Part shown: piece by piece, positions 1 through 64,000 of the stretch | Layout of the letters: each line of letters opens with the position of its first letter | Position numbering within the stretch: the first letter of the stretch is position 1 | NCBI GenBank assembly: GCA_965232875.1 | Contig: OZ247431.1 | Coordinates: 1,720,376-1,784,375 of the forward strand | Direction of reading: 5' to 3' | Source: Dehalococcoidia bacterium | Lineage (GTDB): Bacteria > Chloroflexota > Dehalococcoidia > Bin125 | Length of the DNA stretch: 64,000 nt | Made by a program: the position numbers and the translations under genes | The notes under the pieces: generated by a model | The model's input: the letters and a program-made list of their open reading frames with translations, nothing else | The model's database searches: none | Told to the model about the DNA's origin: nothing

Positions 1-31
1 ACTGGGACACTTCATCATTCCCGGCGATCAC

Positions 32-565
32 ATGTCGGTGCGCCGCACCGGCGGACTGCTGATCGCTTATGGCGGCGTCATCGTGGTCTTTGTTGGAGGA
101 TTCAGCGCGCCAGGCGCCAGCGTCTGGGGCGACCTGATGACCGTGACGTCAGCGATGCTGCTCGGCACCCGACAGATCTATCTCTCCCACTTCTCGCAGA
201 GCATCCATCCGGCACGGCTGTTGATGACGCAGTCCGTAGCCGCCATCATCCTCTTCGGCCTCGGCGGAGTCTTCCTCGAATCTGGACCGCTGGTCTGGAC
301 GCCCGATTTCCTCGTCGCCCTGTGTTACCAGGGCATCGTGATCGGCGGCTTTGGGTTCATCGGCAACACCTGGCTGATCAAGCGCTACTTTCCGTCACAG
401 GTCTCAGCGACAATGCTCTTCGCGCCAATCTTTGGCGTCTTCTTCAGTTGGATGGTCCTGGGCGAGTCACTCGGCTTCGAAGTCCTCGTCGGAGTCGTGC
501 TCCTCGTCACCGGCAGCGCCCTCGTCCAACTGCGACGCCAGCCTGTTGCGGAAGCTCCTGAGTAA
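32..565 (+). CDS. EamA/DMT-family membrane transporter, C-terminal portion (5' end outside window)
   Basis: Hydrophobic multi-TM translation typical of EamA-domain drug/metabolite transporter. ORF runs to the window edge. Confidence 0.55.
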   Translation: MSVRRTGGLLIAYGGVIVVFVGGFSAPGASVWGDLMTVTSAMLLGTRQIYLSHFSQSIHPARLLMTQSVAAIILFGLGGVFLESGPLVWTPDFLVALCYQGIVIGGFGFIGNTWLIKRYFPSQVSATMLFAPIFGVFFSWMVLGESLGFEVLVGVVLLVTGSALVQLRRQPVAEAPE

Positions 566-730
566 CGGGACTCAATGCTATTCACAATGCTGTCGAGATT
601 CAGCACAAAGTCCTCGTCATACCCCCGCTTGTCGCGGGTATCTCGCGTTGACCCTCATGAGGCCGATACAACTGAGACCAGGTGTGGAGACGGCTGTCGT
701 GACGCACCCAACGACTAACCAGAGTGCGGC

Positions 731-763
731 GAGATTCCCGCGTCAAGCGCGGGAATGACGGAA
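731..763. repeat. Conserved hairpin element GAGATTCCCGCG-TCAA-GCGCGGGAATGACGGAA
   Basis: Perfect 9-bp stem. Family members at 59067-59100, 62356-62390 and in every unit of the 39291-39916 array. Confidence 0.75.
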
Positions 764-798
764 AAGGTGTTGGACCTCTAGCGACGATGCAAGTAGCC

Positions 799-1650
799 CT
801 AATCCCAGTCGTCCAGACCCAGGAGCTTTCGGCCCAACGGCGTCAACTCCGCAGGCGGCGAGTCCGCTTCTTTGCCCCGCGAATCGCCGGGAAATGCTCG
901 CGGATTCTGGAAGGCAGGATGCGACCGCTCGCGCCACGAGGCGATCCTCGCCTCTCGCAGTTCTTCATCGGCGGGATCAGCGGGAAACAGACGCACATAT
1001 TGCGCCAGGCGCGGCTTGTCCGAATAGTTGCGGCTGTTGCCATGGGGCAGCGCCGAATGCCAGATGATGAAATCGCCGGCGTTGGCCTCAACCTCGATCG
1101 GCGGTCCGATCCGTTCCGAGAAGCGCTCGTGCAATTGTTGATGCCGCAGATCTTCGTTCGAGATGCCGGCCGATACCTCCGCCGCTCGCCGATGAACACC
1201 AGGAACGCACTGGAATCCGCCTTCGCCCTGCCTTGTGTCGACCAGGTACAACACGCCCTGGACCTGGAAAGGCGTCGGCGACTGACGCACATCCATGTCC
1301 CAATGCACCATGCCATGGTGGTCGTACTGGGGATGCTCCGGATTTGGCGGAGGCTTCAGGTTGGCTCGATCGATGAACACCCAGAGGTCGTCCTGACCAA
1401 ACAGCTCCCGAAACAGCTCATACATCTGAGGGCTCTGGCGCACATCCCATAGCGCCTGGTGGTGATACATCTCCACCATGCCATTGACCCGATGCGGCTC
1501 CCGATACCAGTCCGATGAATCGTTTCGATCGAACTCGAGAAACTCCCAGATCGCGTCGACCACGGCGTCGACCTGATCGCGAGGTATCAGGTCGCGGACG
1601 ACGAGGTAGCCGTGCTGGTCAAAGAAGTCGCGGTCGAACTGGCTGAGCAT
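799..1650 (-). CDS. Phytanoyl-CoA dioxygenase (PhyH) family Fe(II)/2OG oxygenase
   Basis: N-terminus MLSQFDRDFFDQHGYLVVRDLI... and overall length fit the PhyH family. Confidence 0.7.
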   Translation of the reverse strand: MLSQFDRDFFDQHGYLVVRDLIPRDQVDAVVDAIWEFLEFDRNDSSDWYREPHRVNGMVEMYHHQALWDVRQSPQMYELFRELFGQDDLWVFIDRANLKPPPNPEHPQYDHHGMVHWDMDVRQSPTPFQVQGVLYLVDTRQGEGGFQCVPGVHRRAAEVSAGISNEDLRHQQLHERFSERIGPPIEVEANAGDFIIWHSALPHGNSRNYSDKPRLAQYVRLFPADPADEELREARIASWRERSHPAFQNPRAFPGDSRGKEADSPPAELTPLGRKLLGLDDWD

Positions 1651-1664
1651 CGCTGCCTCCGGGT

Positions 1665-2264
1665 TCAGTCCGTGAACGGCGACTCGACACCCGGCGGCAT
1701 ACCGACGTTGAATGTGTTCAGACCGATCGAAACCAATGCGTAGTAGCCCATCACTGAGGCAACTTCGAACACACCACTCTCGCCGATCATGTCATTCAGC
1801 GCAGCGTAAGTCTCGTCAGAGACACGCTGGTTCTCGATCAACTCTCGTCCGAACTGGTACACAGTCTGCTGCCGTTCGTCTCCGAAGTAGGGTTGCTCTC
1901 CGTCACGGATGGCGTCGATGGCGCCTTCCGAGACGCCGGCATTCTTCGCCAGCCGAGCGTGCGCCCAAAACTCAAAGTTGGCCCGCCAGTGACCACCCAT
2001 CGTGCAGATCGCGACTTCCAAGAGGTCGGACGGCAATGATGTGTTGTAGCGAATCGCGGCGCCCAGCTTCTGAACGGCGTCACCGACTTCCGGAGACAAG
2101 AACAGCGCATTGAACGGCCCGATCAGCGCCCCGTCGGCGCCGGCCAGCCCACCGTGTTCGCGATCAGGATTACCTCTTGGGCCTGTGGTGATGTTGTCCC
2201 AGAGCACGCGTTGGTTGTCATCGAGCGTGTCGAATGTCTGTGGTTCAAGTCGCGGCACGATCAT
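1665..2264 (-). CDS. Carboxymuconolactone decarboxylase (AhpD-like) family protein
   Basis: About 200 aa with a CMD-family-like sequence. Tightly linked downstream of the CoA-transferase gene. Confidence 0.55.
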   Translation of the reverse strand: MIVPRLEPQTFDTLDDNQRVLWDNITTGPRGNPDREHGGLAGADGALIGPFNALFLSPEVGDAVQKLGAAIRYNTSLPSDLLEVAICTMGGHWRANFEFWAHARLAKNAGVSEGAIDAIRDGEQPYFGDERQQTVYQFGRELIENQRVSDETYAALNDMIGESGVFEVASVMGYYALVSIGLNTFNVGMPPGVESPFTD

Positions 2265-2272
2265 TCCTCCGA

Positions 2273-4858
2273 TTAGTCGTTTGTGGATGCATCAGTTCGC
2301 ATGAACCGGGGCAAGAGCTCATCGGGATATGCGATGCCGACCAAACCCTTCGCTTCCAGCTCAGCGAGTTCGTCTTCCGAGTAACCAAGCAGATCGCAGT
2401 AGATCTCCCGGTTGTGCTCGCCGAGCTTTGCCGGCGGCGTACGCAGTTGATTAGGAGTCCGGCTCATGGTGAACGTCAGCCCCGGATAACGATGCGTGCC
2501 GACGCCTTCGATGGTCATCTGCTCGAAGAAGCCGACTTCGCGTAGATGCCGATCCGATAGCGCGTCGAACGGATCGTTCAGTGGCGCCGCGCAGATACCT
2601 GCGGCTTGCAGCTTGTGGAACAGGTCTTCCTTGTTCCAGACCCTGGTCTCCTGGGCGATCAATTCGTCCAGCGCATCCGAGTTGGCCAGGCGTCCCTCAG
2701 CGTTCGTGAAGCGAGTATCGAGCGGTGCATGAGCCAGATCAGACTGCACCGAAGCCTCGCCGAGACCGGCGGCCAGCGAATTGCAGAGTGTCACGAACTC
2801 GGTGTCGGAACCGATGTCGATGGCGATCCACTGATCTTCGCCGCGGCAGGGATAGACGCCGTAGGGAGCGCGAATGTGATGACTGTTGCCCTGTGACGGC
2901 GGATTGACGCCGTTCATCGAGTGCTGGAACAGATACTCCGCCAGCGTAGGTATGAAGCCCTCGTTCAGCGGCATTTCGATCTGTTGTCCGACGCCGGTCT
3001 GCTCGCGGTGTCGCAGCGCCATCAGCACGGCGACGGCGCCCTGCACACCCGAGAGGCCGTCGCTGGCCAGGGTTTCGCCAATTCCTTCTGGACCGCGGTC
3101 GGGATATCCGCGCAAGTGCGTATGGCCGACCATGGCCTCGACATGCAGCCCGAACGCGCGGTAGGTGGCATATGGACCCTCTAGCCCAAATGCCGGCATG
3201 CGCAGCATGATCAGCCTGGGGTTCACCTGCCTCACCTCTTCCCAGGTGATGCCTGCCTTGTCAATCGTGGTAGGTACGTTGTTTTCGACCAGCACATCGC
3301 ATTGTTCAATGAGTTTGAAGAATGCGTCGCGACCCTCAGGCGACATGATGTCGCAAGTCATCGATCGCTTGTTCCGAGCGTGAGAGTTGAATGAAGCAAA
3401 CCGGTTCCAGGGGTCATCGCCTGGTTCGGCATCGGGATATTGAGGCTGAACGCCGATCTCCGCGCCGCGCAGCATCGTCTCACGCGACTGGACGTTCTCG
3501 GCGCCTCGTGTGTATGGCTGAATCCGATTCACCGGTTCGACGTTGATCACGTCCGCGCCCCACTCGGCCAGAAGCTGCGCCACGTGCGGACCTGCCCAAA
3601 CCACGGTGATCGCCGCCACCCGAATCCCTTCGAGTGGCAAGTGCAAGGCGCTCAGCGGGCCCTCCGGCAGCGAATGGCGCGCGTCCTCGAGCGGGTCCGG
3701 CGGGGTCAGGTCGAGGACAACCCGCGAGTGCTCCCCGAGTCGCGGCGAACGCTTTGGCCGCGGCGGGTGAGATTCACTCATCCGGAACGGGAACCCGGGA
3801 TAGGGCAGCTCCGACCCATGCCAATGGGTAATGCGATGCCACCAATCTCGGGACTCGAGCTGTGGATCCTCAAGCACATCCGGCACCGTCATCACGGCTC
3901 CCGCCAACAGCCCGGCGGCCTGCGCCGAGGCCACTGCCTCAATCTTGCCGACATCGGCGAGGTGCGCCTCCACCGCTTCGTCAACCTTGGCGCCGAACCC
4001 CGATCCCGGGCGCGGGCCAGCCAGGAAGTCCTCGTCCTCGAGCAAGTCCTCACGCCCGATCCAGCGCAACAGCCTGGGCATCCGGTTGCCTGAGCCAACG
4101 ATGTTGACGAAGCCGTCGGCGCATGGGTACATGCCAAAGCCGACGAGGCGCCGGGTCGGTAGCGCGCGACCGGGGGCCACTCCGCTGTACTCGGCTGCCA
4201 CCAGTTGAATGGTTCGACGATCGCGGCAGCCGGCCTGGCAGCGATAAATCGAAATGTCGATCCAGTCACCGGCCAACTCGTCATTGGCGGCACGCTTGAG
4301 CGCAAGCAAGATGGCAAAGGCGGCCGTTGCGCCGGCGTGGTAGCCGGCATAGTGGCCAGCGACTTTGATCGGCTCTCGATCAGCGGCGCCGGTCGCGTGC
4401 AACGGACCGCCGATCGCCTGCATCGTGATCTCCGAGCCACGGTAGTCGCGATACGGCCCCGCTTGGCCGTACGGTGTGATCGAACAAAAGATCAGCTTGT
4501 GGTTGATCGCATGCAGCGTTTCCCAGCCCCATCCGGCGGCCTCCGCCTCGCCCGGCGGCAATGCTTCGATCACGACATCGACCAGTTGCGCCAGGCGCCG
4601 CACCGTGGCGCCGCCATCGTCGGTGTGCGGATCGAGCACGATTGACTGCTTGTTGGTGTTGAGATGCAAAAAGAGGCCGGAGGCCTCGGGGTCGGGCCGG
4701 CTGTCAGGAAACGGACCAAAGCGGCGCGAGGGATCGCCACCGCGAGGCTCCGCCTTGATCACTCTCGCCCCATAGTCGGCGAGCAGTTTCGTCGCGTACG
4801 GACCGGCAACGCCGCTGGTCAAGTCCAGTACGGTGATTCCCTCCAACGGACCGGCCAT
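2273..4858 (-). CDS. Fused tandem CoA-transferase family III (CaiB/BaiF-like) protein, two complete domains
   Basis: N-terminal half GITVLDLTSGVAGPYATKLLADYGARVIKAEP and second half GIRVAAITVVWAGPHVAQLLAEWGADVINVEP both match the family III CoA-transferase N-terminal signature. Total length 861 aa. Confidence 0.75.
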   Translation of the reverse strand: MAGPLEGITVLDLTSGVAGPYATKLLADYGARVIKAEPRGGDPSRRFGPFPDSRPDPEASGLFLHLNTNKQSIVLDPHTDDGGATVRRLAQLVDVVIEALPPGEAEAAGWGWETLHAINHKLIFCSITPYGQAGPYRDYRGSEITMQAIGGPLHATGAADREPIKVAGHYAGYHAGATAAFAILLALKRAANDELAGDWIDISIYRCQAGCRDRRTIQLVAAEYSGVAPGRALPTRRLVGFGMYPCADGFVNIVGSGNRMPRLLRWIGREDLLEDEDFLAGPRPGSGFGAKVDEAVEAHLADVGKIEAVASAQAAGLLAGAVMTVPDVLEDPQLESRDWWHRITHWHGSELPYPGFPFRMSESHPPRPKRSPRLGEHSRVVLDLTPPDPLEDARHSLPEGPLSALHLPLEGIRVAAITVVWAGPHVAQLLAEWGADVINVEPVNRIQPYTRGAENVQSRETMLRGAEIGVQPQYPDAEPGDDPWNRFASFNSHARNKRSMTCDIMSPEGRDAFFKLIEQCDVLVENNVPTTIDKAGITWEEVRQVNPRLIMLRMPAFGLEGPYATYRAFGLHVEAMVGHTHLRGYPDRGPEGIGETLASDGLSGVQGAVAVLMALRHREQTGVGQQIEMPLNEGFIPTLAEYLFQHSMNGVNPPSQGNSHHIRAPYGVYPCRGEDQWIAIDIGSDTEFVTLCNSLAAGLGEASVQSDLAHAPLDTRFTNAEGRLANSDALDELIAQETRVWNKEDLFHKLQAAGICAAPLNDPFDALSDRHLREVGFFEQMTIEGVGTHRYPGLTFTMSRTPNQLRTPPAKLGEHNREIYCDLLGYSEDELAELEAKGLVGIAYPDELLPRFMRTDASTND

Positions 4859-5095
4859 GTCTGCTCCCCATTGGCCTGCTGAAACATCAACAGGCTAACC
4901 GCCATTGCCGATCCTTCCCAAGCGGAGGCGAACCTGCTGCTTATGTCACCACCTTCTTGTCGGGGATGAGCGCGGAGATTCGCACCAAGCCCGATTCCAG
5001 AGGCGTAGAGTGACCGGCAATGAAGCTGCAGGAGAGGAGGACGAACCAACAGCTTCCAACATCGTCCGAGACCAGTTGGAACATGGAGAGAAACG

Positions 5096-5272
5096 ATGAG
5101 CAAGAAACTCAACGCCTCCACACCGACCCGGCTCGCGACGACTGCGGTGATCATTCTGCTCGCAGCCGCAGCCGCCACGTTCCTCGTTGACAAGACCGAG
5201 GCAAGCCCGCAAACCGAATCCCCCCTCAACACCCTTGCGCAGGGACGCCCAACCTCAACGCCATCAGTGTGA
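5096..5272 (+). CDS. Small (58 aa) hypothetical protein with N-terminal hydrophobic anchor
   Basis: ATG preceded by GGAGAG. Translates MSKKLNASTPTRLATTAVIILLAAAAATFLV... Shorter than the ORF-track cutoff. Lies in an AT-richer islet. Confidence 0.3.
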   Translation: MSKKLNASTPTRLATTAVIILLAAAAATFLVDKTEASPQTESPLNTLAQGRPTSTPSV

Positions 5273-5329
5273 GGGGAGAGTGCTTCCCATGATCTTCACG
5301 CGAGCATCCGAACAGCCGACGGAGAAGGT

Positions 5330-5686
5330 TTGTCCCTCGGCTTCACTTGGCCTTATGACTTGTGGGGCATAACCATGCAACAAATCGCTTCGATGATACA
5401 TCGAATCGGACCACGCGATGACTACCAATACGGCGCCGGGGTCATCGCTCTGGGATTGGCCGCGTTCGTCTTGTCAGGACTGAATCCCTACCCTACGCTC
5501 GGATACTGGCAGACGCAGTTTCAACTCGTTTGTTTCGCAGGTTTGTTGTTGTTGACCGGAGCATACGCTCTGCCGGCCACGAGTCGCAGATGGTACGGGG
5601 TGAAGCTTCTCATCGCTTCTGCCGCTATCCACTGGATGTTTATCCTCCCTATTGCCAGATACTGGGGACGCTGGGACAACTTCTAA
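5330..5686 (+). CDS. Small integral membrane protein (hypothetical)
   Basis: 3-4 predicted TM segments. Paralogous to the next ORF (shared LTG..LP.SR...GWY...LLIA.A.IH pattern). Confidence 0.4.
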   Translation: MSLGFTWPYDLWGITMQQIASMIHRIGPRDDYQYGAGVIALGLAAFVLSGLNPYPTLGYWQTQFQLVCFAGLLLLTGAYALPATSRRWYGVKLLIASAAIHWMFILPIARYWGRWDNF

Positions 5687-5712
5687 GCAGCACTTGCGGA
5701 ACGGTGAGAACA

Positions 5713-6030
5713 ATGTCAGTACGGGAGTGGATCAGTAGCAACGTCAGGTTCCTGATTGGCGCAGCCGTAACAGGTGTTGGCGTCATCGCGTGGTACAACA
5801 CCATGTGGTTCATGATTTCGCCCGGGTTGGATTTCACCGGGTTGCGGTTTCAGGCTTTGCTCTGGTTGTGGCCGATGTGCATCATCGTCGTCCTGACGGG
5901 ACTGCTGACACTACCTCCCAGCCGCGATCGTACAGCCGGTTGGTACTGTTTCGTGCTGTTAGCAATCGCCACCGCGATTCACGCACTCGTGCAGGGCTAT
6001 CAGTTCGACGAGCGGTTGCTCTGGTGGTGA
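5713..6030 (+). CDS. Small integral membrane protein (hypothetical), paralog of the upstream ORF
   Basis: Internal Met of track ORF 5530..6030. Hydrophobic, similar to 5330..5686. Confidence 0.4.
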   Translation: MSVREWISSNVRFLIGAAVTGVGVIAWYNTMWFMISPGLDFTGLRFQALLWLWPMCIIVVLTGLLTLPPSRDRTAGWYCFVLLAIATAIHALVQGYQFDERLLWW

Positions 6031-6051
6031 CATCAGCACCGCTCTGGCGCC

Positions 6052-7212
6052 TCAACGGCTGCGTCGCGCTTCCATACCCAGCAGAGGACGCGCGCCGGCG
6101 TCGAAGTTCCATTCCAGTGCTGCCCCGTGCTGGCGAGCCGTCTGCAAGTCTCGCCAACGTCGCTCTAGCGTCCATGTTCGACGAGCCGCCTTCGTTCCGC
6201 CGGCTCGGAAGAGCTTCTCGATCGCATCCACACATGCATGAACCGCATGCACGTTGGCCAGCCGGCATCTCCCGAGTAGCTTGGCGTCGGGAGCGCCTTG
6301 TTCGATAGACGGCCAGGCGGTCGTCCAGGCTTCCTGTACGAGGGCGCGGGCAGCCGAGACCTCGGCCTGGGCCCGTGCGAACGCGAGACGAAACGGCTCA
6401 CGCTCTCGCAATGCGGCTGTGTCTCCGGTTGTCGACTCTGACGCGACCGCGGCCAGATCGTCCAGCGCCCCTTGCGCGGCGCCCACAGCGTGTCCGGCAT
6501 TGGCAATCCAGGCCACCAGTGAACGGTCGGGCACGTTCCATTGCGGACCCTCGGCATATGGCGGATCCAACGCCGCCCAGGTATGCGCGTTCTGCACAAA
6601 CGCCCTGTCAACTTCCCAATCGTGGCTGCCCGTGCCCCTCAGACCCATCGCGTCCCATGTCTCAATGATCGTTCCCGCTCGTTGCGGCAGCAATGCAAAC
6701 CGCACGCAATCTTCAAAGTCCACGAACGTGGCCACGATGTAGGTCGCGTGCTCAACGCCGCTGACAAAGTTCAAGCGACCGCTCAATCGGTAGCCCGACA
6801 CATCCGGTTCCGCTGTCGTCATCACACGTGATGAGCCGACAATCCGGCAACTTGGACCGCCCGGCTCCTCGCCCCCGATCATCTGGCTCAACACTGGGTT
6901 CGGCAGATACGCCGCCAATAGGGACACCTCGGTGGCGATCATTACCACCCAGGCCGTCGAGGCGTCAGCATGCGCTAGCGCTTCGATGACGTGGAAGACG
7001 ACCAAGGGGTGCGCTTGCTCGCCGTAGCTGCGCGCCGGCAGATTCAACCGATACAGCCCGCGAGCCGTGATCGCTTCGATGATCTCACGTGGGACCGAAC
7101 CAGTTTCCTCAATCACATCCGCGCATTCGCGAATCATCGGCTGCAACTCGCGAGCCGCCGCAACGAGCGGATGATCCTCATACTGGGCGAACACGCTGGA
7201 GGATTGAGCCAT
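6052..7212 (-). CDS. Acyl-CoA dehydrogenase-like flavoprotein (type-2 ACAD / flavin monooxygenase-like)
   Basis: 386 aa with ACAD-fold-like sequence (…IIEAITARGLYRLNLP…). Confidence 0.65.
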   Translation of the reverse strand: MAQSSSVFAQYEDHPLVAAARELQPMIRECADVIEETGSVPREIIEAITARGLYRLNLPARSYGEQAHPLVVFHVIEALAHADASTAWVVMIATEVSLLAAYLPNPVLSQMIGGEEPGGPSCRIVGSSRVMTTAEPDVSGYRLSGRLNFVSGVEHATYIVATFVDFEDCVRFALLPQRAGTIIETWDAMGLRGTGSHDWEVDRAFVQNAHTWAALDPPYAEGPQWNVPDRSLVAWIANAGHAVGAAQGALDDLAAVASESTTGDTAALREREPFRLAFARAQAEVSAARALVQEAWTTAWPSIEQGAPDAKLLGRCRLANVHAVHACVDAIEKLFRAGGTKAARRTWTLERRWRDLQTARQHGAALEWNFDAGARPLLGMEARRSR

Positions 7213-7280
7213 GAGGCGCAGGGTATCGGTGGGCCTCTAGACTCGGGCTCATAACGAACTGGCGTCGCGAACACATCCGA

Positions 7281-8537
7281 TTGAAGGACCGAATGAGCAC
7301 TGAACGCAACCGAACGAACGATATGGCTCTACGCGAGCGGGCCAAATCCGTCATTCCCAACGGCATGTACGGACACCAGAACGCAGCAATCCTGCCTTCC
7401 AACTTCCCGCAGTTCTTCGCCAGGGGCGAGGGATCGCACCTCTGGGATGTGGATGGCAACGAGTACATCGACTACATCTGCGCCTACGGGCCAATCGTGC
7501 TCGGTTACCAGCACCCCGGCGTCGACCGAGCGATCGCAGACGCGCAGGATGTCGGCGACTGCATGAACGGTCCCTCGGAACAGATGGTGGAGCTCGCTGA
7601 ACTGCTCGTCGACATCACACCCTGGGCAGACTGGGCCTGGTTCGCCAAGAACGGCACTGACGCCACCGTCTACGCGGCATCAGTCGCCCGCACCGCGACC
7701 GGCAAGGGCACGCTTCTCCGCGCCCATAACGCCTACCACGGCGCCGCCCCCACCTGGATCACCGCGGGCGACATGACGCAACAGGCAGACGGCACCCTCG
7801 AGTACGAGTTCAATGATCTCGCCTCGGTCCGCTCAGCGATCGACGCAGCCGAAGGCGACGCTGCGGCCATCATTGTCTCGGCCTTCCGTCACGACGTTGG
7901 ACTCGACCAGGAAATGCCGACCGTCGAGTTCGCGCAGGGAGTACGCGATCTCTGCGACGCAAACAACATTCCGCTCATCCTCGATGATGTGCGAGGTGGC
8001 TTCCGCCTCGATCTCGCCGGCAGTTGGGCGCCCCTCGGCGTCGACCCAGACCTGAGCATCTACTGCAAGGCAATCGGCAACGGCCAACCAATCTCCGCCC
8101 TGATGGGACGCGAAAGCCTGACTGAAGCGGTTGCGAAGACCTTCGCCACCGGCTCCTACTGGTTCACCGGCGCACCAATGGCGGCGGCTCACGCAACGAT
8201 CACCACGCTGCAAGAAACCGACGGCATCGCGCGTATGGACCGGATCGGCAACGCCCTGCGAGAAGGTTGGCAGCAGGCCGCCGACTCCCACGGCGTCGGC
8301 ATCCGTCAAACCGGTCCAGTATCAATTCCGCTCATGCTGTTCGATGGCGACGATTTCTCAACCAGAGACGTCCCCCGCGCGTACCGCTTCGCCGCAGAAC
8401 TCGCCGACCGAGGCGTCTACTTGCATCCAGTCCACAACGGCTTCCTCTCAACCGCATTGGACGACAACGACATCGCCCACACGCTCGAGGCCTCAGACGA
8501 AGCATTCGCAGTCGTCGCCGCGGAGTTCGGGGACTAG
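7281..8537 (+). CDS. Class-III aminotransferase (glutamate-1-semialdehyde aminomutase-like)
   Basis: SVIPNGMYGH…SHLWDVDGNEYIDY…YGPIVLGY is typical of GSA-AT-like class III PLP enzymes. Confidence 0.75.
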   Translation: MKDRMSTERNRTNDMALRERAKSVIPNGMYGHQNAAILPSNFPQFFARGEGSHLWDVDGNEYIDYICAYGPIVLGYQHPGVDRAIADAQDVGDCMNGPSEQMVELAELLVDITPWADWAWFAKNGTDATVYAASVARTATGKGTLLRAHNAYHGAAPTWITAGDMTQQADGTLEYEFNDLASVRSAIDAAEGDAAAIIVSAFRHDVGLDQEMPTVEFAQGVRDLCDANNIPLILDDVRGGFRLDLAGSWAPLGVDPDLSIYCKAIGNGQPISALMGRESLTEAVAKTFATGSYWFTGAPMAAAHATITTLQETDGIARMDRIGNALREGWQQAADSHGVGIRQTGPVSIPLMLFDGDDFSTRDVPRAYRFAAELADRGVYLHPVHNGFLSTALDDNDIAHTLEASDEAFAVVAAEFGD

Positions 8538-8584
8538 GTCGTGTTCACTTGGATGTTGACAGCCCATGCTTGGCGCGCCAGCAT

Positions 8585-8640
8585 TCCCCGCTCCCCCTTG
8601 CAGGGGGAGCTGCCGAAGGCTGAGGGGGTCCCACTCCCCA
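8585..8640. repeat. G-rich palindromic intergenic repeat (CCCCCTTGCAGGGGGAGCTGCCGAAGGCTGAGGGGG)
   Basis: Related copies at about 39960-40060 and 55690-55900, sharing the CTTCGGCAGC core and CCCCTTGCAGGGGG palindromes. Confidence 0.7.
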
Positions 8641-8749
8641 TCGACAGACCTGTGTAACCTCCGTCCGCTGTTCCACACCAAGTGAACAGACGCCAGCAGT
8701 ATCCCGCTCGGGGACGTTGGTCGAAGGCTCATTGGGACCTCCAAAGGGA

Positions 8750-8785
8750 CCCTCACCCTAACCCTCTCCCAGAGGGAGAGGGGAC
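8750..8785. repeat. REP-like palindromic element CCCTCACCCTAACCCTCTCCCAGAGGGAGAGGGGAC
   Basis: Identical 36-mer recurs at 40665-40700. Contains the palindrome CCCTCTCCC-AGA-GGGAGAGGG. Translates to 'PLPEGEG' in one frame. Confidence 0.8.
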
Positions 8786-10465
8786 CGAAGAGAGGCGGCT
8801 TAGTGGGATCGATTGCGGGGATAAACGAAGGAGAGCGCGAACCCAACGCCGGCGCCCAGCATCGCGGCGGCTACAACCGATCGGCGCATGCTTGGGACCG
8901 ATTCGTTACTGATGTTGGCCACAGGCTCATCAGGCGGACGCAACTGGGCCCGAAGTTCCAGATCAAACACGTCCGACACGCCGTTCAAACGCACTGGTTG
9001 ACTGGGACGGGTCGAGATGGGAATGTCTCGCGCCGAGCTCACTACCGGTCCCGATGAACGCGACGCAATCGCCCTCTTCGGCTCGGGGCGCTCAACTGCG
9101 ACGGCGGCGGCGGGCATCCCCTCGCGACGCAGCCGAATCTCCTTCATCCGCAAGATGGCGAGCACCGAGACAAACACGATCGCCGCGGCCAGCAGGAAGT
9201 TGTCGGTGATCGCCGTCGCCACCGCCGCCTGCACCTGAGGCTCGGCGACTGTCCAGACCTCAGGGCCAAGGTCGTTCATCAAGTCTTCGCGGAAGATCGG
9301 ATCGACCAGCTTTTCCGGCTGCACTCTGTCCGCGACATCTGGCTCAAGACGCTCAGTCAGCCCGCTGGCCAGTCGGGCGTTGAACAGCGCCCCAATCACG
9401 CCAATCCCGATCACACCGCCCACTTGCTGGAAGAACTGCGTGAACGCCGAGACAATGCCCAGATACTTCTGCGGGGACGCATTCTGCGAGGCAATCGACA
9501 TCACCGGCATCATCAGTCCCATGCCAATCCCAAACAGGAACATCCGGCCCAGCACGCCGGGAATCGTGGTGTCACGTGTCATGGTCGAGAGCAGCAGCAT
9601 CGAGCTGAACATCATCAAGGAACCGGTTACGGCGAGGAATTTGTAGCGCCCGGTTCGAGACATCACCTGACCGGACACGACTGAGGCGAAGACCGAGACC
9701 AGGATCATCGGTCCCATGACCAGTCCGGCCGTAGCAGCGTCGGCGCCGAGTCCCACCTGCAGGTAAAACTGCAAGTAGACAAACACGCCCATCATGCCCA
9801 CGCCGAGGAAGAAATTCACAACTGCCGTCGTCGCGACGGTGGGGATCTTGAACAGTTCCAGCGGCACGATCGGCTGCTCGGCGCTGCGCTCGACCCGGAA
9901 GAAGAGGTACATCGCCGCCGCTGAGATTGCGAACAGCGCCAGCGTCTGAGGAGCGAACCAACCCCAGGTTGCAGCCAGGCTGAGCGAGATCATCGCCGGC
10001 ACCAGCGCCGTTGTCAGCAACACGACACCCTTGATGTCCAGACGGAACGGCTTCGGCGGAGGCCGTAGCCAGGGCATCTTCAATGCGATCACGAACAGCA
10101 CGATCGGACCCAGCGCCAGCATCACCCAGAAGACCCAACGCCAGGACAACGTCTCAGTCAGGACACCCCCGAGCGGCGCCCCGATCAAGCCGCTCAAGGC
10201 AAACACACCACCGAAGAGTCCGATAAACCGGCCACGGTCGGCGGGCAGGTACAGATCGCCAACGACTGAGAATGTGGCCGTCATCAGGATCGCCGCACCT
10301 ACGCCCTGCACGGCACGCGATCAGCTCATAGATGCCCGGCGCAAACCCGCACATCGCCGAGCCCAACAGGAAAATGATCAGACCGCCGAGCAACACCGGC
10401 TTACGGCCATAGATATCGCTCAACGTGCCGGCCACAGGAATCGTGACGACCTGCGCCATGATGAA

Positions 10466-10490
10466 GGGAATGAATCCCCAAGGTTGACAA
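10466..10490. repeat. Left terminal inverted repeat of IS1595-family element
   Basis: GGGAATGAATCCCCAAGGTTGACAA. Confidence 0.8.
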
Positions 10491-10535
10491 CCAGATAGGA
10501 TTTCTGTACCCTGAATACATCAGGGAGAGACAGAA

Positions 10536-11456
10536 ATGACCAACAAAGAACGCACCGGAATCAGCCTCATGCAGTTGGCCGACATGTTCCCTGACGAGGA
10601 TTCCGCCCGCGTCTGGTTCGAATCACGCATCTGGGGCGATGAGCGACATTGCCCGCGTTGCGGCTCCGATAAGACCGTCGAATCCAAGCACGCCAAGATG
10701 CCGTACTGGTGCACTGAGGGCCGCCACTACTTCTCGGTCAAGACGGGTACGGTCATGGAGTCGTCGAAGCTCCCGCTGCGCAAGTGGGTCTACGCCATCT
10801 ACCTACACCTCACGTCGCTCAAAGGCGTCTCGTCGCACAAGCTGGCGCGCGATATCGGCATCGGCCAACGTGCCGCCTGGTTCATGTTGCAGCGCATCCG
10901 GCAAGCGTTCGAGGAAGACAGCGGTGCGCAGTTCGGCGGTCCGGTCGAAGTCGATGAGACGTACATCGGCGGTCGCGAGAAGAACAAGCACTCAAGCAAG
11001 CGGCTCAAGCAGGGTCGCGGCACAGTCGGCAAGACGGCAGTCGTGGGGGCGAAGGATCGCAAGACCAAGCAGGTCAAAGCCAAAGTCGTCGGCAACGTTG
11101 ACCGCATGACGCTGCATGGATTCATCGACGACTACGTCGCGCGCGGCGCCCAGCTCTACACGGATGAGGCCACGGCCTATCGCGGCGCACGTATGAACCA
11201 TGGCGCGGTCAGGCACTCGGTCGGCGAGTACGTGGACGGGATGGCGCACACGAACGGGATTGAGTCGTTCTGGGCGATGCTCAAGCGCGGCTACATCGGG
11301 ACGTATCACCAGATGTCGGCGAAGCACCTGCATCGCTACATCTGCGAGTTCGCAGGGCGTCACAACGTGCGGCGGTTGGACACGGCGGAGCAGATGGGCG
11401 AGCTGGCGTCGGGGATGCAGGGCAAGCGCCTGACCTACGCGGAGCTGATCAGTTAG
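10536..11456 (+). CDS. IS1595-family transposase (N-terminal zinc-ribbon + DDE domain)
   Basis: GISLMQLADMFPDEDSARVWFESRIWG…CPRCGS…YWCTEGRHYFSVKTGTVMESSKLPLRKWVYAIYL…TSLKGVSSHKLARDIGI is the hallmark IS1595 transposase N-terminus. Confidence 0.9.
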   Translation: MTNKERTGISLMQLADMFPDEDSARVWFESRIWGDERHCPRCGSDKTVESKHAKMPYWCTEGRHYFSVKTGTVMESSKLPLRKWVYAIYLHLTSLKGVSSHKLARDIGIGQRAAWFMLQRIRQAFEEDSGAQFGGPVEVDETYIGGREKNKHSSKRLKQGRGTVGKTAVVGAKDRKTKQVKAKVVGNVDRMTLHGFIDDYVARGAQLYTDEATAYRGARMNHGAVRHSVGEYVDGMAHTNGIESFWAMLKRGYIGTYHQMSAKHLHRYICEFAGRHNVRRLDTAEQMGELASGMQGKRLTYAELIS

Positions 11457-11785
11457 ATACCACCAAGCCCCAGGCGCTTCGTGAGAACATCACTTCGCTC
11501 TTGTAGCTGTTCGCGCTCGCGAAGCAGACTGGCGAGTTCGGCCGGCTTGGGAAGAACGAATGGATGGCCAGGTCGCGAGTCATCGAGAAAATTCAGGTCC
11601 AGATTGTTGCCCTCACCGTCGATCCCAAACGCGCGACTCGAATTCTCACGACATGCATCCTGGGCATATCTGAACACCTGTCCATACTCGTCGAGCTTAT
11701 CCTGGACACATCTCAGAGTCCGTCCAGCGTCTTGGAGCTCTCTGAGCATTTGGCCTCGTCGCGCGTCTTCTTCTTTGGCGTTCAT
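11453..11785 (-). CDS. Hypothetical 110-aa passenger protein inside the IS1595-family element
   Basis: Intact ORF in AT-richer DNA. Immediately downstream of, and co-oriented with, the HExxH passenger gene. Confidence 0.4.
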   Translation of the reverse strand: MNAKEEDARRGQMLRELQDAGRTLRCVQDKLDEYGQVFRYAQDACRENSSRAFGIDGEGNNLDLNFLDDSRPGHPFVLPKPAELASLLREREQLQERSDVLTKRLGLGGI

Positions 11786-11845
11786 CCTCTTACCCTTCGC
11801 TACTGCCCTGAGCTTATTCCTTTCTTCGTTGCTGCCTCGCCCCGT

Positions 11846-12529
11846 TCATTTGATCGGGTCGTAGACCACGCCTTCGCAGACGTTCAGGCCAAGCCCAGCC
11901 TCGACCACCCAACCGCACTGTGACACAGGGTCATACAGCCCGAGCAGGTCCAGCATCCATGCCAGCACATCCACCCATGTGTGCGAGTGCATCGAGGGTG
12001 GCTTACCCAAGATCTCCCAGTCCGCATGATGAGCAAACTCATGAAGAATCGGGAAGATCAGCAGCTCTTCAGGATTGAACACCAATGTGGTGTTCCCACC
12101 CTCCCGGATCGCACAGGCCAACCCGTGAGCAGGACAACGGTCGAAGTTCGTCGACACTCTCGGAACCTGGATACCCAATGCGTCGGCCATGCTCGCCACG
12201 GCCACCCTCGTCTCGGCCATCGTTCGCGGCTCATACAGGAAGTCGATCGCCTCCGCGCCGATCAAGTCGCACCCCTGCGTGAACGTCAAGGTGTTCAGGA
12301 ACAACGCCTGGACGGTCTCCATATCGCGCACACTTGAGAAATCCCGTTTGCTGTGGACTTCTGCAAGCCTGGTCCGAAAATTTTCAGCGGGATAGCCGAG
12401 ATCGGGACAATCGACTGCAACGATTGGCGGGGGTTCAGGCTCGACGTCTAACTCGGCCGGGACAATGCCGGCGCTCAGTGCGAGCAACAGGTACCAAAGG
12501 AGAGCGAGAGCGGGTGTGATCCAAGCCAT
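11846..12529 (-). CDS. Secreted HExxH (zincin-like) metallopeptidase-like passenger protein
   Basis: N-terminal signal peptide MAWITPALALLWYLLLALSAG. HEFAHH motif followed by further His/Glu residues. Several Cys. Located within the IS boundaries. Confidence 0.5.
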   Translation of the reverse strand: MAWITPALALLWYLLLALSAGIVPAELDVEPEPPPIVAVDCPDLGYPAENFRTRLAEVHSKRDFSSVRDMETVQALFLNTLTFTQGCDLIGAEAIDFLYEPRTMAETRVAVASMADALGIQVPRVSTNFDRCPAHGLACAIREGGNTTLVFNPEELLIFPILHEFAHHADWEILGKPPSMHSHTWVDVLAWMLDLLGLYDPVSQCGWVVEAGLGLNVCEGVVYDPIK

Positions 12530-12792
12530 GATGTGTTCCCAACTGCCTGCGTCGTAAGTTGGAGAACAGGGCGTACGGCAAATGGATCACGTGGTCGGAG
12601 GACGGCGGCGAAGGCAGATGGGGTACGAGGCACAGGGCCCCCTTCTTGGCGACGGACTGAGCTGTCGCCAAACAGAGATCAAACCGTCTGTGTGCCGAGA
12701 AGGGGACATCAGGACACCTCAATCCGCAAGGTCGACACATTGCCGGCTGCGATCTCTGTTTGGCAGGGGCAGGCTAGGGAGCTAGAATCAGA

Positions 12793-12817
12793 CTGTCAAC
12801 CTTTAGGCTTTATTCCC
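12793..12817. repeat. Right terminal inverted repeat of IS1595-family element
   Basis: CTGTCAACCTTTAGGCTTTATTCCC, reverse complement GGGAATAAAGCCTAAAGGTTGACAG. Confidence 0.8.
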
Positions 12818-13189
12818 ATGATGAAGGCCTGCACCAGCCAGGGATACAACTCGAGCCCGCCCAGCTCCGAGACGATCTGCGGCATCGCCGGATTGACCAC
12901 GCTCTGCTCGAGCGAGGCCATGAACATGCCCAACATCGCGCTGATGATGATCAGCCGCTTGGTCCGCTTCGGCAGATCAATGCCCAGCGGGCGCTGCTCG
13001 TCGGGCGACGCTTGGGGATCGGCAGAGTCGGTGTGGACGGACACGTAGAACTGTTTCGGCTGCGCGAACTAACCCTCAGGGTACGAAGCTGCGCGAATGC
13101 GGGCTAGTCGCAGCGACTCGGGAGCGCATTCGACCGAGTGCTAACCTGATTACATCTCCCGCATCCTCGCTGACAGGAAGGTAAACGCC

Positions 13190-14371
13190 ATGGCCGAGAT
13201 GATCTGTGATCGCATCAAGGTGATCGACTCTGACACCCACGTTTCCGAGCCGGAAACGCTCTGGACCGACAGAATTTCCACTCAGAAATGGGGCGACCTC
13301 GTCCCCCACGTGATCTTCGATCCCGAGATCAACGAGGACCGCTGGGTCATGGGCGGCAAGAAGTTCATGCCCACCGCCGGCGCCGCGATGGCCGGCTGGA
13401 AGACTCCGCCGCCGAACCACCCGCCCAGCCTCAAGGAAGCCGACCACGGTAGCTGGGAAATCCACGAGCGCCTGCAGCGCATGGACGAGTACGGCATGCA
13501 CGCCCAGGTCGTCTACCCGAACGTCGGCGGCTTCGGCTCCGGCAACTTCCTGCAGATGACCGATGACGAGCTGCGCCTCGACTGTGTGCGCGCCTACAAC
13601 GACTTCCTGGTCGAGTGGACCTCGGTCGAGCCGTCGCGCTTCATCCCGATCATGGCGATGCCCTTCTGGGACGTGCAGGCCTGCGTCGACGAGATGCAGC
13701 GCGCCTACGACCGCGGGCACCGCGGTGTGTTGATGACTAACCAGCCGCACACCTTCGGACTGCCGCGCATCACTGAGCAGCACTGGGATCCGCTGTGGAA
13801 TCAGGCGCAGGACATGGGCCTGTCGATTAACTTCCACATCGGCTCCGGCGACCTCACCGAGCTGCGCAACGTGACCGTCGACAACGGCCGTCAGGCCGCC
13901 TACGCCAAATCGACCGTCAAGCTGTTCCTCGACAACTCGAACGCCATTCTCGACGTGATCCTCTCCGGCATGTGCCACCGCTTCCCAGAGCTGAAGATCG
14001 TCTCGGTCGAGTCCGGCGTTGGTTGGATTCCCTACCTGCTCGAAGCGATGGACTGGCAGTGGCTCAACTCCGGCTGCCGCGAAGAGCACCCGGAGATGGA
14101 CCTGCTGCCCTCTGAGTACTTCAAGCGCCAGTGCTACGGCTGCTTCTGGTTCGAAGAGGACTCGGTGCTCAAGGCAATCGAGTCGTTCGGCTCCGAGAAC
14201 TTCCTGTTCGAGACCGACTTCCCCCACCCGACTTCGATGTCGCCGGGCCCGAACTCAGTCGCCCGCAACCCGAAGGAGCACGTCGAGGAAGTCCTCAGCG
14301 TCCTGCCCGAGGAAGACCTGCTCAACGTCCTCCAACGAAACGCCGCCAAGGTCTACAACTTCGAGGTGTAG
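13190..14371 (+). CDS. Amidohydrolase-2 family metal-dependent hydrolase/decarboxylase (ACMSD/LigW-like)
   Basis: VIDSDTHVSEP…(HxH-type metal ligands), 393 aa, typical PF04909-like organisation. Confidence 0.75.
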   Translation: MAEMICDRIKVIDSDTHVSEPETLWTDRISTQKWGDLVPHVIFDPEINEDRWVMGGKKFMPTAGAAMAGWKTPPPNHPPSLKEADHGSWEIHERLQRMDEYGMHAQVVYPNVGGFGSGNFLQMTDDELRLDCVRAYNDFLVEWTSVEPSRFIPIMAMPFWDVQACVDEMQRAYDRGHRGVLMTNQPHTFGLPRITEQHWDPLWNQAQDMGLSINFHIGSGDLTELRNVTVDNGRQAAYAKSTVKLFLDNSNAILDVILSGMCHRFPELKIVSVESGVGWIPYLLEAMDWQWLNSGCREEHPEMDLLPSEYFKRQCYGCFWFEEDSVLKAIESFGSENFLFETDFPHPTSMSPGPNSVARNPKEHVEEVLSVLPEEDLLNVLQRNAAKVYNFEV

Positions 14372-14531
14372 TCGGCCTCACAAACCGGTTTTGAAACTTC
14401 GGGTCCGAACCGCGGTTCGGGCCCGAAGCGTAAACCTCGTGGCACGTGAGAAACATCGCTCCCGATACTCTACGGATTCAAGGGACCTCAGAACATTGAG
14501 GTTCTTCCCGAGGGTGGAAGAAGGAGTCGTC

Positions 14532-15131
14532 ATGGTATTTCGCTTATATGCTGGGGCCTCAGGCGCTTTGACACAAGGCTGGCACGTGGACTGCGATCCA
14601 GACAGGGATCCTAGCGAAGCAATGGCTATCGACATCGGTGCCTCAGTCGGAGACACCGTTCGCTTCCGAATCTACAACGATGGCTCGATTCCAATAACGT
14701 TTAGGTACCGAGTAGACAACGCAACTTTTCCCAGGGGAGTGACATCGTCCGTGATGGTAGAGGTTGATTCCGGGCCCACTAACTACGTTTTTCGATACAC
14801 ACACTTAGACGTTGAATCCACTATACCGGACGGTAGCTGGAGCGGTTACACCGCCGTACAGGCTGGCCAAACAGCGGGAAAGATTGTTGGAACTGTATCA
14901 GACGTATACAGTGATCTCGACTACTTGGGATACGCGGTGGTGGAGGGGAAGGAGACCTGCAAGAAGTCCGGCGGAACAACTGACGTGGGCGGACTTTGCT
15001 CCTCCGGGCCTCACCTACACCAGGCCGCTTCGGATGGATATACTGACCCTTGCCTAGCGCCCGGTGCCGCGCCAAGCAAAGGGTCGATCCCAAGCACCCT
15101 AAATGGTGGGACAGTGGTGTTTTCAGTCTGA
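14532..15131 (+). CDS. Hypothetical protein (about 200 aa) with weak M23-peptidase-like HxxxD … GPHLH motifs
   Basis: Strong RBS AAGGAG. AT-richer patch. WHVDCD and SSGPHLHQ motifs. No signal peptide. Confidence 0.4.
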   Translation: MVFRLYAGASGALTQGWHVDCDPDRDPSEAMAIDIGASVGDTVRFRIYNDGSIPITFRYRVDNATFPRGVTSSVMVEVDSGPTNYVFRYTHLDVESTIPDGSWSGYTAVQAGQTAGKIVGTVSDVYSDLDYLGYAVVEGKETCKKSGGTTDVGGLCSSGPHLHQAASDGYTDPCLAPGAAPSKGSIPSTLNGGTVVFSV

Positions 15132-15164
15132 GCTTGTGCTGCCGGTTGAGATCGGGCGCTGCAT

Positions 15165-16133
15165 ATGGCGATGCGAACAGTCTCGTGGCTCGTCGCAACA
15201 GCCTTCTTGACCTTGCTCATGACCGCGTGCGCGAATGCTCCAGATGATGATCTCGCACGGCTGGAGCGAATCACGCTGGAGGGTACAAATGCGCTGCCTC
15301 GGTTCTTACATGTTTATGATGCCAAAGGCCAACTTGTTGTAACATGGCTGAGCGATCGCGGGCCGATTGGCTGGATAGAAGATCCAGAAACACTCCTGTT
15401 TATTGGATCCACGTCCCAAGGAATTGAATTAGTTACTGGTGATCCCAGTGACGCTACGACATACCGTCTTGCATCTCACGTCCGCGGCTTTGTGAGCGTT
15501 GCGGATCAACCCGATATGTTGATCATGGAGGATGGTGATGAAGTACGTCAACTGCCTCTGCCTGGCCGCTTGGTAAGATCTGCATATCCACCAGGATTCG
15601 AATACGCGGCGGGGCCACTGCGTGTAGAAGACGAGGAAGTATGGTTTGGCGAGACACGGCTCCTCGCCAATCGCGGCCTGACGTTCGCCTTGCTCGCTTC
15701 ACCCAGCGGTCGGTGGGTGGTCGTGTTGGAGATGCAAGGGCACGGTTCACGCATCGAGTACCGTCTCAGCGCTGGTGAGGACGTACCGCAGGTTGTTGTC
15801 GTTCCGGATGACGCACCCTTATCTGAAACGCCATCGCCCTCGGCCTTGTCACCACTCGGGACCAGAGTTGCGCAAGTCGAGCCGCTACGGACGTTGCTCA
15901 ACTATCGTGACGGGGTGTTGCTCTGGCACGATCCAAACGGCGGTGATCCTGATGTGTGGTGGTCCCCCGACGGCAGCTACTTCACGTACTTCTCCTGGGA
16001 CGACCGTCTGATGGTTGCCGACCAGGACGGCCAGGTGCGTGTCGCCCTCCGAGGTCTCCGGCGACACCAGTTCCGCGGCTGGAGCGGAGATGCCATCAGC
16101 TGGCGCATTTGGACAGTCGGCGGGCATCCGTAG
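15165..16133 (+). CDS. Lipoprotein with PD40/TolB-like beta-propeller repeats
   Basis: Signal peptide plus lipobox LLMTAC. WSPDGSYFTYFSWDD-type repeats. Confidence 0.55.
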   Translation: MAMRTVSWLVATAFLTLLMTACANAPDDDLARLERITLEGTNALPRFLHVYDAKGQLVVTWLSDRGPIGWIEDPETLLFIGSTSQGIELVTGDPSDATTYRLASHVRGFVSVADQPDMLIMEDGDEVRQLPLPGRLVRSAYPPGFEYAAGPLRVEDEEVWFGETRLLANRGLTFALLASPSGRWVVVLEMQGHGSRIEYRLSAGEDVPQVVVVPDDAPLSETPSPSALSPLGTRVAQVEPLRTLLNYRDGVLLWHDPNGGDPDVWWSPDGSYFTYFSWDDRLMVADQDGQVRVALRGLRRHQFRGWSGDAISWRIWTVGGHP

Positions 16134-16207
16134 TTGCCCCGAGCCAAGTCGCCCACTGCCGACTTGTTTGTCCTTATCCTGAGGCGAAGCGGAATTTGAG
16201 GGCGTCT

Positions 16208-16804
16208 ATGACAACTGAGACCGGGCTCCTGACCGCTTGCGACCTGCTGCGCCTGCACAGTCAGGGCGTTCGCGGCGAGCTGATCCGGGGAGTCCTCATC
16301 GCGCGACAACCAGGCGGGATCGAGAGCGGAGCGATCATTGCCAACTTCGCAATGGAGCTCGGCAATTTCCTGAATGACAAGCGCGTCGGTCGAGGCGCAG
16401 TCGGATCTGGCTATTGGCTGGAACGTGACCCGGATACGGTTCGCGAAGCCCAAGTCGGCTACATCTCGTCGGAACGACTACCGCTGCACCAACGATGTAC
16501 CGGCTACGCCGAAGTTGCGCCAGACCTGGTGGTGGAAGTACAGGGCTTCAACCGAGAATGGCTTGAGGTCAACGACAAGGCCCGCATGTGGCTCAGCTTC
16601 GGCGTGCGATTGGTCTGGGTCGTGCGTCCGAGGGATCGCACGGTCGATGTCCATCGAGCGGGACGCTTGACGGAGTCGATTGGCGAAGATGGCGACTTGG
16701 AGGGCCTCGACGTTCTGCCGGGGTTCAGGTGTTCGTTGGCGTCGATCTTCGGCCCACAGGCTATTCAGGCCTCTCGACGGGGCATTCGCTACACTGCCGA
16801 TTGA
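16208..16804 (+). CDS. Uma2-family (DUF820) putative endonuclease
   Basis: Size and …APDLVVEVQ…WLEVN…MWLSFGVRLVWVV… pattern typical of Uma2 proteins. Confidence 0.65.
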   Translation: MTTETGLLTACDLLRLHSQGVRGELIRGVLIARQPGGIESGAIIANFAMELGNFLNDKRVGRGAVGSGYWLERDPDTVREAQVGYISSERLPLHQRCTGYAEVAPDLVVEVQGFNREWLEVNDKARMWLSFGVRLVWVVRPRDRTVDVHRAGRLTESIGEDGDLEGLDVLPGFRCSLASIFGPQAIQASRRGIRYTAD

Positions 16805-16852
16805 ACTGAAATCCGCAGGCGCGCGTGCGCCTCACAGAGAGGAACTCGAACG

Positions 16853-18157
16853 ATGGAAATGCAGAATGTCGTCATCGTTGACGGCGCTCGCTCCGCTTTC
16901 GCCCGTGGTGGCCGTGGCGCGTTCACGGCGACCCGCCTCGACACCATTGGCGTCCAGGTGCTCCAGGAACTGCTGGGACGCTACCCGCAGCTCTCCCCGC
17001 ATGACATTGAAGACGTCGGCATGGGCTGCGTCGGCGGCGTGACCGAACTCGCCGGTATCGGCGCCAACCACATCGTGCGACTGGCCGGCCTGCCCGAGTC
17101 CGTCTGCACCTTCGACTCCAACCGCCAGTGCGGCTCCTCCATGGAGACCATGCACCGCGTCGCGCAGGAGATCATGGTCGGCGCGATTGACGTCGGCGTG
17201 GCGCTCGGCGTCGAGCGCATGGGCCGACAGCTCGGCGGCGGCGGCGGCGCGGAACCGACCCGCATCACCGAGTTCAACCAGGACCGCCACAACATGACGG
17301 AAGACCAGCGCAACCTGGCCCCGTCGCACAACCTCGACTTCTCCGTTCCGATTCCGGACGAGATTCTCGACTCTTCGCCGGTCACCTCGATGCTGCAGAC
17401 CGCCCAGAACGTCGCCGAGATGTACAACATCTCCCGCGAGGAACTGGACGAGTTCGCGGTCGAGTCGCACCGCAAGTACGGCGAGGCGCTGGCCTCGGGC
17501 TTCTACCAGGGCGAAATCGTCCCGATCGAGGTCGAAATGCCGGTCTTTGACGACGAGGGCAACCTGCTGCTCGACGAGCGCGGCGAGAAGCGCACAGTCG
17601 AGGTCGACGAGGGCTTCCGCCCGGGCACGAACTTCGAGGGCCTCAGCGGTCTGCGCACCGTGCGCGGCACCGTCTCCCACACGCAGAGCGAAATCCGCAT
17701 CACGGCGGGCAACAGCTGCCCGACCAACGACGGCTTCACCGCCGCGCTGCTGATGAGCGAGCGCAAGGCGGACGAGCTCGGCCTCGAGCCGCTGGCTCGC
17801 ATCGCCGGCTTCGGCGTCGGTGGCGTCAAGCCGCAGGTCATGGGCCTCGGCCCGATCCCGGCGACCCGCAAGGCCATGGCCCACGCTGGCATCGACGCCT
17901 CGGAAATCGACCGCGTCGAGTTCAACGAAGCCTTCGCCGCACAGGTCATCCCGTCGGTCAAGGAACTCGGCATCGACATGGACAAGGTGAACGTCAACGG
18001 CGGTTCGCTGGCCATCGGTCACCCATTGGGCGCCACCGGCACCCGCCTCGTCACCACCGTCGCGCGAGAGCTCAAGCGCTCCGGCGGCCAGTACGGCCTC
18101 GCCACCCAGTGCATCGGCGCTGGCATGGGCATCAGCACGATCATCGAGGCTGTCTAG
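16853..18157 (+). CDS. Acetyl-CoA acetyltransferase / thiolase family
   Basis: VVIVDGARSAFARGGRGAF…NRQCGSS…, C-terminal …GNSCPTNDGF…CIGAGMG. 434 aa. Confidence 0.85.
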   Translation: MEMQNVVIVDGARSAFARGGRGAFTATRLDTIGVQVLQELLGRYPQLSPHDIEDVGMGCVGGVTELAGIGANHIVRLAGLPESVCTFDSNRQCGSSMETMHRVAQEIMVGAIDVGVALGVERMGRQLGGGGGAEPTRITEFNQDRHNMTEDQRNLAPSHNLDFSVPIPDEILDSSPVTSMLQTAQNVAEMYNISREELDEFAVESHRKYGEALASGFYQGEIVPIEVEMPVFDDEGNLLLDERGEKRTVEVDEGFRPGTNFEGLSGLRTVRGTVSHTQSEIRITAGNSCPTNDGFTAALLMSERKADELGLEPLARIAGFGVGGVKPQVMGLGPIPATRKAMAHAGIDASEIDRVEFNEAFAAQVIPSVKELGIDMDKVNVNGGSLAIGHPLGATGTRLVTTVARELKRSGGQYGLATQCIGAGMGISTIIEAV

Positions 18158-18264
18158 CTTCGAGCCAACTGGCAAAAGCCACAAGCGGGCGCGGGGATCA
18201 ACCCCCGCGCCCGCTTTGCGCTATAGGAACAAGTGGGCTACATTGTGCGCATGGAGCAGAACGC

Positions 18265-19269
18265 ATGACTCACTTCACACTTGACCGCATGCCAAAGGCC
18301 TTGCAACCGCACCTAGAGTTGGTCACCGTACCTTCTGATCCGATCCCTGGTGAACCTCTCTGCACGAATCGAATCTATCGCGGCGATGCCCGCGCTCTGC
18401 TGCCGGACATTATGCCCAACAGCATTGCGCTCAGCGTCTGGTCGCCACCGTATTTCGTAGGAAAGTCCTATGAGGAGTCGTGGACGTTCGATGAGTGGCA
18501 GTCCTTACTCCGGGACGTGATCGCCGCGCACTGGCGCATCATCAGCCCCGGAGGATTCCTGGCCATCAACATCGCAGACATTCTGTGCTTTCGCGACCCA
18601 GACATGCCCCGCATTTCCGCTGAAACTCACACCTCCCGGCGAAGCCCGGTGACCCGTGAAGACGTGCTCTCGGCGATGGCAACGTATCCAGAGAAGAACC
18701 GCCATCAAATTGCGGCAATGCTTGGTTGCAGTGAACAAACCGTTGATAGGCGATTGAACGGCAACAATGTCCGTGGTGGCAAATATGAGCCACAGACTCG
18801 CGTGAAAATCGTTGGAGGGCTGGTAGAAGAGTGGGCAACAGACGCAGGCTTTTTCCCGTACGACCGTCGCATTTGGGTAAAGGACCCGTGCTGGGCCAAC
18901 AGCCGATGGTCCAGCGTCTCCTACCGAGCCGTAGACGAATACGAGTACATCTACATGTTCTGGAAGCCTGGAGTCACGAAGGTAGACAAGTCACGACTTG
19001 CTGCTGAGGAATGGAGCGATTGGGGATCTAGAGGGGTCTGGCAATTCCCGTCCGTCCAGAAAAATGACGCTCACGAGGCGATGTTCCCTATTGAACTGCC
19101 CACTCGCCTAATCCGCATGTTGAGCGAACCTGGGGACACCATCCTCGATTGCTTTGTTGGCAGCGGCACCACAGCCGTTGCAGCGGGACGTTTGGACCGG
19201 TTGTTCATCGGAATCGACAACGATGAACAGGCGGTAGCCACGGCACGCGCACGCGTTGCTTTTGGATAG
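18265..19269 (+). CDS. Beta-class N4-cytosine/N6-adenine DNA methyltransferase (motif IV SPPY … motif I FVGSGTT), with an inserted wHTH-like segment
   Basis: SVWSPPYF near the N-terminus and DCFVGSGTTAVAAGRLDRLFIGID near the C-terminus. This is the PF01555-type circularly permuted beta order. Confidence 0.8.
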   Translation: MTHFTLDRMPKALQPHLELVTVPSDPIPGEPLCTNRIYRGDARALLPDIMPNSIALSVWSPPYFVGKSYEESWTFDEWQSLLRDVIAAHWRIISPGGFLAINIADILCFRDPDMPRISAETHTSRRSPVTREDVLSAMATYPEKNRHQIAAMLGCSEQTVDRRLNGNNVRGGKYEPQTRVKIVGGLVEEWATDAGFFPYDRRIWVKDPCWANSRWSSVSYRAVDEYEYIYMFWKPGVTKVDKSRLAAEEWSDWGSRGVWQFPSVQKNDAHEAMFPIELPTRLIRMLSEPGDTILDCFVGSGTTAVAAGRLDRLFIGIDNDEQAVATARARVAFG

Positions 19270-19283
19270 CGCTGGATTGCCCG

Positions 19284-20000
19284 ATGCTCATCGATCCTTC
19301 TGACCTCAAGTCAGATCTCGACACTCTGGAAGGAATCGAAAAGGCCTCAATGAGGCTTGTCACCCAAGCCATCGTCGATTTCCGAGATGAGGCCTCGGCG
19401 ATCTTCAACAGCGAAACCGATCTCCCCCAGGACTTCGCGGAAGACATCACCCGAGAGGCTCTGGACCAATTGGGTGTCTCGAGAATCCCTCAGCGCCTGT
19501 ATGGCAAAATTGACTACAAGCGGGCGCGTTATGTGTTTCACCCGGACTATGCCTTGAGACAGGCGCTCTTCGTCGATTCCAAAGCGGAGAAGACAAGTGG
19601 GAGATCCACGGCGACGCTCCAGATCGCACAAACTTCGCTGAAGATTATGCACGTAAGAGCCGGATCGGCAGTAGAGGTCCAAGGCACCCTCGAGCCGATC
19701 ATCCACTCAGAGAGCGGCAGTTTCCTTTCTACGACCATCTTCGTCAAATACAACTACGAAGAAGACGAAGATGGCTCCACAACACTCGATTCGATCACTG
19801 TTGCCTGTGTCCCGCACGCATTCCTTCAAGACAAATACAACCCTGACTCCGAGAACACCATTTGGCGCGCTGGTAGAAACGCTCAGACGCTCGGCGAAGC
19901 GTTTCGCGTTCGCTTAGTCTTTCGCCTTCTTAAGGAGCGCGCTGTTTGGCGCGTCCAGCAAGTGCCGGCGACTCCCAGTTCTTTCGAGTGGCTCGAATGA
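19284..20000 (+). CDS. Candidate Type II restriction endonuclease (PD-x9-DxK) cognate to the upstream methyltransferase
   Basis: Starts 15 bp after the MTase stop on the same strand. AT-richer than the flanks. Contains …VFHPDYALRQALFVDSKAEK… = PD…(D/E)xK nuclease signature. No other recognisable family. Confidence 0.5.
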   Translation: MLIDPSDLKSDLDTLEGIEKASMRLVTQAIVDFRDEASAIFNSETDLPQDFAEDITREALDQLGVSRIPQRLYGKIDYKRARYVFHPDYALRQALFVDSKAEKTSGRSTATLQIAQTSLKIMHVRAGSAVEVQGTLEPIIHSESGSFLSTTIFVKYNYEEDEDGSTTLDSITVACVPHAFLQDKYNPDSENTIWRAGRNAQTLGEAFRVRLVFRLLKERAVWRVQQVPATPSSFEWLE

Positions 20001-20042
20001 CTTCACGCCGGTTTGGAGACCTTATTTCTGCCAATAGCCGCT

Positions 20043-20390
20043 CTAGCTGCATCTGTAAGGACTGTTCGGCATCCTACTATTGGTGACAATCACTCTGAAG
20101 TCCTTCAGTCCGACTCTATGAGCAATCTCTGTCATCTCGCGTCTCAGATCGTGTGTGAAGACATCTAGAGGGGCTATGCGACCGCACTGCCAGCACTGAT
20201 GTCTGTAGATGTTAATCGGGGTGGTGGAGAGTTCAAGTCGTATACCTCCTGAACCACGATGCGGCAGTGCGTGACCACAACTCTTTGTCGGTGTGTGCGT
20301 CAGCCTCTTTCGGATCCACTTGGCACCTGAGGAGGTCACCTTTGTCGCTAGCTGTACGCCAAGGGCTGTTACGAGTGTCTCGACGACCAT
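20043..20390 (-). CDS. Hypothetical 115-aa Cys-rich protein convergent with the putative REase
   Basis: ORF in the same AT-richer patch. CGH…CWQCG motifs. Alternative (GTG) start. Weak support. Confidence 0.25.
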   Translation of the reverse strand: MVVETLVTALGVQLATKVTSSGAKWIRKRLTHTPTKSCGHALPHRGSGGIRLELSTTPINIYRHQCWQCGRIAPLDVFTHDLRREMTEIAHRVGLKDFRVIVTNSRMPNSPYRCS

Positions 20391-20759
20391 TTCTTTGCCT
20401 TCCTGCGAGCGGCTCGGCTAGTGAGGCCAGACGAGTTTCTGATCAACAGAATACTTGATTTCCCAATTCCTTGCAGTTAGAAGCTTCGAGCAGCCGCCGA
20501 TGTCGTCGGTTTCACAATGGTCGCCGAGACATGACCTACCACCCGCCACGCCCGTCAGGCTCACCCGCCCAACCTCGATTGCCAACGAGATTCCCGAAGC
20601 GCCGATCCCGCGCCCAACCCACAGAACATCCGTCCGCATACCATGGACAAGAACGCCCACCGCCGCCGCCCAGGAACGAGAGGTGACCCAACCCAACAAC
20701 CCGGACAATCCCAGAATCTCCTGCTCATTCCGAGCGCCAGACTCCACAAATCATGGCGA

Positions 20760-20800
20760 AATCTGGACAGATCTGGACGAATCTGGACAAATCTGAACAC
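20760..20800. promoter_or_regulatory. Four direct repeats of ATCTGGACA with about 11-bp phasing upstream of the Cu amine oxidase gene
   Basis: aATCTGGACAgATCTGGACGaATCTGGACAaATCTGAACA, about 125 bp upstream of the ATG at 20924. Confidence 0.45.
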
Positions 20801-20923
20801 CTGACAGCCCAATCCCCTGTCCAGAACAACAGATCCAGTCCCTTCCTCCAGAATTCTCTCCGCAGCAGCACTCCGAGGCTTCAAGTACTCTCCGATCAAG
20901 ACTCAAACACAGGAGACAAACCC

Positions 20924-22912
20924 ATGGTCACCGAAACTCGACCCGCCACGCCTGTTGGCGTCGCCCACCCGCTCGATCCTCTGACTCCCGACGAGATTTC
21001 GGCGGCTTCTCAGATTGCCTCATCCCATGAGCCTCGAGACGGCTGGCGATTTCCTCTGGTCGCTCTTGATGAGCCTGCCAAGGACACCGTCCGCACCTTC
21101 TCCGACGGCGACCCAATTGCTCGCCGGGCTCTGGTGGTGATGATGGACGTTCAGTCCGGCGACGCTGTCGAATGCGTGGTCGATCTTGGTTCGGGATCTG
21201 TGGCCCGCTGGACTTCACTGGATGGACATCAACCGTTTCCGCTCGCGGAAGAATTTGGCCGCGCGATGGAGGCCGTGCGCACCGACTCTCGCTGGCTGGC
21301 GGCGATGAAGTCTCGCGGCTTCACCGACGAGCAGATCGAGCTGATCCAGATCGACCCCTGGCCGGGCGGCAACTTCGGCACCGCCTGGGAGACCGAGCAC
21401 CGCACGCTCAAGGCGATTTCCTACCTGCGCGATTCCGAGGAATCGAACGGTTACGGCCGGCCGATCGAGCATGTCATGGCGGTTGTCGACCTGGTCGAAA
21501 ACCGCGTCCTCGACGTGGTCGACGAGCCCGGTCCGCCCGCGCCAGACTCCTCACTCGACTATCGCTACAACGACATCGAGCCGCGCGAAGACCTCAAAAC
21601 GCTCGACATCGTCCAGCCCGACGGGGTCTCGTTCTCGCTCGACGGACACCTGCTGTCCTGGCAGAAGTGGCAGATGCGCGTCTCGCTGCACCCGCGCGAG
21701 GGCCTCGTCCTGCACCAGATCGCCTACAACGACGACGGGGAACTGCGCCCCATCTGCTACCGCGCCTCAATGACCGAGATGGTCGTGCCCTACGGCGACG
21801 CATCGCCAACGCAGTATTTCAAGAACGCGTTCGACTCAGGTGAGGTCGGCGGCCTGGGCCGGCTGACCAACTCGCTCGAACTAGGCTGCGATTGCCTCGG
21901 CGAGATCGTCTACCTGGACGGTCACGTGAGCAACGAGTTCGGCGGTTCGCGCACGATCAACAACGCCATCTGCATTCACGAAGAAGACTTCGGCATCAAC
22001 TGGAAGCACACGCGAGTCGAAAACGACATCCCTGTCTCGGAAGTGCGCCGCACACGCAGACTGGTCGTCTCGGCGATCGCCACCGTCGGCAACTACGACT
22101 ACGGCTTCTACTGGATGTTCTACCCGGACGGCTCCTGGGAGCAGGAGGTCAAGGCGACCGGCATCGTGCAGACGATCGCCGCCGACCCCGACGACCCGCA
22201 GATTACGCGCCACATGATTGCGCCCGGTCTGGCCGCGCCGATTCACCAGCACTTCCTCTGTTTCCGCATGGACATGGAAATCGACGGCGGAACCAACACG
22301 GTCTACGAAGTCGACACCGTGCCGCTGCCTGCGGGTCCACAGAATCCCTACCACAACGCCTTCACCGCGGCCGCCAAGCCGTTGATCAGCGAGTCGGACG
22401 GCGAGCGAGTGGCAAACTCGGCCTCGGCCCGCCACTGGCGGATCGCGAACACCAACAAGGTGAATCACGTCGGCCACGCGCCGGCCTACCTGCTGGTTCC
22501 CGGCGAGACGGTCTCGATGATGGCCGGGCCGGAGTCAGCCGTCCACGGCCGAGCCGGCTTCACCCAAAAGCAACTCTGGGTCACGCCGTACGACGAATCG
22601 CAGATGTACGCGGCCGGCGACTACCCGAACCAGAGCGAGCCCGGACAGGGCATCCCCGCCTGGGTCGAGGCCGACCGCGAGATCGCCGATGAGGACCTCG
22701 TGCTCTGGTATACGGTCGGCATGAACCACATCGTGGTGCCCGAGGACTGGCCTGTGGCGCCTGTGCATCGCAGCGGATTCAAACTGCGACCATCCGGGTT
22801 CTTCGACCACAATCCGGCGCTCGACCTGCCGGAAGCAGACCACTGCGCGCACGACATGGATCACGACGGCCACGACCGCTCCAACCACATCGGCCACAAC
22901 GGTCACAGTTAG
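20924..22912 (+). CDS. Copper-containing primary amine oxidase (TPQ cofactor)
   Basis: TPQ consensus …IATVGNYDYGFYW…; His ligands …HQHF…/…HNH… context. About 660 aa from the RBS-preceded ATG. Confidence 0.85.
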   Translation: MVTETRPATPVGVAHPLDPLTPDEISAASQIASSHEPRDGWRFPLVALDEPAKDTVRTFSDGDPIARRALVVMMDVQSGDAVECVVDLGSGSVARWTSLDGHQPFPLAEEFGRAMEAVRTDSRWLAAMKSRGFTDEQIELIQIDPWPGGNFGTAWETEHRTLKAISYLRDSEESNGYGRPIEHVMAVVDLVENRVLDVVDEPGPPAPDSSLDYRYNDIEPREDLKTLDIVQPDGVSFSLDGHLLSWQKWQMRVSLHPREGLVLHQIAYNDDGELRPICYRASMTEMVVPYGDASPTQYFKNAFDSGEVGGLGRLTNSLELGCDCLGEIVYLDGHVSNEFGGSRTINNAICIHEEDFGINWKHTRVENDIPVSEVRRTRRLVVSAIATVGNYDYGFYWMFYPDGSWEQEVKATGIVQTIAADPDDPQITRHMIAPGLAAPIHQHFLCFRMDMEIDGGTNTVYEVDTVPLPAGPQNPYHNAFTAAAKPLISESDGERVANSASARHWRIANTNKVNHVGHAPAYLLVPGETVSMMAGPESAVHGRAGFTQKQLWVTPYDESQMYAAGDYPNQSEPGQGIPAWVEADREIADEDLVLWYTVGMNHIVVPEDWPVAPVHRSGFKLRPSGFFDHNPALDLPEADHCAHDMDHDGHDRSNHIGHNGHS

Positions 22913-22924
22913 GCGCAGGCTCCC

Positions 22925-23030
22925 TCTCCCTCTGGGAGAGGGCTGGGGTGAGGGTTCGGCGTCTCAGAAGGCCCTCACCCGAAGCCTCTCCCTCCGGGAG
23001 AGGGGACCGGAAGGGGAGCAAGTGATTTAC
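22925..23030. repeat. Compound REP-like palindromic element downstream of amine oxidase
   Basis: CCCTCTCCCTCTGGGAGAGGG, GGGTGAGGG…CCCTCACCC, CCTCTCCCTCCGGGAGAGGGG. Confidence 0.7.
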
Positions 23031-23135
23031 GCGCGTGCCTCCAAGGGCGGGGCGTCTCGGAGCGACACAGACCCGTAAATCGGGCATAGTAGAGGTAGTG
23101 GCCTCCGGCGGGGCGCCTGATTGTGAGGGTCGCAG

Positions 23136-24407
23136 ATGGTTATGAGTACGCCAATCATGAGCGGTCTCGACGTCTTTGCAGAGCTGGAATCCGAAGTCCG
23201 GTCATACGTGCGCGCTTGGCCGGCCGTCTGGTCGCGTGCGCACGGATCGTCGATCTGGGACGAAGAGGGTCGGGAGTACATCGACTTCTTCAGCGGCGCC
23301 GGCGGTCTCAACTACGGACACAATGACGACGCAATGATCGCCGCGCTCACGCGATACCTCCAGTCGCAGGGCATCGTCCACTCGCTCGACATGGCGACCA
23401 CCGCCAAACGAGATTTCCTCCTGCGATTCGACGAGGTCATCTTCCGACCGCGGAGCATGTCCTACAAGGTCATGTTTCCCGGCCCAACCGGCACCAATGC
23501 GGTCGAAGCATCGCTCAAGCTGGCTCGCAAAGTCACCGGCCGCCGCGAGATCGTCTCATTCACCAACGCCTTCCACGGGATGACGTTGGGTTCGCTAGCG
23601 CTCAGTGGGAACGTGGCAAAGCGAGAGTCCGCAGGTATTCCCCTCACACACCAACTCACGGCCCCCTTCGACGGCGAGTTCGGCGCCGACATGGACACGG
23701 TGTCGATGCTCGACGAGATGCTGGCCGACGACGGCGCGCATGTGGCGGCCGTAATCGTCGAAACAGTCCAGGGCGAGGGTGGCTTGTACTCCGCTAGCGT
23801 TGGCTGGCTGCAGGGACTGGCCGAGTGCTGCAAGCGTCATGATGTGCTCCTAATCGTCGACGACATCCAGGCAGGATGTGGTCGCACCGGCACGTTCTTC
23901 TCCTTCGAGCCGGCCGGCATTCATCCCGACATCGTCTGCCTGTCCAAGTCCATCTCGGGCAGCGGTCTGCCGATGGCGTTGACCCTGATTCGCCCCGAAC
24001 TGGATATCTGGTCGCCAGGCGAACACAACGGCACGTTCCGAGGCAACAACGCAGCGTTCGTCACCGCGACCGAGGCATTGAATTGGTGGACCGATGACGC
24101 GCTCTCGAATGAAGTGCAGCGCAAGTCCGAGATTATCCGGCGAGAGTTGGAGTCAATCGCCACGGAGCACGAGTCGTTGCGCGCGACCGTTCGGGGACGA
24201 GGATTGTTGCAGGGTCTGCATACACCCGTCGACGGATTGGCATCGAAGATCTGCGGCGAGGCGTTCGAACAGGGCCTACTGATGGAGACCTCTGGAGGCG
24301 CTGCATCCGACGTGGTCAAGCTGATGCCTCCGCTGACCATTAGGGACAGAGAGCTTGAGCGCGGCCTGTCAATCTTGCGAGCCAGCGTCGAGGCGAGCGC
24401 GCCTTAG
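23136..24407 (+). CDS. Diaminobutyrate--2-oxoglutarate transaminase-like class-III aminotransferase (EctB/PvdH-like)
   Basis: …ELESEVRSYVRAWPAVW…GREYIDFFSGAGGLNYGHND… closely resembles DABA aminotransferases. Confidence 0.75.
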   Translation: MVMSTPIMSGLDVFAELESEVRSYVRAWPAVWSRAHGSSIWDEEGREYIDFFSGAGGLNYGHNDDAMIAALTRYLQSQGIVHSLDMATTAKRDFLLRFDEVIFRPRSMSYKVMFPGPTGTNAVEASLKLARKVTGRREIVSFTNAFHGMTLGSLALSGNVAKRESAGIPLTHQLTAPFDGEFGADMDTVSMLDEMLADDGAHVAAVIVETVQGEGGLYSASVGWLQGLAECCKRHDVLLIVDDIQAGCGRTGTFFSFEPAGIHPDIVCLSKSISGSGLPMALTLIRPELDIWSPGEHNGTFRGNNAAFVTATEALNWWTDDALSNEVQRKSEIIRRELESIATEHESLRATVRGRGLLQGLHTPVDGLASKICGEAFEQGLLMETSGGAASDVVKLMPPLTIRDRELERGLSILRASVEASAP

Positions 24408-26665
24408 GTGGGACTAAGCGTCAGGCTGCCCTCGCTATTGGCCTCGATGTCGTCCCACTCGATGTAAAGCGGGAAGTACTCCATGTCGAGCCACTTGTGG
24501 ATGTGGTCGCTGTAGTGCGAGCTATCGGGACGACCTGAGTTGCCCGGCGGCAAGACGATCTGGGCGCCATTGAGAGCCGACAGGTCGAAGATCTGTCGGT
24601 AACTCACGCCGTGGTCGGCTGGCTGGTTGATCAGGCCGGTCGCGTTGTTCGGCGTGTTGCCGTCACCACCCTTGGGGAAATCGCCGACGTTGAATCGCGC
24701 CGCGCGCTCCGGATCGCGTCCCAGGTTGTGCCGCCAGGTAACCGAGTGGGCAGTTCCGAATTGCCACTGACCGTGGTCTGCGCCGTGTCGCTCGGTCAGC
24801 ACGTCGGCAGCGGTGGCTAGCGCCTCGCTGATCATGTCATCCCAAGACTTGCCCGCCGGAAGAGTCAGGGAGCTGTTGTCCTTCATCTGCTCGTGCAGGA
24901 TCCGCATCTCTTCGTATGAACTCTGTGCAATCCGCGCAGGAGCGTTGAAGTAGGGGCGCACAGTCTTGGCGATGAGCTGCTCGCAGAACTCGTAGTAGAC
25001 GAGCGCGGGAGCGGAGTCGATCGCCATGTGGCCGTCCCAGCCTGACAGCAACGCCTGCATCTCTTCGGCCACGCCGCCGGCGACGCTGGCTTGCGCCACA
25101 CGACTTGCCACGAAGCGGGCGTGCAGACTGGTCTGGTCTGACTGCACTTCGGGCATGTCCTCGGGTGCCCAGTCGTCGCGACCCTGCAGGAGTTCCCGCA
25201 ACCTGTCGGCTCGATAGGGCGTCTGGCTGAAGCTGAGGTAATAGGGATAGTCGTCAGTCGTCGTGCGGTTGTTCGCGGTGATGATCACGCCGGCCTCGGG
25301 ATTGAGGTCCTGGGGCAACTCGTCGACCGGGACATCGCCGTCCCACTCATGCGCACCGTCCCAGCCGTTGACGGGCGTCAGTGTTGCAGCGCGAATCGGC
25401 ACGCGACCGGTGTATTGGTAGCCGATGTCGCCTTGCTGATCGGCGAAGCAGAAATTGCCCGAGATTGAGTCATAGCGACGGAAACCATGACGCGCATCGT
25501 GAATGTTGTTTGCCGTGAAGATGGTCAAGATGCCGTCGAAATCGTGGCAGGGATCGGTCAGGCTGAACCGAGCGCTCAACACCTCGTCGTCCGACTCCGG
25601 ATCGCCGTGAACGACAGGTCCGTGGCGCGTGGACCAGACGGTCTGCGTGACGGATTCCTCTCCCCGGATTTCAATCACTTCATCGCGTCGCTCGAGCGCT
25701 TCCGTACTGTCCAGCCAGGCTGCCTCCGGTCCGGAGCCGTTGCGCGAGACGCGTTCGCGATACACATCCCAACGATCTCCCTGCGCGTGCGTCATGGTCC
25801 AGGCGATCTCGGTGTTATGTCCGTAGTAGACCGGACCTGGATAGCCGGGACTGCATGGTCCGGCAACCGTGAACTCGGGACACTGCATATGCATCACGTA
25901 CCACTGAGGCGGCACACTGAAAGCGAGATGCGGATCACCAACCACAAGCGGTTTGCCGCTGGCCGTGTGCTCACCGTCGATCACCCAGCAGTTCGATCCG
26001 TCCAGACCTCCACGTCGTGTGCCCGGCTCGGCTTCCAGATCGGCGAGCGCACCTGCAAACGCGTGAGCCCCGTTGGTCCACGACGCGCCCGCCGGAGCGA
26101 TCAGTGCAGCGTCGGCCGGCACGTCTGGAATCAGCGCCTGCAAGGCGTCGATGCCGAGTCGCGAGGCGACTTCTCCGTTGCCAATCTTGGTCGCCCAGTG
26201 GACGTTTGCTGAGACCATCTTGAGAATCGCTAGCGAGTCGACGGGCGACCAGGGCTGCATTTCGTGGTCCAGCAGACCGAACTCAACCGGGGCCGGCCCG
26301 GCCTCGATCGCTGCATTGATTCCATCCGCGTAGGCCTGCAGGATCATCCGCGCGTCGTCGGACTGTTCTTCCCATTCGCGAGCGGCGTCACGCCCGAAAC
26401 CGAGCGTGCGATTCATCTTGTCGATCCGCAGCAGTCCCTTGTTCAGCAATGACGCGGCCCGTCCGTTGGCCATGTGTCGATAGAGCTCAAGCTGCCAGCC
26501 GCGATCCTGCCCCAGGCAGAATCCCTGGGCGAAGAATGCGTCATGCGCCGACTGCGCTTCGACATGCGGAACGCCCCAGCGATCCCGGACGATTCGAACA
26601 GGCGCTTCCAGCCCATCCGCTTCAAGTTCGCTGTCTATCTGAGGAAGAATTGCCTGATCGGTCAT
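24404..26665 (-). CDS. Penicillin amidase / acyl-homoserine-lactone acylase family (Ntn hydrolase, S45)
   Basis: …GVPHVEAQSAHDAFFAQGFCLGQDR… and nucleophile region …GSNCWVIDGEHTASGKPLVVGDPHL…. 753 aa. Confidence 0.85.
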   Translation of the reverse strand: MTDQAILPQIDSELEADGLEAPVRIVRDRWGVPHVEAQSAHDAFFAQGFCLGQDRGWQLELYRHMANGRAASLLNKGLLRIDKMNRTLGFGRDAAREWEEQSDDARMILQAYADGINAAIEAGPAPVEFGLLDHEMQPWSPVDSLAILKMVSANVHWATKIGNGEVASRLGIDALQALIPDVPADAALIAPAGASWTNGAHAFAGALADLEAEPGTRRGGLDGSNCWVIDGEHTASGKPLVVGDPHLAFSVPPQWYVMHMQCPEFTVAGPCSPGYPGPVYYGHNTEIAWTMTHAQGDRWDVYRERVSRNGSGPEAAWLDSTEALERRDEVIEIRGEESVTQTVWSTRHGPVVHGDPESDDEVLSARFSLTDPCHDFDGILTIFTANNIHDARHGFRRYDSISGNFCFADQQGDIGYQYTGRVPIRAATLTPVNGWDGAHEWDGDVPVDELPQDLNPEAGVIITANNRTTTDDYPYYLSFSQTPYRADRLRELLQGRDDWAPEDMPEVQSDQTSLHARFVASRVAQASVAGGVAEEMQALLSGWDGHMAIDSAPALVYYEFCEQLIAKTVRPYFNAPARIAQSSYEEMRILHEQMKDNSSLTLPAGKSWDDMISEALATAADVLTERHGADHGQWQFGTAHSVTWRHNLGRDPERAARFNVGDFPKGGDGNTPNNATGLINQPADHGVSYRQIFDLSALNGAQIVLPPGNSGRPDSSHYSDHIHKWLDMEYFPLYIEWDDIEANSEGSLTLSPT

Positions 26666-26857
26666 CGCCAGTGCTCCGATGTGCTGATTCGGTAGTCGCT
26701 AGGCATGGTAGTCGGCGGCTCTCGGGAGACCCTGGCGGTTCACAACCACCAGTTCAGCAGACGTCCGCCAGTTTCGAGTCAAACATTATGTAAGTCTTCA
26801 ATCGACGTTATGATCGGTCTTGAATGGAAATCATTGAGGTTTGAGATAGGAGTCGAC

Positions 26858-28123
26858 GTGAAAACTGTGGGCAAGTCGCACTTGGTCACGTTGGTCATCG
26901 GCTTGGTTCTCGGCGCTATCACGCTGGGAGTCGTGCAGGCCGCGATCAGCGTGACTAGCGAAGTTCGGATCGGAGCCAGGCACATAGAAGACGGCCGCGT
27001 TGAAGTGGGGCTGCGACAACTGAATGATGAAGGGGAATGGGTAGAAGTCGAAACTCCGCCCAACCGCTTCCTGGCCGTAGACGCAGAGGTCGGGCAGTGG
27101 CGATTCAGCAGTCCAATCGAAGTCACCGGGACGGTTGAAGAAGAGCCCGTCGTGGCGACCCCGCCGCAGCGACCGGTGATGTGTGTCCTAGGTCACGCCC
27201 TTCCCCAGGAAGACCGCTTCTGGCAGTGGACCCTGAGCGCAGCAAATGTGGCCGGGTATCAGTACGGCGTAGACATCATCCTGTACGGAGCGCGCGACAG
27301 CGCCGAGCATGCCAACGACATTCGAGACTGCATTTCGAATGACCCGATCACCATCGCGACCTCGCTGCCATACGCCGAGGACCTCGAGGAAGCACTCGCC
27401 GAGGCGCAGGCTGCAGGGATCCAGGTGGTCAGCTTCAACTCCGGCGCCGAAGACGCTGACAGCGTCGGTTCCCTCATCCACATTGGGCTCGATGACTTCG
27501 CAGGCGGAATCAAGGCTGGCGACGAGTTCGACGAGGCCGGCGTCAGCGGAACCTTGCTTTGCGTCATTCACGAAGACGACAACATCGGCCTGCATGACCG
27601 TTGCGACGGCTTGGAACAGAGCTACGACAGTGGCGAAGTTGAGCGTTTGTCGGTCGACCTGTCAACTGCGATCGAACTTGGTGAGAGCCACGGCGAGCAC
27701 ACCAGCCCTCAGCACCTGCAGGCGTTAATCACTGAGCGCGTCGCAGAGGGCGACGTCGGGGGCATCTTGACGCTCAACCACGACAGCGCGCTTGCCGCGA
27801 TCACAGCGATCACAGAGTCCAATGCTGAGATTACAGCGGCCAGCTTCGGCTTCAGCGACGAACTCGCAGACGCGGTACGCGATGGCGAGCTGTTGTTCAT
27901 CGTCTGGGACCACCCGGTCGTCCAGGGTTACCTGGCCGTCTCGGCGATGGCGATGGCCTACACGCTTGAGCTGAGCCAGCTCAATGCCGCTGTCTTCCTC
28001 AATGGCGCCAAAATCCTGATCGAGCCGACCCTGGCCGACCAGGAGCGCGCCGCGGAGCTCAAATCGATGTTCGCCGGTCCGCCGCCCAGTCCGCAGAGCC
28101 AGTCCCAGGACTCGGAGGAGTAG
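26858..28123 (+). CDS. Membrane-anchored periplasmic-binding-protein (type I PBP/LacI-fold) domain protein with extra N-terminal beta-rich segment
   Basis: GTG start after GGAG. N-terminal TM helix. Body resembles sugar-binding PBP-1 fold. No adjacent permease or ATPase. Confidence 0.55.
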   Translation: MKTVGKSHLVTLVIGLVLGAITLGVVQAAISVTSEVRIGARHIEDGRVEVGLRQLNDEGEWVEVETPPNRFLAVDAEVGQWRFSSPIEVTGTVEEEPVVATPPQRPVMCVLGHALPQEDRFWQWTLSAANVAGYQYGVDIILYGARDSAEHANDIRDCISNDPITIATSLPYAEDLEEALAEAQAAGIQVVSFNSGAEDADSVGSLIHIGLDDFAGGIKAGDEFDEAGVSGTLLCVIHEDDNIGLHDRCDGLEQSYDSGEVERLSVDLSTAIELGESHGEHTSPQHLQALITERVAEGDVGGILTLNHDSALAAITAITESNAEITAASFGFSDELADAVRDGELLFIVWDHPVVQGYLAVSAMAMAYTLELSQLNAAVFLNGAKILIEPTLADQERAAELKSMFAGPPPSPQSQSQDSEE

Positions 28124-28244
28124 CAACCGCAAACGGGCATCCGCTGCATATGCGAGCGCGGCTGATCGAGTTGCTCAGCCGCGCTTTGCTGTTCAGACTG
28201 TTGACGATTCACGGGAAATCCAGCGCAGGACCAGGGGCCTCAAC

Positions 28245-29243
28245 ATGCGATACATCATCTACGGCGCCGGCGGCATTGGTGGAGGAATCGGAGCGCTACT
28301 CACACGCAGCGGCCGCGATGTTGTGATGATCGCCCGCGGCGACCACCTGACTGCCATGCGAGAACGTGGACTGCTCGTCCGACAGCCAGGCCGGACCGAG
28401 ACGGTTGAGGTCGCCACGGCGTCGCACCCGAGCGAAATCGACTTCCGTGATGACGACGTCGTCTTGATGACCATGAAGGGTCAGGACACTTCGAACGCCC
28501 TTGACGATCTGGGGCGTTGCGCCGGCCCCGAGATTCCCATCGTTTGCGGACAGAACGGCGTTGGCAATGAGCGCACGGCAGCGCGACGATTCTTGAACGT
28601 CTACGGCATGTTGGTCGTGATGCCAGCGACATTCCTGATCGCCGGCGAAATCGCGCTGTTCGGTGAGCCGAAACCGGGACTGCTCGACAGCGGCCGATTC
28701 CCTCATGGGATCGACCCGACCATCACACAGGTCTGCGCCGACCTGTCGGCCGCGAGCTTCAACGCCCAGGCCGATGAGAACATCATGAGGCTCAAGTACG
28801 GCAAACTGCTCGACAATCTGGGCAACGCCGTGGGAGCGCTCTGCGGCGAAACGGCGTTGCGATCCGCGGGCGATGATGTGCGAGCCTTCATTCGTCGGAT
28901 GCGAGATGAAGCGGTCTCGTGCTACGAGACTGCCGGAATCGACTACGCCTCTCGGTCTGAGATCGGTGAGCGGCGGGCTGCGACGTTCAGCGCCGGCGAG
29001 ATTCCCGGCGTCGAACGGGGAGGCAGCTCGACCTGGCAATCCTTCCGTCGCGGGCTATCCGGGATCGAGACTGACTGGCTCAATGGTGAGATCGTATTGA
29101 TCGGACTCGAACATGGTGTGCCGACGCCGGCCAACAGAGCACTTCAACTGATGGCCAAGCGCACACACCGAGCGGGCCTACGAGACGGCGCCGTGCCAAT
29201 CGAGGAAATCGTGGCACTCGAGCGGCAGCTCACCGCTCGCTAA
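28245..29243 (+). CDS. 2-dehydropantoate 2-reductase (ketopantoate reductase, ApbA/PanE family)
   Basis: MRYIIYGAGGIGGGIGALL… Rossmann N-terminus and family-typical length. Confidence 0.8.
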   Translation: MRYIIYGAGGIGGGIGALLTRSGRDVVMIARGDHLTAMRERGLLVRQPGRTETVEVATASHPSEIDFRDDDVVLMTMKGQDTSNALDDLGRCAGPEIPIVCGQNGVGNERTAARRFLNVYGMLVVMPATFLIAGEIALFGEPKPGLLDSGRFPHGIDPTITQVCADLSAASFNAQADENIMRLKYGKLLDNLGNAVGALCGETALRSAGDDVRAFIRRMRDEAVSCYETAGIDYASRSEIGERRAATFSAGEIPGVERGGSSTWQSFRRGLSGIETDWLNGEIVLIGLEHGVPTPANRALQLMAKRTHRAGLRDGAVPIEEIVALERQLTAR

Positions 29244-29734
29244 CCCCAGATACCCAGGTTGGACGAAGATTCATCCCCCGACTCGAGCTGCATTGACTCG
29301 CCCTGCATTGACCCACGCTGCCTTGACCCACGGCCTGCACGTGTCGCAGCCCGCACCCTCGGCCACATGCGAACTTATATTCGTATATGCTAGGTCGGGC
29401 TCGGGGCATTCCCTGCGCACTCCCCATCTCCTTCCATCTGAAAGCCGGACCAATGCCCCTCCACACCGTCAGCACCCTGTCCGCCCACGCAATCCAGCAC
29501 GATACGAATGCGGAACAGTTCGAACGGAAGCGAACAAAGCCGAACAGAATCGAACGCTCAATCGACCGCCGGTCATGGCGATCCTGCGTGGTTCCCAAGT
29601 CGAGAACGACCAGAGCCAACCTGAAAAACCTGAAAAAACCTGAATGCCGAAAACACTCGATCTTCAGCAACACACTGAAGATCACCGAAATCCTTGGCGC
29701 AAGAAAAAAGTTCCCAGAAACCTGAATCCGACCC

Positions 29735-30226
29735 TCAGCCGGCCAGACCCTCCACCACACGAGCATTCGGGATTCTTCCCAGGTCATCGGCTTTGATTCC
29801 GACTTTCAGTGAGCGACTGCCGCCGCCCAGCCACATCACGTCCCCGCCGGCGATTCGCGAGTCAATCAGGATGGGAATCTCGTCGGGCAGATCGAACGGC
29901 GTGACGCCGCCGGACATCATGCCAGTGACTTGCTCGGTCTCTTCGAAGGACGCAAACGAGCACTTCCTGACCCCCATTTCCTTCCGCACCGTGCGATTGA
30001 CATCTAACCGCGTATTGGCCAACACGAGACAGGCGGCATACGTCTTCGGCTCCTTCTTCGAGGCCACCAGGATCGTGTTGACTGATGCCTCCGGCGCGAT
30101 CCCGAAGACTTCACAAAACACCGCCGTGTCGGCCTGATCGGGTCGACAAACGATGCTCTCAAAGGGAACACCGCAGTCAACAAGGAACTGTCGAACGCGG
30201 GCCTCGATTTGCGCAGGTTCGGTCAT
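29735..30226 (-). CDS. YbaK/ProX-family aminoacyl-tRNA deacylase domain protein
   Basis: 163 aa, …GMMSGGVTPFDLPDEIPILIDSRI… typical of the YbaK/EbsC domain. Confidence 0.7.
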   Translation of the reverse strand: MTEPAQIEARVRQFLVDCGVPFESIVCRPDQADTAVFCEVFGIAPEASVNTILVASKKEPKTYAACLVLANTRLDVNRTVRKEMGVRKCSFASFEETEQVTGMMSGGVTPFDLPDEIPILIDSRIAGGDVMWLGGGSRSLKVGIKADDLGRIPNARVVEGLAG

Positions 30227-30343
30227 TTGTCAACTCCCTGACAGCCTGAACGACAAAGCGCTATATTACGTGGAATCGAATGGACGGGACAGCGGGCTGG
30301 TTCCCGTCTATGGTCCGGCATTCAGTGCACAGAGGAGCGAATC

Positions 30344-32308
30344 ATGGCAGAACGCAATTACTGGAAACGGATGCAACGACAGCGATTGAGTCGCCGATCG
30401 TTGATGTCGGCGTCGGCCCGAGCCGGTGTCGGCGCTGCAGGCCTGGCGCTGGTCGGTTGTGGTGACGACGATGATGATGGCCAGCAGGCCGCCGCACAAG
30501 CGCAGCCCCAGCCGCAACCCGAGCAAGCGCAGGCTCAGCAACAGGCGCAACAGACCGCCGCTCAGCAAGCGACCACGCAGCAAGAAGTCCAGGAAGAAGA
30601 GGCCGTCGCCCTGCTTCCTGGTCAGTTGACCGCCGAAGAAGAGGCGATGTCGCTGACCGCCGAGGAAGAGTGGCGACTGCGCTACCACTGGTCCAAGCTG
30701 CAAAACCTGCCCGGTCAGGCCGACGGACCGAAGCACGGCGGCACCTGGCGGCTCGCGCACGCAGCACCGGCGAACTGGAACGTGCTGGGACCCAACGCCA
30801 GTCTCATGGCCGCCTTCGCGCCCATGTTCTACAGCCAGCTTGTCGTCTTCCCCATGGATGACTACGCCAACGCTCACTACTACCTGAACGAGGGCGACCT
30901 GGCAGCCGGCTGGGAAGTGCCCGAACCGACCACGGTCGTGTTCCAGCTTCAGGATGGCATCACCTGGCAGGACAAGCCGCCGGTCAACGGTCGCGCGATG
31001 ACCGCCGAAGACGTGAAGATTGCATATGACGCGCTGCGCGAGGATGGCCGTGTTCAGGCGTCCTCATACACCGCCGTCAACACAATCGACCACGACAACG
31101 CCAGTAACACCGTGCGATTCAACCTCGCCGAACCCGCGGCATACCTGCTGAACAACATGATGAACCCGTTCCACACGGTCGTGGCGCCGGAGTTCGTCGA
31201 AGAACCGAGCCTGCTCGACCTGGCGGAGAACACCGTGGGCACGGGCCCCTTCCAGCTCGACAGCGCGACGACTGGTTCCGAGTGGCGCGGCAGCAAGCAC
31301 CCCGAGTACCACAAGCTTGATCCGCGCACCGGTCTACAGCTTCCGTACATCGACAACATTCACGGCCTCGACTTCGTCGGCCAGCGTGAATCCGAGTGGG
31401 CCGCCTGGGAAACCGGCGAGACTGACTGGATTCGGCTGCAGGACATCACCGAGTACGAGCGTGCGATCGAGCAGCACCCCGAGATGGTCGTCCAGGTGAC
31501 GGCGCCGCCGCCCGGCTGGCAGCCGCACATGACCTTCAAGGACCTGACCGCCGAGCCGTTCAACGACCCGAGGGTTCGCCAGGCGCTTTCGCTTGGTATG
31601 GACCGCGACGAGCAGGCTGCGGGCGTCTACTACGGCCTCGCCGCCGGCGGCTACGGTCAGAACTGGACCTTCTTCAAGGACGACAAATCGCCGTGGGGCT
31701 TCCGCGAGTGGCCCTGGACCTTCGAAGAGCTGGGAGACTTCCACGTCTTCAACGCCGCCGAGGGCAAGCGATTGCTCGATGCGGCCGGTTACAACGAGGA
31801 CAACCCACTCACCTTCGACGCCGCCTTCCACACGGTGCCGGGCTTCTACCTCGACCACTTCCTGTTGGTCGTCGACCAGTGGAACCGCAACTTGGGCGCC
31901 AACGTCACCCACGAACAGATTGAGTGGGAATCCTGGCTGGCCCTCCTCTTCACCAAGGAGTACAGCGGCACCTTGTTCACATGGCTCGTTGGCAGTGAGA
32001 TGGACGCCGATGGCTTGGCCTATGGCCGGATGCACTCCGAGAGTCCTGGCAACATCTACGGCATCAACGACCCCGACGTCGACCAGTGGGCTGTCGAACA
32101 ACGCCAGGAACTCGATGTCGAAAAGCGCTCCGAGATTCTCGAGAAGATCCGCGTTCGCGAGCTCGAGAACATGTGGCGCATCTTCTGCGTCAACCCGTAC
32201 CGCATGGCCGCGCGCCGCGAGTACCTGTTCGGTCAGATGGACACGTACAACGCGTGGAACCCCGGCTGGGGCGCCACCAACACGGAGCGCATCTGGAAGA
32301 ACCTGTAG
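30344..32308 (+). CDS. ABC transporter substrate-binding lipoprotein, family 5 (peptide/Opp-Dpp type), Tat signal, Q/E-rich linker
   Basis: SRRSLMS…LALVGCG (Tat + lipobox). Low-complexity QAQPQPQPEQAQAQQQAQQ linker. SBP_bac_5-like body. Confidence 0.85.
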   Translation: MAERNYWKRMQRQRLSRRSLMSASARAGVGAAGLALVGCGDDDDDGQQAAAQAQPQPQPEQAQAQQQAQQTAAQQATTQQEVQEEEAVALLPGQLTAEEEAMSLTAEEEWRLRYHWSKLQNLPGQADGPKHGGTWRLAHAAPANWNVLGPNASLMAAFAPMFYSQLVVFPMDDYANAHYYLNEGDLAAGWEVPEPTTVVFQLQDGITWQDKPPVNGRAMTAEDVKIAYDALREDGRVQASSYTAVNTIDHDNASNTVRFNLAEPAAYLLNNMMNPFHTVVAPEFVEEPSLLDLAENTVGTGPFQLDSATTGSEWRGSKHPEYHKLDPRTGLQLPYIDNIHGLDFVGQRESEWAAWETGETDWIRLQDITEYERAIEQHPEMVVQVTAPPPGWQPHMTFKDLTAEPFNDPRVRQALSLGMDRDEQAAGVYYGLAAGGYGQNWTFFKDDKSPWGFREWPWTFEELGDFHVFNAAEGKRLLDAAGYNEDNPLTFDAAFHTVPGFYLDHFLLVVDQWNRNLGANVTHEQIEWESWLALLFTKEYSGTLFTWLVGSEMDADGLAYGRMHSESPGNIYGINDPDVDQWAVEQRQELDVEKRSEILEKIRVRELENMWRIFCVNPYRMAARREYLFGQMDTYNAWNPGWGATNTERIWKNL

Positions 32309-32346
32309 GCAGGCAACGACGCCTGCGTGCAGGAAGGAGGGATTGC

Positions 32347-32739
32347 GTGCGCAAGACCACCCTTACTGTCGTCGCGGCGATGATCGTTTCTGCGACCATC
32401 GCCGCTGTGGCAACTTGGCTGATTGTAGACGGGGACGGCGAAACCGCTGTCTCCGACCGGGCGGAGCCCCAAGAGATTTCAGCGTTCGAGTCGACTGTGC
32501 TTCAAATGGGGTTGGCTGGCCCCTCAACCACCGACGTAGTCTGCCGAACGACAACCGGCGACATCGTTGTTGCAGGACCGATACGAACAAAAATCTACTC
32601 GGGCAACAGGGAGATTGTGTTCTGCGGATGGAAGGGCACAGGACATTTCACGGTCCCTCAACTCGTGGAGTCGGAAGGGGAGTGGATAGCCGTCAGTTAC
32701 GTCAACGGAGTTGAGCAGAAGGTCAGGGTGAATCCCTGA
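32347..32739 (+). CDS. Small membrane-anchored hypothetical protein inserted between SBP and permease genes
   Basis: GTG start after AGGAAGGAGG. N-terminal TM helix. AT-richer than neighbours. Confidence 0.35.
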   Translation: MRKTTLTVVAAMIVSATIAAVATWLIVDGDGETAVSDRAEPQEISAFESTVLQMGLAGPSTTDVVCRTTTGDIVVAGPIRTKIYSGNREIVFCGWKGTGHFTVPQLVESEGEWIAVSYVNGVEQKVRVNP

Positions 32740-33701
32740 TGACCGGATACATCATCCGCCGGGTCATCGGAGCGATGGTTGTGCTCCTCATGTTGTCGTT
32801 CATCGTGTTCATGCTCGTGAATGCGGTGCCCGGGAACACGCTCACACGATTGCTCAATCAGAGTCCGCAAGGCGCCAACTTGACGCCTGCCCAGATTGAG
32901 CAGTACGAGATTGATCTTGGCCTGGACAAGCCCGTGCTAGAGCGCTACGGGGAATGGCTCTGGAACGCCTTCAACGGAGACCTGGGCAAGTCGTTCGCTA
33001 CCAGCTTGCCTGTTTGGGGAGAGATTCAGGATCGGCTTCCCAGGAGTGTTCAGCTAGTTGTCATGGCGACGCTGATTTCGTCACTGATCGCGATTCCGAT
33101 TGGAGTGTTCTCTGCCATTCGGCAGGGAGGGATTGGCGACTATGTCTCTCGGGTCTTTGCCATCCTTGGCCTCGCGGTACCCAATTTCTTCTTGGCGGTG
33201 CTGGTCGTAACGTTCGGCGCTGCCTGGCTTGGGGTATCGCTATCCACGATAGATCCGCCATACATCTGGGACGGAGTGGGTAGGAATCTGGAAGGTCTGA
33301 TCGCTCCTGCATTGGTCCTGTCAGCGTCTCTGATGGCCACCGTGATGAGGATGCAGCGGTCAACGGTGCTCGAAGTCGTCAACGAAGATTACGTGCGAAC
33401 GGCCCGAGCCAAGGGGCTGGCCGAGCGTGCGATTATATTGCGTCACGTGATTCGCAACTCGCTGATTCCCGTTATCACCATCTTCGCCAACCAGTTCGCC
33501 TTCCTCATCAGCGGCGCCGTCATCGTCGAGTTCATCTTCCGCATCGACGGCATCGGCGCGCTGGCAGTCAGGGCAATTCGACAAGTGGACTTCACCCTGG
33601 TGCTCGGCATCTCACTCGTCGTCGGATTTGGCGTCGTCTTCATCAACATCCTTGTGGACCTGAGCTATGCCTGGCTCGATCCGCGCATTCGGTACTCATA
33701 G
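32739..33701 (+). CDS. ABC transporter permease (DppB/OppB-like)
   Basis: Characteristic N-terminal TM plus BPD_transp_1 region (…ASLMATVMRMQRS… EAA-like loop). Confidence 0.85.
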   Translation: MTGYIIRRVIGAMVVLLMLSFIVFMLVNAVPGNTLTRLLNQSPQGANLTPAQIEQYEIDLGLDKPVLERYGEWLWNAFNGDLGKSFATSLPVWGEIQDRLPRSVQLVVMATLISSLIAIPIGVFSAIRQGGIGDYVSRVFAILGLAVPNFFLAVLVVTFGAAWLGVSLSTIDPPYIWDGVGRNLEGLIAPALVLSASLMATVMRMQRSTVLEVVNEDYVRTARAKGLAERAIILRHVIRNSLIPVITIFANQFAFLISGAVIVEFIFRIDGIGALAVRAIRQVDFTLVLGISLVVGFGVVFINILVDLSYAWLDPRIRYS

Positions 33702-33719
33702 GGAGGAGGGAACGCTCAC

Positions 33720-34676
33720 ATGTCAAGCATCAGCGAAACTGCCGAGACCACCCTCAACCTACATCTGCCGGACACGCGGCCGTGGTGGCAGGTCTGGGCC
33801 CGTCACGCGCGCAACAAGCCGTTGGGCGCAATTGGCGCACTATTCATTCTGATCCTGGTGGTAGCCGCCATCTTCGGTCAGGACATCAGCATCGGCGGAT
33901 CGACGATTGTTCCCGGCTTCTCGCCCTATCCGGCCAGCGAAACCGACATCATCAACAAGCTGGCTGCTCCAAGCTGGCCCGGGCACATCGCCGGAACAGA
34001 CTCGCTTGGCCGCGACCTGTTCAGTCGGATCATCTTCGGAGCGCGTCCGGCAATCGTGATCGGTATCGTCGCAACTGGTTTGGGGATTCTTGGTGGGATG
34101 GTCATCGGCATGACTTCCGCCTATGCCGGGGGAGTGACCGACCTCCTCTTGCAGCGAATCTCGGACGCGTTTCAGGCGCTGCCTCCACTCCTGCTGATGA
34201 TGACTCTGGTCACGGTGTTGACTCCGAGTATGACCACGGTGATTCTCGTGATCGTGATTTTCTTGATACCCGGGACTCAGCGTGTCGTGCGCGGCACTGT
34301 GTTCTCGACGCTGGAGAACACGTACATCGAAGCGGCCAGGACGATTGGCGCCGGACCGTTCAGGATCATCACCTTCCACATCTTGCCCAACATCATGGCT
34401 CCGATCCTGGTCATCGCCTCGGTGACGATCGGAGGGACGATTCTCGCTGAGGCTGCGCTGTCGTTCCTGGGCCTGGGCGCAAACTCGGCCCAGAATCCGA
34501 CCTGGGGATTCATCCTCTTTGAGGCGACCCAGCGCGGTAATCTCGACCGTTGGCCATGGCTCGCGATTACGCCGGGCGCGGCAATCACGTTGATCGTGCT
34601 GGCCTTCAACCTCCTCGGCGACGCGCTTCGTGATGTGTTGGATCCGCGACTTCGGGGAACCGGCGCCGGAGCCTGA
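33720..34676 (+). CDS. ABC transporter permease (DppC/OppC-like)
   Basis: Permease with N-terminal extension. No ATPase gene follows. Confidence 0.85.
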   Translation: MSSISETAETTLNLHLPDTRPWWQVWARHARNKPLGAIGALFILILVVAAIFGQDISIGGSTIVPGFSPYPASETDIINKLAAPSWPGHIAGTDSLGRDLFSRIIFGARPAIVIGIVATGLGILGGMVIGMTSAYAGGVTDLLLQRISDAFQALPPLLLMMTLVTVLTPSMTTVILVIVIFLIPGTQRVVRGTVFSTLENTYIEAARTIGAGPFRIITFHILPNIMAPILVIASVTIGGTILAEAALSFLGLGANSAQNPTWGFILFEATQRGNLDRWPWLAITPGAAITLIVLAFNLLGDALRDVLDPRLRGTGAGA

Positions 34677-34917
34677 TTTCTTTGGGAACCTTTTGCGACC
34701 TGCCGTCGTCTTAGATGACGGAGGGTCAGTGAGGTCAGACGGTAGAAACTGTCACCCCGCCCGCCCACCGATGTCCGCCTGTGAGACATCGGTTGTCTCT
34801 CCGACTGGCCACCCTCCAGTTGCCTGTGTCGCGCCCCCGCCCATCCCGGCGGGGGCGCTTCCTTTTCCCCATTCTCCAATAGCAGCCTTCATCGGCCCGT
34901 AGGGGCAAGTGAGCTTG

Positions 34918-35796
34918 CTAGACGCCGAGCTTGTTGAGCAGGTTTCGCGTATCCACGACGTGCCGCGTCAGACCCAGCTTCTCGGGGTTGATGCCCATGG
35001 CCAGGCCGAGCAACTGGGGCACGTGCAGGATTGGCAGGTTGAGGCTGCGGTCGATGACCTTGGCAGCGTCCGGCTGCTGCGCGTCGAGGTTGAGGTGACA
35101 GAGCGGACAGGGAGTGACGAGCGCGTCCGCGCCCTTGGACTGCGCCTCGTCGAGGTGCGAACCGGCCATCGTCAGCGAGTTCTTCTTGTTTGTGGTCAGG
35201 ATCGGGAATCCGCAGCACTTGGTCATGCCGTCATAGGTAATGGTCGTTGCGCCGAGGATGTCAATCAACTGCTCCAGGCTGTCGCGTCGGGTGGGATGCG
35301 CATCGAAGTCGAGCGTGCGCTCCGGTCGGACGATGTAGCAGCCGTAGAACGGACCGAGATTAAGTTCTTCCAGGGGCCGCTTGATCATCGAGTTGATCTT
35401 GTCGATCCCAACATCCTCAAGCAGGATCCAGAGCAGGTGTCGCGGGTCGGCGGAGCCTCGGTACTCGATGCCCTCCGGCGCGAGGTGATGGTTGATGCGG
35501 ATGCGGTAGTCGACATCGCGCAGCTTCTCGGCGGCGAGACGGTGGACGCCGACGCAGGTGGAGCAGATGTCCATCAGGGGGAGATCCATCTGCTCGGACA
35601 TTGCCATCGTGCGAGCGTTGAGCACGTCCTGCAGATACGGCTCACCGTCGGAGATGATGCCGGCGCCGGTGCAGGCGGCGGCTTCCAACTCGACCAGGTC
35701 CATGCCGAGATGCTCGGCGACGGCCAGTGTCGAGGTGTACAGCTCAGGGGCTGCTCCGCGCGCTACACAGCCGGGCCAGAATGCGTACTTGCTCAT
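34918..35796 (-). CDS. CCG-domain (HdrB-like) subunit of a type-E succinate dehydrogenase/fumarate reductase (SdhE/SdhC-like)
   Basis: Two Cys-rich CCG-type motifs (…FWPGCV…, …CCGFP…). Immediately downstream of sdhA-sdhB. Confidence 0.7.
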   Translation of the reverse strand: MSKYAFWPGCVARGAAPELYTSTLAVAEHLGMDLVELEAAACTGAGIISDGEPYLQDVLNARTMAMSEQMDLPLMDICSTCVGVHRLAAEKLRDVDYRIRINHHLAPEGIEYRGSADPRHLLWILLEDVGIDKINSMIKRPLEELNLGPFYGCYIVRPERTLDFDAHPTRRDSLEQLIDILGATTITYDGMTKCCGFPILTTNKKNSLTMAGSHLDEAQSKGADALVTPCPLCHLNLDAQQPDAAKVIDRSLNLPILHVPQLLGLAMGINPEKLGLTRHVVDTRNLLNKLGV

Positions 35797-35853
35797 GATG
35801 TTCGATACTCCCCGCTCTTCGGTCCCATGCTGCGATTGCTGACGACGTAGGGC

Positions 35854-36909
35854 CTAGTGTCCGCCGATGGCGGTCTCGAACTCTGCGCCGAAGGCATCGG
35901 CGTCGACATCGTGGTGATGCTTCTCGGACTCGACCTCGTCGAAGATTCGCTGAATCTGCTCTCGACCCTCAGCGCTTGCGCCATGTCGCTGGGCGATCGT
36001 GAGCAGCTTGCGCGACTTGAGCAGTCGAATCGCGCCCGGCGTGTAGTCCATCATCTCCTTGTGCGCGGAGATCTGGCCGGTCAGCAATCGGCCGATACCG
36101 ACAGACTGGACCGGAAGCATCATCTCGTCGAGACGACCGCGCTTGCGGACGCCCCCGGCGAATCCCTTGTGGTGTCGAGCGCCATGGTTGTTCGTGTGTC
36201 CCGCCTCGATCGCAAGGGTGCGCAGCTCCATGATCGCGTCCATGGGCAGCACGTCCTTGGGACAGGCCTGGACGCACATGTAGCAGCGAGTGCAATCCCA
36301 GATGCCGCCTTGCGTCTCTGAGAGGTACTCCAGCCGCTCCTCCCGCTTGGAGTCGCGACTATCCATGACAAAGCGGTAGGCCTTGGCCAACGCCGCCGGA
36401 CCGAGGAAGTTCTCATCGACGGCCGCAACGGTGCAGTCCGAGTAGCACGCGCCGCAGTGGATGCAGGTCGAGGCGTGCGACCAGTGGTCAAACTCCTCGA
36501 CCTTCTGGCGATACTCCTTCTCGGGAGGCTCCTGGTCTTCGTATGGCTCTAGCCAGGTCTCGGCGCGCTCGAACTGCTGCAGGAACTTCGTCACGTCAAC
36601 AACGAGGTCCTTGACCACGTTCTGATTGCCCATTGGTCCGATGCGGACCGGGTCTCCCCGCTCGACAGCCGCGTCTACCTGCGTCTGGCAGGTCAGCATC
36701 GACTGGCCGTTGACCTTCATCGCGCATGAGCCGCAAATCGCGTGGCGGCAGGACATTCGGAACGACAGTGTCCCGTCCTGCTCCCACTTGATCTGGTTCA
36801 GGGAATCGAGCAGCGTCTGGCCGGGCTGAACGTCGACATCGAACGACTCCTCGTAGGATTCATCCGTGTCGGGGTTGTAGCGCTGAATGATGAATTCTTG
36901 CTGTGCCAT
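35854..36909 (-). CDS. sdhB: Succinate dehydrogenase/fumarate reductase iron-sulfur subunit with about 100-aa C-terminal extension
   Basis: …SFRMSCRHAICGSCAMKVNG… (2Fe-2S) and CxxCxxC…CP ferredoxin motifs. Start at MAQQEF. Confidence 0.8.
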   Translation of the reverse strand: MAQQEFIIQRYNPDTDESYEESFDVDVQPGQTLLDSLNQIKWEQDGTLSFRMSCRHAICGSCAMKVNGQSMLTCQTQVDAAVERGDPVRIGPMGNQNVVKDLVVDVTKFLQQFERAETWLEPYEDQEPPEKEYRQKVEEFDHWSHASTCIHCGACYSDCTVAAVDENFLGPAALAKAYRFVMDSRDSKREERLEYLSETQGGIWDCTRCYMCVQACPKDVLPMDAIMELRTLAIEAGHTNNHGARHHKGFAGGVRKRGRLDEMMLPVQSVGIGRLLTGQISAHKEMMDYTPGAIRLLKSRKLLTIAQRHGASAEGREQIQRIFDEVESEKHHHDVDADAFGAEFETAIGGH

Positions 36910-36973
36910 GGGTCGCGCCCGTTCGTTCTTGTTCGGCGGTGTTCGGACTTGTTCGAGTTTGTGCGGATTTCCG

Positions 36974-38713
36974 CTAGTAGGTGCGCTCCTGGAGCGGGAA
37001 CGGTTCGCGGAACTTGGGCTCCATATTGACATCGCAGTATGTCAGGGTTGGCCCATCCTCGCCGTCCTGCGGACGGTAAGCGAGGGTGTGTTTGAACCAG
37101 TTCTCGTCGTCGCGGGAGTCAAAGTCGCGCCTGGCGTGGCCGCCACGTGACTCCTGCCGTGCGATTGCGCCGGTCACGATGACCTCGGAGTACTCCAGCA
37201 TGTGACCGAGCTCGATCGCGTCGAGCAAGTCGGTATTGAACGTCGAGCCATGGTCGTCGATCGCGATGTGCTTGAATCGCTCCTGGTATTCCTTGACCTC
37301 GGACAAACACTCGCGCAGCTCTGCGTCGTCGCGGAAGACGCCGCACTTATCCATCATCGTGTCGCGCAGCTCGGCGCGAATCTTGCCGACCTTCTCCGAG
37401 CCCTCGGCGCGGAGGAACTTGTCGACCTCACCTACGGCGTTGGCCATGTCGCCCTCGTCAATGCTGGTCGGTTCGAGGTCGTGGACGACATCAAGAATGC
37501 CGCGACCCGAGCGTCGGCCAAAGACGACTGCTTCGAGCAGCGAGTTCGTACCTAGTCGGTTGGCTCCATGGACGGAGACGCAAGATGCCTCGCCGGCGGC
37601 GAAGAATCCTGTGATCTGGGGCGCGCCGGGCTGGTCCTTGATCCGCACCTGCCCATTGATATCGCAGGGAATGCCACCCATCGAGTAATGCGCAGTCGGC
37701 TGAATCGGAACAGGCGCCTCGAGCGGGTCGATACCAGCAAAGTCCCGTGCCAGATGAAGCACCGACGGCAGGGCGTAACGGATGCGCTCCTCACCGATCG
37801 GTCGCAAGTCCATAAAGACGGAGTCGCGCAAATCGGTCACGCCCCGGCCAGCTTCAATCTCTGACTGTTCAGCGCGGGCGACGATGTCGCGCGGCGCGAG
37901 CTCCATTCTGCCGGGGGCGTAGTTCTCCATGAAGCGGAAGCCGTCCGAGTTGACGATATGCGCGCCCTCGCCGCGTGCCGCCTCGGAGAGCAGGATGCCC
38001 GAGCCCTGCAGGCCGGTCGGGTGGAACTGAACAAATTCCATATCCTCCAGAGGAATACCAGCGCGGTAGGCCATCACGACGCCGTCGCCGGTGGATGCGA
38101 ACGCGTTGGTGGTCACGCGGAACGCGCGACCATAGCCGCCGGTGCCGAACATGACGGCCTTGGCCGAGATGGCCTCAATCTGGCCTGAGAGAATGTCGTA
38201 GGCAACCAGGCCCTGGCAAACGTTGTCCTTAACGACGAGGTCAAGCGCGTACCACTCGGAGTAGACCTTGACCCCGCGTCGCAGGAGCTGTTCGAACAGC
38301 ACAGTCAGGACGGCGTGCCCGGTACGGTCGGCGGCGTAGCAGGCGCGCGGCGCCGTGTGTCCGCCGAAGCGGCGCTGGGCGACACGGCCTTCGTCGTCGC
38401 GCGAGAACGCGCAGCCCATGTGCTCAAGTTCGAAGATGTTCTCGGGGCCTTCGCGAGTCAGGACTTCGGCGGCGTCCTGGTCGACGAGGTAGTCGCCACC
38501 CTTGACAGTGTCGAACATGTGCAGGTCCCATGAGTCCTCGGCGGAGTTGCCGAGCGATGCCGCGATGCCGCCCTGCGCCGCGCCCGAATGTGAGCGCAAG
38601 GGATGCACCTTGGAGAGGATCGCCACGTCCAGGGTTGGATCGTTGGAGACCTCCAGGGCGGCGCGCATACCCGCCAGTCCTGAGCCGACAATCAATACGT
38701 CATGTTGCAACAT
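36974..38713 (-). CDS. sdhA: Succinate dehydrogenase/fumarate reductase flavoprotein subunit
   Basis: [18 protein letters not shown]-binding N-terminus. Typical SdhA/FrdA body. Confidence 0.85.
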
Positions 38714-38899
38714 CGTGCTGTCTCTCCGCTCTGGATGCAATGTGCAGTTTCGCACCAAACGGCATTGGGCGGTAGTGGGAGTGAGCGGGTCCCCGCGTGA
38801 AGCGGGGACTGGGGGACTGCGGCGGGCACGGCGGGACTAGGGGTTGGGGGATCCCGTGTGAGAAAAAAACGCGGCGCGAAAAAAAGACGGGTTGGGGGA

Positions 38900-39217
38900 T
38901 TACCAGGGGTCGTCGTCCTCTTCGAGCGGGTCTTCCTCCTGGAGCAGCAGCAGGCTGGGCGCAGGTTCCCGCGTGAAGCGGGAAGTGGAAGCGCCTTCGG
39001 GGGTGTCGTAGAGGTCGCGGAGCTTGTGGCGGGCGACGTCGTAGGGGTCGGTGGTCAGGTAGAGTTGGTGGTTGAGACGGGCTTGGGGGTTGGTGGGGGC
39101 GAAGAGTTCGCGGACGATGGTGTCGAGGGCTTTGACGCGGAGGTAGCCGGGGTTGTGTTCGGCGGAGCGTCGCCAGAGGCGGTCGATCCTGGCTCGGAGG
39201 TGGTAGGGGTTGGGCAT
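38900..39217 (-). CDS. Hypothetical 105-aa protein upstream of sdhA
   Basis: Intact ORF, AT-richer, acidic C-terminal tail. No recognisable family. Confidence 0.3.
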   Translation of the reverse strand: MPNPYHLRARIDRLWRRSAEHNPGYLRVKALDTIVRELFAPTNPQARLNHQLYLTTDPYDVARHKLRDLYDTPEGASTSRFTREPAPSLLLLQEEDPLEEDDDPW

Positions 39218-39290
39218 GGGGTGTCCTTTGGGGTTTGGGTAGTATGTATGTTCTGAATATATCAGAGTTGGGTGTGACCAGGTTGTCGGG

Positions 39291-39916
39291 GGGAGATCGC
39301 GTGGCGTCGGCTGGGGGACGGCTGGCGAGTGTCCGTTGATGGGCTTGGATGGTTCGTGATTCCTGCCTACGCAGGAATGACGGAGGGGAGATCGCGTGGC
39401 GGCGGCTGGGGAACGGCTGGCGAGCGTCGCCGTTGATGGGCTTGGATGGTTCGTGATTCCTGCCTACGCAGGAATGACGGAGGGAGGCCAGGAATGACGG
39501 AGGGGAGATCGCGTGGCGGCGGCTGGGGGACGGCTGGCGAGCGTCGCCGTTGATGGGCTTGGATGGTTCGTGATTCCTGCCTACGCAGGAATGACGGAGG
39601 GAGGCCGGGAATGACGGAAGGGAGATCGCGTGGCGGCGGCTGGGGGACGGCTGGCGAGCGTCGCCGTTGATGGGTTTGGATGGTTCGTGATTCCTGCCTA
39701 CGCAGGAATGACGGAGGGAGGGCAGGAGTGACGGGAGGGGAGGGCGGGAATGACGGAGGGGAGATCGCGTGGCGGCGGCTGGGGGACGGCTGGCGAGCGT
39801 CGCCGTTGATGGGCTTGGGTGGTTCGTGATTCCTGCCTATGCAAGGAATGACGGAGGGAGGGCAGGAATGACGGAGGGAGGGCGGGAATGACGGAGGGAG
39901 GGCAGGGAGCGGCGGG
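39291..39916. repeat. Nested tandem repeat array: 5 copies of an about 95-97-bp unit, followed by 0,1,1,2,3 copies of a 20-bp sub-repeat GGAGGGCAGGAATGACGGAG
   Basis: Unit GGGAGATCGCGTGGCGGCGGCTGGGGGACGGCTGGCGAGCGTCGCCGTTGATGGGCTTGGATGGTTCGTGATTCCTGCCTACGCAGGAATGACGGAG. Each unit ends in the hairpin ATTCCTGC-CTAC-GCAGGAAT. No ORF of 60 aa or more in any frame. Confidence 0.85.
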
Positions 39917-40068
39917 CGCTGGGTCTGAGGGTAGCTGGGTGGGGTTGTGGTTGGATGTGCGGGGTGGTGCAGCCGGGGAGCCCCTCCTTCAGCCCCCGTT
40001 CAAGCCGGGGGCAGGCTCTTCGGCAGCTTCCCCCGCAAGGGGAGGGGCGAGGGGATTGGAGGGGGTTG

Positions 40069-40671
40069 TTACTCCTGGCCTCGGTAGTGACGGACGATTT
40101 TGCGTCCCAGCGGACCGACCGCTTCGAGTGCCAGGTACTGGATCAAGATGACCGATTTGGCGTCAATGATCTCGCCTGCTTCGACGCGTTCAATCGCCTC
40201 GCCGAGCGGCATCCACTCGACGATCAGTTCCTCATCTTCGTCGGCCTGGAGTGGCGCTTCCACGCAGTCGCGGGCAATGAATCCATGCAGGAATTCATTG
40301 GCGAAGCCGGGGGCGACGTAGAACCCTCGAGCGAAATCAAGCCGGGCCGGATCGAGACCCACTTCCTCTCGCAGCTCGCGGCGCGCAGTCTCGGTGGGCG
40401 ACTCTCCTGGATCGACGCGGCCCGCCGGTAGTTCGAGCAAGGGCCGACCCGTGGCGTGTCGCCACTGACGCACGAATGCGATATTGCCATCCTCTCGGAG
40501 CGCGAGGATGACGACCGCATCGGGATGCTCGACGACTTCTCGCCGAGTCTTGCGACCGTCGGCCATTTCGACGTCGTCGACGCGCACTTTAATTCTGGAG
40601 CCGTCGAACACCTGCTTCGATTCGAGCACGGTCTCGGTGAGGGAGTCGAGCGGGTTGGCCATTGCCCTCAC
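40069..40671 (-). CDS. NUDIX hydrolase (ADP-ribose pyrophosphatase-like)
   Basis: Nudix box …GRVDPGESPTETARRELREEVGL…. Confidence 0.8.
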   Translation of the reverse strand: MRAMANPLDSLTETVLESKQVFDGSRIKVRVDDVEMADGRKTRREVVEHPDAVVILALREDGNIAFVRQWRHATGRPLLELPAGRVDPGESPTETARRELREEVGLDPARLDFARGFYVAPGFANEFLHGFIARDCVEAPLQADEDEELIVEWMPLGEAIERVEAGEIIDAKSVILIQYLALEAVGPLGRKIVRHYRGQE

Positions 40672-40700
40672 CCTAACCCTCTCCCAGAGGGAGAGGGGAC
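40665..40700. repeat. REP-like palindromic element, identical 36-mer to 8750-8785
   Basis: CCCTCACCCTAACCCTCTCCCAGAGGGAGAGGGGAC. Confidence 0.8.
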
Positions 40701-40704
40701 AATG

Positions 40705-41298
40705 TTACGTGTTGAGCCGGTCGCGCAGGTCAATAGTGACGGCGATCTCGTCGCAGGCGTCGTACTTGGGACAGCGAAAACACTCGTTCCAGACTTTGCG
40801 CGGGAATGCCGAGACGCCTGAGATGCGGAATCCGAGTCGCTCAAAGAAGGCGGGCGTCGTGGTCAGGGCGAATACGGTCTTCAGACCCATGTCGACGGCC
40901 TCATCCAGGCACGCGTCAACAATGATGCGCCCAAGCCCGCGACCCTGCGTCCCCGGATCGACGACGAGCGATTTGATCTCGGCCAGGTCTTTCCACTCGA
41001 CGTGCAATGCTCCAGCGGCGAGCAGTCGTCGCTTGCCGGGATCTCGCACTACGACGAAATCGCGAATGGTTTCGTAGATTTCGCCCTCAGTACGGGGAAG
41101 CACGTCTCCGGTGGTCTCGAACCAGTACTGGATCAACCGATGAATCTCTGGAGCGTCACCGACGTTGGCCGCCTCTGCAAACAGCGGCGCCTCGACGGCC
41201 ACGCTGAGGTCTGCGGAGATGTCCTGAAGCGCGTGAACTTCGGAGGCTCGTTGCCGGACGGTCGCGGCGGGAGTAGGGCCGAGTGCTTCGGATGTCAT
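40705..41298 (-). CDS. GNAT-family N-acetyltransferase (short ArgA-like amino-acid N-acetyltransferase)
   Basis: …VVDPGTQGRGLGRIIVDACLDEA… acetyl-CoA binding motif. Confidence 0.7.
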   Translation of the reverse strand: MTSEALGPTPAATVRQRASEVHALQDISADLSVAVEAPLFAEAANVGDAPEIHRLIQYWFETTGDVLPRTEGEIYETIRDFVVVRDPGKRRLLAAGALHVEWKDLAEIKSLVVDPGTQGRGLGRIIVDACLDEAVDMGLKTVFALTTTPAFFERLGFRISGVSAFPRKVWNECFRCPKYDACDEIAVTIDLRDRLNT

Positions 41299-43040
41299 GA
41301 CGCGACTGCCGCGTGCAGAAGGTCGGAGGCGCTGGCGCGGTTGGCCTCGCTCAGTCCGCCGAGCATCTCGGCAAGTTCGACGACGCGCTCGTCATTCGAC
41401 AACTGGCGAACATCGACGCTCGTGCGCGATGCATCGGCGGACTTGCTCACCGTGATGTGATCGGAGGCTCGAGCCGCGACCTGGGGTAGATGCGTAATGC
41501 AGATCACCTGTCGATGCTCTCCCAGGCGAGCCAATCGCTCGCCAATCATGCCACCGCTGCGGCCACCGAGGCCGACATCGACCTCGTCGAAGACCATCAA
41601 CGGTACTACGTCACTTTCGCCCAAGACGGCCTTGATTGCCAATGTCAGGCGCGCAGTCTCGCCCCCTGAGGCTACGCGCTGTATCGGGCGCGGCGGAGCA
41701 TCGGGATTGAACGCGACGAGCAGATTGATCTGATCGATGCCGGTCTGGTCAAAGGCAACAGAATCCTCACCAATTTGAAGCAATCGAGCACCCGCCGAGG
41801 ATAAGACCGGCTCAAACTGAAACTCAAGCTGAGCGTTCGGTAGACGCAATGCTTCGCATTCCGCGAGCACCGTTCCTGCAAGCCGTTTCGCTGCGGAGCG
41901 ACGCTGCTGGCTAAGTTCACTCGCAGCGTCGGCAATTGATGCAGCGAGCTGCTCCGCTTCCTGGGCCAATGATTCGCTGTCGGCCGATTCCTGCTCCAAC
42001 CGCTCCGCCTCGGATTGCGCCTCTTCCCCGTAGGTGATGATTTCTGGGATCGTGTCGCCCCAACGACGCTTCATATCGGCGATCTGCGCGATGCGCGATT
42101 CCACTTCGTCCAGTCGTTCCGGATCGAGTTCGACTTGCTCTGCATACGCGCGCAAGGAACGCACGGCTTCGGCCGCCTGTTCGGCAGCAGCCTCGATCGA
42201 TAGCGAGATCGGCTCTGCCGATGCGTCAATCTCTGCAATGCGGCGAAGGGCGCTGAGCGCGTCGCCCAGAGAATCTGATTGCAGCGCTTCTTGCGCAGAC
42301 GCCGCGTCGGCGGCCAGCGTTTGCGCGTTGACGAGTCGGCGGTGCAGATTCTGGAGTTGTTCGTCCTCACCCACTTGCAACGCCGCGGCTGCAATCTCGG
42401 AGGCTTCGTGGCGCAGCAGCGCGATCCGCCGGACTCGTTCACGTTCGTTAGTGGACTGGTCGGCAAGTTGACGATCCAGCGTGTTGAGCCGCCGGACCAT
42501 CGCCGAGATCGCATCGCGCTGATGATCGACGCCGGCAAAGCGATCCAGCAGGAGCAGTTGTTCCCTGGGCCGGAGCAGCGACAGGTGTTCCCGCTGACCA
42601 TGGATGTCGGCAAGGATCGGCGCCAGTGCTCGCAGGACACCGACGGTCGCTGCACGATCGTTCATACGCAGGCGGCCACCGAGGCGAGTTGATCCACCCA
42701 TCGGTCGGTTGACGTTGCGCCGGATGATGAGTTCGCCGTCGAAGGGAACATCGGCATCGGAGAGGATTCGCGCGACCGGGCCGTAGGCGTCGCTGTCGGC
42801 CAGATCGAAGATTGCTTCCACTTCAGCGGTGTCGGCGCCGGAGCGGATCATCTCAATGTCGGTGGGCGCCCCGAGCGCGAATGCCAGGGCCTGGATCAAG
42901 ACGCTCTTACCGGCGCCGGTCTCTCCGGTGATCACCGTGAATCCATGTCCGAGGTCGAGGTCGACGCGGTCAGCCAGCGCGAAGTCACGCAGGTGCAGGC
43001 CGATCAACACCGTCGGTCTCCTTCGGTCGCTGCGCACCAA
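41295..43040 (-). CDS. recN: DNA repair protein RecN
   Basis: N-terminal Walker A …FTVITGETGAGKSVLIQAL…, coiled-coil middle, C-terminal SMC signature. 581 aa. Confidence 0.9.
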   Translation of the reverse strand: MVRSDRRRPTVLIGLHLRDFALADRVDLDLGHGFTVITGETGAGKSVLIQALAFALGAPTDIEMIRSGADTAEVEAIFDLADSDAYGPVARILSDADVPFDGELIIRRNVNRPMGGSTRLGGRLRMNDRAATVGVLRALAPILADIHGQREHLSLLRPREQLLLLDRFAGVDHQRDAISAMVRRLNTLDRQLADQSTNERERVRRIALLRHEASEIAAAALQVGEDEQLQNLHRRLVNAQTLAADAASAQEALQSDSLGDALSALRRIAEIDASAEPISLSIEAAAEQAAEAVRSLRAYAEQVELDPERLDEVESRIAQIADMKRRWGDTIPEIITYGEEAQSEAERLEQESADSESLAQEAEQLAASIADAASELSQQRRSAAKRLAGTVLAECEALRLPNAQLEFQFEPVLSSAGARLLQIGEDSVAFDQTGIDQINLLVAFNPDAPPRPIQRVASGGETARLTLAIKAVLGESDVVPLMVFDEVDVGLGGRSGGMIGERLARLGEHRQVICITHLPQVAARASDHITVSKSADASRTSVDVRQLSNDERVVELAEMLGGLSEANRASASDLLHAAVAS

Positions 43041-43098
43041 CGCGCATTTTGGATCACATGTTCATCTTAACGGAATCGGGACTGTCTTCAGTCGAGAA

Positions 43099-44031
43099 CT
43101 ATGAAGGGTCGGCCGTCTTTGCGTCAAACGCTTCAACTCCAGTACGAGAGACGGCCTCCAGCCGTCGCTCGTCCAGCCACCCCAGCCGTCTGCCCAGTTG
43201 CGCAAAGAACGAACGTTCACCGAAGCGGACTAACTGCGCCAGCGATTCGCTCCGCTGCACCTGCACGCCGCCGCCGGGCTTGAGCGGATATGGTCGCTGG
43301 CCGTCGACAGAGAGCGATCCCGGGTGTTCGCGCCCCAGGCGCAACTCAATCACCGCGTCGGCAGGCAACACGACGGGGGCAGCTTGGGCCAGGTGCGGCG
43401 CGACCGGCGTCATCACGACGCTGCGTGCCTGCGGATGCAGGATCGGTCCACCAGCGGAGAGCGAGTATCCGGTGCTGCCTGTCGCCGAGGCCACAACCAC
43501 CGCGTCGGCGCGGACGACGCCGACCAGGTCGTCGCCAACCCAGACTGCGATGTAGGCCGGCTGTCCAAGGCTGCCGCGGCCGATCATGACGTCGTTGAGC
43601 GCGGGCAGCACCTCCGGCGCGTCACCTTCGACGCCGATCGGGCGAGCCTCAAGCATGGTGCGGCTCTCAACCACGAAGTCGCCACTCAGTAGGTCGGGGA
43701 TACGCTCGTCTACCTGTTCCGGCAGCAGCTCGGTGAGAAAGGCCTGGCGGCCCAGGTCAACGCCGAGAATCAGGCAGTCATGGCCAACCGTCGCGCGGGC
43801 GGCGCGGAGGATGGTGCCGTCGCCACCCAGACAGATCAACAGGTCGGTCTCGTGAAGGCGCTCGGTCGATCGCTCCGGCTCCCATGGGGCAGAGATCCAG
43901 ACCTCGCGACCAAGGCGTTGCAGCGTTGTTGCAACATCGTCCGCCATCTCTCGCGCCTCGTCGAGGCGTGGGTGATAGTAGATGCCGACGCATTGAATCT
44001 TGGTCACGGTGTACGCAGCCAGACGAACCAC
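43099..44031 (-). CDS. nadK: NAD(+) kinase
   Basis: …LGGDGTILRAAR… GGDG motif and NadK-like length. Confidence 0.85.
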   Translation of the reverse strand: MVRLAAYTVTKIQCVGIYYHPRLDEAREMADDVATTLQRLGREVWISAPWEPERSTERLHETDLLICLGGDGTILRAARATVGHDCLILGVDLGRQAFLTELLPEQVDERIPDLLSGDFVVESRTMLEARPIGVEGDAPEVLPALNDVMIGRGSLGQPAYIAVWVGDDLVGVVRADAVVVASATGSTGYSLSAGGPILHPQARSVVMTPVAPHLAQAAPVVLPADAVIELRLGREHPGSLSVDGQRPYPLKPGGGVQVQRSESLAQLVRFGERSFFAQLGRRLGWLDERRLEAVSRTGVEAFDAKTADPS

Positions 44032-44755
44032 TCGTGATTGCCAGCAGGACCAGTCAACGGCGACTTGAGCACCCCGCCAACACGCCAGCCCTGCTCGATG
44101 GCCCAGGTGACTACGCTGCTGACCGCTCGTCCCTGAGCCAGTCGGTTGGTGACGACGCCACGCTCGTCAACATCATCAGGCGTAGCTTCAAACTGTGGTT
44201 TGACAAGCGCAATCACGTCCGAGCCCCGCTCAACGATGCTCGCGACGCAGGGCAGCACCTGCTGTAAGCCGATGAATGAGACATCAATGGTGGTCAGAGT
44301 CGGAATCTGTGGGAGCGCTGGAATCTCGCATACGTGCGTGCGCTCCAGCGAGGTCACACGGCTGTCATGCCTGAGTTCATCGGCTAGCTGGCCGTACCCG
44401 ACATCCACTGCAAACACGTGCGCAGCTCCGCGATGAAGCAGCAGGTCCGTGAAACCGCCGGTCGACGCCCCGACATCCATGCAGGTCAGGTCACGCGGCT
44501 CAATCGGCCAGGCGTCGAGCGCCGCGACCAGCTTCTCTCCGCCGCGCGACACGTAGCGCCGCGTCTCTTTGACTGTGAGGTCGGTGTCTGTAGCAATCTG
44601 CTGACCGGGCTGCGTGTATCGCTGGCTCGCGTCGTGGACACGACCGGCCATGATCAGGGCTCGAGCTGTAGGCAGGTCAGGAGCTGCGCCTCGTTGGACC
44701 AGGAGATCGTCAACCCGCGCTCGGCGGGTGCCCTCCACCGCTGAGGCGCGGGACA

Positions 44756-44756
<1 letters not shown>
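44004..44756 (-). CDS. tlyA: TlyA-family rRNA 2'-O-methyltransferase (hemolysin A-like)
   Basis: S4-like N-terminus …RVDDLLVQRG… and FtsJ-type …MDVGASTGGFTDLLL…. Start ATG overlaps the clpX stop (TAATG). Confidence 0.8.
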
Positions 44757-46087
<1,331 letters not shown>

Positions 46088-46175
46088 GAGCTGATGCCTC
46101 CCTGCTGCGCCTCAACGCCCCGGTGTTGGAGAGCTGTTGACATGTCGCGTCGAGCGGGGTCCGCCCGTTCAGATG

Positions 46176-46820
46176 CTACGCGCCTGCGGCTGCCGCTGCA
46201 TCTCCTCCGGCCTCGCTGGCGAGGACGGAATCGACCAGGCCGTACTCCATCGCCTGCTCGGCGTCGAGGTAGAAGTCACGGTCCGTGTCGGCGGCGATCC
46301 GGTCGAGCGGCTGGCCGGTGTGCCTGGCCAGAATCTCGCGGATCGTCTCGTTGTTGCGCAGGATTTCACGAGCGGCGATTTCGATGTCAGACGCCTGTCC
46401 GCGAGCGCCGCCAAGCGCCTGATGCATGTGAATCGTGGCGTGCGGCAGGGCAAAGCGCTTGCCAGACGCACCGGCGGAGAGCAGCACGGTGCCCATCGAG
46501 GCCGACATGCCAACGCAGATCGTCGAAACATCCGCCTTGATCAGCTGCATCGTGTCGTAGATCGCCAGACCAGCGGTGATCACGCCACCGGGCGAGTTGA
46601 CGTAGAGCTGGATGTCGCGGTCGGGGTCTTCACGGTCGAGGTACAGAAGCTGCGCAACGATCACGTTTGCAATCTGGTCGTCGATCGGCGTGCCGAGGAA
46701 GATGATGCGCTCGCGCAGGAGCAGCGAGTAGATGTCGTAAGCACGTTCACCGCGGTTGGTCGTCTCGACCACCATCGGGATGATGTCGCTGGGGCGGGTC
46801 AGGGTGTTGCTCAGGGTCAT
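46176..46820 (-). CDS. clpP: ATP-dependent Clp protease proteolytic subunit ClpP
   Basis: …[12 protein letters not shown]… and catalytic …[10 protein letters not shown]…. Confidence 0.9.
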
Positions 46821-46929
46821 GAAACCCTCCTTCGCGAGTTAAGTGTAATCACGATTTGTAAACGTGCGATTGCGCAGCGCACATCTTCGACTGGAACAGC
46901 GGACAGAAGCCACTTGCATATCGGGGCGG

Positions 46930-48312
46930 TTATTCCTCCGAGTCTGTCGAGTCTTCAGCGTTCTCGGTAGTCTCACCCTCGTCGCTCTGGATCGAGTCCT
47001 CGGCATCATCCGTTACGTCGTCCGAGACGCCCGCCTCGTGGTTGGCCAGAGCGATCTGTTGCAGGCGCTCAATCGTGCGTTCGCGGACGAGCCGCGCCTG
47101 CACATTGGCGCGGATGCCTTCGTCCTCCAGCATCTGTGCGGTCTGTTCCGGGTCCTGGGGCGGCATGGTGGCCAGCATTTGCTGCAGATCAGCAGTGATT
47201 TCTTCATCCAGGACCTGGATATCTTCCGCCTCGCCGACATGCTGCAAGACGAGCGTGTTGATCACGCGCTCGCTGGCCTGCGTGCGGAAACTGGCCAACA
47301 GTTGGTCGACCTGCTCGCTGCTGTTGCGCAGGAACGTGGCCGGGTCCTGCCCCATCTGGCGAGCGAAGTCCTGCCGCATGTGCTCGATCTCGTGTTCGAC
47401 CAACGCGGGCGGATACTCGAGCGTAGCCCGCTCGACCACGGCCTGCATGACCGCCTGGCTGAACTGCTCGTCGACCTGACGGTCGGTCTGCTCGCGCAGG
47501 CTCGAATCCATGCGTTCGCGCAGATCGGCGATCGTCTCGAACTCTTCCGAGACCTCCATGGCAAAGTCGTCATCCGGTTCGGGCAGTTCCTCCGACTTCA
47601 CATTATGGATGGTGACCGTGAAGCTGACGGTCTTGCCCGCGACTTCCTCGTCGTCCCAATCTTCGTCGACATCGATCGGAATCACATGCTCTTCGCCGAC
47701 AGCGACGCCGACGAGTTTCTCGCTGAGCCCCGGTACGCCAATGACCGCGCCTTCACGCAGATGAAACTCAGCGCCGGGCTGGTCAAGAATCTGTTCGCCG
47801 TCGACTTCCGCGCGGACATCGGCCGTAACTCGGTCGTTCAACTCGGGAGTTCGATCGACAGGCTCAAGCACGGCGTGCTGGCGACGCAGTTCGAGCAGTT
47901 GCTCTTCGAGCATCTCCTCGGAGTACTCACTCTCCGGCTTGGCGACGGCGATCTCGCGGTATTCGCCCAGCTCGACGACCGGGGACAATGGGACCGTCGC
48001 CGTGAAGGTGACCGGTTCCCGACCCGTAATCTCGACGCTTGGCTGCGCGACCGGTTCGAGTTCCTCTTGCTCCAGCGCCTTGGTCAGCGCCTGTGGAATC
48101 AGGCGTTCAGCGGCTTCTTCGAAGACGACGTCAGCGCCCAGCGCGCTCTCGACGACTCGTCGCGGCGCTTTGCCCTGGCGGAAGCCGGGGATACGGAAAC
48201 GTTGGGAGAGGCGGCGGGCGGCCTGGTCCAGAGACTTCTTGACCTGGGCGTCCTCAAGCTCGATTTCGAGCAGCATCTGCGCCTCGGGGATGCGTTCGGC
48301 AGTAACTTTCAT
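46930..48312 (-). CDS. tig: Trigger factor
   Basis: MKVTAERIPEAQMLLEIELE… and FKBP-type middle domain. tig-clpP-clpX arrangement. Confidence 0.9.
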   Translation of the reverse strand: MKVTAERIPEAQMLLEIELEDAQVKKSLDQAARRLSQRFRIPGFRQGKAPRRVVESALGADVVFEEAAERLIPQALTKALEQEELEPVAQPSVEITGREPVTFTATVPLSPVVELGEYREIAVAKPESEYSEEMLEEQLLELRRQHAVLEPVDRTPELNDRVTADVRAEVDGEQILDQPGAEFHLREGAVIGVPGLSEKLVGVAVGEEHVIPIDVDEDWDDEEVAGKTVSFTVTIHNVKSEELPEPDDDFAMEVSEEFETIADLRERMDSSLREQTDRQVDEQFSQAVMQAVVERATLEYPPALVEHEIEHMRQDFARQMGQDPATFLRNSSEQVDQLLASFRTQASERVINTLVLQHVGEAEDIQVLDEEITADLQQMLATMPPQDPEQTAQMLEDEGIRANVQARLVRERTIERLQQIALANHEAGVSDDVTDDAEDSIQSDEGETTENAEDSTDSEE

Positions 48313-48387
48313 CGGACATCTTTCATCGCCCGACCATTGCGGGCATAGCTGCGGCTGAGCATATCAGCGACACGCGCAAACACCGGT

Positions 48388-49554
48388 CTAGCGCCCGCGA
48401 GGATTCAATACATCATTGAGGGCATCGCCAAGCAGGTTGAAGGCGAGCATCAGCACCAGAAGAAAGGCGAAGGGCACAGCCATGAGCCATGGATAGAGCA
48501 GCAGCGATGTCCGTCCGCCTGCATTCTCCACCATAATTCCGAAGGACGGCGTCGGCGGAGTAATGCCGATGCCGAGCCAGGTCAAGACGACCTCGGCCCC
48601 AGCAATTTCACCCAGCGACGCACTGAAGCCAACGATGAACCAAGGCAGGATGCCAGGGAAGAGATGGCGGACAAGGACGCGCGGTGTTCGCGCTCCGAGC
48701 GTCTCGGCAGCCAGGATGTAGTCGGATTCTCTAAGCGCCAACACTTGCGCTCGATAGAACCTTGCCGACCCTCCCCAGCCGACCAACGAGGTAGCAAACA
48801 CGATCAACACGTAGTCGTCAACTCCCTGTGCAATCAGCCATCCTTGGCCAGTGAAGTCTTCAATCGCCCGAAACCAGTCCTCCCATTGATCACGAAACAC
48901 CGCAACAATCACAATCAGGAACAAGAGGCCGGGCATCGCCAGCAAGACATCGGCGATACGCATGATGATCTGGTCGACCAGTCCACCCCGATATCCGGCG
49001 AGCAAACCAAGCCCCAGACCCAGGAACAGATTCCCGAATACCACTGAGATCACGCTGATGATCAGTGTGGTGCGCAAGGCGAACATGGCTCTTGCGAAGC
49101 CGTCGCGCCCATTACGGTCGGTACCGAACCAGTGACGCGACGACGGCCCTTGCAACGTCTCGTCACCGCTGAGGACCAGTTCCGTCCGTGCCGGTAAGAC
49201 CGTTTCTGGCGTCAGCGGGCCGAACTCCTCGACTACTTCGGGATTCAGCTCGGAGATCGTGGCAATCTGGACATCGAGCCTCTGCGTAAACGCACCCAGA
49301 GTCTCCGGTGTGCCGTCGACCTCGCGAATCGAGCGTCGCTGGCTCAGGTTGGAGACGGTAGGATCCTGCAGTCCGATGTCGACACCAAACGCATCGAGCA
49401 ACGTGTACGCGCCTGCGCCGTACAGAACGATGATGACGGCGATGCAGACGACCGCAATCTTTTTGCGCAGTATCGCCCGTAACCCACGCTTCCATGGCGA
49501 TTCAGACTTATCGGGCATCGCCCACTGCGGCTGAGCATCTGCTCGTACCGTCAT
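48388..49554 (-). CDS. ABC transporter permease (DppC/OppC-like) with N-terminal extension
   Basis: BPD_transp_1-type permease. 4-bp overlap with the upstream permease gene. Confidence 0.8.
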   Translation of the reverse strand: MTVRADAQPQWAMPDKSESPWKRGLRAILRKKIAVVCIAVIIVLYGAGAYTLLDAFGVDIGLQDPTVSNLSQRRSIREVDGTPETLGAFTQRLDVQIATISELNPEVVEEFGPLTPETVLPARTELVLSGDETLQGPSSRHWFGTDRNGRDGFARAMFALRTTLIISVISVVFGNLFLGLGLGLLAGYRGGLVDQIIMRIADVLLAMPGLLFLIVIVAVFRDQWEDWFRAIEDFTGQGWLIAQGVDDYVLIVFATSLVGWGGSARFYRAQVLALRESDYILAAETLGARTPRVLVRHLFPGILPWFIVGFSASLGEIAGAEVVLTWLGIGITPPTPSFGIMVENAGGRTSLLLYPWLMAVPFAFLLVLMLAFNLLGDALNDVLNPRGR

Positions 49555-50549
49555 GAGAACCGCGCCGTAAATCGGATGCGTGGATCGATGAAGATGTAAA
49601 GCACATCGATCAGCGCGTTCACAACGATGAACAGTGTCGCTGTGAGCAAGATGAAGCCAAGAATCACATTGAAATCGCGCTGTGTGATCGACTGGAACAT
49701 GAACGCGCCCACGCCTGGAACGCCATAAGCAGTCTCAATGATGATTGAACCGCCGATAATGCCAACGATCGATAGGCCGAATACGGTCGACAGGGGCAGC
49801 ATCGCATTGCGCAAGACGTGACCGTAGAGAATTCTCCGCTCGGTCAAACCCTTGGCTCGGGCGGTGCGAACGTAGTCGTCATCCATTGTGGATAGCGCGC
49901 TGATGCGGACGAATCGGGCCATGCCGCCAACCGAGGGCAGTGTCAAAGCGAGCACGGGAATGATGAAGGACGCAGGGTCAGCGGGTGTCCATACATTCGG
50001 CACATTGAACCCGACGAAATTGAACACGTTGCCCAGCCAGTTAACCATCAACGCGGCTACGAACACGATCAAGATCGGCGACGGTATTGAGTCGAAGAGT
50101 TTGAGGAAGGCAATCAGGGCGGGATCCTGCCAGCGTCCGCGATGGACTGCGGCATAGACACCCAGGGGGATGCCTAGTCCGAATACCAGCGCCATCACTA
50201 TCAAATTGATCTGCGCAGACACCCAAATGCGCTCACCGAGCAGTTCCTGTACCGAGCGCACGGGCGAACGATAATAGTACGACGGTCCCAGGTCGCCGCG
50301 GGACACGACGCCCCAGACGTAGCGGCCGAAGCGCTGGACGTAGTTGCCTTCGAGACCAAACTCTTCGCGGATCTGCTGTGCCCGTTCCGGTTCGATGTCA
50401 CGTGCGCCGGCAATGATCTTGACTGGATCACCAGGAGCCACGTGCGTCAGCGCATATGTAAGCGCCATGACGGCGAAGACGAGAATAGGCACCAGGAGCA
50501 ATCGCCGAATGAGGAGCGGAATTGCGCCTGATGTCATGGTTCGCCCCAC
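49551..50549 (-). CDS. ABC transporter permease (DppB/OppB-like)
   Basis: Typical OppB-like permease. Confidence 0.85.
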   Translation of the reverse strand: MGRTMTSGAIPLLIRRLLLVPILVFAVMALTYALTHVAPGDPVKIIAGARDIEPERAQQIREEFGLEGNYVQRFGRYVWGVVSRGDLGPSYYYRSPVRSVQELLGERIWVSAQINLIVMALVFGLGIPLGVYAAVHRGRWQDPALIAFLKLFDSIPSPILIVFVAALMVNWLGNVFNFVGFNVPNVWTPADPASFIIPVLALTLPSVGGMARFVRISALSTMDDDYVRTARAKGLTERRILYGHVLRNAMLPLSTVFGLSIVGIIGGSIIIETAYGVPGVGAFMFQSITQRDFNVILGFILLTATLFIVVNALIDVLYIFIDPRIRFTARFS

Positions 50550-50586
50550 CTACTCCGTGTGTGGGCGTCGAGGGTCGCCGTTGGAC

Positions 50587-52413
50587 CTATTCCTCGATGC
50601 TGACGAAGCGGAGGTGGGGAATCACCATTCGCGTCGGCTCGTAGTTCTTCACGTAGGGCTTGACCAGCTCGTGCGCGACTGAGTAGTACAGCGGAATCCA
50701 GACCGCTCCCTCAACCAGTTGGCGGTCGATCTGCCTGTAGAGGTTGGTGCGCAACTCGTGGTCGAGCGAGTAGCGCGCCTCCTCCAGCAGAGCGTCGATT
50801 TCCTCGTCGTCAAGCTGGACATCGTTGCCCAGCGACGCGCTGTAGAACTTGTAATCGAGCACGTTGTGCGGGTCGGGATAGTCGAGACTCCAACCGAGCG
50901 AGAAGAAGCCGTACAGGCCACGGTCGATGTCGGAGATGAAGCTGGCGAACTCGACCTGTTGGATTTCTACTTCCAGTCCCAGGTGCTGCCGCCACATGTC
51001 CTGGATTGCTTCGATGCTCGGTCCTGGCGTGGCGCCGGCGCCGGAGATCGTGAGCCGAATCTCATCGAGTAACGGGCTGCCCGCGTAGCGCGACGCTGCC
51101 AGGTATTCCTGCGCCAACTCCGGATCAAAGACCAGCCCTGGGTACTCGTCGTCGTGAGCGGCGAGACCAGGCGGAACGATCTGCCGCGCCTGGATCAGCA
51201 GGTCGGCCTGAACTTCCTGCGTGATCGTCGTCTTGTCGATCGAGTGAGCAAGCGCGAGGCGGACATTGACGTCGTCGAATGGCGGTGTCGCCACGTTGAA
51301 CGCGAGGTAGAAGATGGAGAGCTCGGAGCGTGTCACATACTGGGAGTTCAAATCAGAGGCCGGGTCGCGGACGCGCTCGATGTCGTTGATGCCGACGAAG
51401 GCCTGATCAAGCTCATCATTCTCAAACTGCTCGACTGATCCACCGGCGAAGCGGACGGACACCTTCTCAACCTGGGCCGGTTCGAGGTGGTAGTCGTCAA
51501 ATCGCTCAAGCGTGAGTCCCTCACCGAGTTGCCACTCGGTCAGGCGGAAGGGACCGCTGCCGTTGGGATTGAGCGCCCAGCGCTCAGGGTCCGCCTCGAC
51601 CTGGTCGCGATCGAGAACGTACGCGGTTGGGTAGGTCATCTTGTAGAGGAAGACCGGCGTCGGCTGCAGGATGGTGATGTCGAGCGTGACATCGTCGATG
51701 ACCTGGATGCCGACCACCTCGTCCGCACGGCCGCGCACGTACTCCGCCGCACCGACGATGTCGCCCAGGAAGTCGGGCGCGGTCGGCGAGAGGGTCTCGG
51801 GATGCAGGTTGCGTTCGAGGCTCCATTTGAAGTCCTCAGCCGTGATCCGCTTGCCGTCGTGGAACGTGGCGTTCTCACGAATCGTGAAGCGGTAAGTCAC
51901 AGTGCCGTCGTCATTCGTCGTCGGACCAGGGACGGACTCGGCCAAATCTGCGGCGATCCTCAGGTCTCGATCGAGAACCAGAAGTCCACCGAAGATCTCC
52001 ACAGCAATGACCGCGGAACTCACATCGGTGATCTGCGCGGGGTCCAGGTTGATCGGCTCAGCGCGGGCAACGCGGAACTCGCCGCTCTCGCGGGGCGCTA
52101 CGGGAGCGGCGGATTGATCGTCGGCTTGAGCCTGGGCCGCTTCTCGTTGCTGCTGCTGTTGCTGCTGGATCGTTGCCTGACGCTCTTGCCGCGAATCGTC
52201 TTGTGGTTGATCCTGCTCAGATTGAGCGCGTTCTGTCCGCGTGTCTGCCTGCGCTTGATCCTGCTGCTGCTCGGATTGGTCATCACCGCTGCACGCAGTC
52301 AGGAGAAGCACAACCCCTAGCACGCTCACAGCAAGCAGCGACTTCCATCGCGCTGTGGAACTCAAGACCGACTTCACACGGCCCGGCACTCGCTCAAGTT
52401 GATCAACTGACAC
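50587..52413 (-). CDS. ABC transporter substrate-binding protein, family 5, with Q-rich low-complexity linker
   Basis: Signal/anchor, QSEQQQDQAQAD…QQQQQQQREAAQAQ linker. SBP_bac_5-like body. Confidence 0.8.
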   Translation of the reverse strand: MSVDQLERVPGRVKSVLSSTARWKSLLAVSVLGVVLLLTACSGDDQSEQQQDQAQADTRTERAQSEQDQPQDDSRQERQATIQQQQQQQREAAQAQADDQSAAPVAPRESGEFRVARAEPINLDPAQITDVSSAVIAVEIFGGLLVLDRDLRIAADLAESVPGPTTNDDGTVTYRFTIRENATFHDGKRITAEDFKWSLERNLHPETLSPTAPDFLGDIVGAAEYVRGRADEVVGIQVIDDVTLDITILQPTPVFLYKMTYPTAYVLDRDQVEADPERWALNPNGSGPFRLTEWQLGEGLTLERFDDYHLEPAQVEKVSVRFAGGSVEQFENDELDQAFVGINDIERVRDPASDLNSQYVTRSELSIFYLAFNVATPPFDDVNVRLALAHSIDKTTITQEVQADLLIQARQIVPPGLAAHDDEYPGLVFDPELAQEYLAASRYAGSPLLDEIRLTISGAGATPGPSIEAIQDMWRQHLGLEVEIQQVEFASFISDIDRGLYGFFSLGWSLDYPDPHNVLDYKFYSASLGNDVQLDDEEIDALLEEARYSLDHELRTNLYRQIDRQLVEGAVWIPLYYSVAHELVKPYVKNYEPTRMVIPHLRFVSIEE

Positions 52414-52478
52414 GTCAGCGACCCTCTACTTCCGTTTGCAACCCGGAACGCCCAACCCCTTGTATGTATTGAAGATTA

Positions 52479-54293
52479 TCACTGAACCACTGGCTCGACG
52501 GCCTGGGTGACATGCAAATGGAGTTCGTCCAATTGCTCGTCGGTAATCGACATCGGCGCGCCGGTCATCGGATCGGATGCGGACATGGTCTTGGGGAACG
52601 CAATCACCTCGCGGATGTTCTCGGTGCCGGCGAGCAACATGGCGACGCGGTCGATGCCGAATGCAAATCCGCCGTGCGGCGGCGCACCGTACTCAAATGC
52701 GTTGAGCATGTGACCGAATCGCTGCTGCGCCTCCTTGGCCTCGACGCCCAACAGTTCGAATACCTGCATCTGCAGATCGCGCTCGTGGATCCGAATCGAG
52801 CCTGAGCCGAGCTCGAATCCGTTGCAGATGGTGTCATATGCGCGGGCTCGGACTTGTCCGGGCTCGCTGTCGAGCAGATGCGCATCCTTGGACTGTGGGG
52901 CGGTAAACGGATGATGCAGTGCGTTCCAGCGCTGACCGTCTTCGTCCCACTCGACGAGCGGGAAGTCAGTCACAAAGCCGAAGTTGAGCACGGAATCGTC
53001 GGCCAGATCGAGTTGCCGGGCTAGCTCGCGGCGTATGCCATCGAGAACAGTGGAGACCATTCCCGACTCGCCCGCTGCCAGCAAGACCAGGTCGCCCGCC
53101 GACGCTCCGCACTGCTCGCCGATCTTGCGGGCGTCCTCGATGCCCAGATGCCGCAAAACGGGCGAGCGGACGTCATCTTCGGTCGCCGACGCGGTATCGG
53201 CGCTGAACTGCAACGAGACCAGGCCCGGCGCGCCCATCGTCTTGGCCAGGTTGGTAAAGGCATCGACCTCGCGCCTGGACAACGACGCACCGCCGGGCAT
53301 GACGATGCCGCGCACCCGACCGCCGTTGGCGATGGTCGAGGAAAACACGCCGAATCCGGAGCTCGCGGCGATGTCGGAGCAATCGGACAGTTCCAGGCCA
53401 TAGCGCAAGTCAGGCTTGTCCGACCCGTAGCGCTCCATCGCTTCATGCCAGGTCAGGCGTGGGAAGGGTCGAGGCACAGTCAGGTCGGGCCGCAATGCGG
53501 CTGCGAGACCGGCGAACAGCTCTTCCAGCAAGCCGAGGATATCCTCTTCTTCGCAGAACGACCACTCCAGGTCGAGCTGTACGAATTCCGGTTGTCGGTC
53601 GGCGCGTAGGTCCTCGTCGCGGAAGCAACGGGCGATCTGGAAATAGCGCTCGACGCCGGCGACCATCAGCAGTTGCTTGAACTGCTGGGGCGCCTGCGGC
53701 AGGGCATAGAACGCGCCCGGAGTCAGACGGCTGGGCACGACGTAGTCGCGAGCGCCCTCGGGCGTCGCAGCGACCAAGATCGGCGTCTCGACTTCGAGAA
53801 ATCCCTCCTCGGTCATGAAGTCGCGGATGAACTGGTTGAGTCGGTGGCGCAGCTCAAGGGCGGAAATCATCGAGGGCCGGCGTAGATCGATGTAGCGATA
53901 CTGCATCCGCACCAATTCGTTGACATCCTCATCTTCGGCGATGGCGAACGGTGGCGTCTTGGCCGCGTTCAGCACTTCGACCGAAGTGGCAACCACTTCA
54001 ATGTCCCCGGTCGGGATGTTCGGGTTGCGTGTCGCCTCGGAGCGCTCAATGACGTTGCCTTCGATGCGCAACACGAACTCGCCGCGCACGGTGTTGGCGA
54101 TTTCGTAAGCGTCGGGATTGTCGTCAGGCCGAATCACGACCTGCACGAGTCCGTCGCGGTCTCGCAGATCGATGAAAATCAACTGTCCGTGATCGCGCCG
54201 CCGATGGACCCAGCCGGCCAGTGTCACCGACTCGCCTGCGTGCGCCGCTCTCAACGTCCCGCAACCATGTGTCTTGAGCACCGAATCCTCCAA
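52479..54293 (-). CDS. aspS: Aspartyl-tRNA synthetase (bacterial type)
   Basis: Class II aaRS motifs, N-terminal OB fold. 604 aa. Confidence 0.9.
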   Translation of the reverse strand: MEDSVLKTHGCGTLRAAHAGESVTLAGWVHRRRDHGQLIFIDLRDRDGLVQVVIRPDDNPDAYEIANTVRGEFVLRIEGNVIERSEATRNPNIPTGDIEVVATSVEVLNAAKTPPFAIAEDEDVNELVRMQYRYIDLRRPSMISALELRHRLNQFIRDFMTEEGFLEVETPILVAATPEGARDYVVPSRLTPGAFYALPQAPQQFKQLLMVAGVERYFQIARCFRDEDLRADRQPEFVQLDLEWSFCEEEDILGLLEELFAGLAAALRPDLTVPRPFPRLTWHEAMERYGSDKPDLRYGLELSDCSDIAASSGFGVFSSTIANGGRVRGIVMPGGASLSRREVDAFTNLAKTMGAPGLVSLQFSADTASATEDDVRSPVLRHLGIEDARKIGEQCGASAGDLVLLAAGESGMVSTVLDGIRRELARQLDLADDSVLNFGFVTDFPLVEWDEDGQRWNALHHPFTAPQSKDAHLLDSEPGQVRARAYDTICNGFELGSGSIRIHERDLQMQVFELLGVEAKEAQQRFGHMLNAFEYGAPPHGGFAFGIDRVAMLLAGTENIREVIAFPKTMSASDPMTGAPMSITDEQLDELHLHVTQAVEPVVQ

Positions 54294-54401
54294 CTGTTCC
54301 GCAGATCTGCTCCGCGGATCGAGTGTGTCAGCAACTGTCTACGCAGGCAATCAGTTCCGACACTTGGCCTGCACCTGCAGCGGGACACATACACTCGAAC
54401 A

Positions 54402-55583
54402 GTGACACACGCTCCACTTGGCCTGTACATCCATGTCCCGTTCTGTACGGTCAAATGTTCGTACTGCGACTTCAACTCATTCGCCGGCATTGACGACCTA
54501 CAGGGCGAGTGGCTGACCGCCGCTCTGACCGAACTGTCATTGTGGTCGCCGCGTCTACAGGGACGTGAAATCTCGACGGTGTTCGTCGGAGGCGGGACGC
54601 CGAGCCTCTTGCCCGGCGAATCTGTGCAGCAACTGCTTGATGCGATTCGCGATCAAGTCACGCTCACGTTCGACGCTGAGATCACGTTGGAGGCCAATCC
54701 GGAGAGCGTTGAACCAAGTCGTCTGAACTCTTATCGAGAGTCCGGCGTCAACCGGATCTCGATGGGCGTACAGTCTCTGGATTCATCCGAGTTGGTCTTC
54801 CTTGATCGCATTCACAGCGCCGAGCGAGCCGAGCAGGCCTTCGCCGAGATTCGCGATGCCGGATTCGACAACGTCAATCTCGACTTGATCTACGGTCTAC
54901 CTGGGCAGTCGCTGGCAACCTGGCAATCGACCCTGAGGCAGGTATTGAGCTGGAGCGGAGATGGACCAGATCACATCTCTTGCTACGCCCTGACCGTTGA
55001 GGAAGGCACACCGCTCGCCGCCACGGTCGCATCAGGACGAGTGGTGGAAGCCGACCCTGATCATGTGGCTGAAATCGCCGACTGGACGGCGGCGCGTCTG
55101 GCTTCTGCAGGCTATGAGCAATACGAGACCAGCAACTACGCACGCAACGACTTGGCCTGCCAACACAACTTGATCTACTGGCGCAACCAGGAATACGCCG
55201 CAATCGGTCCCGGAGCGCACGGATATGTTGACGGCGTGCGATTTCACGTGGTCCGCAGTCCCAGGGTCTACATCGACCGGCTACGTGGCCAATCCCCTAC
55301 TTCAAACGCACCTGAGGGATTGCCGTCGCCGGCGATCGCCGGCGCGGAGCGTGTCGATGCCCGCGAGGACATCATCGACACATTGACCTCGGGACTGCGA
55401 TTGGTTGAAGGCGTCGATGAGTCGTCGTTGCCTGAGACGTACACGGAGTTCCGTCCGACCCTCGATTGGGCAGTGAAGCAAGGACTCGCCGAGCGTAGTG
55501 GGGGTCGGCTGAGGCTGACGAAGCGGGGGCATGCGGTCGCGAATGAAGTGTTTGTCAGGCTGCTTGATCCAGTGTTGGGGTAG
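54402..55583 (+). CDS. hemW: Radical-SAM heme chaperone HemW (HemN-like)
   Basis: …LGLYIHVPFCTVKCSYCDFNS… CxxxCxxC motif. The start (GTG 54402) is uncertain, because the track ORF extends upstream into aspS. Confidence 0.75.
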   Translation: MTHAPLGLYIHVPFCTVKCSYCDFNSFAGIDDLQGEWLTAALTELSLWSPRLQGREISTVFVGGGTPSLLPGESVQQLLDAIRDQVTLTFDAEITLEANPESVEPSRLNSYRESGVNRISMGVQSLDSSELVFLDRIHSAERAEQAFAEIRDAGFDNVNLDLIYGLPGQSLATWQSTLRQVLSWSGDGPDHISCYALTVEEGTPLAATVASGRVVEADPDHVAEIADWTAARLASAGYEQYETSNYARNDLACQHNLIYWRNQEYAAIGPGAHGYVDGVRFHVVRSPRVYIDRLRGQSPTSNAPEGLPSPAIAGAERVDAREDIIDTLTSGLRLVEGVDESSLPETYTEFRPTLDWAVKQGLAERSGGRLRLTKRGHAVANEVFVRLLDPVLG

Positions 55584-55689
55584 GCATTCCCTGCGTTCCG
55601 GCGCTTCACTCCACGTGGGAACGCTGTCCCGAACAGACTGATGGTGGCGTGACGGCACCACTCCGCGTCAGGAAGGACCCCCCCCCCCT

Positions 55690-55900
55690 CAGCCTTCGGC
55701 AGCTCCTCCTTGCAAGAGACCGATGCATAACTCCCCTTCTCCCCCTTGCGGGGGAGATGCCCCCTGCCTACGCAGGGGCAGGCTCCGGCAGAGGGGGGTT
55801 CCCTGCCTCTTAGCCCTATCTGGTCGTCGCCAGCCGCCTCCCTCTGTCACTCTGTGACATCTCCCCCCGCAAGGGGGGAGAGGGGAATCGGAGGATATGC
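55690..55900. repeat. Cluster of G-rich palindromic REP-like elements
   Basis: CCCCCTTGCGGGGGAG, CTGCCTACGCAGGGGCAGG, CCCCCCGCAAGGGGGGAGAGGGG. Shares the CTCAGCCTTCGGCAGCTCC core with 8610-8630. Confidence 0.7.
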
Positions 55901-55956
55901 ATCAGTCTCTGCAAGGGGGAGCAAAGGGAACCGATTGCCAGCCTCCCTGCGACGAG

Positions 55957-56964
55957 TTAGACCTCAACCAACTCCTCGATATCGATGCAGTCCAGCAGGA
56001 TTTTGCCGAAGTTCTTGTTCTCGGCCATGTATTGGTGCGCTTCGGCCGCTTTGCTCAGCGGGAAGACGGAATCGATGACCGGCTTCATGTCTCCGTTGAC
56101 GATGGCCGGTTCGAGGTGCTGCTGGAAGTCTCGGGTGATCTCGGCTCTGTCGATCAGCGGACGTGAGCGCATCACAGTTCCCATGACTCGAAGACGCTTC
56201 TGCATCAACATTCCCAGGTTGGTCTCGGCGTTCGCTCCGCCCATCAGACCGACCAGGACCAGGCGGCCAGCCATCGCCAGGGATTGCAAGTTCGAGTTCC
56301 AGTAATCCCGACCGATCACGTCAAGAATGACATTGACGCCCTGCCCATTCGTCTCTTCACGGATCACTTCAGCAAAGTCTTGCTCCCGATAGTTGATCGT
56401 CCGGTCGGCGCCCAGTTCTCGGGCTCGCTCGCACTTTTCCTCCGAGCCGGCGGTAGTCCATACTTCTGCGCCGATCAATCGACCGATCTGGATCGCCGCG
56501 ATGCCAACGCCGCTGCCTCCGGCATGCACAAGCAGGCGCTCGCCCGGCAGCGTCTGCCCGAGCGTGCGTACTGCGGTGTTTGCCGTAAAGAACACCTCTG
56601 GAATCGAGGCTGCTTCGTGATAGGTGAACTCGTCGGGAATCGCCATGGTCAGTGACTCGTGCATGGTCGCCATCTCGGCGTATCCGCCTCCGCCCGAGAG
56701 TCCGTAGACACGGTCGCCAACTGAGAATCCGCGCACTCGTGAGCCGGTCTCGACCACTTCGCCGGACAGTTCAAGGCCAAGGATCTCCGACGCGCCGTGC
56801 TGGGCGGGATAGTTGCCCATCCGCTGCATCATGTCGGCGCGATTCAGGGCCGTCGCGTGAACGCGGATCAGAACTTCCTCGTCGCTCGGTTGAGGGTCAG
56901 GGACCTCATCCAGGCGCAGAGAGTCTGCCGTTTTGCCAGGTGGATCGACAACTATTGCCTTCAT
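55957..56964 (-). CDS. qor: NADPH:quinone oxidoreductase / zinc-type alcohol dehydrogenase family
   Basis: MKAIVVD…, GxGxxG region …HAGGSGVGIAAIQI…. Confidence 0.75.
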   Translation of the reverse strand: MKAIVVDPPGKTADSLRLDEVPDPQPSDEEVLIRVHATALNRADMMQRMGNYPAQHGASEILGLELSGEVVETGSRVRGFSVGDRVYGLSGGGGYAEMATMHESLTMAIPDEFTYHEAASIPEVFFTANTAVRTLGQTLPGERLLVHAGGSGVGIAAIQIGRLIGAEVWTTAGSEEKCERARELGADRTINYREQDFAEVIREETNGQGVNVILDVIGRDYWNSNLQSLAMAGRLVLVGLMGGANAETNLGMLMQKRLRVMGTVMRSRPLIDRAEITRDFQQHLEPAIVNGDMKPVIDSVFPLSKAAEAHQYMAENKNFGKILLDCIDIEELVEV

Positions 56965-57026
56965 CGCACATATCCTCCAACACAACTGGTTGCACAGATT
57001 GGTGAGTCAAGGGTCAGGGTAATCGC

Positions 57027-58895
57027 GTGTATGTCGTCGGTACCGCCGGACACGTCGATCACGGCAAGAGCGCGCTGGTGCAGGCGTTGTCGGGCATCGA
57101 TCCGGACCGCTGGGCCGAGGAAAAAGCACGCGGACTGACCATTGACCTCGGCTTCGCCTGGTGCGAACTGCCCTCTGGCCGCGCGGTCAGCATCGTTGAC
57201 GTCCCCGGACACGAGCGGTTCATCAAGAACATGCTGGCCGGCGTCGGCGGGATCAACCTGGCGTTGTTGGTGATTGCCGCCGACGAAGGTGTGATGCCCC
57301 AGACTCGCGAGCACCTGGACATTCTCGACTTGCTCGACATCGATCTGGGACTCGTTGCCCTGACCAAAACCGATCTGGTCGACGAGGACTGGCTGGCGCT
57401 GGTGGAGGAGGAGATCATTGAGTTGCTCGATGACACTGCTCTGAGTGGATCGCAGATTGAGCCGGTCTCTGCGCTCACCGGCGACGGCGTGGACGACTTG
57501 CGCTCAAAGATCGATGCGATGCTTGCCGATCTGCCGCCGATCCCAAATCAAGGCCGACCGCGCATGCCGATTGATCGGTCGTTTACGATTTCCGGCTTCG
57601 GGACCGTCGTAACCGGCACCCTGCTCGACGGCGAACTCTCGGTGGGCGATGCGGTTGTGGTCGAGCCAGGTCGACGCGAGTGTCGCGTCCGAGGCTTGCA
57701 GTCACATGAAGAGTCGCTGGACACGGCGCCGCCCGGGGCTCGCACCGCGGTCAATCTGAGCGGCGTCTCGGCCGGCGAGGTTGAGCGCGGCATGGTGCTC
57801 TCGACGCCCGGCTGGCTAGAACCGACCGTTGCGATCGATGTCCGACTACGCGCTGTCGCCCGAGCCGCCAAGGCGTTGCCCCACAACGCGACGCGGACGC
57901 TGCACGTTGGCGCCGATGAGGTGCAGGCCCGCGTACGACTACTCGAAGGGGAGGCGCTAGCGCCGGGATCGTCAACGTGGGCGCAGCTTCGGCTCGAGCG
58001 ACCGATTGCCGCCGCTCGAGGTGATCACTTCGTCCTGCGCTCGGCAGATTCAACTGTCGCCGGCGGGCGGATCGTTGACACGCGACCACGTCGACATCAT
58101 CGCAACGACGCTTCGACACTTGAGGCATTGGAACGACTGCTCGATGGTTCGCCCGACGACACGCTACTGACAGTGCTGCAGCGGATGGAGCCAGCGCGCT
58201 GGGATGGGCTGGTCGCACGCAGCGAGTTGTCGCTGGAGGAGGCGATGGCCGCGATCGAGCGTCAGATCGATGATGATGCCGTGGTGGTGCTCGATGAAGG
58301 CGGACTGTCTGACTCGGCGGTACTGATTTCTGAGCAGGGGATGGGAGCGTTGCTGGCGCGAGCCGAGGGCGCAGTAACGGATTATGTCAACTCGTTTCCG
58401 CTTCGGGCGGGATTGCCCCGAGAAGATCTGCGCACGCGAGTGAAACTGCCGCAGCGCGCCTTCTCGTTTCTGCAGCAGGCACTAGTCGACTCGGGGCGGC
58501 TGATTCTGAACGACGCTTCGTTTGATCTCCCCAGTCGACAGGTGGCGCTCTCTGACGCTCAGCAGTCGCAGGTTGACGCGTTGCTGCTCCGACTCAAACA
58601 GCAAGGGACACGCCCGGAAACCGACCCCAAGCTCGACGCCGATTTGCTCGAGTACCTGGAAGCGAAGCATTTGATCATGAGGCTCAAAGGCGGTGTCAAC
58701 CTCGACCGCGCTGTGTACGACAGAATGGTCGCCGAGACCCGAGCACTACTTGAGGCGCAGGAGCGAGCCACGCTGGCCGATGTACGAGATCGCCTCGAGA
58801 CCAGCCGCAAGATCGCGCAGGCCTTCCTCGAGCACCTCGACACCAACCGGATCACTCGTCGAGTCGGCGATGCTCGAGTGCTGCGCAAGGGTTAG
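57027..58895 (+). CDS. selB: Selenocysteine-specific translation elongation factor SelB
   Basis: GTAGHVDHGKSALVQALSG G-domain. 622 aa with C-terminal winged-helix extension. Confidence 0.85.
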   Translation: MYVVGTAGHVDHGKSALVQALSGIDPDRWAEEKARGLTIDLGFAWCELPSGRAVSIVDVPGHERFIKNMLAGVGGINLALLVIAADEGVMPQTREHLDILDLLDIDLGLVALTKTDLVDEDWLALVEEEIIELLDDTALSGSQIEPVSALTGDGVDDLRSKIDAMLADLPPIPNQGRPRMPIDRSFTISGFGTVVTGTLLDGELSVGDAVVVEPGRRECRVRGLQSHEESLDTAPPGARTAVNLSGVSAGEVERGMVLSTPGWLEPTVAIDVRLRAVARAAKALPHNATRTLHVGADEVQARVRLLEGEALAPGSSTWAQLRLERPIAAARGDHFVLRSADSTVAGGRIVDTRPRRHHRNDASTLEALERLLDGSPDDTLLTVLQRMEPARWDGLVARSELSLEEAMAAIERQIDDDAVVVLDEGGLSDSAVLISEQGMGALLARAEGAVTDYVNSFPLRAGLPREDLRTRVKLPQRAFSFLQQALVDSGRLILNDASFDLPSRQVALSDAQQSQVDALLLRLKQQGTRPETDPKLDADLLEYLEAKHLIMRLKGGVNLDRAVYDRMVAETRALLEAQERATLADVRDRLETSRKIAQAFLEHLDTNRITRRVGDARVLRKG

Positions 58896-59066
58896 GTCTG
58901 GCGGAGGCTCAAGTGCATCACTCGCGTCGGAGGACAGCCGCACCCTCTCGGCCTTCGGTAGCTTCTCCCGCATGAAGACCGTTGCCACAGCCTCCATTCC
59001 GTCATTGCCGCGCTTCGTCGCGGCAATCTCGCCACGTCCAGTACGAACGTCTTTGCTCGATTCTGC

Positions 59067-59100
59067 GAGATACCCGCGACAAGCGCGGGTATGACGAGAC
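59067..59100. repeat. Hairpin element GAGATACCCGCG-ACAA-GCGCGGGTATGACGAGA
   Basis: Compensatory T->A / A->T changes in the two stem arms relative to the 731 copy keep the pairing. Confidence 0.75.
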
Positions 59101-59174
59101 TGTTCCTGCGAGTCAGGCGGTGTTTCAATCATCTCCGGTAGGGGGGAAAGAAGGACGGAAGCGAGCGAGCGTTG

Positions 59175-60377
59175 TTAGGCCTCTCGTTCGACCCGACGTA
59201 CCACTCGTCGCTCTCCGCGCATTCGCAGCAGCCTCGGCAGCGTGCCGTCTTGCCAGAGGAAGACGATCTGGCTGGCAACGGCGATAGACGAATACGTACC
59301 CGCCACGGTCCCGATGAAGAGCACGATCACGAACGGGCGGATGGTCACGCCACCGATCAGCAACAACGCCAGCAATGCCAGCACCACTGTGATTGACGTA
59401 TTCAGCGATCGGCCCAGGGATTGAGTGATGGCGGAGTTGACGACCCGGCGGAAGTCCTCGCGCGGATCGAGCAGCAGGTTCTCTCGGATTCGGTCGAAGA
59501 CGACGATGGTGTCGTTGACGCTGTATCCGATGATCGCCAGAAGCGCCGTGATGAACATGGCGTTGACTTCAAGGTCGGCGAAGCGTCCACCGATGGCGAA
59601 CACGCCGGCGACGATCGTGACATCGTGCATCAACGCGACAATCGCCGCGGCCCCGTAGAGCATCGGATTAGGCAAGCGACGGAACGCCAGCGAGATGTAG
59701 ATCAGAATCGCAACCGCAGCCACGGCGAGTGCGACGCCGGCATCGCGGGCGATCTCCACCGACAGCGTTCCCGATACCGACGAGCTTTGCAGGACGACGA
59801 TGGGTCCGACTTCGCTGCGCAGCGATTCGTTGATTCGCTGGCGCAGACCCTCGAGATCACCGTCCGACGGTTGCTCGACACGCAGGCGGAATGCGGAATC
59901 CGCGGTCGCCTGGATCCTGGCGCCTCCGAGACCAACAGTCTCGAGCGCGGACCTGACTTCGTCCTGCGAGACATTACCAGGGAACCAGAACTCGCTGCGG
60001 ACTGCGGATTCTTCTACGTCCAGATCGAGGCTGACGCTGGCCGGTAGTTCCGCGCCAATCGTGTTTCCGATCAAATCAGCGACCGCGAACCCGTCATCCA
60101 ACGACGGCGGACTGAGTGTCGCGCTGACTACGAACGAACCATCCTCGCCCTCGATGACGTTGATGGTTGCGCTCTGCGGAGCACCCTCGATAGCGTCAAC
60201 CGCTTCGGTCACGTCATCGAGGTCGGTGTCGCCGAGGAACCGCACTTCGGTTTCCAGTCCACCGGCGAAGTCGAGTCCAGCCTCGAACTGCCAGAGGGCC
60301 AGGCCGATCAGCGACGGGATGATCAGCAGCAGCGAGAGCACGGCATAGATGCGTCGGCGTCCAACGAAATCAATCAT
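59175..60377 (-). CDS. secF: Protein translocase subunit SecF
   Basis: SecD/SecF family TM pattern. 4-bp overlap with secD. Confidence 0.9.
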   Translation of the reverse strand: MIDFVGRRRIYAVLSLLLIIPSLIGLALWQFEAGLDFAGGLETEVRFLGDTDLDDVTEAVDAIEGAPQSATINVIEGEDGSFVVSATLSPPSLDDGFAVADLIGNTIGAELPASVSLDLDVEESAVRSEFWFPGNVSQDEVRSALETVGLGGARIQATADSAFRLRVEQPSDGDLEGLRQRINESLRSEVGPIVVLQSSSVSGTLSVEIARDAGVALAVAAVAILIYISLAFRRLPNPMLYGAAAIVALMHDVTIVAGVFAIGGRFADLEVNAMFITALLAIIGYSVNDTIVVFDRIRENLLLDPREDFRRVVNSAITQSLGRSLNTSITVVLALLALLLIGGVTIRPFVIVLFIGTVAGTYSSIAVASQIVFLWQDGTLPRLLRMRGERRVVRRVEREA

Positions 60378-62101
60378 GTGGTCGCCCCTCCGCCACCGCT
60401 ACCTCGCGGCCGGACGGTCATCTGTCTCACGCCGAACGGTCGCAAGCCGCGCACCCAACCGGTGCTGGCGGCGATAGTCATGAAGTTGCGAGTCACGAAA
60501 ATCACCGTGACAAAACTGAAGCCCGTGCCGACCAGCAGCGCCAGCGCGAACGACTTAATCAAGTTCTGGTTCAGCGCATCGGCGAACAGCCAGAGGATGG
60601 CAACGGTGATAATCGTGGAGACGTTTCCGTCGCGAATCGCCGGCCAGGCGCGAGCCCAGGCGGTCTCGACCGCGCCGGAGATACTTCGCCCGAGACGCAA
60701 CTCTTCCTTGAGGCGCTCGAAGATCAGCACATTGCCGTCAACGGCGAACCCAATCGACAACACCAGGCCGGCAACACCGGCGAGGGTCAGCGTGATCGGC
60801 ACGAGCTTGAACGTCGCCATGACGCCGGCTGCATAGACGATCAGCGCCAAGGCGGCCACGACTCCAGGGACGCGATAGTAGATCATCATGAAGACCACGA
60901 TGGCCAGGAAGGCAACCACACCGGCTTGCACCGTGTCGATCACCGAGTCTTCGCCCAGCGTTGCGGCGACTTCGGTGCTCTGCAGGACGCGCAGGTTGAT
61001 CGGCAAGGCGCCGGCTCGGAGCTGTCGTCGCAGAGTGAGCGCATCTTCCTCTGACAGTCCATTGATGATGCCGCTGTCGGAAATGACTGCATTGACCGAC
61101 GGGCTGGAGATCAGCCGGCCATCAACGAAGATTCCCAGCAGTCCGCGGCTCTCGAACAGCCGCCGCGTGATCTGCTCCATCAGCCGCGCGCCTTCGTCAT
61201 CGAATTCAAAGGTCAACGCCGGCGAACCGCCCTGGTCGATCGTTCTGGAAATCGAGTTGGCAATCAGGTGTCGTCCGGTGAGTTGCACCGTCTCACCTTC
61301 GGCGTTGATTCCCACAGCGGGTAGCCAGCGCAAGCCCTCACCGACGATCACATCTTCGTCCGGTGGTGCGATGAAGAATGGGTCGGCGCGACGAACAAAA
61401 CGGTCGTCATTGAGTGGGAGCGTCGTATCCCAGACATCGTCGATTGCGGCGCCAATCTGCAGCCTGTCCAGTTGTCGCGGCGGCTGTGGCTGCGCCTGAT
61501 CGATGGAGCGGAATTCCAACAACGCCGTCGAACCAACGAGGTCCGAGGCTTCATCGGCGTCGACTCCGGGAATCTGCGCATTGATCCGGTCCGTGCCGAC
61601 GACCGTGACTTCCGCCTCAGAGATACCAAAGCCGTTGACGCGCTCTTCGATCACGCGCTGTGATTCAGCCACCGCCTCCTCGAGCGAAGCATCGTCAACA
61701 TCGAGCGGCAACACGATCTCGGAGATGTTGTCAGGCAGCGGCAGATCGTAGGATTCCGCTTCGAGATCGGCGAGGCGTGGGTTCAGATCGAGGAGCACAT
61801 CCAGCTCGACGCCCTCGCGCTCAAGAAACTGGTTGAGTGACTCTCCGCGTCGAACGGGCGCGGCCTCGCCGGCGACTTCCAGCGTGATCGAAACGCCGCC
61901 GGCCAGGTCGAGACCGAGCCGGAATTCGTCGCGTGTCCAGTCGCCGACGCTGACGCCGCCGCCCTCGGGCCAGGGGATGAAGCTGGGCAAATAGCGATCT
62001 GGATTGCCCGGCCAGGATGCCGCAACGGCGAAGGCAGTCAGGATGATGATCAGCGCGAAGACATAGACATCGCGGAATTTGAAGCGTCTGATGAAATCCA
62101 T
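60374..62101 (-). CDS. secD: Protein translocase subunit SecD
   Basis: 575 aa, large periplasmic domain plus 6-TM SecD_SecF C-terminal region. Confidence 0.9.
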   Translation of the reverse strand: MDFIRRFKFRDVYVFALIIILTAFAVAASWPGNPDRYLPSFIPWPEGGGVSVGDWTRDEFRLGLDLAGGVSITLEVAGEAAPVRRGESLNQFLEREGVELDVLLDLNPRLADLEAESYDLPLPDNISEIVLPLDVDDASLEEAVAESQRVIEERVNGFGISEAEVTVVGTDRINAQIPGVDADEASDLVGSTALLEFRSIDQAQPQPPRQLDRLQIGAAIDDVWDTTLPLNDDRFVRRADPFFIAPPDEDVIVGEGLRWLPAVGINAEGETVQLTGRHLIANSISRTIDQGGSPALTFEFDDEGARLMEQITRRLFESRGLLGIFVDGRLISSPSVNAVISDSGIINGLSEEDALTLRRQLRAGALPINLRVLQSTEVAATLGEDSVIDTVQAGVVAFLAIVVFMMIYYRVPGVVAALALIVYAAGVMATFKLVPITLTLAGVAGLVLSIGFAVDGNVLIFERLKEELRLGRSISGAVETAWARAWPAIRDGNVSTIITVAILWLFADALNQNLIKSFALALLVGTGFSFVTVIFVTRNFMTIAASTGWVRGLRPFGVRQMTVRPRGSGGGGATT

Positions 62102-62355
62102 CGCCTGAACGGCCGCCCATCAACCGCTGCTGCCCGACGCCATCGGAGCGCGGAGCTTTTCTGATCGCTTAGCGAACTGTATCCCGCTTATGTCGGTTCA
62201 GCATAGGTATCAGCGTCGTTGTAATCAGCCAACCAGTGTCCGTGGAGGTCAACAAAGCGGATCGGGTGGCTCGAAGGCCACTTATGGAGAATTCCCTCAT
62301 ATCCGCGCTCCGCCGCTGACTTCTTCACGATTCCAACGTTCGTTTACCACGCTTC

Positions 62356-62390
62356 GAGATTCCCGCGTCGGAGCGCGGGAATGACGGAAG
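62356..62390. repeat. Hairpin element GAGATTCCCGCG-TCGGAG-CGCGGGAATGACGGAAG
   Basis: Same stem as the 731 copy with a different loop. 16 bp downstream of the yajC stop. Confidence 0.75.
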
Positions 62391-62405
62391 AGATTGGGGG
62401 CGGAT

Positions 62406-62732
62406 CTACCGGGACTCCTGTTCGGCAACATCCTCGGAATCGTCGTCATCCTCATTAGGCTCCGGGCGATCAATCCGCTCAGCGACCGCTCCGGTCCTCG
62501 CCCGCACAACGACGTTCTCCGAGAGCCTGAGCAATACGACCATTGGCCCATCCTCCGGCGTCTCCACGCCTTCAACCTCGGCGATCAGACCGCCTCGCGT
62601 CAGGACTGTGTCTCCGACACGCAGTTCATTGAGGTCCCGCTGACGCTTGCGCTCTTCTGAGCGGGTCGGACGGATGAAAAACAGATAGAACAACGCCACC
62701 ACGAGCAGCGTGATCAGAATGACTTCGGTCAT
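62406..62732 (-). CDS. yajC: Preprotein translocase subunit YajC
   Basis: Single TM, then …RVGDTVLTRGGLIAEV… typical of YajC. Confidence 0.85.
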   Translation of the reverse strand: MTEVILITLLVVALFYLFFIRPTRSEERKRQRDLNELRVGDTVLTRGGLIAEVEGVETPEDGPMVVLLRLSENVVVRARTGAVAERIDRPEPNEDDDDSEDVAEQESR

Positions 62733-64000
62733 TTCATCGTTCTCCTGGTGGCTCCTCGTGGCTCTGAGCGGCTTGCCGTCAGCTTGAGCTCCTCGGCGAG
62801 TCTGCGAGCTAACTCACGAGCTTCATGCACATCGGCGATCTCGCCAACTGCTGCGGCCTCGTCAATCTTTGCACGGATTTGCCCTACCATCGGTCCCGGC
62901 TCGAGACCGGTTGCCGCCATGATCGCGTTGCCGTCAAGGATTCGACCCGTCTTGTCAGGCCGCCGCGGCTGCCAGGCGATGACCCGTGCGACATGAGCGG
63001 CGTAAGCGCCCCAACGCAGTAGCAAGACGTTCGCGCCGGCGGTCGCCAGCGAGTCTGCCAGGAAGAGCCAGCACAATGGGATGGCCGCGTCACCCAGTGC
63101 CACGTGGAAGCGATGCAGCGCACGCTCGGTGGGCGGCTTGCCCGGCGAGTTGACCTGACCAGGACGCAGGTGCTGTTCAATCAGGATTTGCACCTGTTCG
63201 ATCGTCCTGGCCGGAACCCGCAACGCACGCATCCGACTCTGCGCCATTTCCGCCCCAAGCTCCGAATGACCAAAGAAGTGGGTCGACCCATCCGCATCCA
63301 CGGTCCGAGTCTGTGGTTTGCCGATGTCGTGCAGAAGCGTCGCCAAACGCAGCGGCAACTTCCACTCGTCGAGTCGATCCACGACTTCTTGAACACGGAA
63401 CAGAGGATCCAACTCGGCCCTGATCGCGGACGCTCTCTTGGCCCGCATCGAGGGTGGCCCTGTTGGGGCTGTCAATCTCGTCAGCCAACGGACCGCGTCA
63501 AGCTGATGCCAGAACACGTCACGACGATGAACAGGACGCTGACTCACGGCGCGACACAGCCCCAGTTCAGGAACGATCACGTCCAGTAAACCACTCTGCT
63601 CCAGGCGTCGCAGGGCCCAGGGCAATCGGTCGCTGACCAGAATGCGTTGCAGTTCATCCCACTGCCGCTCAGCCGCCGAGCTGGAAATCAGGGCCGAGTC
63701 GCGGCGCATGGCCGCTCGAAGCTCAAGATCGGGTCTCCAGTCGCGTTCCGCTTCCAACCGCACGGCGCGGAGCATGCGCAGGGGATCGTCGCGCAACGCA
63801 TCATCTGTCACTAGTCGCAGCCGTCGATCGGCAATGTCAGCCCGCCCACCAAACGGATCGATCAGGTGAGCGGCAATCTCACCACGCCGAAACTGGACCA
63901 GCGGGACAGCCATCGCATTGACCGTGAAGTCCCGACGGCGCAGATCGCGGTCGAGATCATCTTCGTGAAGATCCCAGACATCAATCTGTCCATCTTCCAG
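62729..64000 (-). CDS. tRNA nucleotidyltransferase/poly(A) polymerase-family protein with HD domain (CCA-adding-like). N-terminus beyond window end.
   Basis: …RDFTVNAMAV… head-domain motif continues upstream of the listed Met. HD motif …LLHDIGK…. Confidence 0.7.
   Translation of the reverse strand: MEDGQIDVWDLHEDDLDRDLRRRDFTVNAMAVPLVQFRRGEIAAHLIDPFGGRADIADRRLRLVTDDALRDDPLRMLRAVRLEAERDWRPDLELRAAMRRDSALISSSAAERQWDELQRILVSDRLPWALRRLEQSGLLDVIVPELGLCRAVSQRPVHRRDVFWHQLDAVRWLTRLTAPTGPPSMRAKRASAIRAELDPLFRVQEVVDRLDEWKLPLRLATLLHDIGKPQTRTVDADGSTHFFGHSELGAEMAQSRMRALRVPARTIEQVQILIEQHLRPGQVNSPGKPPTERALHRFHVALGDAAIPLCWLFLADSLATAGANVLLLRWGAYAAHVARVIAWQPRRPDKTGRILDGNAIMAATGLEPGPMVGQIRAKIDEAAAVGEIADVHEARELARRLAEELKLTASRSEPRGATRRTMK

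Follow-up and report, generated by a model that had tools for sequence, protein, structure and literature searches.

Probable CGTC-tagged REPs behind genes of a Dehalococcoidia genome

The hairpins that recur behind genes in a 64-kb window (the whole stretch of DNA analysed here) of a Dehalococcoidia genome are very probably CGTC-tagged REPs (repetitive extragenic palindromes): non-autonomous repeats that a trans-acting enzyme would have inserted tag-to-tag behind genes and that would have decayed since. Four families of such repeats, CGTC-1 to CGTC-4, were described by Di Nocera, De Gregorio and Rocco (2013, BMC Genomics 14:522, PMC3733652). The original prediction had named an 'oriented REP' as its fallback, and this fallback holds: the elements fit the definition of CGTC-tagged REPs as set out in that paper. 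The hosts given there are Proteobacteria (mainly alpha), Chlorobi, Bacteroidetes, Spirochaetes and Thermotogae, with GTAG repeats only for Chloroflexi. The repeats described here come from a Chloroflexota (Dehalococcoidia) genome, a phylum new for CGTC repeats, and thus extend the range of CGTC-tagged REPs. They also remove a false lead: compensatory changes in hairpins behind genes mimic conserved RNA structure, and here mark subfamilies of a DNA repeat.

Repeat units in the 64-kb window

On the complementary strand, a unit reads (TC)CGTC-AT-TCCCGCG-loop-CGCGGGA-AT-CTC(GC). It is a near-perfect DNA palindrome of the form CG-TC-AT-(7-nt G+C arm)-loop-(arm)-AT-CT-CG, the orientation of which is set solely by a 2x2 pyrimidine mismatch, tag TC versus tail CT. 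The predicted fold comprises a 9-bp stem and a 2x2 internal loop (tag TC/tail CT) closed by CG/CG. In all five long copies and all five array units the CGTC tag lies outside the main stem, as ..CGTCAT-stem. Stems are 9 bp long in the singles (ATTCCCGCG, ATACCCGCG, ATTGCCGCG) and 8 bp long in the array (ATTCCTGC), and the two AT columns of the stem are invariant in 36 of 36 long-type copies. Loops measure 4 nt in the array units, whereas three of the long copies in the window have 5 nt and two have 6 nt; 6-nt loops occur in about 40% of related copies and in half of the long-type ones. The tail is CTC in the singles and CAC in the array; CCA, seen as TGGAT on the opposite strand, is the tail of some related copies, such as L009:5510 and L017:7113. 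Hairpin stability is predicted at -15 to -21 kcal/mol for segments of 51-61 nt, with z between -1.5 and -4.0. The ends of the window elements are CGTC and CTCG, and no GTAG tag was found on them. A literature search by the raw string GCGGGAATGAC returned only primers and unrelated matches.

The window holds ten units at four loci. Three copies and a five-unit array had been predicted, and all are present as placed; the three copies are not single, as had been stated, since each has an inverted partner. The pairs at loci 1 and 2 are head-to-head, locus 3 is a decayed head-to-head pair, and the pairs in the window join different stem types. Loci 1 and 2 occupy spacers between convergent genes, with the ATGACG ends of each inverted pair pointing outward, toward both stop codons.

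At locus 1, the flanking genes encode EamA (32-565, plus strand) and PhyH (799-1650, minus strand); these families, like SelB, SecF, SecD, YajC and Nudix at the other loci of the window, were assigned with Pfam. The left member (611-647, minus strand) has the stem ATACCCGCG/CGGGGGTAT with one G-G mismatch and the loop ACAAG, and its tag faces the EamA stop at 565 (covariance-model match of 51.4 bits, E 2.2e-10). The right member (728-764, plus strand) is the copy originally noted; it has the stem ATTCCCGCG/CGCGGGAAT and the loop TCAAG, its tag is directed toward the PhyH stop at 799 (61.4 bits, E 8e-13), and its predicted RNA fold has -16.6 kcal/mol and a z of -3.2. With 87 bp between the GAGAT ends, the spacer of the pair (648-727) belongs to one spacing class with that of L035 (6847/6968). 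An exact look-up of the window PhyH protein retrieved no record.

Locus 2 lies between the genes for SelB (57027-58895, plus strand) and SecF (59175-60377, minus strand). Its left member (58996-59033, minus strand; stem ATTGCCGCG/CGCGGCAAT, loop ACGAAG) has its tag toward the SelB stop at 58895 (59.7 bits, E 2.1e-12), and its right member (59064-59100, plus strand; stem ATACCCGCG/CGCGGGTAT, loop ACAAG) toward the SecF stop at 59175 (56.3 bits, E 1.4e-11). The spacer (59034-59063; 36 bp between the GAGAT ends) is partly conserved and contains the motif ..GAACGTnTnTGCTC.., which is common to pairs from other Dehalococcoidia genomes. Locus 3 is the spacer of the co-directional genes yajC (62406-62732, minus strand) and secD (minus strand). 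Here the intact unit (62353-62390, plus strand; stem ATTCCCGCG/CGCGGGAAT, loop TCGGAG; 54 bits, E 5e-11) has its tag 19 nt from the YajC stop at 62406, and its partner is a decayed, internally deleted remnant at about 62290-62320, reading ..GGCGGAGCGCGGATATGAGGGAA on the minus strand.

The original prediction had placed all copies in one orientation, always just 3' of a minus-strand gene, because the minus-strand copies had been missed. A scan of both strands recovers full minus-strand copies at 616-644 (GAGATACCCGCGACAAGCGGGGGTATGAC) and 59001-59030 (GAGATTGCCGCGACGAAGCGCGGCAATGAC, the stem of which is a fourth type) beside the plus-strand hairpin cores at 731-759 (GAGATTCCCGCGTCAAGCGCGGGAATGAC), 59067-59095 (GAGATACCCGCGACAAGCGCGGGTATGAC) and 62356-62385 (GAGATTCCCGCGTCGGAGCGCGGGAATGAC). 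With the locus 3 remnant, these copies contradict a single orientation. The position behind the minus-strand genes for PhyH, SecF, YajC and Nudix is confirmed, but loci 1 and 2, lying between convergent genes, are also 3' of the plus-strand genes for EamA and SelB. Units in the window stand 19-104 nt behind six stop codons, and the transcript order is always CGTC-first. The copy at 59067 ends in ATGACGAG, not in ATGACGGA as first written.

In 100 dinucleotide-preserving shuffles, the expected number of matches to GAGAT-stem-loop-stem-ATGAC is 0. We also searched the whole window, with filters off, using a covariance model trained on 36 distinct related copies, the window copies among them. Five copies scored strongly (E <= 2e-10), the five array units followed at E 0.002-0.04, and there was no other match of note; because the window copies are in the training set, its informative outcome is the absence of further copies.

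The fourth locus is a tandem array of five units of about 97-139 bp (39290-39900, plus strand), each with a short-type CGTC REP. The array hairpins lie at 39353-39386, 39450-39483, 39567-39600, 39684-39717 and 39823-39857 on the plus strand. The core of the unit is ATTCCTGC-CTAC-GCAGGAAT-GACGGA, the full string GTGATTCCTGCCTACGCAGGAATGACGGA is present in each unit, and additional half-sites GGAATGACGGAGGGAGG occur in the array. The units start with GTGAT and not with GAGAT, as had been proposed. The array sits between the stop of the Nudix gene (40069-40671, minus strand) and the start of an ORF of 105 aa (38900-39217, minus strand), directly upstream of the ORF start. The 780 bp originally given as its distance from the Nudix stop holds for the far end of the array; the near end is about 170 bp away. 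The small ORF matched no family in Pfam, NCBIfam or PHROGs. We considered a CRISPR array and rejected it because the 'spacers' are themselves repeated: the inter-hairpin segments are 95-100% identical between the window units.

Relatives in other genomes and turnover among close relatives

A collection of 185,579 species genomes was scanned with the pattern CGAGATNNCNGCN{3,12}GCNGNNATGACG, which matched at least 118 loci; as the pattern required CGAGAT and ATGACG, the scan is biased toward the CTCG tail variant. About a quarter of the matches listed are from Dehalococcoidia/Chloroflexota MAGs with the same long stems (ATACCCGCG, ATTGCCGCG, ATTCCCGCG), and the same Dehalococcoidia/Chloroflexota loci, among the matches listed, also contain the short type ATTCC(C/T)GC. 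Most of the other matches listed come from Sphingomonadaceae and other Alphaproteobacteria, the latter being the classic home of CGTC REPs, and have the form CGAGAT-CCCGGC-CTTC-GCCGGG-ATGACG. Further hosts among the matches listed are Actinomycetota (Micropruina), Binatia and one Cytophagales MAG. Several related closed genomes hold at least 3-5 separate loci each. The Dehalococcoidia/Chloroflexota matches listed also include tandem clusters, such as one of 17 units in L009 (alternating 18- and 40-bp gaps) and one of 8 in L096 (59-bp period). A 40-bp identity between 8746-8785 of the window and L046 was considered as a tRNA and rejected, there being no tRNA in the window.

The geometry of the elements was assessed in the window and the 118 loci listed with a generic finder (stem starting with AT, at most one mismatch, GACG tag). 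In this set, 53 pairs have the tags outside, 2 have the tags inside and 4 are in tandem, besides 10 clusters and 65 singles. In most cases, two units of different stem type, placed head-to-head around a spacer of about 36 or about 87 bp, are repeated together, giving a tag-to-tag length of about 105-160 bp. Other Dehalococcoidia genomes have spacers of 36 and 87 bp as well, the shorter of which is partly conserved. When nine pairs were aligned together with 70-bp flanks, conservation stopped at the tags and the flanks were unrelated, which marks the tags as the boundaries of the unit.

Gene calls in these loci were made with a self-trained codon-usage caller and are approximate. Across the window and the matches listed, 60 element groups lie in co-directional spacers, 24 in convergent and 6 in divergent ones; another 16 are intragenic, many of them resembling chance matches. 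The original prediction was to be refuted by a lack of orientation bias relative to gene ends; such a bias does exist in the window and the matches listed, with elements mostly behind genes: among co-directional singles, the CGTC end is beside the upstream stop in 18 cases versus 8. The 8 exceptional singles are 62-137 nt from the stop, a distance that suits the distal half of a decayed pair. The bias is a REP pattern already described in PMC3733652, and it results largely from the pair structure.

To compare filled and empty sites, we obtained syntenic loci via homologues of SecF, PhyH and Nudix, which are annotated as 'Chloroflexi bacterium' and sit on the same closed Dehalococcoidia chromosomes as repeat loci, and this places the window in that class; flanking-protein identity is 84-98%. 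Both the window and L127 (SecF 98% identical; third-codon-position divergence 0.11-0.13) carry the secF/selB pair. It is missing from L121/L122 (98%; 0.10), L124/L125 (96%), L126 (92%), L128 (88%) and L129 (84%), of which L121/L122 are as close to the window as L127 (third-codon-position divergence about 0.10-0.13). In L128 and L129 the secF and selB gene ends overlap or are 6 bp apart. Empty sites carry a small hairpin, CTTC(T)CCCC..GGGAGAAG, at the position, and the insertion in the window appears to lie inside that hairpin. A candidate 9-bp target duplication at this site (TACCGGAGA / TGCGGGAGA) has two mismatches and was seen at one site only, and we do not claim it. The PhyH/EamA pair likewise has no copy in L130 (96%), L131 or L132 (86%).

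At yajC/secD, both L127 and L126 have an intact pair. In the window the first unit of this pair is intact, and the second is internally deleted and mutated. In L121 the first unit bears two uncompensated changes, and a deletion extends to the tail of the second; L124/L125 keep an eroded unit with the tag CCTC, and no element was found at this position in L128/L129. These sequence comparisons show the secF/selB and PhyH/EamA pairs as apparent recent gains and the yajC/secD pair as an old, decaying insertion. Some of the differences in presence may reflect loss instead of gain; gene ends that overlap or lie 0-6 bp apart at secF/selB and PhyH/EamA in more distant relatives argue for gain.

The array is part of a larger insertion of about 1.29 kb (38759-40068), which is missing from both relatives compared, L133 and L134; there, the Nudix-SdhA gap is 42 bp and 124 bp. 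L133 is the closest relative for the array locus and is on the same contig as L127. Besides the five-unit array, the insertion contains a C-rich leader bearing a further palindrome, an AT-rich stretch that resembles a promoter, the orphan ORF of 105 aa and T-rich terminator-like runs. A related array is found in L051, upstream of an unrelated radical-SAM gene; synteny of the two arrays was rejected, as no flanking protein is shared. The missing insertion in L133/L134 and the unrelated neighbour in L051 together indicate that the position of the array is not conserved.

Relatives also have pairs at sites where the window has none: one between an ADH gene and a radical-SAM gene in L124-L126, and one in the divergent leuS/purE spacer of L129.

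Taken together, the comparisons show a tag-to-tag unit that turns over on a short evolutionary scale and decays in place. The pair behaves as an insertion unit when filled and empty sites of close relatives are compared, and such turnover with decay in place is not expected of a gene-specific functional terminator.

Stem covariation, transcript ends and a mobilising enzyme

The original prediction took the changes between stems as evidence for a structural RNA role. Its observation that pairing is maintained is correct, as ATTCCCGCG, ATACCCGCG and ATTCCTGC are all paired, and the covariation exceeds chance. In the 36 distinct long-type copies, 99.1% of stem cells are paired, and two of the nine pairs vary on both sides (A-U/U-A 21:15; C-G/G-C 29:7) without a single one-sided change at those two positions. 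None of 500 shuffles reached a covariation score as high, and slid registers fall to 25-62% paired. Real as it is, the covariation marks off just three stem subfamilies within a repeated DNA palindrome. Selection on a single RNA strand should favour wobble pairs on the transcribed strand. Counted over all mismatched copies, the stem mismatches allow G-U pairing on the GAGAT strand in 13 cases, on the CGTC strand in 12 and on neither in 15, and this symmetry fits a DNA palindrome. The covariation does not support the view that the repeats are primarily RNA structures. The stem differences may instead stem from the spread of a few master types (ATACC, ATTCC, ATTGC), with the palindrome kept up at the DNA level by gene conversion or templated repair between the arms and not by site-by-site RNA selection.

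A comparison of intact orthologous copies in the window and L127 bears on the same question. None of 54 stem nucleotides shows an unpaired change, against 4 differences among the roughly 40 nucleotides of loop and spacer; one pair has changed on both sides (ATACCCGCG..CGCGGGTAT vs ATTCCCGCG..CGCGGGAAT). With numbers as small as 54 and about 40 nt, this pattern hints at constraint or homogenization. The doubly changed stem could reflect replacement by another copy, arm-templated repair, or selection for an RNA or DNA hairpin.

Whether the hairpins exist for the sake of transcript 3' ends, as a U-tract-less terminator or a stabilizer that sets mRNA ends or half-life, was central to the original prediction, and we consider selection for such a role rather unlikely. 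Since the units stand 19-104 nt behind stop codons, mRNA 3' ends would carry stable hairpins (about -15 to -21 kcal/mol), at all six window stops in the CGTC-first order. The preference for co-directional and convergent spacers, the tag-first majority among singles and the lack of unpaired changes in the window/L127 stems are in line with selection on RNA, and E. coli REPs are established stabilizers of upstream mRNA, as cited in PMC3733652. Against this stand the sites of relatives with 86-98% identical flanking proteins, which are empty or have decayed with uncompensated changes; the inverted pairs, which place a hairpin on both strands; and the L129 pair and the window array, located in a divergent spacer and upstream of a gene start. 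The mismatches lack a G-U strand bias. As for intrinsic termination, no U tract was found, the hairpin being followed by CUCGCC.. or GACGGA.., and a terminator scan of 1-2000 and 58000-63000 called no element. No Rfam family was matched in the whole window (Rfam 15, gathering threshold, 0 matches). A terminator or RNA element as the primary nature of the repeats is thus disfavoured by turnover among relatives, hairpins on both strands and the lack of a terminator call. By analogy with E. coli REPs, the hairpins may incidentally block 3' exonucleases, and an effect on RNA 3' ends, if any, would be secondary.

A classical REP/REPIN system, moved by a RAYT (REP-associated tyrosine transposase) of the IS200/IS605 Y1 family encoded elsewhere in the genome, is in line with the REPIN-like look of inverted pairs with a conserved spacer, with an asymmetric 4-nt tag of the kind read by RAYT/IS200-type enzymes beside the hairpin, and with gains among close relatives, which imply an active mobilizing function. 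We nevertheless judge it quite improbable, because the tag is CGTC and not GTAG, and tblastn with E. coli RayT gave nothing below E 0.4 in the window and about 0.9 Mb of sequence from the 118 loci listed. In L116, the gene enclosed by an inverted pair was considered as a transposase and proved to encode an RCC1-repeat protein, and PMC3733652 reports for the species it surveyed that no RAYT or other transposase gene is flanked by CGTC repeats. Binding sites for a host protein (gyrase, an IHF-like or a nucleoid protein) that organizes the chromosome, as proposed for E. coli BIMEs, would fit the alternating stem types and the tandem clusters, which resemble BIME-2 (17 units in L009). Such binding is putative, the presence of copies is not conserved among close relatives, and Di Nocera et al. 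argue in PMC3733652 that the uneven species distribution rules out a general chromosomal role; a host-protein function is therefore highly improbable.

The reading we favour, CGTC-tagged REPs as selfish or near-neutral, non-autonomous DNA, leads to a specific picture of their spread. The repeats probably spread as tag-to-tag units through an enzyme supplied in trans. Such an enzyme would recognize the tagged hairpin in single-stranded DNA and insert the unit into intergenic DNA behind genes, where insertions may be tolerated and copies would persist, later decaying through point mutation and deletion. It is possible, as a tentative proposal, that CGTC REPs are actively mobile here: pairs would have been gained since the split marked by about 10-13% third-codon-position divergence, via an enzyme that reads the mismatched CG-TC/CT-CG collar. 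If so, the doubly compensated change between the window and L127 would be a copy replacement or arm-to-arm templated repair during mobilization, and the clade, with several closed chromosomes carrying different insertion sets, could reveal the long-missing mobilizing enzyme of CGTC REPs. These closed Dehalococcoidia chromosomes are a concrete place to look for it. The question dates from 2013, and our search for later literature on the mobilization of CGTC REPs found none.

Comparison with known repeat systems

CGTC-tagged REPs are defined in PMC3733652 by an unpaired CGTC tag (variants TGTC and CCTC) at one end, stems of 8-9 bp in which the first two pairs are nearly always A-T and T-A, a loop length of 4-5 nt with exceptions in some families, and a 3-nt unpaired tail, mostly CCA; no transposase is associated with them. 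According to the same description, they form mostly head-to-head pairs with the tags outside (tail-to-tail pairs being rare and tandem ones negligible), with spacers of 20-100 bp that are often conserved and frequently with two stem types per pair, and many copies are dispersed per genome behind ORFs, in co-directional and convergent spacers. The window elements resemble these repeats in tag, stem, pair geometry, pairing of two stem types, location and, in the window and the 118 loci listed, the lack of a linked transposase. They differ from that description in their phylum, in a tail of CTC(G) or CAC instead of CCA and in having 6-nt loops in some copies. The window and related loci contain long tandem arrays, whereas clusters are rare for CGTC REPs according to PMC3733652. 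Placement among families CGTC-1 to CGTC-4 of that paper was compared by stem and loop length only.

As in E. coli BIMEs, which alternate Y and Z REPs, and in Pseudomonas REPINs, two subtypes form inverted pairs with characteristic spacers, tandem clusters occur, and the elements lie behind genes, with stable hairpins at transcript 3' ends. BIMEs and REPINs, in contrast, are GTAG-tagged and have a dedicated, REP-flanked RAYT gene; the elements described here carry CGTC instead, and neither the window nor the loci yielded a RAYT.

PMC3733652 equates the dRS3 repeats of Neisseria (ATTCCC-N8-GGGAAT) with CGTC-1. Like them, the hairpins of the array (ATTCCTGC-CTAC-GCAGGAAT) and of short-type copies from related genomes (ATTCCCGC-CTGC-GCGGGAAT) contain an ATTCC..GGAAT palindrome with a GACG tag. 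In Neisseria, dRS3 is an integration target of filamentous prophages. The two sets of repeats differ in phylum and are alike in their clustering in mosaic intergenic arrays.

Compensated stem change and probable insertion at secF/selB

The right-hand member of the REP pair between secF and selB (59064-59100) differs from its ortholog in a related genome (L127, 11216-11252) at one stem pair, which is changed on both sides and fully compensated (ATACCCGCG..CGCGGGTAT in the window, ATTCCCGCG..CGCGGGAAT in L127). The third-codon-position divergence of the two genomes is about 12%, and the spacer adjoining the compensated copy is near-identical between them. Such a difference points to replacement of the copy or to templated repair between the two arms.

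An older small hairpin, CTTC(T)CCCC..GGGAGAAG, is intact at the empty sites of three relatives (window 58895-59175 compared with L124, L125 and L126), and the REP pair itself seems to have been inserted within it. The extra DNA at secF/selB, about 185 bp, is bordered by an imperfect 9-bp repeat, TACCGGAGA / TGCGGGAGA; this may be a target duplication, although that reading is not robust.

The Nudix/SdhA segment and an untagged palindrome family

Relative to the two genomes examined at this locus, about 1.29 kb of extra DNA lies between the Nudix and SdhA genes (38759-40068); the gap lacking this segment measures 42 bp in L133 and 124 bp in L134. Besides the REP array, the segment contains an orphan 105-aa ORF (38900-39217) that has no match in Pfam, NCBIfam or PHROG, T-rich runs resembling terminators and, at 39230-39285, an AT-rich stretch resembling a promoter. 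The whole has the look of a small gene cassette that was inserted here.

The window also holds a second, untagged family of G+C palindromes, CTCCCCC-GCAA-GGGGGAG, at 55584-55956, 8592-8607 and 40029-40044. Two copies lie within a repeat of about 200 bp in the convergent ADH/radical-SAM spacer, and this repeat matches L097, a locus from another genome, at two places with about 73% identity. In L124-L126, CGTC REP pairs occupy this spacer in place of the untagged palindromes, and palindromes of a similar kind are present both at the secF/selB site of L121 and in L132. Separately, 40 bp of the window (8746-8785) are 100% identical to L046 3685-3724, from another Dehalococcoidia genome; a tRNA reading was rejected, as ARAGORN found no tRNA in the window.

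REP variants and clusters in other genomes

Hairpins of the CGTC type, some of them paired or in small clusters, were also found in Actinomycetota and Binatia genomes, namely Micropruina (L008, L020, L028) and Binatia (L084, L106), with a further case in a Cytophagales MAG (L056); contamination of MAG bins is possible in these cases. Actinomycetota and Binatia are absent from the CGTC-repeat phyla in the 2013 survey (Di Nocera et al., PMC3733652). Some hairpins carry the tag at both ends (CGTCAT-stem-loop-stem-ATGACG; L006 4485-4513 and L134 about 4640-4680), forming fully symmetric units without a tail. At L009 (5510-6690), 17 CGTC REPs are clustered with a period of 111 bp, their stems alternating between ATACCCGCG and ATTGCCGCG and their gaps between 18 and 40 bp. 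In this alternation of stems and gaps, the cluster strongly resembles the BIME-2 clusters of E. coli.

Follow-up and report, generated by a model that had tools for sequence, protein, structure and literature searches.

Within the 64,000-nt window, the whole stretch of DNA that was analysed, an IS1595-family element of 2352 bp (10466–12817) interrupts an EmrB/DHA2-like MFS efflux transporter gene on the minus strand. The 5' fragment of this gene (codons 1–73) lies at 12826–13044 and its 3' part at 8800–10457, and codons 74–76 (F-I-M) fall in the target duplication, present as ATGATGAA at 10458–10465 and again at 12818–12825. The element opens with a left inverted repeat (IR-L), GGGAATGAATCCCCAAGGTTGACAA (10466–10490, plus strand), and closes with a right one (IR-R), GGGAATAAAGCCTAAAGGTTGACAG (12793–12817, minus strand, read 12817–12793). 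Both are 25 nt long, start with GGGAAT and agree at 20 of 25 positions; the termini read GGGAATGAA / GGGAATAAA. Between them lie an intact transposase gene (10536–11456, plus strand) and, on the minus strand, two passenger genes, ORF110 (11453–11785) and ORF227 (11846–12529), with a conserved structured leader of about 150 nt (12631–12775). The insertion, the 8-bp duplication and the 25-bp repeats had been proposed in an earlier note, and all three are found at the coordinates claimed there.

The exact direct repeat around the element actually measures 10 bp (CCATGATGAA), since CCC ends the right IR and the left flank by chance also carries CC. The 8-bp reading is preferred because of the symmetric GGGAAT termini and the agreement with the 8-bp duplications of all relatives. 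A 10-mer common to both IRs, AAGGTTGACA, occurs in the 64 kb only at these two places (chance expectation 0.07). The IR motif is confined to the two ends, and the interior of the element shows neither a remnant of a further IR nor another duplication. A composite transposon was considered and rejected; it needs two IS copies around the cargo, and there is a single transposase gene here, with the IR motif at the ends only.

The target gene can be reconstructed. When the element and one duplication copy are deleted, the two halves rejoin in frame as ...YPWLVQAFIM|AQVVTIPVAG..., as had been predicted, and this junction peptide is invariant across nine MFS orthologues. The predicted empty-site string, GCCTTCATCATGGCGCAG, reads without a break at position 4217 of the orthologous contig L086, which has a single copy of the duplication and is missing the whole 2352 bp. 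The MFS product is 97% identical over 629 aa to its orthologue P0122. The match to MFS_1 (PF07690) is clear, including in the 3' part, and sources call relatives 'MDR family MFS transporter'; the TIGR00711 (DHA2) score of P0122, 221.5 bits, falls just under the curated cut-off of 230.2. In AT content the 8-mer at the insertion site ranks within the top 2.3% of those in the gene. A further lesion of the MFS gene, a deletion of 5 bp with a frameshift at about 10317–10320, changes GAGCTGATTGCGTTCCGTGCC to GAGCTGATCGCGTGCC in the alignment to L086, at a place where all MFS orthologues read ELIAFRAVQG. The MFS gene is broken by the element; the 5-bp deletion was gained since, or was already there.

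The transposase (306 aa) belongs to the IS1595 family, as the earlier note had it. It matches PF12762 (E = 8.1e-40, 136.8 bits against a cut-off of 27) and NF033547 (193.7 bits against 75), and marginally the zinc ribbon PF12760 (25.3 bits against 25.4). Among 22 homologues, D140, D210, E243 and K250, which correspond to the family pattern of D, D and E/N with a K six residues on, are invariant, as are C39, C42 and C59, and H52 is conserved; the four catalytic positions were assigned from motif spacing, not from a structure. E271-x3-R275 is nearly invariant in the same alignment. The dN/dS against relatives is 0.14–0.18. Identity to anything in the plasmid collection is at most 44%, and the nearest relative found anywhere is 88% identical, so the element would take a new IS name. 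Judged by its sequence, the element is a member of the IS1595 family, with the catalytic domain, the zinc ribbon, DDE(6)K, an 8-bp duplication and short IRs starting with GG, features of the family given in PMC8101967.

As to its place within the family, the ISNwi1 group is marked by ends of the form ggnnatTAT and by the signature DDEK + ER4, and the zinc ribbon (Zn_Tnp_IS1595) is known from every IS1595 group but IS1016. Judged from these ends and this signature, the element is consistent with an ISNwi1-like subgroup, to which it may belong.

About 50 relatives were delimited, ranging from 1053 bp (without cargo) to about 5 kb, and perfect 8-bp duplications of their own flank about 48 related elements. 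They include L001 (2663 bp, CTTTCAAA), L002 (2669 bp, CAAACAAA), L090 (2120 bp, TTTTCAAG) and L094 (2716 bp, TTTCCAAA). Their termini read GGGAATTAT, GGGACTTAT or GGGGATTAT; their duplications are 78% AT with the pattern WWWNNWWW. The same IR ends recur with independent duplications in other genomes, a check that the earlier note had proposed, and L001 and L002 have an IR matching IR-L. In nearly all relatives the same slot, which separates the transposase gene from the right IR, is filled with cargo, for the most part DNA methyltransferase or restriction genes. The cargo-less elements of the clade (e.g. the 1053-bp L015–L017, Rhodothermales MAG) share a homologous transposase (64% identity), ends of the form GGGAATTA...AAGGTTGA and AT-rich 8-bp duplications. 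In them the transposase stop lies about 40 bp from the right end, whereas in the present element the two are separated by 1361 bp of cargo and leader.

A further comparison is with sister elements carrying a methyltransferase-HNH fusion or other restriction-modification cargo (L001/L006, L002–L005, L007, L052, L060 and L068); further restriction-modification cargo comprises a methyltransferase with IceA in L027 and an N6_Mtase with an S subunit in L071. These sisters share with the present element 78–88% identical transposases, near-identical IRs, and the slot and orientation of the cargo. Their fusion gene begins about 50 bp from IR-R; the present element, in contrast, has no DNA-modification gene and a leader of about 290 nt. 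Homology to them is limited to element positions 1–981 and the last 25–29 bp. Homology to the sister L090 covers positions 16–1378 (transposase gene and ORF110) and the last 61 bp, and the leader is homologous in L093, L090 and L094. Among this element, L090 and L093 the cargo is a mosaic: it differs from one to the next, but homology persists on the transposase side and on the IR-R-proximal side.

Both passengers, which the earlier note had described as intact extra ORFs in the right half, are present, with 110 and 227 aa. They are also AT-richer, as it had claimed, to a modest degree: GC is 55% in ORF110 and 59% in ORF227, against 62% for the window and likewise for the transposase gene. At third codon positions (GC3) the values are 0.55 in ORF110 and 0.71 in ORF227, against 0.84 in the transposase gene and 0.77–0.89 in host genes. 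This lower GC3 of the cargo, together with the unlike cargo of otherwise close elements, would fit capture of host DNA of the ISEcp1/IS91 type, in which the element skips its own right end and uses a surrogate IR-like sequence. Such capture is nevertheless highly improbable here. IR-R is not degenerate; it is identical to that of L001 at 24 of 25 positions and is kept across elements with unrelated cargo. There is a single transposase gene and no internal IR, and the syntenic orthologous region holds no counterpart of the cargo.

ORF110 is convergent with the transposase gene, overlapping it by 4 nt, and is predicted by AF2 to form a helical hairpin (helices 3–47 and 81–104); it has no match in Pfam, NCBIfam, PADLOC or PHROGs. 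A 92%-identical copy lies at the same position of L090, at another locus, with dN/dS of 0.14. ORF110 is a gene under purifying selection that is mobile together with the transposase. Joint movement of passenger and transposase is seen for ORF110, which accompanies the transposase in L090, at a different locus and with its own duplication; ORF227 is known from this copy only.

ORF227 has an N-terminal hydrophobic signal or anchor and a minimal zincin-like metallopeptidase core, HEFAHH...H, that is, a conserved HExxH with a third metal ligand in a zincin fold. It scores below threshold in Pfam, NCBIfam, PADLOC and PHROGs, including the SprT-like, WLM and ImmA-IrrE Pfam families, and only three homologues, all distant, were found among 1.84 billion representative proteins; every residue invariant in this small family is kept. 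It looks like the SprT/Wss1/abylysin-type minimal zinc metallopeptidases at the level of the fold only. From the minimal zincins (SprT/Spartan, Wss1/WLM, the minigluzincins proabylysin, projannalysin and selecase, and ImmA/IrrE) it differs by its signal or anchor and four invariant cysteines, and these two features suggest an extracytoplasmic ORF227. The substrates of SprT, Wss1 and IrrE are DNA-bound or cytoplasmic. A collection of 15 billion proteins yielded a single contig for the transposase and likewise for ORF227, and no second copy of the exact element was found; JGI metagenomes gave no match for the IR pattern or the ORF227 family. The combination of a rare zincin and a helical-hairpin protein as IS cargo has not been reported.

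No ORF227 was found inside another IS, and this would fit a different history, in which a plain IS1595 of about 1 kb landed first and passenger DNA (ORF227 with its 105-nt upstream segment at the least) joined it later in situ, by recombination with another element or by its insertion. The demonstrable cargo mosaic among this element, L090 and L093 fits such a course, as does the leader's GTG at 12633, which leads to a 52-aa out-of-frame ORF rather than to ORF227 and looks like a recombination scar. On this account the present 2352-bp unit never transposed whole. We regard it as improbable. The transposase–ORF110 backbone and the IR-R-proximal leader are common to sister elements elsewhere with duplications of their own, and therefore a cargo-bearing ancestor certainly transposed; moreover, neither an IR remnant nor another duplication lies inside the element, and members of the clade as a rule have cargo in this slot.

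Promoter-like boxes are present in both IRs. IR-L holds a -35-like TTGACA (10484–10489), followed 17 nt on by TACCCT (10507–10512) towards the transposase gene. IR-R holds an inward TTGACA (12799–12794) with TAGCCT 17 nt downstream (12776–12771), towards the cargo. A TAGNCT/TAATCT box at equal spacing is kept in L006, L002, L090 and L093, and the MTase-HNH sisters likewise have an inward TTGACA-17-TAnnCT box at IR-R. These IR-borne boxes are candidate promoters. In the leader behind IR-R, an anti-SD, CCCCUUCUCGG (12705–12695), pairs with an SD, AAGAAGGGGG (12647–12638). The fold has 87% of cells paired, against 39–54% in slid controls, and double changes in 8 pairs, against 1–2; that of this element has z = -2.3. 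No Rfam family matched the leader. It terminates at the GTG at 12633, which here opens just the 52-aa ORF (12475–12633), out of frame with ORF227. The leader, which is conserved ahead of the cargo genes, could sequester the ribosome-binding site.

The proteins behind the leader differ: the ORF227 zincin here, proteins of 171–178 aa in L090 and L093, and one of about 290 aa in L094. It is conceivable, though rather unlikely, that the IR-R side of this lineage is a transposon-borne expression platform, consisting of an inward promoter with its -35 box in the IR and an SD-masking leader of about 150 nt, behind which unrelated exported-protein genes are swapped. If this were true, the leader would be an undescribed class of cis-regulatory RNA, and ORF227/ORF110 a new module for an exported protease that an IS spreads among Dehalococcoidia-type bacteria.

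The element is very probably an IS1595 transporter IS (tIS), and the whole 2352-bp unit transposed into the MFS gene of a Chloroflexota/Dehalococcoidia-type genome, duplicating 8 bp of AT-rich target. The transporter IS is a named class defined for IS1595 (Siguier et al. 2009, cited by PMC3129680 and bioRxiv 10.1101/2021.05.26.445724). The earlier proposal of a passenger-carrying IS1595 member is supported, and the kind of element was already described in 2009. ORF110 and ORF227 lie between the only transposase gene and IR-R. As far as these sources and PMC8101967 describe the known tIS (Siguier, Gagnevin & Chandler 2009; ISNwi1 and ISNha5 groups), they likewise have one transposase with zinc ribbon and DDE, IRs starting with GG, an 8-bp duplication, and passengers unrelated to transposition between the transposase gene and one IR; relatives measure 1.7–5 kb. 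The present element differs in its IR sequence (GGGAATRAA...GGTTGACA), its divergent transposase and the type of cargo. ISEcp1/IS1380 and IS91 units, composite transposons and mobile insertion cassettes also move adjoining non-transposition genes by means of an IS; for this they depend on surrogate ends or on a pair of IS copies, or do without a transposase, whereas the unit here has a single transposase and is bounded by two IRs that are authentic and conserved.

In the proposed mechanism, the transposase would bind the conserved GGGAAT...GGTTGACA ends and move everything between them. Each IR would supply an inward -35 box, IR-L for the transposase gene and IR-R for the cargo by way of the structured, RBS-masking leader; the cargo, in the same orientation as the MFS gene, could also be transcribed by read-through from the MFS promoter. 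ORF227 may be an exported or membrane-anchored zinc metallopeptidase, with ORF110 as a helical partner or accessory protein, and related elements would exchange cargo modules by recombination within the common backbone.

Because 5 of 25 IR positions mismatch and the MFS gene bears a second lesion, this copy may be old and possibly immobile now. A stronger reading is that the element is a decaying, immobile relic and that its cargo ORFs are remnants carried along with no function at present; this is possible but not likely. The element is single-copy, its IRs match at 20/25 against 22/22 in the MTase-HNH relatives, the 5-bp deletion in the target gene suggests age, and ORF227 sits behind a mismatched leader and uORF with a weak RBS. 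However, the transposase is full length and keeps all residues invariant in 22 homologues, dN/dS is about 0.14 for ORF110 and the transposase gene, and ORF227 retains its family's invariant residues. L090 and L093 likewise have 4 IR mismatches at the same central positions, yet the duplication of L090 is intact.

Taken as a transporter IS, the element illustrates a known type cleanly but is fairly ordinary. Its base-precise delimitation and the empty site make it a clean reference case for IS1595 elements with passengers, from an uncultured lineage of Chloroflexota, a group poorly represented among curated IS. Here the cargo pairs a zincin that is very rare with a helical partner, behind a structured leader; it offers a modest lead and falls short of a discovery. 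The comparison set shows that in this clade cargo is the rule, often restriction-modification genes, and that close relatives swap cargo while keeping both flanking sides. This is useful for the annotation of MAGs, where such cargo otherwise passes for chromosomal genes, and it bears on the spread of defence and of surface or exported functions by small transposons.

The insertion in the MFS transporter gene is a single unit of 2352 bp (10466-12817), lying between two copies of the 8-bp target-site duplication (TSD) ATGATGAA at 10458-10465 and 12818-12825. Its ends are inverted repeats, GGGAATGAATCCCCAAGGTTGACAA on the left (IR-L) and GGGAATAAAGCCTAAAGGTTGACAG on the right (IR-R), identical at 20 of 25 positions; the 10-mer AAGGTTGACA common to both is absent elsewhere in the 64-kb window, with 0.07 occurrences expected by chance. 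The exact direct repeat at the flanks is 10 rather than 8 bp (CCATGATGAA), owing to the CCC in which IR-R terminates and a chance CC in the left flank; symmetric GGGAAT termini are obtained only with the 8-bp reading. Direct reading of the region confirms the duplication, the inverted repeats and the length of the insertion exactly as the earlier note had them.

Deletion of the segment together with one TSD copy rejoins the MFS halves in an open frame, ...YPWLVQAFIM|AQVVTIPVAG..., as predicted. Searches with the reconstructed protein return uninterrupted orthologues of equal length: P0122 (629 aa) is 97% identical at 100% query coverage, several others are 94-96% identical, and the junction peptide LVQAFIMAQVVTIP is invariant and free of indels in nine orthologues down to 82% identity. 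The predicted empty-site string GCCTTCATCATGGCGCAG occurs exactly and uninterrupted in the syntenic contig L086, which reads ...GTGCAGGCCTTCATCATGGCGCAGGTCGTC... at the empty site and holds a single TTCATCAT, which is ATGATGAA read on the opposite strand. The neighbouring genes (aminotransferase, amidohydrolase, thiolase) keep the same order in L086, at 92-94% nucleotide identity, and the insertion therefore lies in ordinary, core-like chromosome. Synteny with L086 shows two small breaks. At window 8537-8745 (L086 5945-6487), a DUF559/MTES_1575 endonuclease-like gene is missing from between the MFS gene and the aminotransferase gene of the window; at 14368-16828 (about 2.46 kb; L086 1922-2678), the window carries ORFs at 14502-15128 and 15165-16130, both without a Pfam match, and a Uma2 gene at 15956-16801, and L086 has only a Uma2 gene.

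The target, to judge from its profile matches, is an EmrB/DHA2-like MFS efflux gene: its match to MFS_1 is clear, and against TIGR00711 it scores 221.5 bits, just below the 230.2 cut-off. Compared with L086, this minus-strand gene also carries a 5-bp deletion at about 10317-10320 (GAGCTGATTGCGTTCCGTGCC to GAGCTGATCGCGTGCC), some 140 bp downstream of the insertion in the direction of the gene, which shifts the frame. All orthologues have ELIAFRAVQG at this site. The loss falls between short CGT repeats and has the appearance of a genuine mutation rather than of a sequencing error in a homopolymer. With this second inactivating lesion the gene is doubly dead, and so a decaying pseudogene. This points to an insertion that is not very recent, or else to one into an already inactive gene.

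The transposase gene (tnp, 10536-11456, plus strand) is full length and encodes 306 aa. The protein matches DDE_Tnp_IS1595 (PF12762, E = 8e-40) and NCBIfam NF033547, 'IS1595 family transposase' (193.7 bits, cut-off 75), which bears out its description as a canonical IS1595 transposase; the IS1595 zinc ribbon PF12760 scores 25.3 bits against a cut-off of 25.4. Aligned with 21 homologues of 64-88% identity, it keeps every invariant residue, including zinc-ribbon C39/C42/C59 and the D140, D210, E243, K250 of a D-D-E(6)K pattern. Its dN/dS relative to homologues is 0.14-0.18, and the gene looks functional from its sequence. An exact look-up of the window transposase returned no contig record. PMC8101967 gives as defining features of the IS1595 family 8-bp duplications and a single transposase that combines an N-terminal zinc finger with a C-terminal DDE domain; the window element has all of these. 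A composite transposon is rejected, since there is a single transposase and there are no internal IRs.

The same ends recur in independent relatives. A one-genome-per-species scan yielded 80 loci, mostly from MAGs of Dehalococcoidia/SAR202, Alphaproteobacteria, Rhodothermales, Acidobacteriota and Gemmatimonadota, and a delimiting script that required an IR pair and an exact 8-bp duplication resolved about 50 of them. The elements that encode the closest transposase homologues (86-88% identical) have IRs almost identical to those of the window element, and each is flanked by a perfect 8-bp TSD of its own; examples are a 2663-bp element of a Dehalococcoidia MAG (L001/L006, TSD CTTTCAAA) and a 2669-bp element (L002-L004, TSD CAAACAAA). 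Ends of delimited relatives follow GGG(A/G)(A/C)TTA...GGTTGA. The shortest form, of 1053 bp, is filled by tnp and occurs three times in one Rhodothermales genome; the longest elements reach about 5 kb. The IR pattern GGGAATRAAKCCYMAAGGTTGACA, scanned over the JGI metagenomes, gave no match. TSDs of the clade (about 48 delimited elements among the fetched loci L001-L094) are 78% A+T with a WWWNNWWW pattern, most host genomes being GC-rich, and TTTCGAAA-, TATCGATA- and CTTCGATA-like sites recur. The window target site, with A/T at 6 of 8 positions, is among the 2.3% most AT-rich 8-mers of the 62%-GC MFS gene. One relative, L093 (1810-3815, tnp at 86% nucleotide identity), has good IRs and flanks TTTGGAAG / TTTCTTAA, that is, no duplication; its contig coverage is 1x, and the non-matching flanks could stem from read errors or from two copies having recombined.

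Cargo-bearing elements are the norm in this IS1595 clade, with 0.6-4 kb between the tnp stop and the right IR in nearly every delimited element. Typing of the larger cargo ORFs of relatives by Pfam scans shows that DNA-modification and restriction genes dominate, and many cargo ORFs belong to no Pfam family. N6_N4 DNA methyltransferase-HNH fusions occur at L002 7188-8582, L007 6226-6939, L052 5945-7483, L060 5968-7338 and L068 2234-3700; in the closest relative, L006, this gene is split into two ORFs. A methyltransferase with an IceA-type nuclease is found at L027 5903-7250, N6_Mtase at L071 5917-8726 (with a type I S subunit) and L032 6117-8495, and an Mrr_N protein at L011 6780-7268. A nested IS4-like transposase (DUF4372 + DDE_Tnp_1) lies in the cargo region at L047 8311-9513; L047 and L048, on the same Alphaproteobacteria MAG contig, are two copies of one element that differ by 1.3 kb. 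An IS1595-type element of a Dehalococcoidia MAG (L083 4913-7161, CBDCEF010000004.1; also L084), with perfect IRs and TSD ATAGATAG, carries as its sole cargo a 403-aa TnpB (OrfB_IS605 + Cas12f1-like TNB), encoded on the strand of the DDE transposase gene. The reading frame of this TnpB overlaps IR-R, its stop lying 5 bp short of the end of the element. A literature search found no description of TnpB as a passenger of an IS1595 element.

ORF110 (11785-11453, minus strand), the first passenger gene of the window element, converges on tnp, its stop lying 4 nt inside the tnp stop; the source-genome annotation calls a 98-aa version. Its 90%-identity cluster holds a 110-aa protein found on 12 other contigs, and these contigs (L090-L092) carry, at an unrelated locus, a 2120-bp sister element flanked by the TSD TTTTCAAG. 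Transposase and ORF110 are there 87% and 92% identical in amino acid sequence and arranged exactly as in the window, so the passenger gene does move with the IR-bounded element. The two copies of ORF110 differ by 19 synonymous and 10 non-synonymous changes (dN/dS 0.14, the same as for tnp); by this comparison it is a real gene under purifying selection. Its AlphaFold model is a helical hairpin (helices 3-47 and 81-104), and a fold search gave generic coiled-coil matches only, none informative. Every close relative has a small ORF of 72-110 aa directly downstream of, and convergent with, tnp (window 11453-11785, L093 2816-3133, L094 5930-6244, L007 5924-6229, L002 6970-7188). Among these proteins (110, 105, 104, 101 and 72 aa) BLASTP gave no significant match and MAFFT no convincing common motif, homology being detectable only between the window and L090. 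The small convergent ORF may be a fast-evolving accessory protein, or a coincidence.

ORF227 (12529-11846, minus strand), the second passenger, is nearly an orphan. A word-indexed search of 5.8 billion clusters matches only the protein itself; exhaustive HMMER over 1.84 billion representatives finds three distant relatives, at 41%, 36% and 28% identity. H163-E164-x-x-H167, H181 and four cysteines are invariant in all four proteins, and a hydrophobic signal/anchor segment opens both ORF227 and its closest relative. Mean pLDDT of the AlphaFold model is 67.8 (core 80-93); among viral models, it resembles IrrE-N-like and SprT-like proteins. We read ORF227 as a predicted minimal zincin metallopeptidase, exported or membrane-anchored, that scores below every family HMM threshold. 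Neither passenger matches Pfam, NCBIfam, PADLOC or PHROGs, and tblastn with both was negative against all fetched loci, plasmids and the remainder of the window. The ORF227 family alignment had no match in the JGI metagenomes, and the contig of the closest homologue (P0242, 41% identity), only 1172 bp long, shows no IR and no transposase.

The cargo is mosaic. DNA homology to the methyltransferase-HNH relatives is confined to element positions 1-981 and the last 25-29 bp, everything between being replaced. The place of ORF227 is taken in L090 by a signal-peptide protein of 178 aa that is unrelated to it; in L093, a 79%-identical member of the L090 protein's family lies behind another small ORF. 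Three modules thus reassort: tnp, the small ORF and the gene for the exported protein. Cargo exchange by recombination between related elements within a common backbone is the simplest reading. Capture through a surrogate end, as in ISEcp1, is rejected, because an authentic IR-R is conserved.

About 185 nt inside IR-R are also conserved: the IR itself contains a -35-like TTGACA, and a TAGCCT/TAGCTT box follows at a spacing of 17 nt towards the element interior. A leader of about 150 nt (window 12631-12775, minus; L090 5243-5390, plus; L093 3619-3773, minus; L094 6281-6426, plus) ends, in relatives, at the start codon of unrelated signal-peptide proteins. Its segment CCCCUUCUCGG is able to pair, in a 14-pair helix, with the Shine-Dalgarno (SD) sequence GAAGGGGG just ahead of the start codon. 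A covariance model built from three leaders detects the fourth, independent copy at 86.9 bits in L094, a 2716-bp element (TSD TTTCCAAA) in which the leader precedes another unrelated signal-peptide protein, in opposite orientation and not next to IR-R. Across the four sequences 87% of cells are paired, vs 39-54% with partners slid, and double-change pairs number 8, vs 1-2 in slid controls; this covariation is suggestive only, coming from four related sequences and a structure derived from the same sequences. Rfam on 10300-13000 gave sub-threshold chance matches only and no family for the leader, a candidate for a new cis-regulatory RNA. The window copy of the leader stops at the usual start codon, GTG 12633. 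The 52-aa ORF that follows is not in the frame of ORF227, which has its ATG 105 nt further downstream, behind a weak ribosome-binding site. The out-of-frame ORF looks like a recombination scar of the event that brought in ORF227.

Family knowledge would have the DDE transposase bind the two IRs, cleave an AT-rich target with an 8-bp stagger and move all DNA between the ends. We know of no experimental work establishing whether IS1595 elements transpose by cut-and-paste or copy-paste. Each IR has an apparent inward -35 box, such that IR-L would drive tnp and IR-R the cargo. The cargo and the interrupted MFS gene have the same orientation, so transcription reading through from the MFS promoter could include the cargo as well, and translation of the cargo might be gated by the SD-masking leader. 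A generic sigma-70 scan picked up a single outward-facing site, a count within chance expectation.

In ISfinder, the ISNwi1 subgroup is characterised by ggnnatTAT ends, a DDEK+ER4 signature and members of 1.75-4.75 kb that carry passenger genes; we take these features to fit this clade, and the window element is probably ISNwi1-like. Passenger-carrying ISs, or transporter ISs (tIS), were first described with the IS1595 family (Siguier et al. 2009, cited in PMC3129680 and PMC11891212). The earlier note was right in both observation and interpretation, and none of the tests it proposed told against it: the window element belongs among the tIS of the IS1595 family and does not represent a new type of element. 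Slightly out of the ordinary are the very rare predicted zincin cargo, the reassortment of cargo modules and the leader as a candidate for SD sequestration. Among related loci, frequent restriction-modification cargo and one TnpB-bearing element stand out; should the guide RNA of that TnpB border directly on the IS end, a DDE transposon would here have co-opted an RNA-guided nuclease.

Follow-up and report, generated by a model that had tools for sequence, protein, structure and literature searches.

An ISNwi1-type group of IS1595-family insertion sequences (IS) with passenger genes was reportedly described by Siguier, Gagnevin and Chandler in 2009 (Res Microbiol 160:232), and in ISfinder. Passenger-carrying IS have been defined as "tIS" (transporter IS) and are restricted to the IS1595 and IS66 families (bioRxiv 10.1101/2021.05.26.445724). 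The element analyzed here lies within a 64,000-nucleotide stretch of DNA from a Dehalococcoidia bacterium (the window). Like IS1595-family tIS, it encodes one DDE_Tnp_IS1595 transposase bearing a Zn ribbon and has short inverted terminal repeats starting GG, an 8-bp target duplication and passenger genes within the repeats; it is unlike them in that its cargo, p227, comes from an orphan family. As in a tIS, p227 is enclosed between the right inverted repeat (IRR) and the transposase gene (tnp), and the sister elements L090 and L001 hold other passengers. We regard it as fairly likely that window positions 10466–12817 constitute an IS1595-family tIS with p227 as passenger and a second small protein, p110, as backbone.

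Structure and insertion of the element

The 2.35-kb IS1595-family element at 10466–12817 is bounded by 24-nt inverted repeats, identical at 19 of 24 positions, and by an 8-bp target duplication. Its features and those of the insertion site are listed by position.

8800–13044, minus strand: host MFS transporter gene, split by the IS into an N-terminal part (12818–13044) and the remainder (8800–10465)
10458–10465, no strand: left copy of the target-site duplication, 8 bp, ATGATGAA
10466–10489, plus strand: left inverted repeat (IRL), GGGAATGAATCCCCAAGGTTGACA
10536–11456, plus strand: tnp, IS1595-family transposase, 306 aa, N-terminal Zn ribbon and DDE domain (Pfam, NCBIfam)
11453–11785, minus strand: p110, 110 aa, small acidic protein (pI 5.2) of two-helix coiled-coil type; convergent with tnp, stop codons overlapping
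11786–11845, minus strand: p227–p110 intergenic region, 60 bp, with a Shine-Dalgarno-like GAAGGGTAAGAGG ahead of the p110 ATG; conserved backbone
11846–12529, minus strand: p227, passenger gene, 227 aa; hydrophobic N-terminus (residues ~5–25), acidic Pro-rich linker and Cys-rich HEFAHH domain
11846–12636, minus strand: swapped passenger module, comprising the p227 ORF and ~107 nt of its own upstream sequence (12530–12636), from alignment against L090
12667–12764, minus strand: imperfect leader hairpin, ~100 nt, its base formed by the perfect 14-nt arms GCCAAACAGAGATC / GATCTCTGTTTGGC
12771–12799, minus strand: putative inward-facing right-end promoter; -35 TTGACA (12799–12794, within IRR), 17-nt spacer, -10 TAGCCT (12776–12771)
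12794–12817, minus strand: IRR, GGGAATAAAGCCTAAAGGTTGACA reading inwards (12817–12794)
12818–12825, no strand: right copy of the target-site duplication, 8 bp, ATGATGAA

When the IS and one repeat copy were deleted in silico, the MFS reading frame was regained across the junction (...YPWLVQAFIMAQVVTIPVAGTLSDIYGRKP...). The transposase matched Pfam DDE_Tnp_IS1595 (PF12762, 8.1e-40) and NCBIfam transpos_IS1595 (NF033547, 3.7e-57), and its Zn_ribbon_IS1595 match (PF12760, 1.5e-5) scored 25.3 bits, just under the 25.4 cut-off. The L001 transposase shares 88% identity with it and the L090 transposase 87%; IRR is 96% identical to the right end of L001. The element ends are GGGAATGAA and GGGAATAAA, and the clade consensus GGGrATTAyA is similar to ggnnatTAT, the repeat consensus of the ISNwi1 subgroup in ISfinder. 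The 8800–10465 remnant of the MFS gene also contains a frameshift near 10311.

The original prediction had placed two co-oriented ORFs inside an IS, and the repeats, the 8-bp duplication and the MFS frame on excision bear out that location. Both ORFs are present: a 227-aa ORF with HEFAHH (residues 163–168; nt 12043–12026, minus strand) and several Cys, six in total, and exactly 60 bp downstream a 110-aa ORF described as cytoplasmic-looking, which indeed contains no hydrophobic segment. As for orientation, p227 and then p110 share the minus strand, yet they converge on the plus-strand tnp, and the stop codons of p110 and tnp overlap by 3–4 bp.

A tIS clade and its cargo

GGG...TTGACA repeats flanked by AT-rich 8-bp duplications served to delimit 46 relatives, of which 42 carried 0.6–4 kb of passenger DNA beyond tnp, mostly methylase/HNH genes. 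The earlier view that IS-borne cargo is unusual is not supported, since nearly all of these relatives are loaded and tIS have been published (bioRxiv 10.1101/2021.05.26.445724). Pfam searches of the relatives' cargo identified N6_N4_Mtase in 11 of 57 ORFs, together with HNH, type I S subunit, Mrr and IceA. L001, with its 88% identical transposase and the same repeats, carries a methylase-HNH gene and a different small ORF. Hosts of the clade include Dehalococcoidia/SAR202, Alphaproteobacteria, Rhodothermales, Gemmatimonadota and Acidobacteriota. These data document an IS1595 transporter IS clade across several phyla of uncultured bacteria, with cargo consisting mostly of restriction-modification genes. 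Blastn of plasmids with the whole IS returned nothing except an 86-bp transposase fragment.

Passenger exchange in a sister element

At the DNA level the sister element L090–L092 is 86% identical to the window in the stretch comprising tnp, p110 and the intergenic region; in the 61 bp of the right end the figure is 80%. Its transposase and p110 are 87% and 92% identical to those of the window, and an unrelated 178-aa signal-peptide protein occupies the slot. On alignment, DNA homology between the window IS and L090 extended over 10481–11843 and ~12637–12817 with none between, and L090 homology restarted right behind the passenger stop codon. Passenger exchange within this tIS clade is thereby documented at ORF precision. 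Read from this alignment, p227 is an exchangeable passenger and p110 an apparent component of the element backbone, not a partner of the peptidase.

The exchange of ORF-sized modules in one constant slot behind a resident promoter is reminiscent of integron cassettes, as is the ~100-nt imperfect inverted repeat adjoining the slot. Unlike in integrons, the hairpin of this tIS is conserved backbone that does not travel with the cassette, the tIS has no integrase, and its breakpoints fit ordinary homologous recombination among related elements. An integron-like cassette system was dismissed because the hairpin remains with the backbone and an integrase is absent.

Candidate promoters and leader hairpin

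Both ends contain promoter-like sequences facing inwards. The inner TTGACA of IRL (10484–10489) forms a -35-like box and is followed 17 nt on by TACCCT (10507–10512), upstream of tnp. The TTGACA-N17-TAGCCT of the right end is also found in L090, while L001 and L002 have TAnnnT variants with the cargo ATG within ~10 nt. More widely, GGGrmTTAyA...GGTTGACA ends recur in ~45 relatives, with a -10-like hexamer 17 nt past TTGACA. These motifs suggest that the left and right ends may both act as promoters.

The leader hairpin folds as RNA at -51.5 kcal/mol (z = -6.0), and in L090–L092 a 146-nt hairpin in the same place reaches -73 kcal/mol (z = -5.0). Compensatory changes occurred in 6 of 29 hairpin pairs between the two versions. 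Rfam searches of the element gave only sub-threshold chance matches. To our knowledge, neither a small backbone protein such as p110 nor a right-end inward promoter or conserved leader hairpin has been described for the IS1595 family.

The backbone would then consist of two GGGAAT...GGTTGACA inverted repeats, tnp, the right-repeat inward promoter, the ~100-nt structured leader and p110. Its passenger slot would lie between leader and p110, holding p227 here and an unrelated secreted protein in the sister element; in other relatives, genes for DNA methylase-HNH or small membrane proteins make up most of the cargo. The right-end promoter would drive leader, p227 and p110. Transcripts from it would enter tnp in antisense direction, and such p110/passenger transcription could damp transposase expression.

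The passenger protein p227

The p227 family comprises four clusters among 1.84 billion representatives; exhaustive searching gave only P0003, P0004 and P0005 as homologues, at 28–41% identity. All four members share invariant C132, C139, H163, E164, H167, H181, C205 and C218. Because distant homologues retain the same Cys and His, p227 is a real gene and not a chance ORF. No family was found for p227 in Pfam or NCBIfam at E ≤ 1, nor any peptidase family for P0003 and P0004 in Pfam at E ≤ 0.1. PHROGs and PADLOC gave no match to p227, and a PDB sequence profile search nothing relevant. In a word-indexed homology search, p227 and p110 matched nothing but themselves, and an exact-sequence look-up of contigs for P0001 gave no record. 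Scanning JGI metagenome contigs with alignments of the two families turned up no relatives, nor did IMG/VR scans or tblastn against phages and plasmids. The p227 family was not known to be linked to IS and is orphan cargo. Its detection here reveals a very rare family of predicted exported, Cys-rich HExxH proteins that can be mobilized by a tIS.

On the Kyte-Doolittle scale the N-terminal segment of p227 peaks at 2.07 (19-residue window, residues 7–25), and it leads into the acidic Pro-rich stretch. Hydrophobic N-termini with an acidic flank behind them are common to p227, P0003 and the extended L083 gene, and P0004, when extended to an upstream in-frame TTG, gains a lipobox-type signal (LLLVALLSVGC). 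The hydrophobic segment agrees with the signal peptide originally predicted: p227 looks exported, and export or membrane tethering via this segment is the most likely arrangement on sequence grounds. The n-region has no positive charge, and the signal may therefore be a signal anchor.

An AF2 model of p227 was built on a 4-sequence alignment and has a mean pLDDT of 67.8, making the fold assignment tentative. Its core (residues 100–200, pLDDT 75–93) comprises a helix, three strands, the HExxH helix and a further helix. HExxH lies inside predicted helix 158–174, with H181 just ahead of helix 183–195. Foldseek against BFVD gave borderline matches (E 1.6e-4 to 0.4), among them phage proteins of the IrrE-like and SprT-like types; the best PDB matches were non-significant metalloproteases (MATCAP, M32, ZMPSTE24 and BlaR1). 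Structure prediction is thus compatible with the zincin-like protein first proposed and puts the conserved HExxH on a helix of a zincin-like core, with fold comparison yielding borderline matches only. With its six Cys the domain looks disulfide-stabilized, and its predicted core is of a minimal zincin-like type; alternatively, the four Cys conserved in every family member might make up a Cys4 metal site. A third zinc ligand is probably provided by invariant H181. Taken together, HExxH on a helix, H181 and the export-type N-terminus mark p227 as a putative extracytoplasmic zinc metallopeptidase, which would bind zinc and be catalytic.

Among known zincins, SprT-like and ImmA/IrrE (M78) proteins likewise carry HExxH on a helix after a small beta-sheet. 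The SprT/SPRTN signature is HExxH-x(~14)-H-G-x-E-F; p227 resembles it in having a His 14 residues past the motif, and P0004 reads HEFAH-x12-HNREW and P0005 HEMAH-x11-HTDEF. In contrast to SprT and ImmA/IrrE, p227 has no Pfam or PDB sequence match, and whereas those proteins are cytoplasmic it bears an export-type signal and six Cys. It also has no HTH repressor partner, DNA-binding tail or Zn-ribbon tail. No HTH gene was found within the element, which sets it apart from an ImmA/IrrE-type protease-repressor module.

The small protein p110

Homologues of p110 were found at 31–92% identity, so that p110 is a real gene and not a chance ORF. Its AF2 model has helices at 3–47 and 81–105 and no HTH, and Foldseek returned generic coiled coils only. 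No match to p110 was found in Pfam, NCBIfam, PADLOC, PHROG or PDB sequences; for PADLOC this held at E ≤ 1 for p227, p110 and the alternative passengers alike. The 120-aa ORF of L001, a positional analogue, was considered as a p110 relative and rejected: at an hhalign probability of 0.3% the two are not detectably related.

All p110 homologues of known context adjoin an IS1595 tnp (L083, L042/43 and L084–L092, with weak members L008 and L067), and p110 is found in a minority of related elements only. It is convergent with and downstream of tnp in the window, L083, L042/43, L084–L087 and L089–L092. In L088 and L008 it is located upstream of and co-directional with tnp, between IRL and tnp, with an ATGA stop/start overlap in L088. 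Neighbors of p110 homologues include methylase-HNH genes (the partners in L087 and L089), small membrane proteins and a glycosyltransferase (GT25). From this linkage, p110 probably serves the element in an accessory or regulatory capacity.

Alternative explanations

If inactive as a peptidase, p227 would be a pseudoenzyme of zincin-like type, or else a secreted protein of Cys/His metal-binding or adhesion type whose HExxH is structural. Its lack of detectable peptidase family membership, the borderline fold matches and four invariant Cys capable of binding metal fit such a protein, whereas E164, both HExxH His and H181 are invariant across the 28–41% identical homologues and the predicted helix that carries the motif follows a three-stranded sheet, an arrangement shared with zincins. 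We consider inactivity unlikely. Much less likely still is that p227 and p110 form a cognate pair mobilized as one unit, either peptidase and inhibitor or secreted effector and immunity protein, as the original prediction had proposed. The operon-like arrangement with its 60-bp gap invites this reading, and both families recur beside an IS1595 tnp in L083, where p110 is of the subtype closest to that of the window (41% identical), the two being distinct from the 109-aa type (31–33%). In L083, however, the genes are separated by tnp and form no operon, and this locus is the one place elsewhere where both families were found; neither a left end nor a target duplication was found there by which to place its HExxH gene inside the IS. 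P0003, the closest p227 homologue, has no p110 in the 270 bp of contig downstream, and P0004 none within its contig. p110 has no export signal, while the p227 domain appears extracytoplasmic. Above all, the 92% identical p110 of L090–L092 sits with an unrelated passenger, the breakpoint falling at the passenger stop codon, and it is on this account that we do not take p110 for a cognate inhibitor or immunity protein. L090 largely refutes the pair model, in line with other p110 homologues that lie with methylase-HNH genes, membrane proteins or GT25, or upstream of tnp. An appealing misreading is thereby corrected: the small downstream protein appears to belong to the mobile element itself, rather than serving the peptidase as inhibitor or immunity partner.

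p110 might instead be a generic partner of any slot passenger (regulator, chaperone or sensor) within a two-gene module, possibly related to defence or exclusion, and not a transposition factor. In most elements it closes the passenger transcription unit, restriction-modification-type genes dominate the relatives' cargo, and a number of its partners are secreted or span the membrane once. Against this, p110 lies between IRL and tnp and co-directional with tnp in L088 and L008, with overlapping codons in L088; in L083 no other gene appears to separate tnp from the putative right end; its neighbors are highly heterogeneous; and PADLOC gave no match. This explanation seems doubtful to us. We are equally tentative in proposing, at low probability, that the right-hand backbone (inverted-repeat promoter, leader hairpin, Shine-Dalgarno-like element, slot and p110) is a dedicated passenger platform on which ORF-sized modules including p227 are exchanged, with p110 as an undescribed transposase-linked accessory protein coupling passenger expression to transposition control. 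On such a platform the coupling would come from convergent transcription that runs into tnp, from binding of p110 to the transposase or IS ends, or from both.

By analogy only, p110 resembles IS1 InsA, IS3 OrfA and IS66 TnpA/TnpB in being a small in-element protein tightly linked to tnp, and in L088 also in lying upstream of tnp with overlapping stop and start codons. It differs from them in having no detected sequence or fold similarity and no HTH, in being mostly convergent with tnp and in occurring in a minority of related elements. p110 and the leader hairpin may each have a role; should both be functional, a supposedly simple one-gene IS family would gain a further, accessory layer. Homologues favor the 110-aa start of p110 (MNAKEEDA, compared with MNAEEQDA in L083) over the 98-aa start in the public record.

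Structure of the window element and its relatives

The window holds a single copy of a 2352-bp insertion sequence (IS) with three genes in 10536–12529, for a transposase (tnp), a 110-aa protein (p110) and a 227-aa HEFAHH protein (p227).

Features of the window element (genes from the ORF listing)
from 10466: left inverted repeat (IRL), GGGAATGAATCCCCAAGGTTGACA, left end
10536–11456, plus strand: transposase ORF, 306 aa
11453–11785, minus strand: p110
11846–12529, minus strand: p227
12667–12764, minus strand: imperfect hairpin of ~100 nt, downstream of the putative right-end promoter
up to 12817: right inverted repeat (IRR), GGGAATAAAGCCTAAAGGTTGACA, right end

The 306-aa ORF is an IS1595-family transposase, matching DDE_Tnp_IS1595 (8.1e-40) and Zn_ribbon_IS1595 (1.5e-5) in Pfam and transpos_IS1595 (3.7e-57) in NCBIfam. 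The cargo genes are convergent with it, the p110 and tnp stop codons overlapping. An 8-bp direct repeat (ATGATGAA) borders the element, and in silico removal of 10466–12825 joined two minus-strand halves of an MFS transporter in frame (...LVQAFIM followed by AQVVTIPVAGTLSDIYGRKP...). Both ORFs, their shared orientation, the 60-bp gap between p227 and p110 and their location inside an IS had been described correctly in every detail by the original prediction. The MFS gene (8800–10465, minus strand) has a second lesion besides the IS, a frameshift near 10311 between ...GIYELIACRA and VQGVGAAILMTATF..., reflecting either post-insertion pseudogene decay or an assembly error.

A transposase scan of 185,579 species-representative genomes gave 235 relatives. 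The best 80 of 235 were kept, with hosts among Dehalococcoidia/SAR202, Alphaproteobacteria, Rhodothermales, Gemmatimonadota, Acidobacteriota and other MAGs. From these, 46 elements were delimited by a script seeking inverted repeats with identical flanking 8-mers; their ends read GGGrmTTAyA...(G)GTTGACA and their 8-bp duplications are AT-rich. IS-borne cargo had been called unusual, which is untrue of the IS1595 family: 42 of the 46 carry 0.6–4 kb downstream of tnp, a further one contains 339 additional bp that hold no ORF, and just one, 1053 bp long and found in three copies, is bare. Pfam matches of 57 cargo ORFs comprised N6_N4_Mtase (11), HNH (5), type I S subunit, Mrr, IceA and nested TnpB/IS4. 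The founding description of such passenger-carrying transporter ISs (tIS) is reportedly that of Siguier et al. in 2009. The window element is one more tIS of the IS1595 family; its passenger had not been seen before.

MAGs from at least six phyla (L001–L080) contain transposases at 56–88% identity whose elements share this inverted-repeat type. Several bin names (e.g. Spongia_Bin9) hint at sponge-associated communities; if so, inter-phylum spread inside one habitat would be implied. Among the closest relatives is L001 4931–7593, which has a tnp with 88% identity, 24-nt inverted repeats that match perfectly and the duplication CTTTCAAA; its cargo is a frameshifted N6/N4 DNA methylase-HNH fusion, and an unrelated 120-aa ORF occupies the position of p110.

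Passenger exchange beside p110

The 227-aa and 110-aa proteins had been proposed as a peptidase/inhibitor or effector/immunity pair. As sole query p110 found only itself; a cluster look-up yielded P0013, a 110-aa relative 92% identical to p110 and present on 12 contigs. Its contexts (L090–L092) are sister tIS (L090 4201–6320, duplication TTTTCAAG, tnp 87% identical). Their DNA is 86% identical to that of the window over a stretch that begins at the left end and takes in tnp, p110 and the 60-bp intergenic region; over the right-end 61 bp the figure is 80%. Instead of p227 their passenger slot contains a 178-aa protein that is unrelated to it and bears a classical signal peptide (MPSRTGSRWIVIVGTLILAGFAAIGSA/DEP), and homology between window and L090 restarts directly after the passenger stop codon. 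Both share a Shine-Dalgarno-like AAGGGGG after a leader hairpin; the L090 passenger ATG follows it directly, another ~107 nt precede the p227 ATG in the window, and the swapped segment therefore spans roughly 11846–12636. A true inhibitor or immunity partner would travel with its target when passengers are exchanged; p110 does not, and so does not fill that role. Nor does p110 lie within 270 bp of the p227 relative P0003, whose neighbours are ordinary-looking chromosomal genes, or within 1.1 kb of the relative P0004. The very rare HExxH family does occur twice beside p110-bearing IS1595 elements, in the window and in L083, the sole other locus with both families. p110 belongs to the IS backbone, specific to this lineage, and is not the partner of p227.

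L083 is an 11.5-kb contig with the p227 relative P0005; tblastn located in it a p110 homologue immediately behind an IS1595 transposase gene, both frameshifted and, like their window counterparts, convergent. Read in the direction of tnp, the order within L083 5002–7141 is HExxH gene, tnp, p110; the first two share a strand. All three genes are frameshifted, the contig being a 1.32x-coverage long-read assembly; neither a left IS end nor a target duplication was identified there. A profile of the window and L083 p110 sequences picked up, in L042/L043, a 109-aa ORF in the corresponding place, and the resulting three-sequence profile found P0006–P0012. An IS1595 transposase adjoins the p110 gene in every context examined, and delimited inverted repeats enclose these contexts, except for L087 and L089 (one end only) and L083 (no left end).

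Further p110 contexts (TSD, target-site duplication)
L084: IS 4628–7484, TSD CTTCGATA; 93-aa protein and GT25 beside p110
L085: IS 3919–6611, TSD GAAACAAA; 187-aa and 100-aa membrane proteins
L086/L087, L089: L086 IS 2758–6506, TSD TTTTGAAA; methylase-HNH
L042/L043: IS 4899–9869 / 4899–8535; 167-aa membrane protein
L088 1–1365: order IRL-p110-tnp, co-directional; p110/tnp ATGA stop/start overlap
L008 4604–7919: weak p110 member upstream as in L088, co-directional with tnp; no other gene between IRL and tnp

The ATGA overlap in L088 suggests translational coupling of the p110-like gene with the transposase. On a transposase neighbour-joining tree the p110-bearing elements are not monophyletic, so the right-hand part of the elements recombines. 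An AlphaFold2 model of p110 (pLDDT 73) comprises long helices at 3–47 and 81–105 with a disordered joint, and Foldseek matched it to generic coiled coils only. The public p110 record (P0002, 98 aa) starts at Met13, 12 codons too late (window 11750–11785); the upstream ATG at 11785 is supported by the homologues in L083 (MNAEEQDA...) and P0013. L042 4899–9869 and L043 4899–8535, both on MAG contig CAXXKO010000001.1, are internally different copies of one p110-bearing tIS. A 428-aa ORF, oppositely oriented in the two, is probably the clade's TnpB-type (OrfB_IS605/Cas12f-like) match, and an extra 400-aa ORF, absent from L043, probably its DDE_Tnp_1 (IS4-like) match.

An orphan HExxH passenger

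No match to p227 was found in Pfam, NCBIfam, PHROG or PADLOC at E ≤ 1, and no relative in a word-indexed search of 5.8 billion proteins. Exhaustive phmmer over 1.84 billion cluster representatives returned only three: P0003 (247 aa, 41% identity, 1.4e-36), P0004 (173 aa, 1.5e-8) and P0005 (117 aa, 8e-4). The protein is a member of no described family. C132, C139, H163, E164, H167, H181, C205 and C218 are invariant in the alignment, and C41 and C87 are likewise conserved in members having the N-terminal part. Residues 7–25 of p227 form a hydrophobic segment (Kyte-Doolittle maximum 2.07) followed by an acidic Pro-rich linker, a layout repeated in P0003. Prolonged across its frameshift to the ATG at 5002, the L083 HExxH gene starts MTVYLTSLALTILISIAIG, then a Pro-rich linker; P0004, prolonged to an in-frame TTG in the L082 sequence, starts with a lipobox-type signal (MTFRLQLLLVALLSVGC). 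Across the family the N-terminus resembles an export signal. Because of this and the even number of conserved cysteines, the evidence points to an extracytoplasmic, disulfide-bonded domain.

AlphaFold2 modelled p227 from a four-sequence alignment at mean pLDDT 67.8, with residues 100–200 at 75–93. The predicted topology (helix 104–118; strands 124–126, 138–143 and 146–151; HExxH helix 158–174; helix 183–195) looks like that of a minimal zincin. Foldseek gave nothing significant against PDB, the top matches (E 0.24–1.5, non-significant) all being metalloproteases: MATCAP, M32, ZMPSTE24 and BlaR1. Matches in BFVD reached E 1.6e-4 to 5e-3, those named being IrrE N-terminal-like (5.0e-3) and, more weakly, SprT-like (0.09–0.4). 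The P0004/P0005 spacing HExxH-x11-14-H-x-x-E-[FW] is reminiscent of the SprT/SPRTN signature. This structural evidence is moderate, and the earlier zincin-like reading is reasonable as a tentative assignment. The previously unseen passenger is an orphan, probably exported and probably zinc-dependent HExxH protein. A tIS of the same clade, L053 (6582–8267, minus strand), carries a 561-aa cargo protein with a HEIIH motif and a weak, sub-threshold Pfam match to Peptidase_M91 (E 0.04); it is unrelated to p227.

Putative cargo expression signals

The inner hexamer TTGACA is conserved in both inverted repeats. At the left end it is followed by 17 nt, TACCCT, a Shine-Dalgarno-like GGGAGAG and the tnp ATG; reading inward from the right end, by 17 nt and TAGCCT (12776–12771). 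TTGACA-N17-TAGCCT recurs in L090, and in L001 and L002 the cargo ATG lies within about 10 nt after TTGACA-N17-TAnnnT. We infer a putative inward promoter in IRR, from which a transcript would cover p227 and p110 and continue antisense into tnp.

The window hairpin folds at -51.5 kcal/mol (z = -6.0). Its counterpart in the sister element (L090 4253–4353; -73 kcal/mol over 146 nt, z = -5.0) has the same place and base (TGCCAAACA...TGTTTGGC) with different inner stems, and 6 of 29 pairs show compensatory changes. Position and structure are conserved despite different passenger ORFs, and no Rfam family matched the hairpin. Many alphaproteobacterial-type relatives (L041, L046, L074, L084, L085 and others) have in common the right-end motif TTGAC(A/G)-N16-17-cATGATGnnCGGATG. 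Its last ATG is the first cargo ATG in L085, a coincidence suggesting that cargo mRNAs have a very short leader or none.

What the first reader, a model, noticed from the sequence alone, without database searches (positions are those of the whole stretch)
18265..20390. AT-rich islet encoding a candidate novel Type II R-M pair (beta-class SPPY methyltransferase + PD-x9-DxK nuclease)
A PF01555-type methyltransferase has motif IV SPPY before motif I FVGSGTT, and an inserted wHTH-like segment (…EKNRHQIAAMLGCSEQTVDRRLNG…). It is followed 15 bp later by a 238-aa ORF with no recognisable family. That ORF carries the catalytic signature …HPD-x9-DSK… of PD-(D/E)xK nucleases. Both genes are markedly AT-richer than the flanks, which suggests horizontal acquisition. 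A convergent Cys-rich 115-aa ORF shares the islet. If it is real, the specificity is unassigned.
Basis: partly seen in the sequence, partly recalled or inferred. Interest (0 to 1): 0.7.

Follow-up and report, generated by a model that had tools for sequence, protein, structure and literature searches.

The report
Ordinary SfiI-family restriction-modification gene pair
The two genes are a real restriction-modification pair, but the nuclease belongs to the well-known SfiI family rather than a new one, so this is an uncharacterised member of a known, widespread defence system.

Summary

- **Nuclease (19284-20000, 238 aa):** It matches Pfam PF11487 "RestrictionSfiI" (E 1e-46) and the SfiI crystal structure sequence (E 1.9e-30, 34% identity). 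Its AlphaFold model superposes on SfiI (TM 0.83) and BglI (TM 0.74).
- **Catalytic residues:** By homology these are E53, D77, D98 and K100.
- **Methyltransferase (18265-19269, 334 aa):** It is a beta-class PF01555 enzyme with an SPPY motif IV, so I predict it makes N4-methylcytosine. A family-invariant three-helix HTH-like unit sits where the target-recognition domain lies.
- **Family and selection:** Thousands of homologues exist. M lies directly upstream of R in 18 of 19 loci where both genes are present. Both genes are under purifying selection (dN/dS about 0.06).
- **Location:** The pair sits at a fixed syntenic site between thiolase and copper amine oxidase in related Dehalococcoidia-type genomes. 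This site carries different defence-type genes in different relatives.
- **115-aa ORF:** It is not Cys-rich and is not an obligate partner of the R-M pair.
- **Specificity:** It is probably GGCCN5GGCC-like, but this is unproven.

The parts
18183..18216 (.). GC-rich perfect hairpin (14-nt arms, 6-nt loop) after the thiolase stop codon. It is the likely terminator that separates thiolase from the R-M operon.
18216..18256 (+). Inferred promoter and ribosome-binding site of M: TTGCGC (18216-18221), 17 nt, TACATT (18239-18244), then GGAG (18253-18256) 8 nt before the ATG. The TTG and GGAG are invariant in the alignment of seven related upstream regions.
   Evidence: The consensus promoter scan did not reach its threshold, so this is inference only.
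18265..19269 (+). M gene: beta-class DNA methyltransferase, 334 aa, predicted to make N4-methylcytosine. Motif IV SPPY is at nt 18442-18453 and motif I FVGSGTT at nt 19153-19173.
   Evidence: PF01555 E 2.9e-38. PADLOC MTase_II PDLC03260 E 2.6e-136. Fold matches TTHA0409, rotifer N4CMT, CcrM and M.PvuII. The exact 334-aa product is on public record. dN/dS 0.064.
18655..18759 (+). Three-helix HTH-like unit (aa 131-165) inside the variable region between motifs IV-VIII and X-I, where the target-recognition domain of beta-class MTases lies.
   Evidence: AlphaFold helices 131-140, 146-153 and 157-165. Residues P142, R146, L153, C155-T159, D161-R163 and G166-N168 are invariant in 50 family members. 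Weak HTH_23 hit.
19284..20000 (+). R gene: SfiI-family PD-(D/E)xK Type II restriction endonuclease, 238 aa. Catalytic residues are E53 (nt 19440-19442), D77 (19512-19514) and D98-S-K100 (19575-19583). Base-contact candidates are the G197-R-N-A-Q201 loop (19872-19886) and R208/R210 (19905-19913).
   Evidence: PF11487 E 1e-46. PDB 2ezv E 1.9e-30. 34% identity to SfiI. Model TM 0.83 to SfiI. Residue conservation. dN/dS 0.057.
20043..20390 (-). Convergent small ORF (115 aa) of a rare family with an invariant C-x-H ... C-W-x-C-G motif. Function unknown. It is not an obligate partner of the R-M pair.
   Evidence: Homologues found. It occurs next to R-M in L012, L013, L018, L020 and L021. It occurs without R-M in L019. 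It is absent from R-M loci L002 and L004. It is disrupted in L001 and L017.

Best explanation
This is a two-gene Type II restriction-modification operon of the SfiI family. It sits in a variable spot that carries defence-type genes, between the thiolase and copper amine oxidase genes. The host is probably a Dehalococcoidia-class (Chloroflexota) chromosome.

**How it most likely works**
- M is transcribed first. It is a beta-class S-adenosylmethionine-dependent enzyme. It should methylate N4 of a cytosine in an interrupted G/C-rich palindrome. It probably reads the site through the conserved helix-turn-helix-like unit in its target-recognition region.
- R lies 14 nt downstream in the same operon. 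It is a Mg2+-dependent PD-(D/E)xK nuclease built like SfiI and BglI.
- R uses E53, D77, D98 and K100 for catalysis. It uses R208, R210 and the G-R-N-A-Q loop (G-R-N-A-P in the rest of the family) to read the G/C half-sites. It cuts unmethylated sites inside the spacer.
- The most likely target is GGCCN5GGCC, or at least contains the GCCN5GGC core.

**Shown here:** family membership, fold, conserved catalytic and recognition residues, M-R linkage, purifying selection.

**Inferred:** the methylated base, the recognition sequence, the cleavage position, the oligomeric state, and the promoter.
For: - **R family and fold:** PF11487 at 160 bits against a cut-off of 25. PADLOC REase_II E 1.4e-31. SfiI 2ezv aligned over residues 11-229 against 9-239, E 1.9e-30. 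AlphaFold model pLDDT 89, with TM 0.83 to SfiI and 0.74 to BglI.
- **Catalytic residues:** SfiI E55/D79/D100/K102 align with E53/D77/D98/K100, all invariant in 45 homologues. PMC2760798 gives the SfiI active site and shows D79A and D100A are inactive.
- **Recognition residues:** SfiI R218 and R220 align with R208 and R210, both invariant. Their roles come from PMC548270 and PMC3458533.
- **M:** PF01555. The SPPY motif is invariant in the family. The fold matches beta-class N4/N6 MTases.
- **Linkage:** M is immediately upstream of R on the same strand in 18 of 19 loci where both genes are present. The gap is 13-14 nt or the genes overlap (one 56-nt gap, L007); L010 is convergent.
- **Selection:** against L012, dN/dS is 0.064 for M and 0.057 for R.
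- **Composition:** the islet is at the GC minimum of the window.
Against: - Identity to SfiI is only 34%, a level at which specificity can differ.
- SfiI K208 and S210 are Arg198 and Ala200 here, in nearly the whole subfamily.
- The position of SfiI R109 (predicted contact to the outer G) is Arg here. In the subfamily it is variable: Q21, A11, R7.
- SfiI Y68, important for communication within the tetramer (PMC2082129), aligns with Ser.
- The 238-aa protein ends at a point that aligns about 20-30 residues before the end of the 269-aa SfiI.
- This copy has a private P201Q change in the recognition loop. In the sampled alignment 44 of 45 members (this copy is the exception), and SfiI itself, have Pro there. 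That could weaken the enzyme.
- GGCCN5GGCC (4 observed, 2.0 expected) and GCCN5GGC (51 observed, 37.9 expected) are not avoided in the window. There is therefore no compositional support for either site.
- I could not obtain the M.SfiI sequence for a direct comparison.
Confidence: 0.9

Rival explanations
1. It is a SfiI-fold R-M pair, but this 238-aa subfamily has a recognition sequence and/or quaternary behaviour different from SfiI. For example it may be a BglI-like dimer reading GCCN5GGC or another interrupted palindrome.
For: - 34% identity to SfiI.
- K208 to R and S210 to A are fixed in the subfamily. The R109-equivalent is not conserved.
- SfiI Y68 aligns with Ser, and the protein lacks the C-terminal end of SfiI.
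- There is a weak BglI Pfam hit at the C-terminus, E 8.2e-5.
Against: - The two Arg residues that read the shared GCC/GGC core are invariant.
- The model is closer to SfiI (TM 0.83) than to BglI (TM 0.74).
- Lys to Arg is a conservative change for a guanine contact.
Confidence: 0.3
2. The R gene of this particular copy is attenuated or inactive because of the private P201Q change in the recognition loop, so the methyltransferase effectively acts alone.
For: In the sampled alignment every member except this copy (44 of 45), and SfiI itself, have Pro at this position. Even the 96%-identical L012 copy has Pro.
Against: - The ORF is intact and all four catalytic residues and both Arg residues are present.
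- dN/dS is 0.057 against L012.
- A single loop substitution need not abolish activity.
- An assembly or sequencing error (CCG to CAG) cannot be excluded.
Confidence: 0.1
3. It is a three-gene system in which the convergent 115-aa C-x-H/C-x-x-C protein controls or assists the R-M pair, as a substitute for a controller protein.
For: Homologues lie convergent to R in L012, L013, L018, L020, L021 and the L003/L014-L016 group. A frameshifted remnant sits next to R in L001, which has different flanking genes.
Against: - The ORF is present without any R-M pair in L019, beside the amine oxidase and HNH_2/Mrr_N genes.
- It is absent from R-M loci L002 and L004.
- It is disrupted in L001 and L017 while M and R stay intact.
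- It has no HTH and no Pfam, NCBIfam, PADLOC, PHROG or PDB match.
- dN/dS against L012 is uninformative: 7 changes, ratio 0.8.
Confidence: 0.08
4. One reading: the 238-aa protein founds a new nuclease family, with an HPD-x9-DSK active site.
For: The literal string exists. Position 88 is acidic in 39 of 45 homologues.
Against: - There are strong matches to PF11487 and to the SfiI structure.
- D88 aligns with His90 of SfiI and is Gly in close relatives L001 and L017.
- D77 is the invariant counterpart of SfiI D79, which mutagenesis showed to be essential (PMC2760798).
Confidence: 0.01

Closest known systems
SfiI restriction-modification system of Streptomyces fimbriatus (R.SfiI, PDB 2ezv/2f03; GGCCNNNN^NGGCC; Type IIF tetramer)
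   Same: - Same Pfam family (PF11487) and same fold (TM 0.83).
- Same catalytic tetrad E/D/D/K.
- The same two Arg residues that read the G/C half-site.
- Paired with a methyltransferase.
   Different: - 34% identity, and the protein ends about 20-30 residues before the C-terminus of SfiI.
- K208 to R and S210 to A in the recognition loop.
- Y68 to S at the position implicated in subunit communication.
- The R109 position is not conserved in the subfamily.
- Recognition site and oligomeric state are untested.
BglI restriction endonuclease (PDB 1dmu; GCCNNNN^NGGC; dimer)
   Same: It is a related PD-(D/E)xK beta-lineage fold (TM 0.74, E 3.2e-11). There is a weak PF14562 hit over residues 152-226. 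It has an equivalent catalytic tetrad and equivalent Arg/Lys contacts (PMC548270, PMC3458533).
   Different: Only 17% identity in the structural alignment, and BglI is 299 aa. The window protein is clearly nearer to SfiI.
Beta-class N4-cytosine/N6-adenine DNA methyltransferases (PF01555), e.g. TTHA0409 (2zig), M.PvuII (1boo), rotifer N4CMT (8s9m)
   Same: Same motif order (IV before I) and same Rossmann-type catalytic core. SPPY is the form of motif IV typical of N4-cytosine enzymes (established knowledge of the family).
   Different: The region between the two conserved halves (about aa 111-224) does not align with solved structures. It carries a family-specific three-helix HTH-like unit.

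Membership tests
SfiI family of Type II restriction endonucleases (PF11487) | Sequence match to the family profile above the curated threshold | tested here: met
   160.1 bits against a cut-off of 25, E 1e-46. phmmer against SfiI 2ezv gives E 1.9e-30.
SfiI family of Type II restriction endonucleases (PF11487) | PD-(D/E)xK fold superposable on SfiI | tested here: met
   Model pLDDT 89. Foldseek against 2ezv_B gives TM 0.83, rmsd 3.4, E 2.9e-20.
SfiI family of Type II restriction endonucleases (PF11487) | Catalytic residues E55, D79, D100, K102 (SfiI numbering) | tested here: met
   E53, D77, D98 and K100 are aligned and invariant in 45/45 homologues. Their roles come from PMC2760798.
SfiI family of Type II restriction endonucleases (PF11487) | Base-contacting residues K208, S210, R218, R220 and R109 (SfiI numbering) | tested here: inconclusive
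   R218 and R220 are conserved as R208 and R210. K208 is Arg and S210 is Ala. R109 is Arg in this copy but variable in the subfamily. There is a private P201Q change (PMC548270).
SfiI family of Type II restriction endonucleases (PF11487) | Recognition of GGCCNNNNNGGCC with cleavage in the spacer | not testable with these tools
   Site counts in the window show no avoidance and have no statistical power.
Type IIF (tetrameric, two-site) enzymes such as SfiI | Homotetramer that must bind two sites | not testable with these tools
   Only indirect hints exist: SfiI Y68 aligns with Ser, and the C-terminal end of SfiI has no counterpart.
Beta-class DNA N4/N6 methyltransferases (PF01555) | Profile match above threshold, and motif IV (xPPY) N-terminal to motif I (FxGxG) | tested here: met
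   132.5 bits against a cut-off of 26.7. SPPY is at aa 60-63 and FVGSGTT at aa 297-303.
N4-cytosine-specific subgroup of PF01555 | Ser-Pro-Pro-Tyr/Phe form of motif IV; the actual product is m4C | tested here: inconclusive
   The SPPY motif is present and invariant in the family. The base actually modified was not and cannot be determined here.
Type II restriction-modification system | Separate M and R genes that are adjacent and co-inherited | tested here: met
   M is directly upstream of R in 18 of 19 loci where both genes are present. Both genes are under purifying selection.
Type II restriction-modification system | M and R act on the same DNA sequence | not testable with these tools
   This needs a methylome and cleavage assays.
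Controller (C-protein) regulated R-M systems | A small HTH (Xre-type) C protein gene in the operon | tested here: not met
   No such ORF is present. The 115-aa ORF has no HTH or any family hit and is not consistently linked to the pair.

The most novel reading that the evidence does not exclude
The 238-aa clade may be a functionally distinct branch of the SfiI fold. This clade is widespread in Chloroflexota and Acidobacteriota metagenomes, has an Arg/Ala recognition loop, and lacks SfiI's Tyr68. It might have a new interrupted-palindrome specificity or dimeric single-site behaviour. Its partner MTase might read DNA through an internal HTH module. Separately, the thiolase/amine-oxidase gap may be a lineage-specific hot spot for defence-type genes that also harbours a new small zinc-binding-type protein family.
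Probability: 0.25. Interest if true: 0.3.

Novelty: new member of a known kind. Interest (0 to 1): 0.12.

Why it matters
It matters little beyond annotation. The finding adds one uncharacterised copy to a family that Pfam, PADLOC and NCBI already recognise and that has thousands of metagenomic members.

There is modest practical value. SfiI is a widely used 8-bp rare cutter, and the abundant 238-aa clade has not been shown here to share its specificity. A representative could give an isoschizomer, or a new rare-cutting specificity with a different (non-tetrameric) mechanism.

The comparison also shows a fixed chromosomal site in a Dehalococcoidia lineage where different defence-type genes come and go.

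Tried and rejected
- **Site avoidance as a proxy for specificity:** GGCCN5GGCC has 4 matches against 2.0 expected, and GCCN5GGC has 51 against 37.9. There is no depletion, and a 64-kb window has no statistical power.
- **Source contig:** the exact look-up for the R protein was not on record. The organism is therefore inferred only from syntenic relatives: L004 is labelled as a Dehalococcoidia MAG, with thiolase 88% identical.
- **Literature:** the SfiI crystal-structure paper (PMC1356319) is not held. Contact residues were taken from PMC548270, PMC3458533 and PMC2760798. Searches for M.SfiI and for methylomes carrying GGCCN5GGCC found nothing usable. The m4C assignment therefore rests on the SPPY motif and general family knowledge.
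- **Mobility signatures:** there are no flanking direct repeats around the islet and no tRNA in the window.
- **Transcription signals:** the consensus promoter scan found none. The promoter I propose rests only on conserved TTG, TA and GGAG positions. No terminator-like fold lies between R and the convergent ORF.
- **The 115-aa ORF:** it has no Pfam, NCBIfam, PADLOC, PHROG or PDB-profile match. I considered it as a controller-like third component and rejected that as unlikely, because its presence is independent of the R-M pair.
- **Alternative GTG start for M at 18109:** rejected. It would overlap the thiolase gene and the terminator hairpin. The 334-aa form matches homologues end to end and is the product on public record.
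Full report
**Observation**

The region holds three ORFs.
- A 334-aa ORF at 18265-19269 (+).
- A 238-aa ORF at 19284-20000 (+), 14 nt downstream of the first.
- A convergent 115-aa ORF at 20043-20390 (-).

The first ORF carries SPPY at aa 60-63 and FVGSGTT at aa 297-303. The segment EKNRHQIAAMLGCSEQTVDRRLNG is at aa 143-166.

The islet is 55.2% GC against 61.5% for the window. It ranks 5th lowest of 1238 windows of 2126 bp, and the window minimum starts at 18401. GC3 is 0.64 in both genes, against 0.90, 0.80 and 0.77 in the thiolase, amine oxidase and aminotransferase genes. So the sequence-level observations hold, apart from small slips. The gap is 14 nt rather than 15. The third ORF has 4 Cys in 115 residues and is not Cys-rich.

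**The nuclease**

The claim that the 238-aa protein has no recognisable family is wrong.
- It matches Pfam PF11487 (RestrictionSfiI) at E 1e-46, 160 bits against a cut-off of 25. It also has a weak BglI hit at the C-terminus.
- It matches a PADLOC Type II REase model at E 1.4e-31.
- It matches the sequence of the SfiI crystal structure 2ezv at E 1.9e-30, over residues 11-229 against 9-239 of SfiI. Identity is 34%.
- An AlphaFold model built on 45 homologues (pLDDT 89, pTM 0.89) has SfiI as its best PDB match (TM 0.83, E 2.9e-20). BglI is second (TM 0.74). Nothing else is significant.

The SfiI active site is E55, D79, D100 and K102, and the D79A and D100A mutants are dead (PMC2760798). These residues align with E53, D77, D98 and K100, all invariant in 45 of 45 family members.

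It is Gly in close relatives and varies in the family. The true motif is therefore E53 ... D77-x20-D98-S-K100, not HPD-x9-DSK.

**Specificity**

SfiI R218 and R220, together with K208 and S210, read the inner base pairs. R109 was proposed to read the outer G (PMC548270; PMC3458533 states the contact predictions were later confirmed crystallographically).

Here R208 and R210 are invariant. K208 is Arg198 and S210 is Ala200 in almost the whole subfamily. The R109 position is Arg in this copy but Q, A or R elsewhere. A GCCN5GGC-type core is therefore well supported by homology, and the full GGCCN5GGCC site is plausible but unproven.

Neither site is depleted in the window, which is uninformative at this size. 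This copy also has a private P201Q change in the recognition loop. In the sampled alignment 44 of 45 members (this copy is the exception), and SfiI itself, have Pro there, as does the 96%-identical relative L012.

**The methyltransferase**

- It matches PF01555 at E 2.9e-38.
- It matches one PADLOC Type II MTase model almost end to end at E 2.6e-136.
- Its nearest solved relatives are beta-class N4/N6 enzymes: TTHA0409, rotifer N4-cytosine MTase, M.MboIIA, CcrM and M.PvuII.
- The SPPY form of motif IV is invariant in 50 homologues. From general knowledge of the family, it is the form typical of N4-cytosine enzymes. That fits a nuclease family whose known sites contain only G and C.

The region between the two conserved halves does not align with solved structures. 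In the AlphaFold model it contains three helices at 131-140, 146-153 and 157-165, at good confidence. Many of its residues are invariant across the family.

I read this unit as part of the target-recognition domain rather than as an inserted regulatory domain. That reading is inference.

**Linkage, selection and regulation**

R has 1679 detectable homologues and M has 4728. Several are already named 'SfiI family type II restriction endonuclease' by NCBI. The exact M (334 aa) and R (238 aa) sequences are already in NCBI and ENA, from a 3.33-Mb contig.

In 18 of 19 fetched loci where both genes are present, M lies immediately upstream of R on the same strand. The gap is 13-14 nt or the genes overlap, with one 56-nt gap in L007. 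One locus, L010, is convergent.

Against the closest relative, L012, dN/dS is 0.064 for M and 0.057 for R. Both genes are therefore maintained by selection.

Upstream of M there is a perfect hairpin after the thiolase gene. Conserved TTG, TA and GGAG positions follow it, consistent with an own promoter and ribosome-binding site. The consensus scan did not call a promoter there. There is no controller-protein gene.

**Genomic setting**

The order Amidohydro_2 - Uma2 - thiolase - M - R - (variable genes) - copper amine oxidase - aminotransferase recurs, in whole or in part, in L002, L004, L012, L014 and L017. The nearest named genome is a Dehalococcoidia MAG.

The R-M pair has therefore been at this site since these genomes diverged. 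R identity across them is 79-96%. Its composition is nevertheless foreign-looking, and the family is spread over Chloroflexota, Acidobacteriota and other phyla. No flanking repeats or tRNA mark the islet.

The stretch downstream of R is variable.
- In the window, L012, L013, L018, L020, L021 and the L003/L014-L016 group it holds the small ORF.
- In L002 it holds Hypoth_Ymh plus HNH_2 genes.
- In L019 there is no R-M pair. The small ORF sits there with HNH_2 and Mrr_N genes.

Divergence from L012 is mosaic. The dS values are 0.74 for M, 0.36 for R, 0.13 for thiolase and 0.025 for the small ORF. This suggests allelic recombination within the islet.

**The 115-aa ORF**

It belongs to a rare family of about seven 50%-identity clusters of 87-118 aa. 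The family has an invariant C-x-H ... C-W-x-C-G motif and a hydrophobic N-terminus. It has no match in Pfam, NCBIfam, PADLOC, PHROGs or the PDB.

Protein-level conservation at 25-37% identity argues that it is, or was, a real gene. Three facts argue against it being an obligate partner of the R-M pair.
- It is frameshifted in L001 and interrupted in L017.
- It is missing from R-M loci L002 and L004.
- It is present without R-M in L019.

I treat it as an independent gene in the same variable region.

**Verdict**

This is a bona fide but ordinary Type II R-M operon of the SfiI family, so it is a new member of a known kind. It is wrong on novelty, on the catalytic motif, and on the 'Cys-rich' description. 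The open points are the exact recognition sequence, the oligomeric state of this short subfamily, and whether the P201Q copy is fully active. All three need experiments.

Noticed in passing
window 20760-20798: Four head-to-tail 10-nt units (AATCTGGACA, GATCTGGACG, AATCTGGACA, AATCTGAACA) lie in the intergenic stretch upstream of the copper amine oxidase. Homology places that gene's start at about 20921 (M57 of the listed ORF), not at 20753. A matching pair of units occurs at the same place in L012.
   Followed up: partly
window 14372-16195: An extra ~1.8 kb of low-GC DNA (0.52-0.58) lies between Amidohydro_2 (13190-14371) and the Uma2 gene (16196-16804). Amidohydro_2 and Uma2 are separated by only about 0.1-0.6 kb in syntenic loci L012, L014 and L017. 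The stretch holds a 322-aa lipoprotein-like ORF (15165-16133) with no family match. It is a second variable islet in the same neighbourhood.
   Followed up: partly
window 19884-19886 (R residue 201): A private Pro-to-Gln change (CAG) sits in the G-R-N-A-P loop, which aligns with the SfiI K208-P211 recognition loop. In the sampled alignment every member except this copy (44 of 45), SfiI, and the 96%-identical L012 copy have Pro. It could be attenuation, a neutral change, or an assembly error.
   Followed up: partly
window 16850-20750 compared with L012: Divergence is mosaic. Nucleotide identity is mostly 94-99% in thiolase, 79-90% in M, 88-96% in R and 96-98% in the small ORF. The dS values are 0.13, 0.74, 0.36 and 0.025 in the same order. 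This suggests recombination or allele replacement inside the islet.
   Followed up: partly
L002 6752-8271; L019 1538-5505: At the same thiolase/amine-oxidase site, relatives carry other defence-type genes: Hypoth_Ymh and HNH_2 in L002, and HNH_2 and Mrr_N in L019. The site behaves as a hot spot for such genes.
   Followed up: partly
window 16196-16804: A Uma2-family (PF05685, 'putative restriction endonuclease') gene lies two genes upstream of M. It is syntenic in relatives, and L001 has three tandem copies. No link to the R-M pair was found.
   Followed up: no
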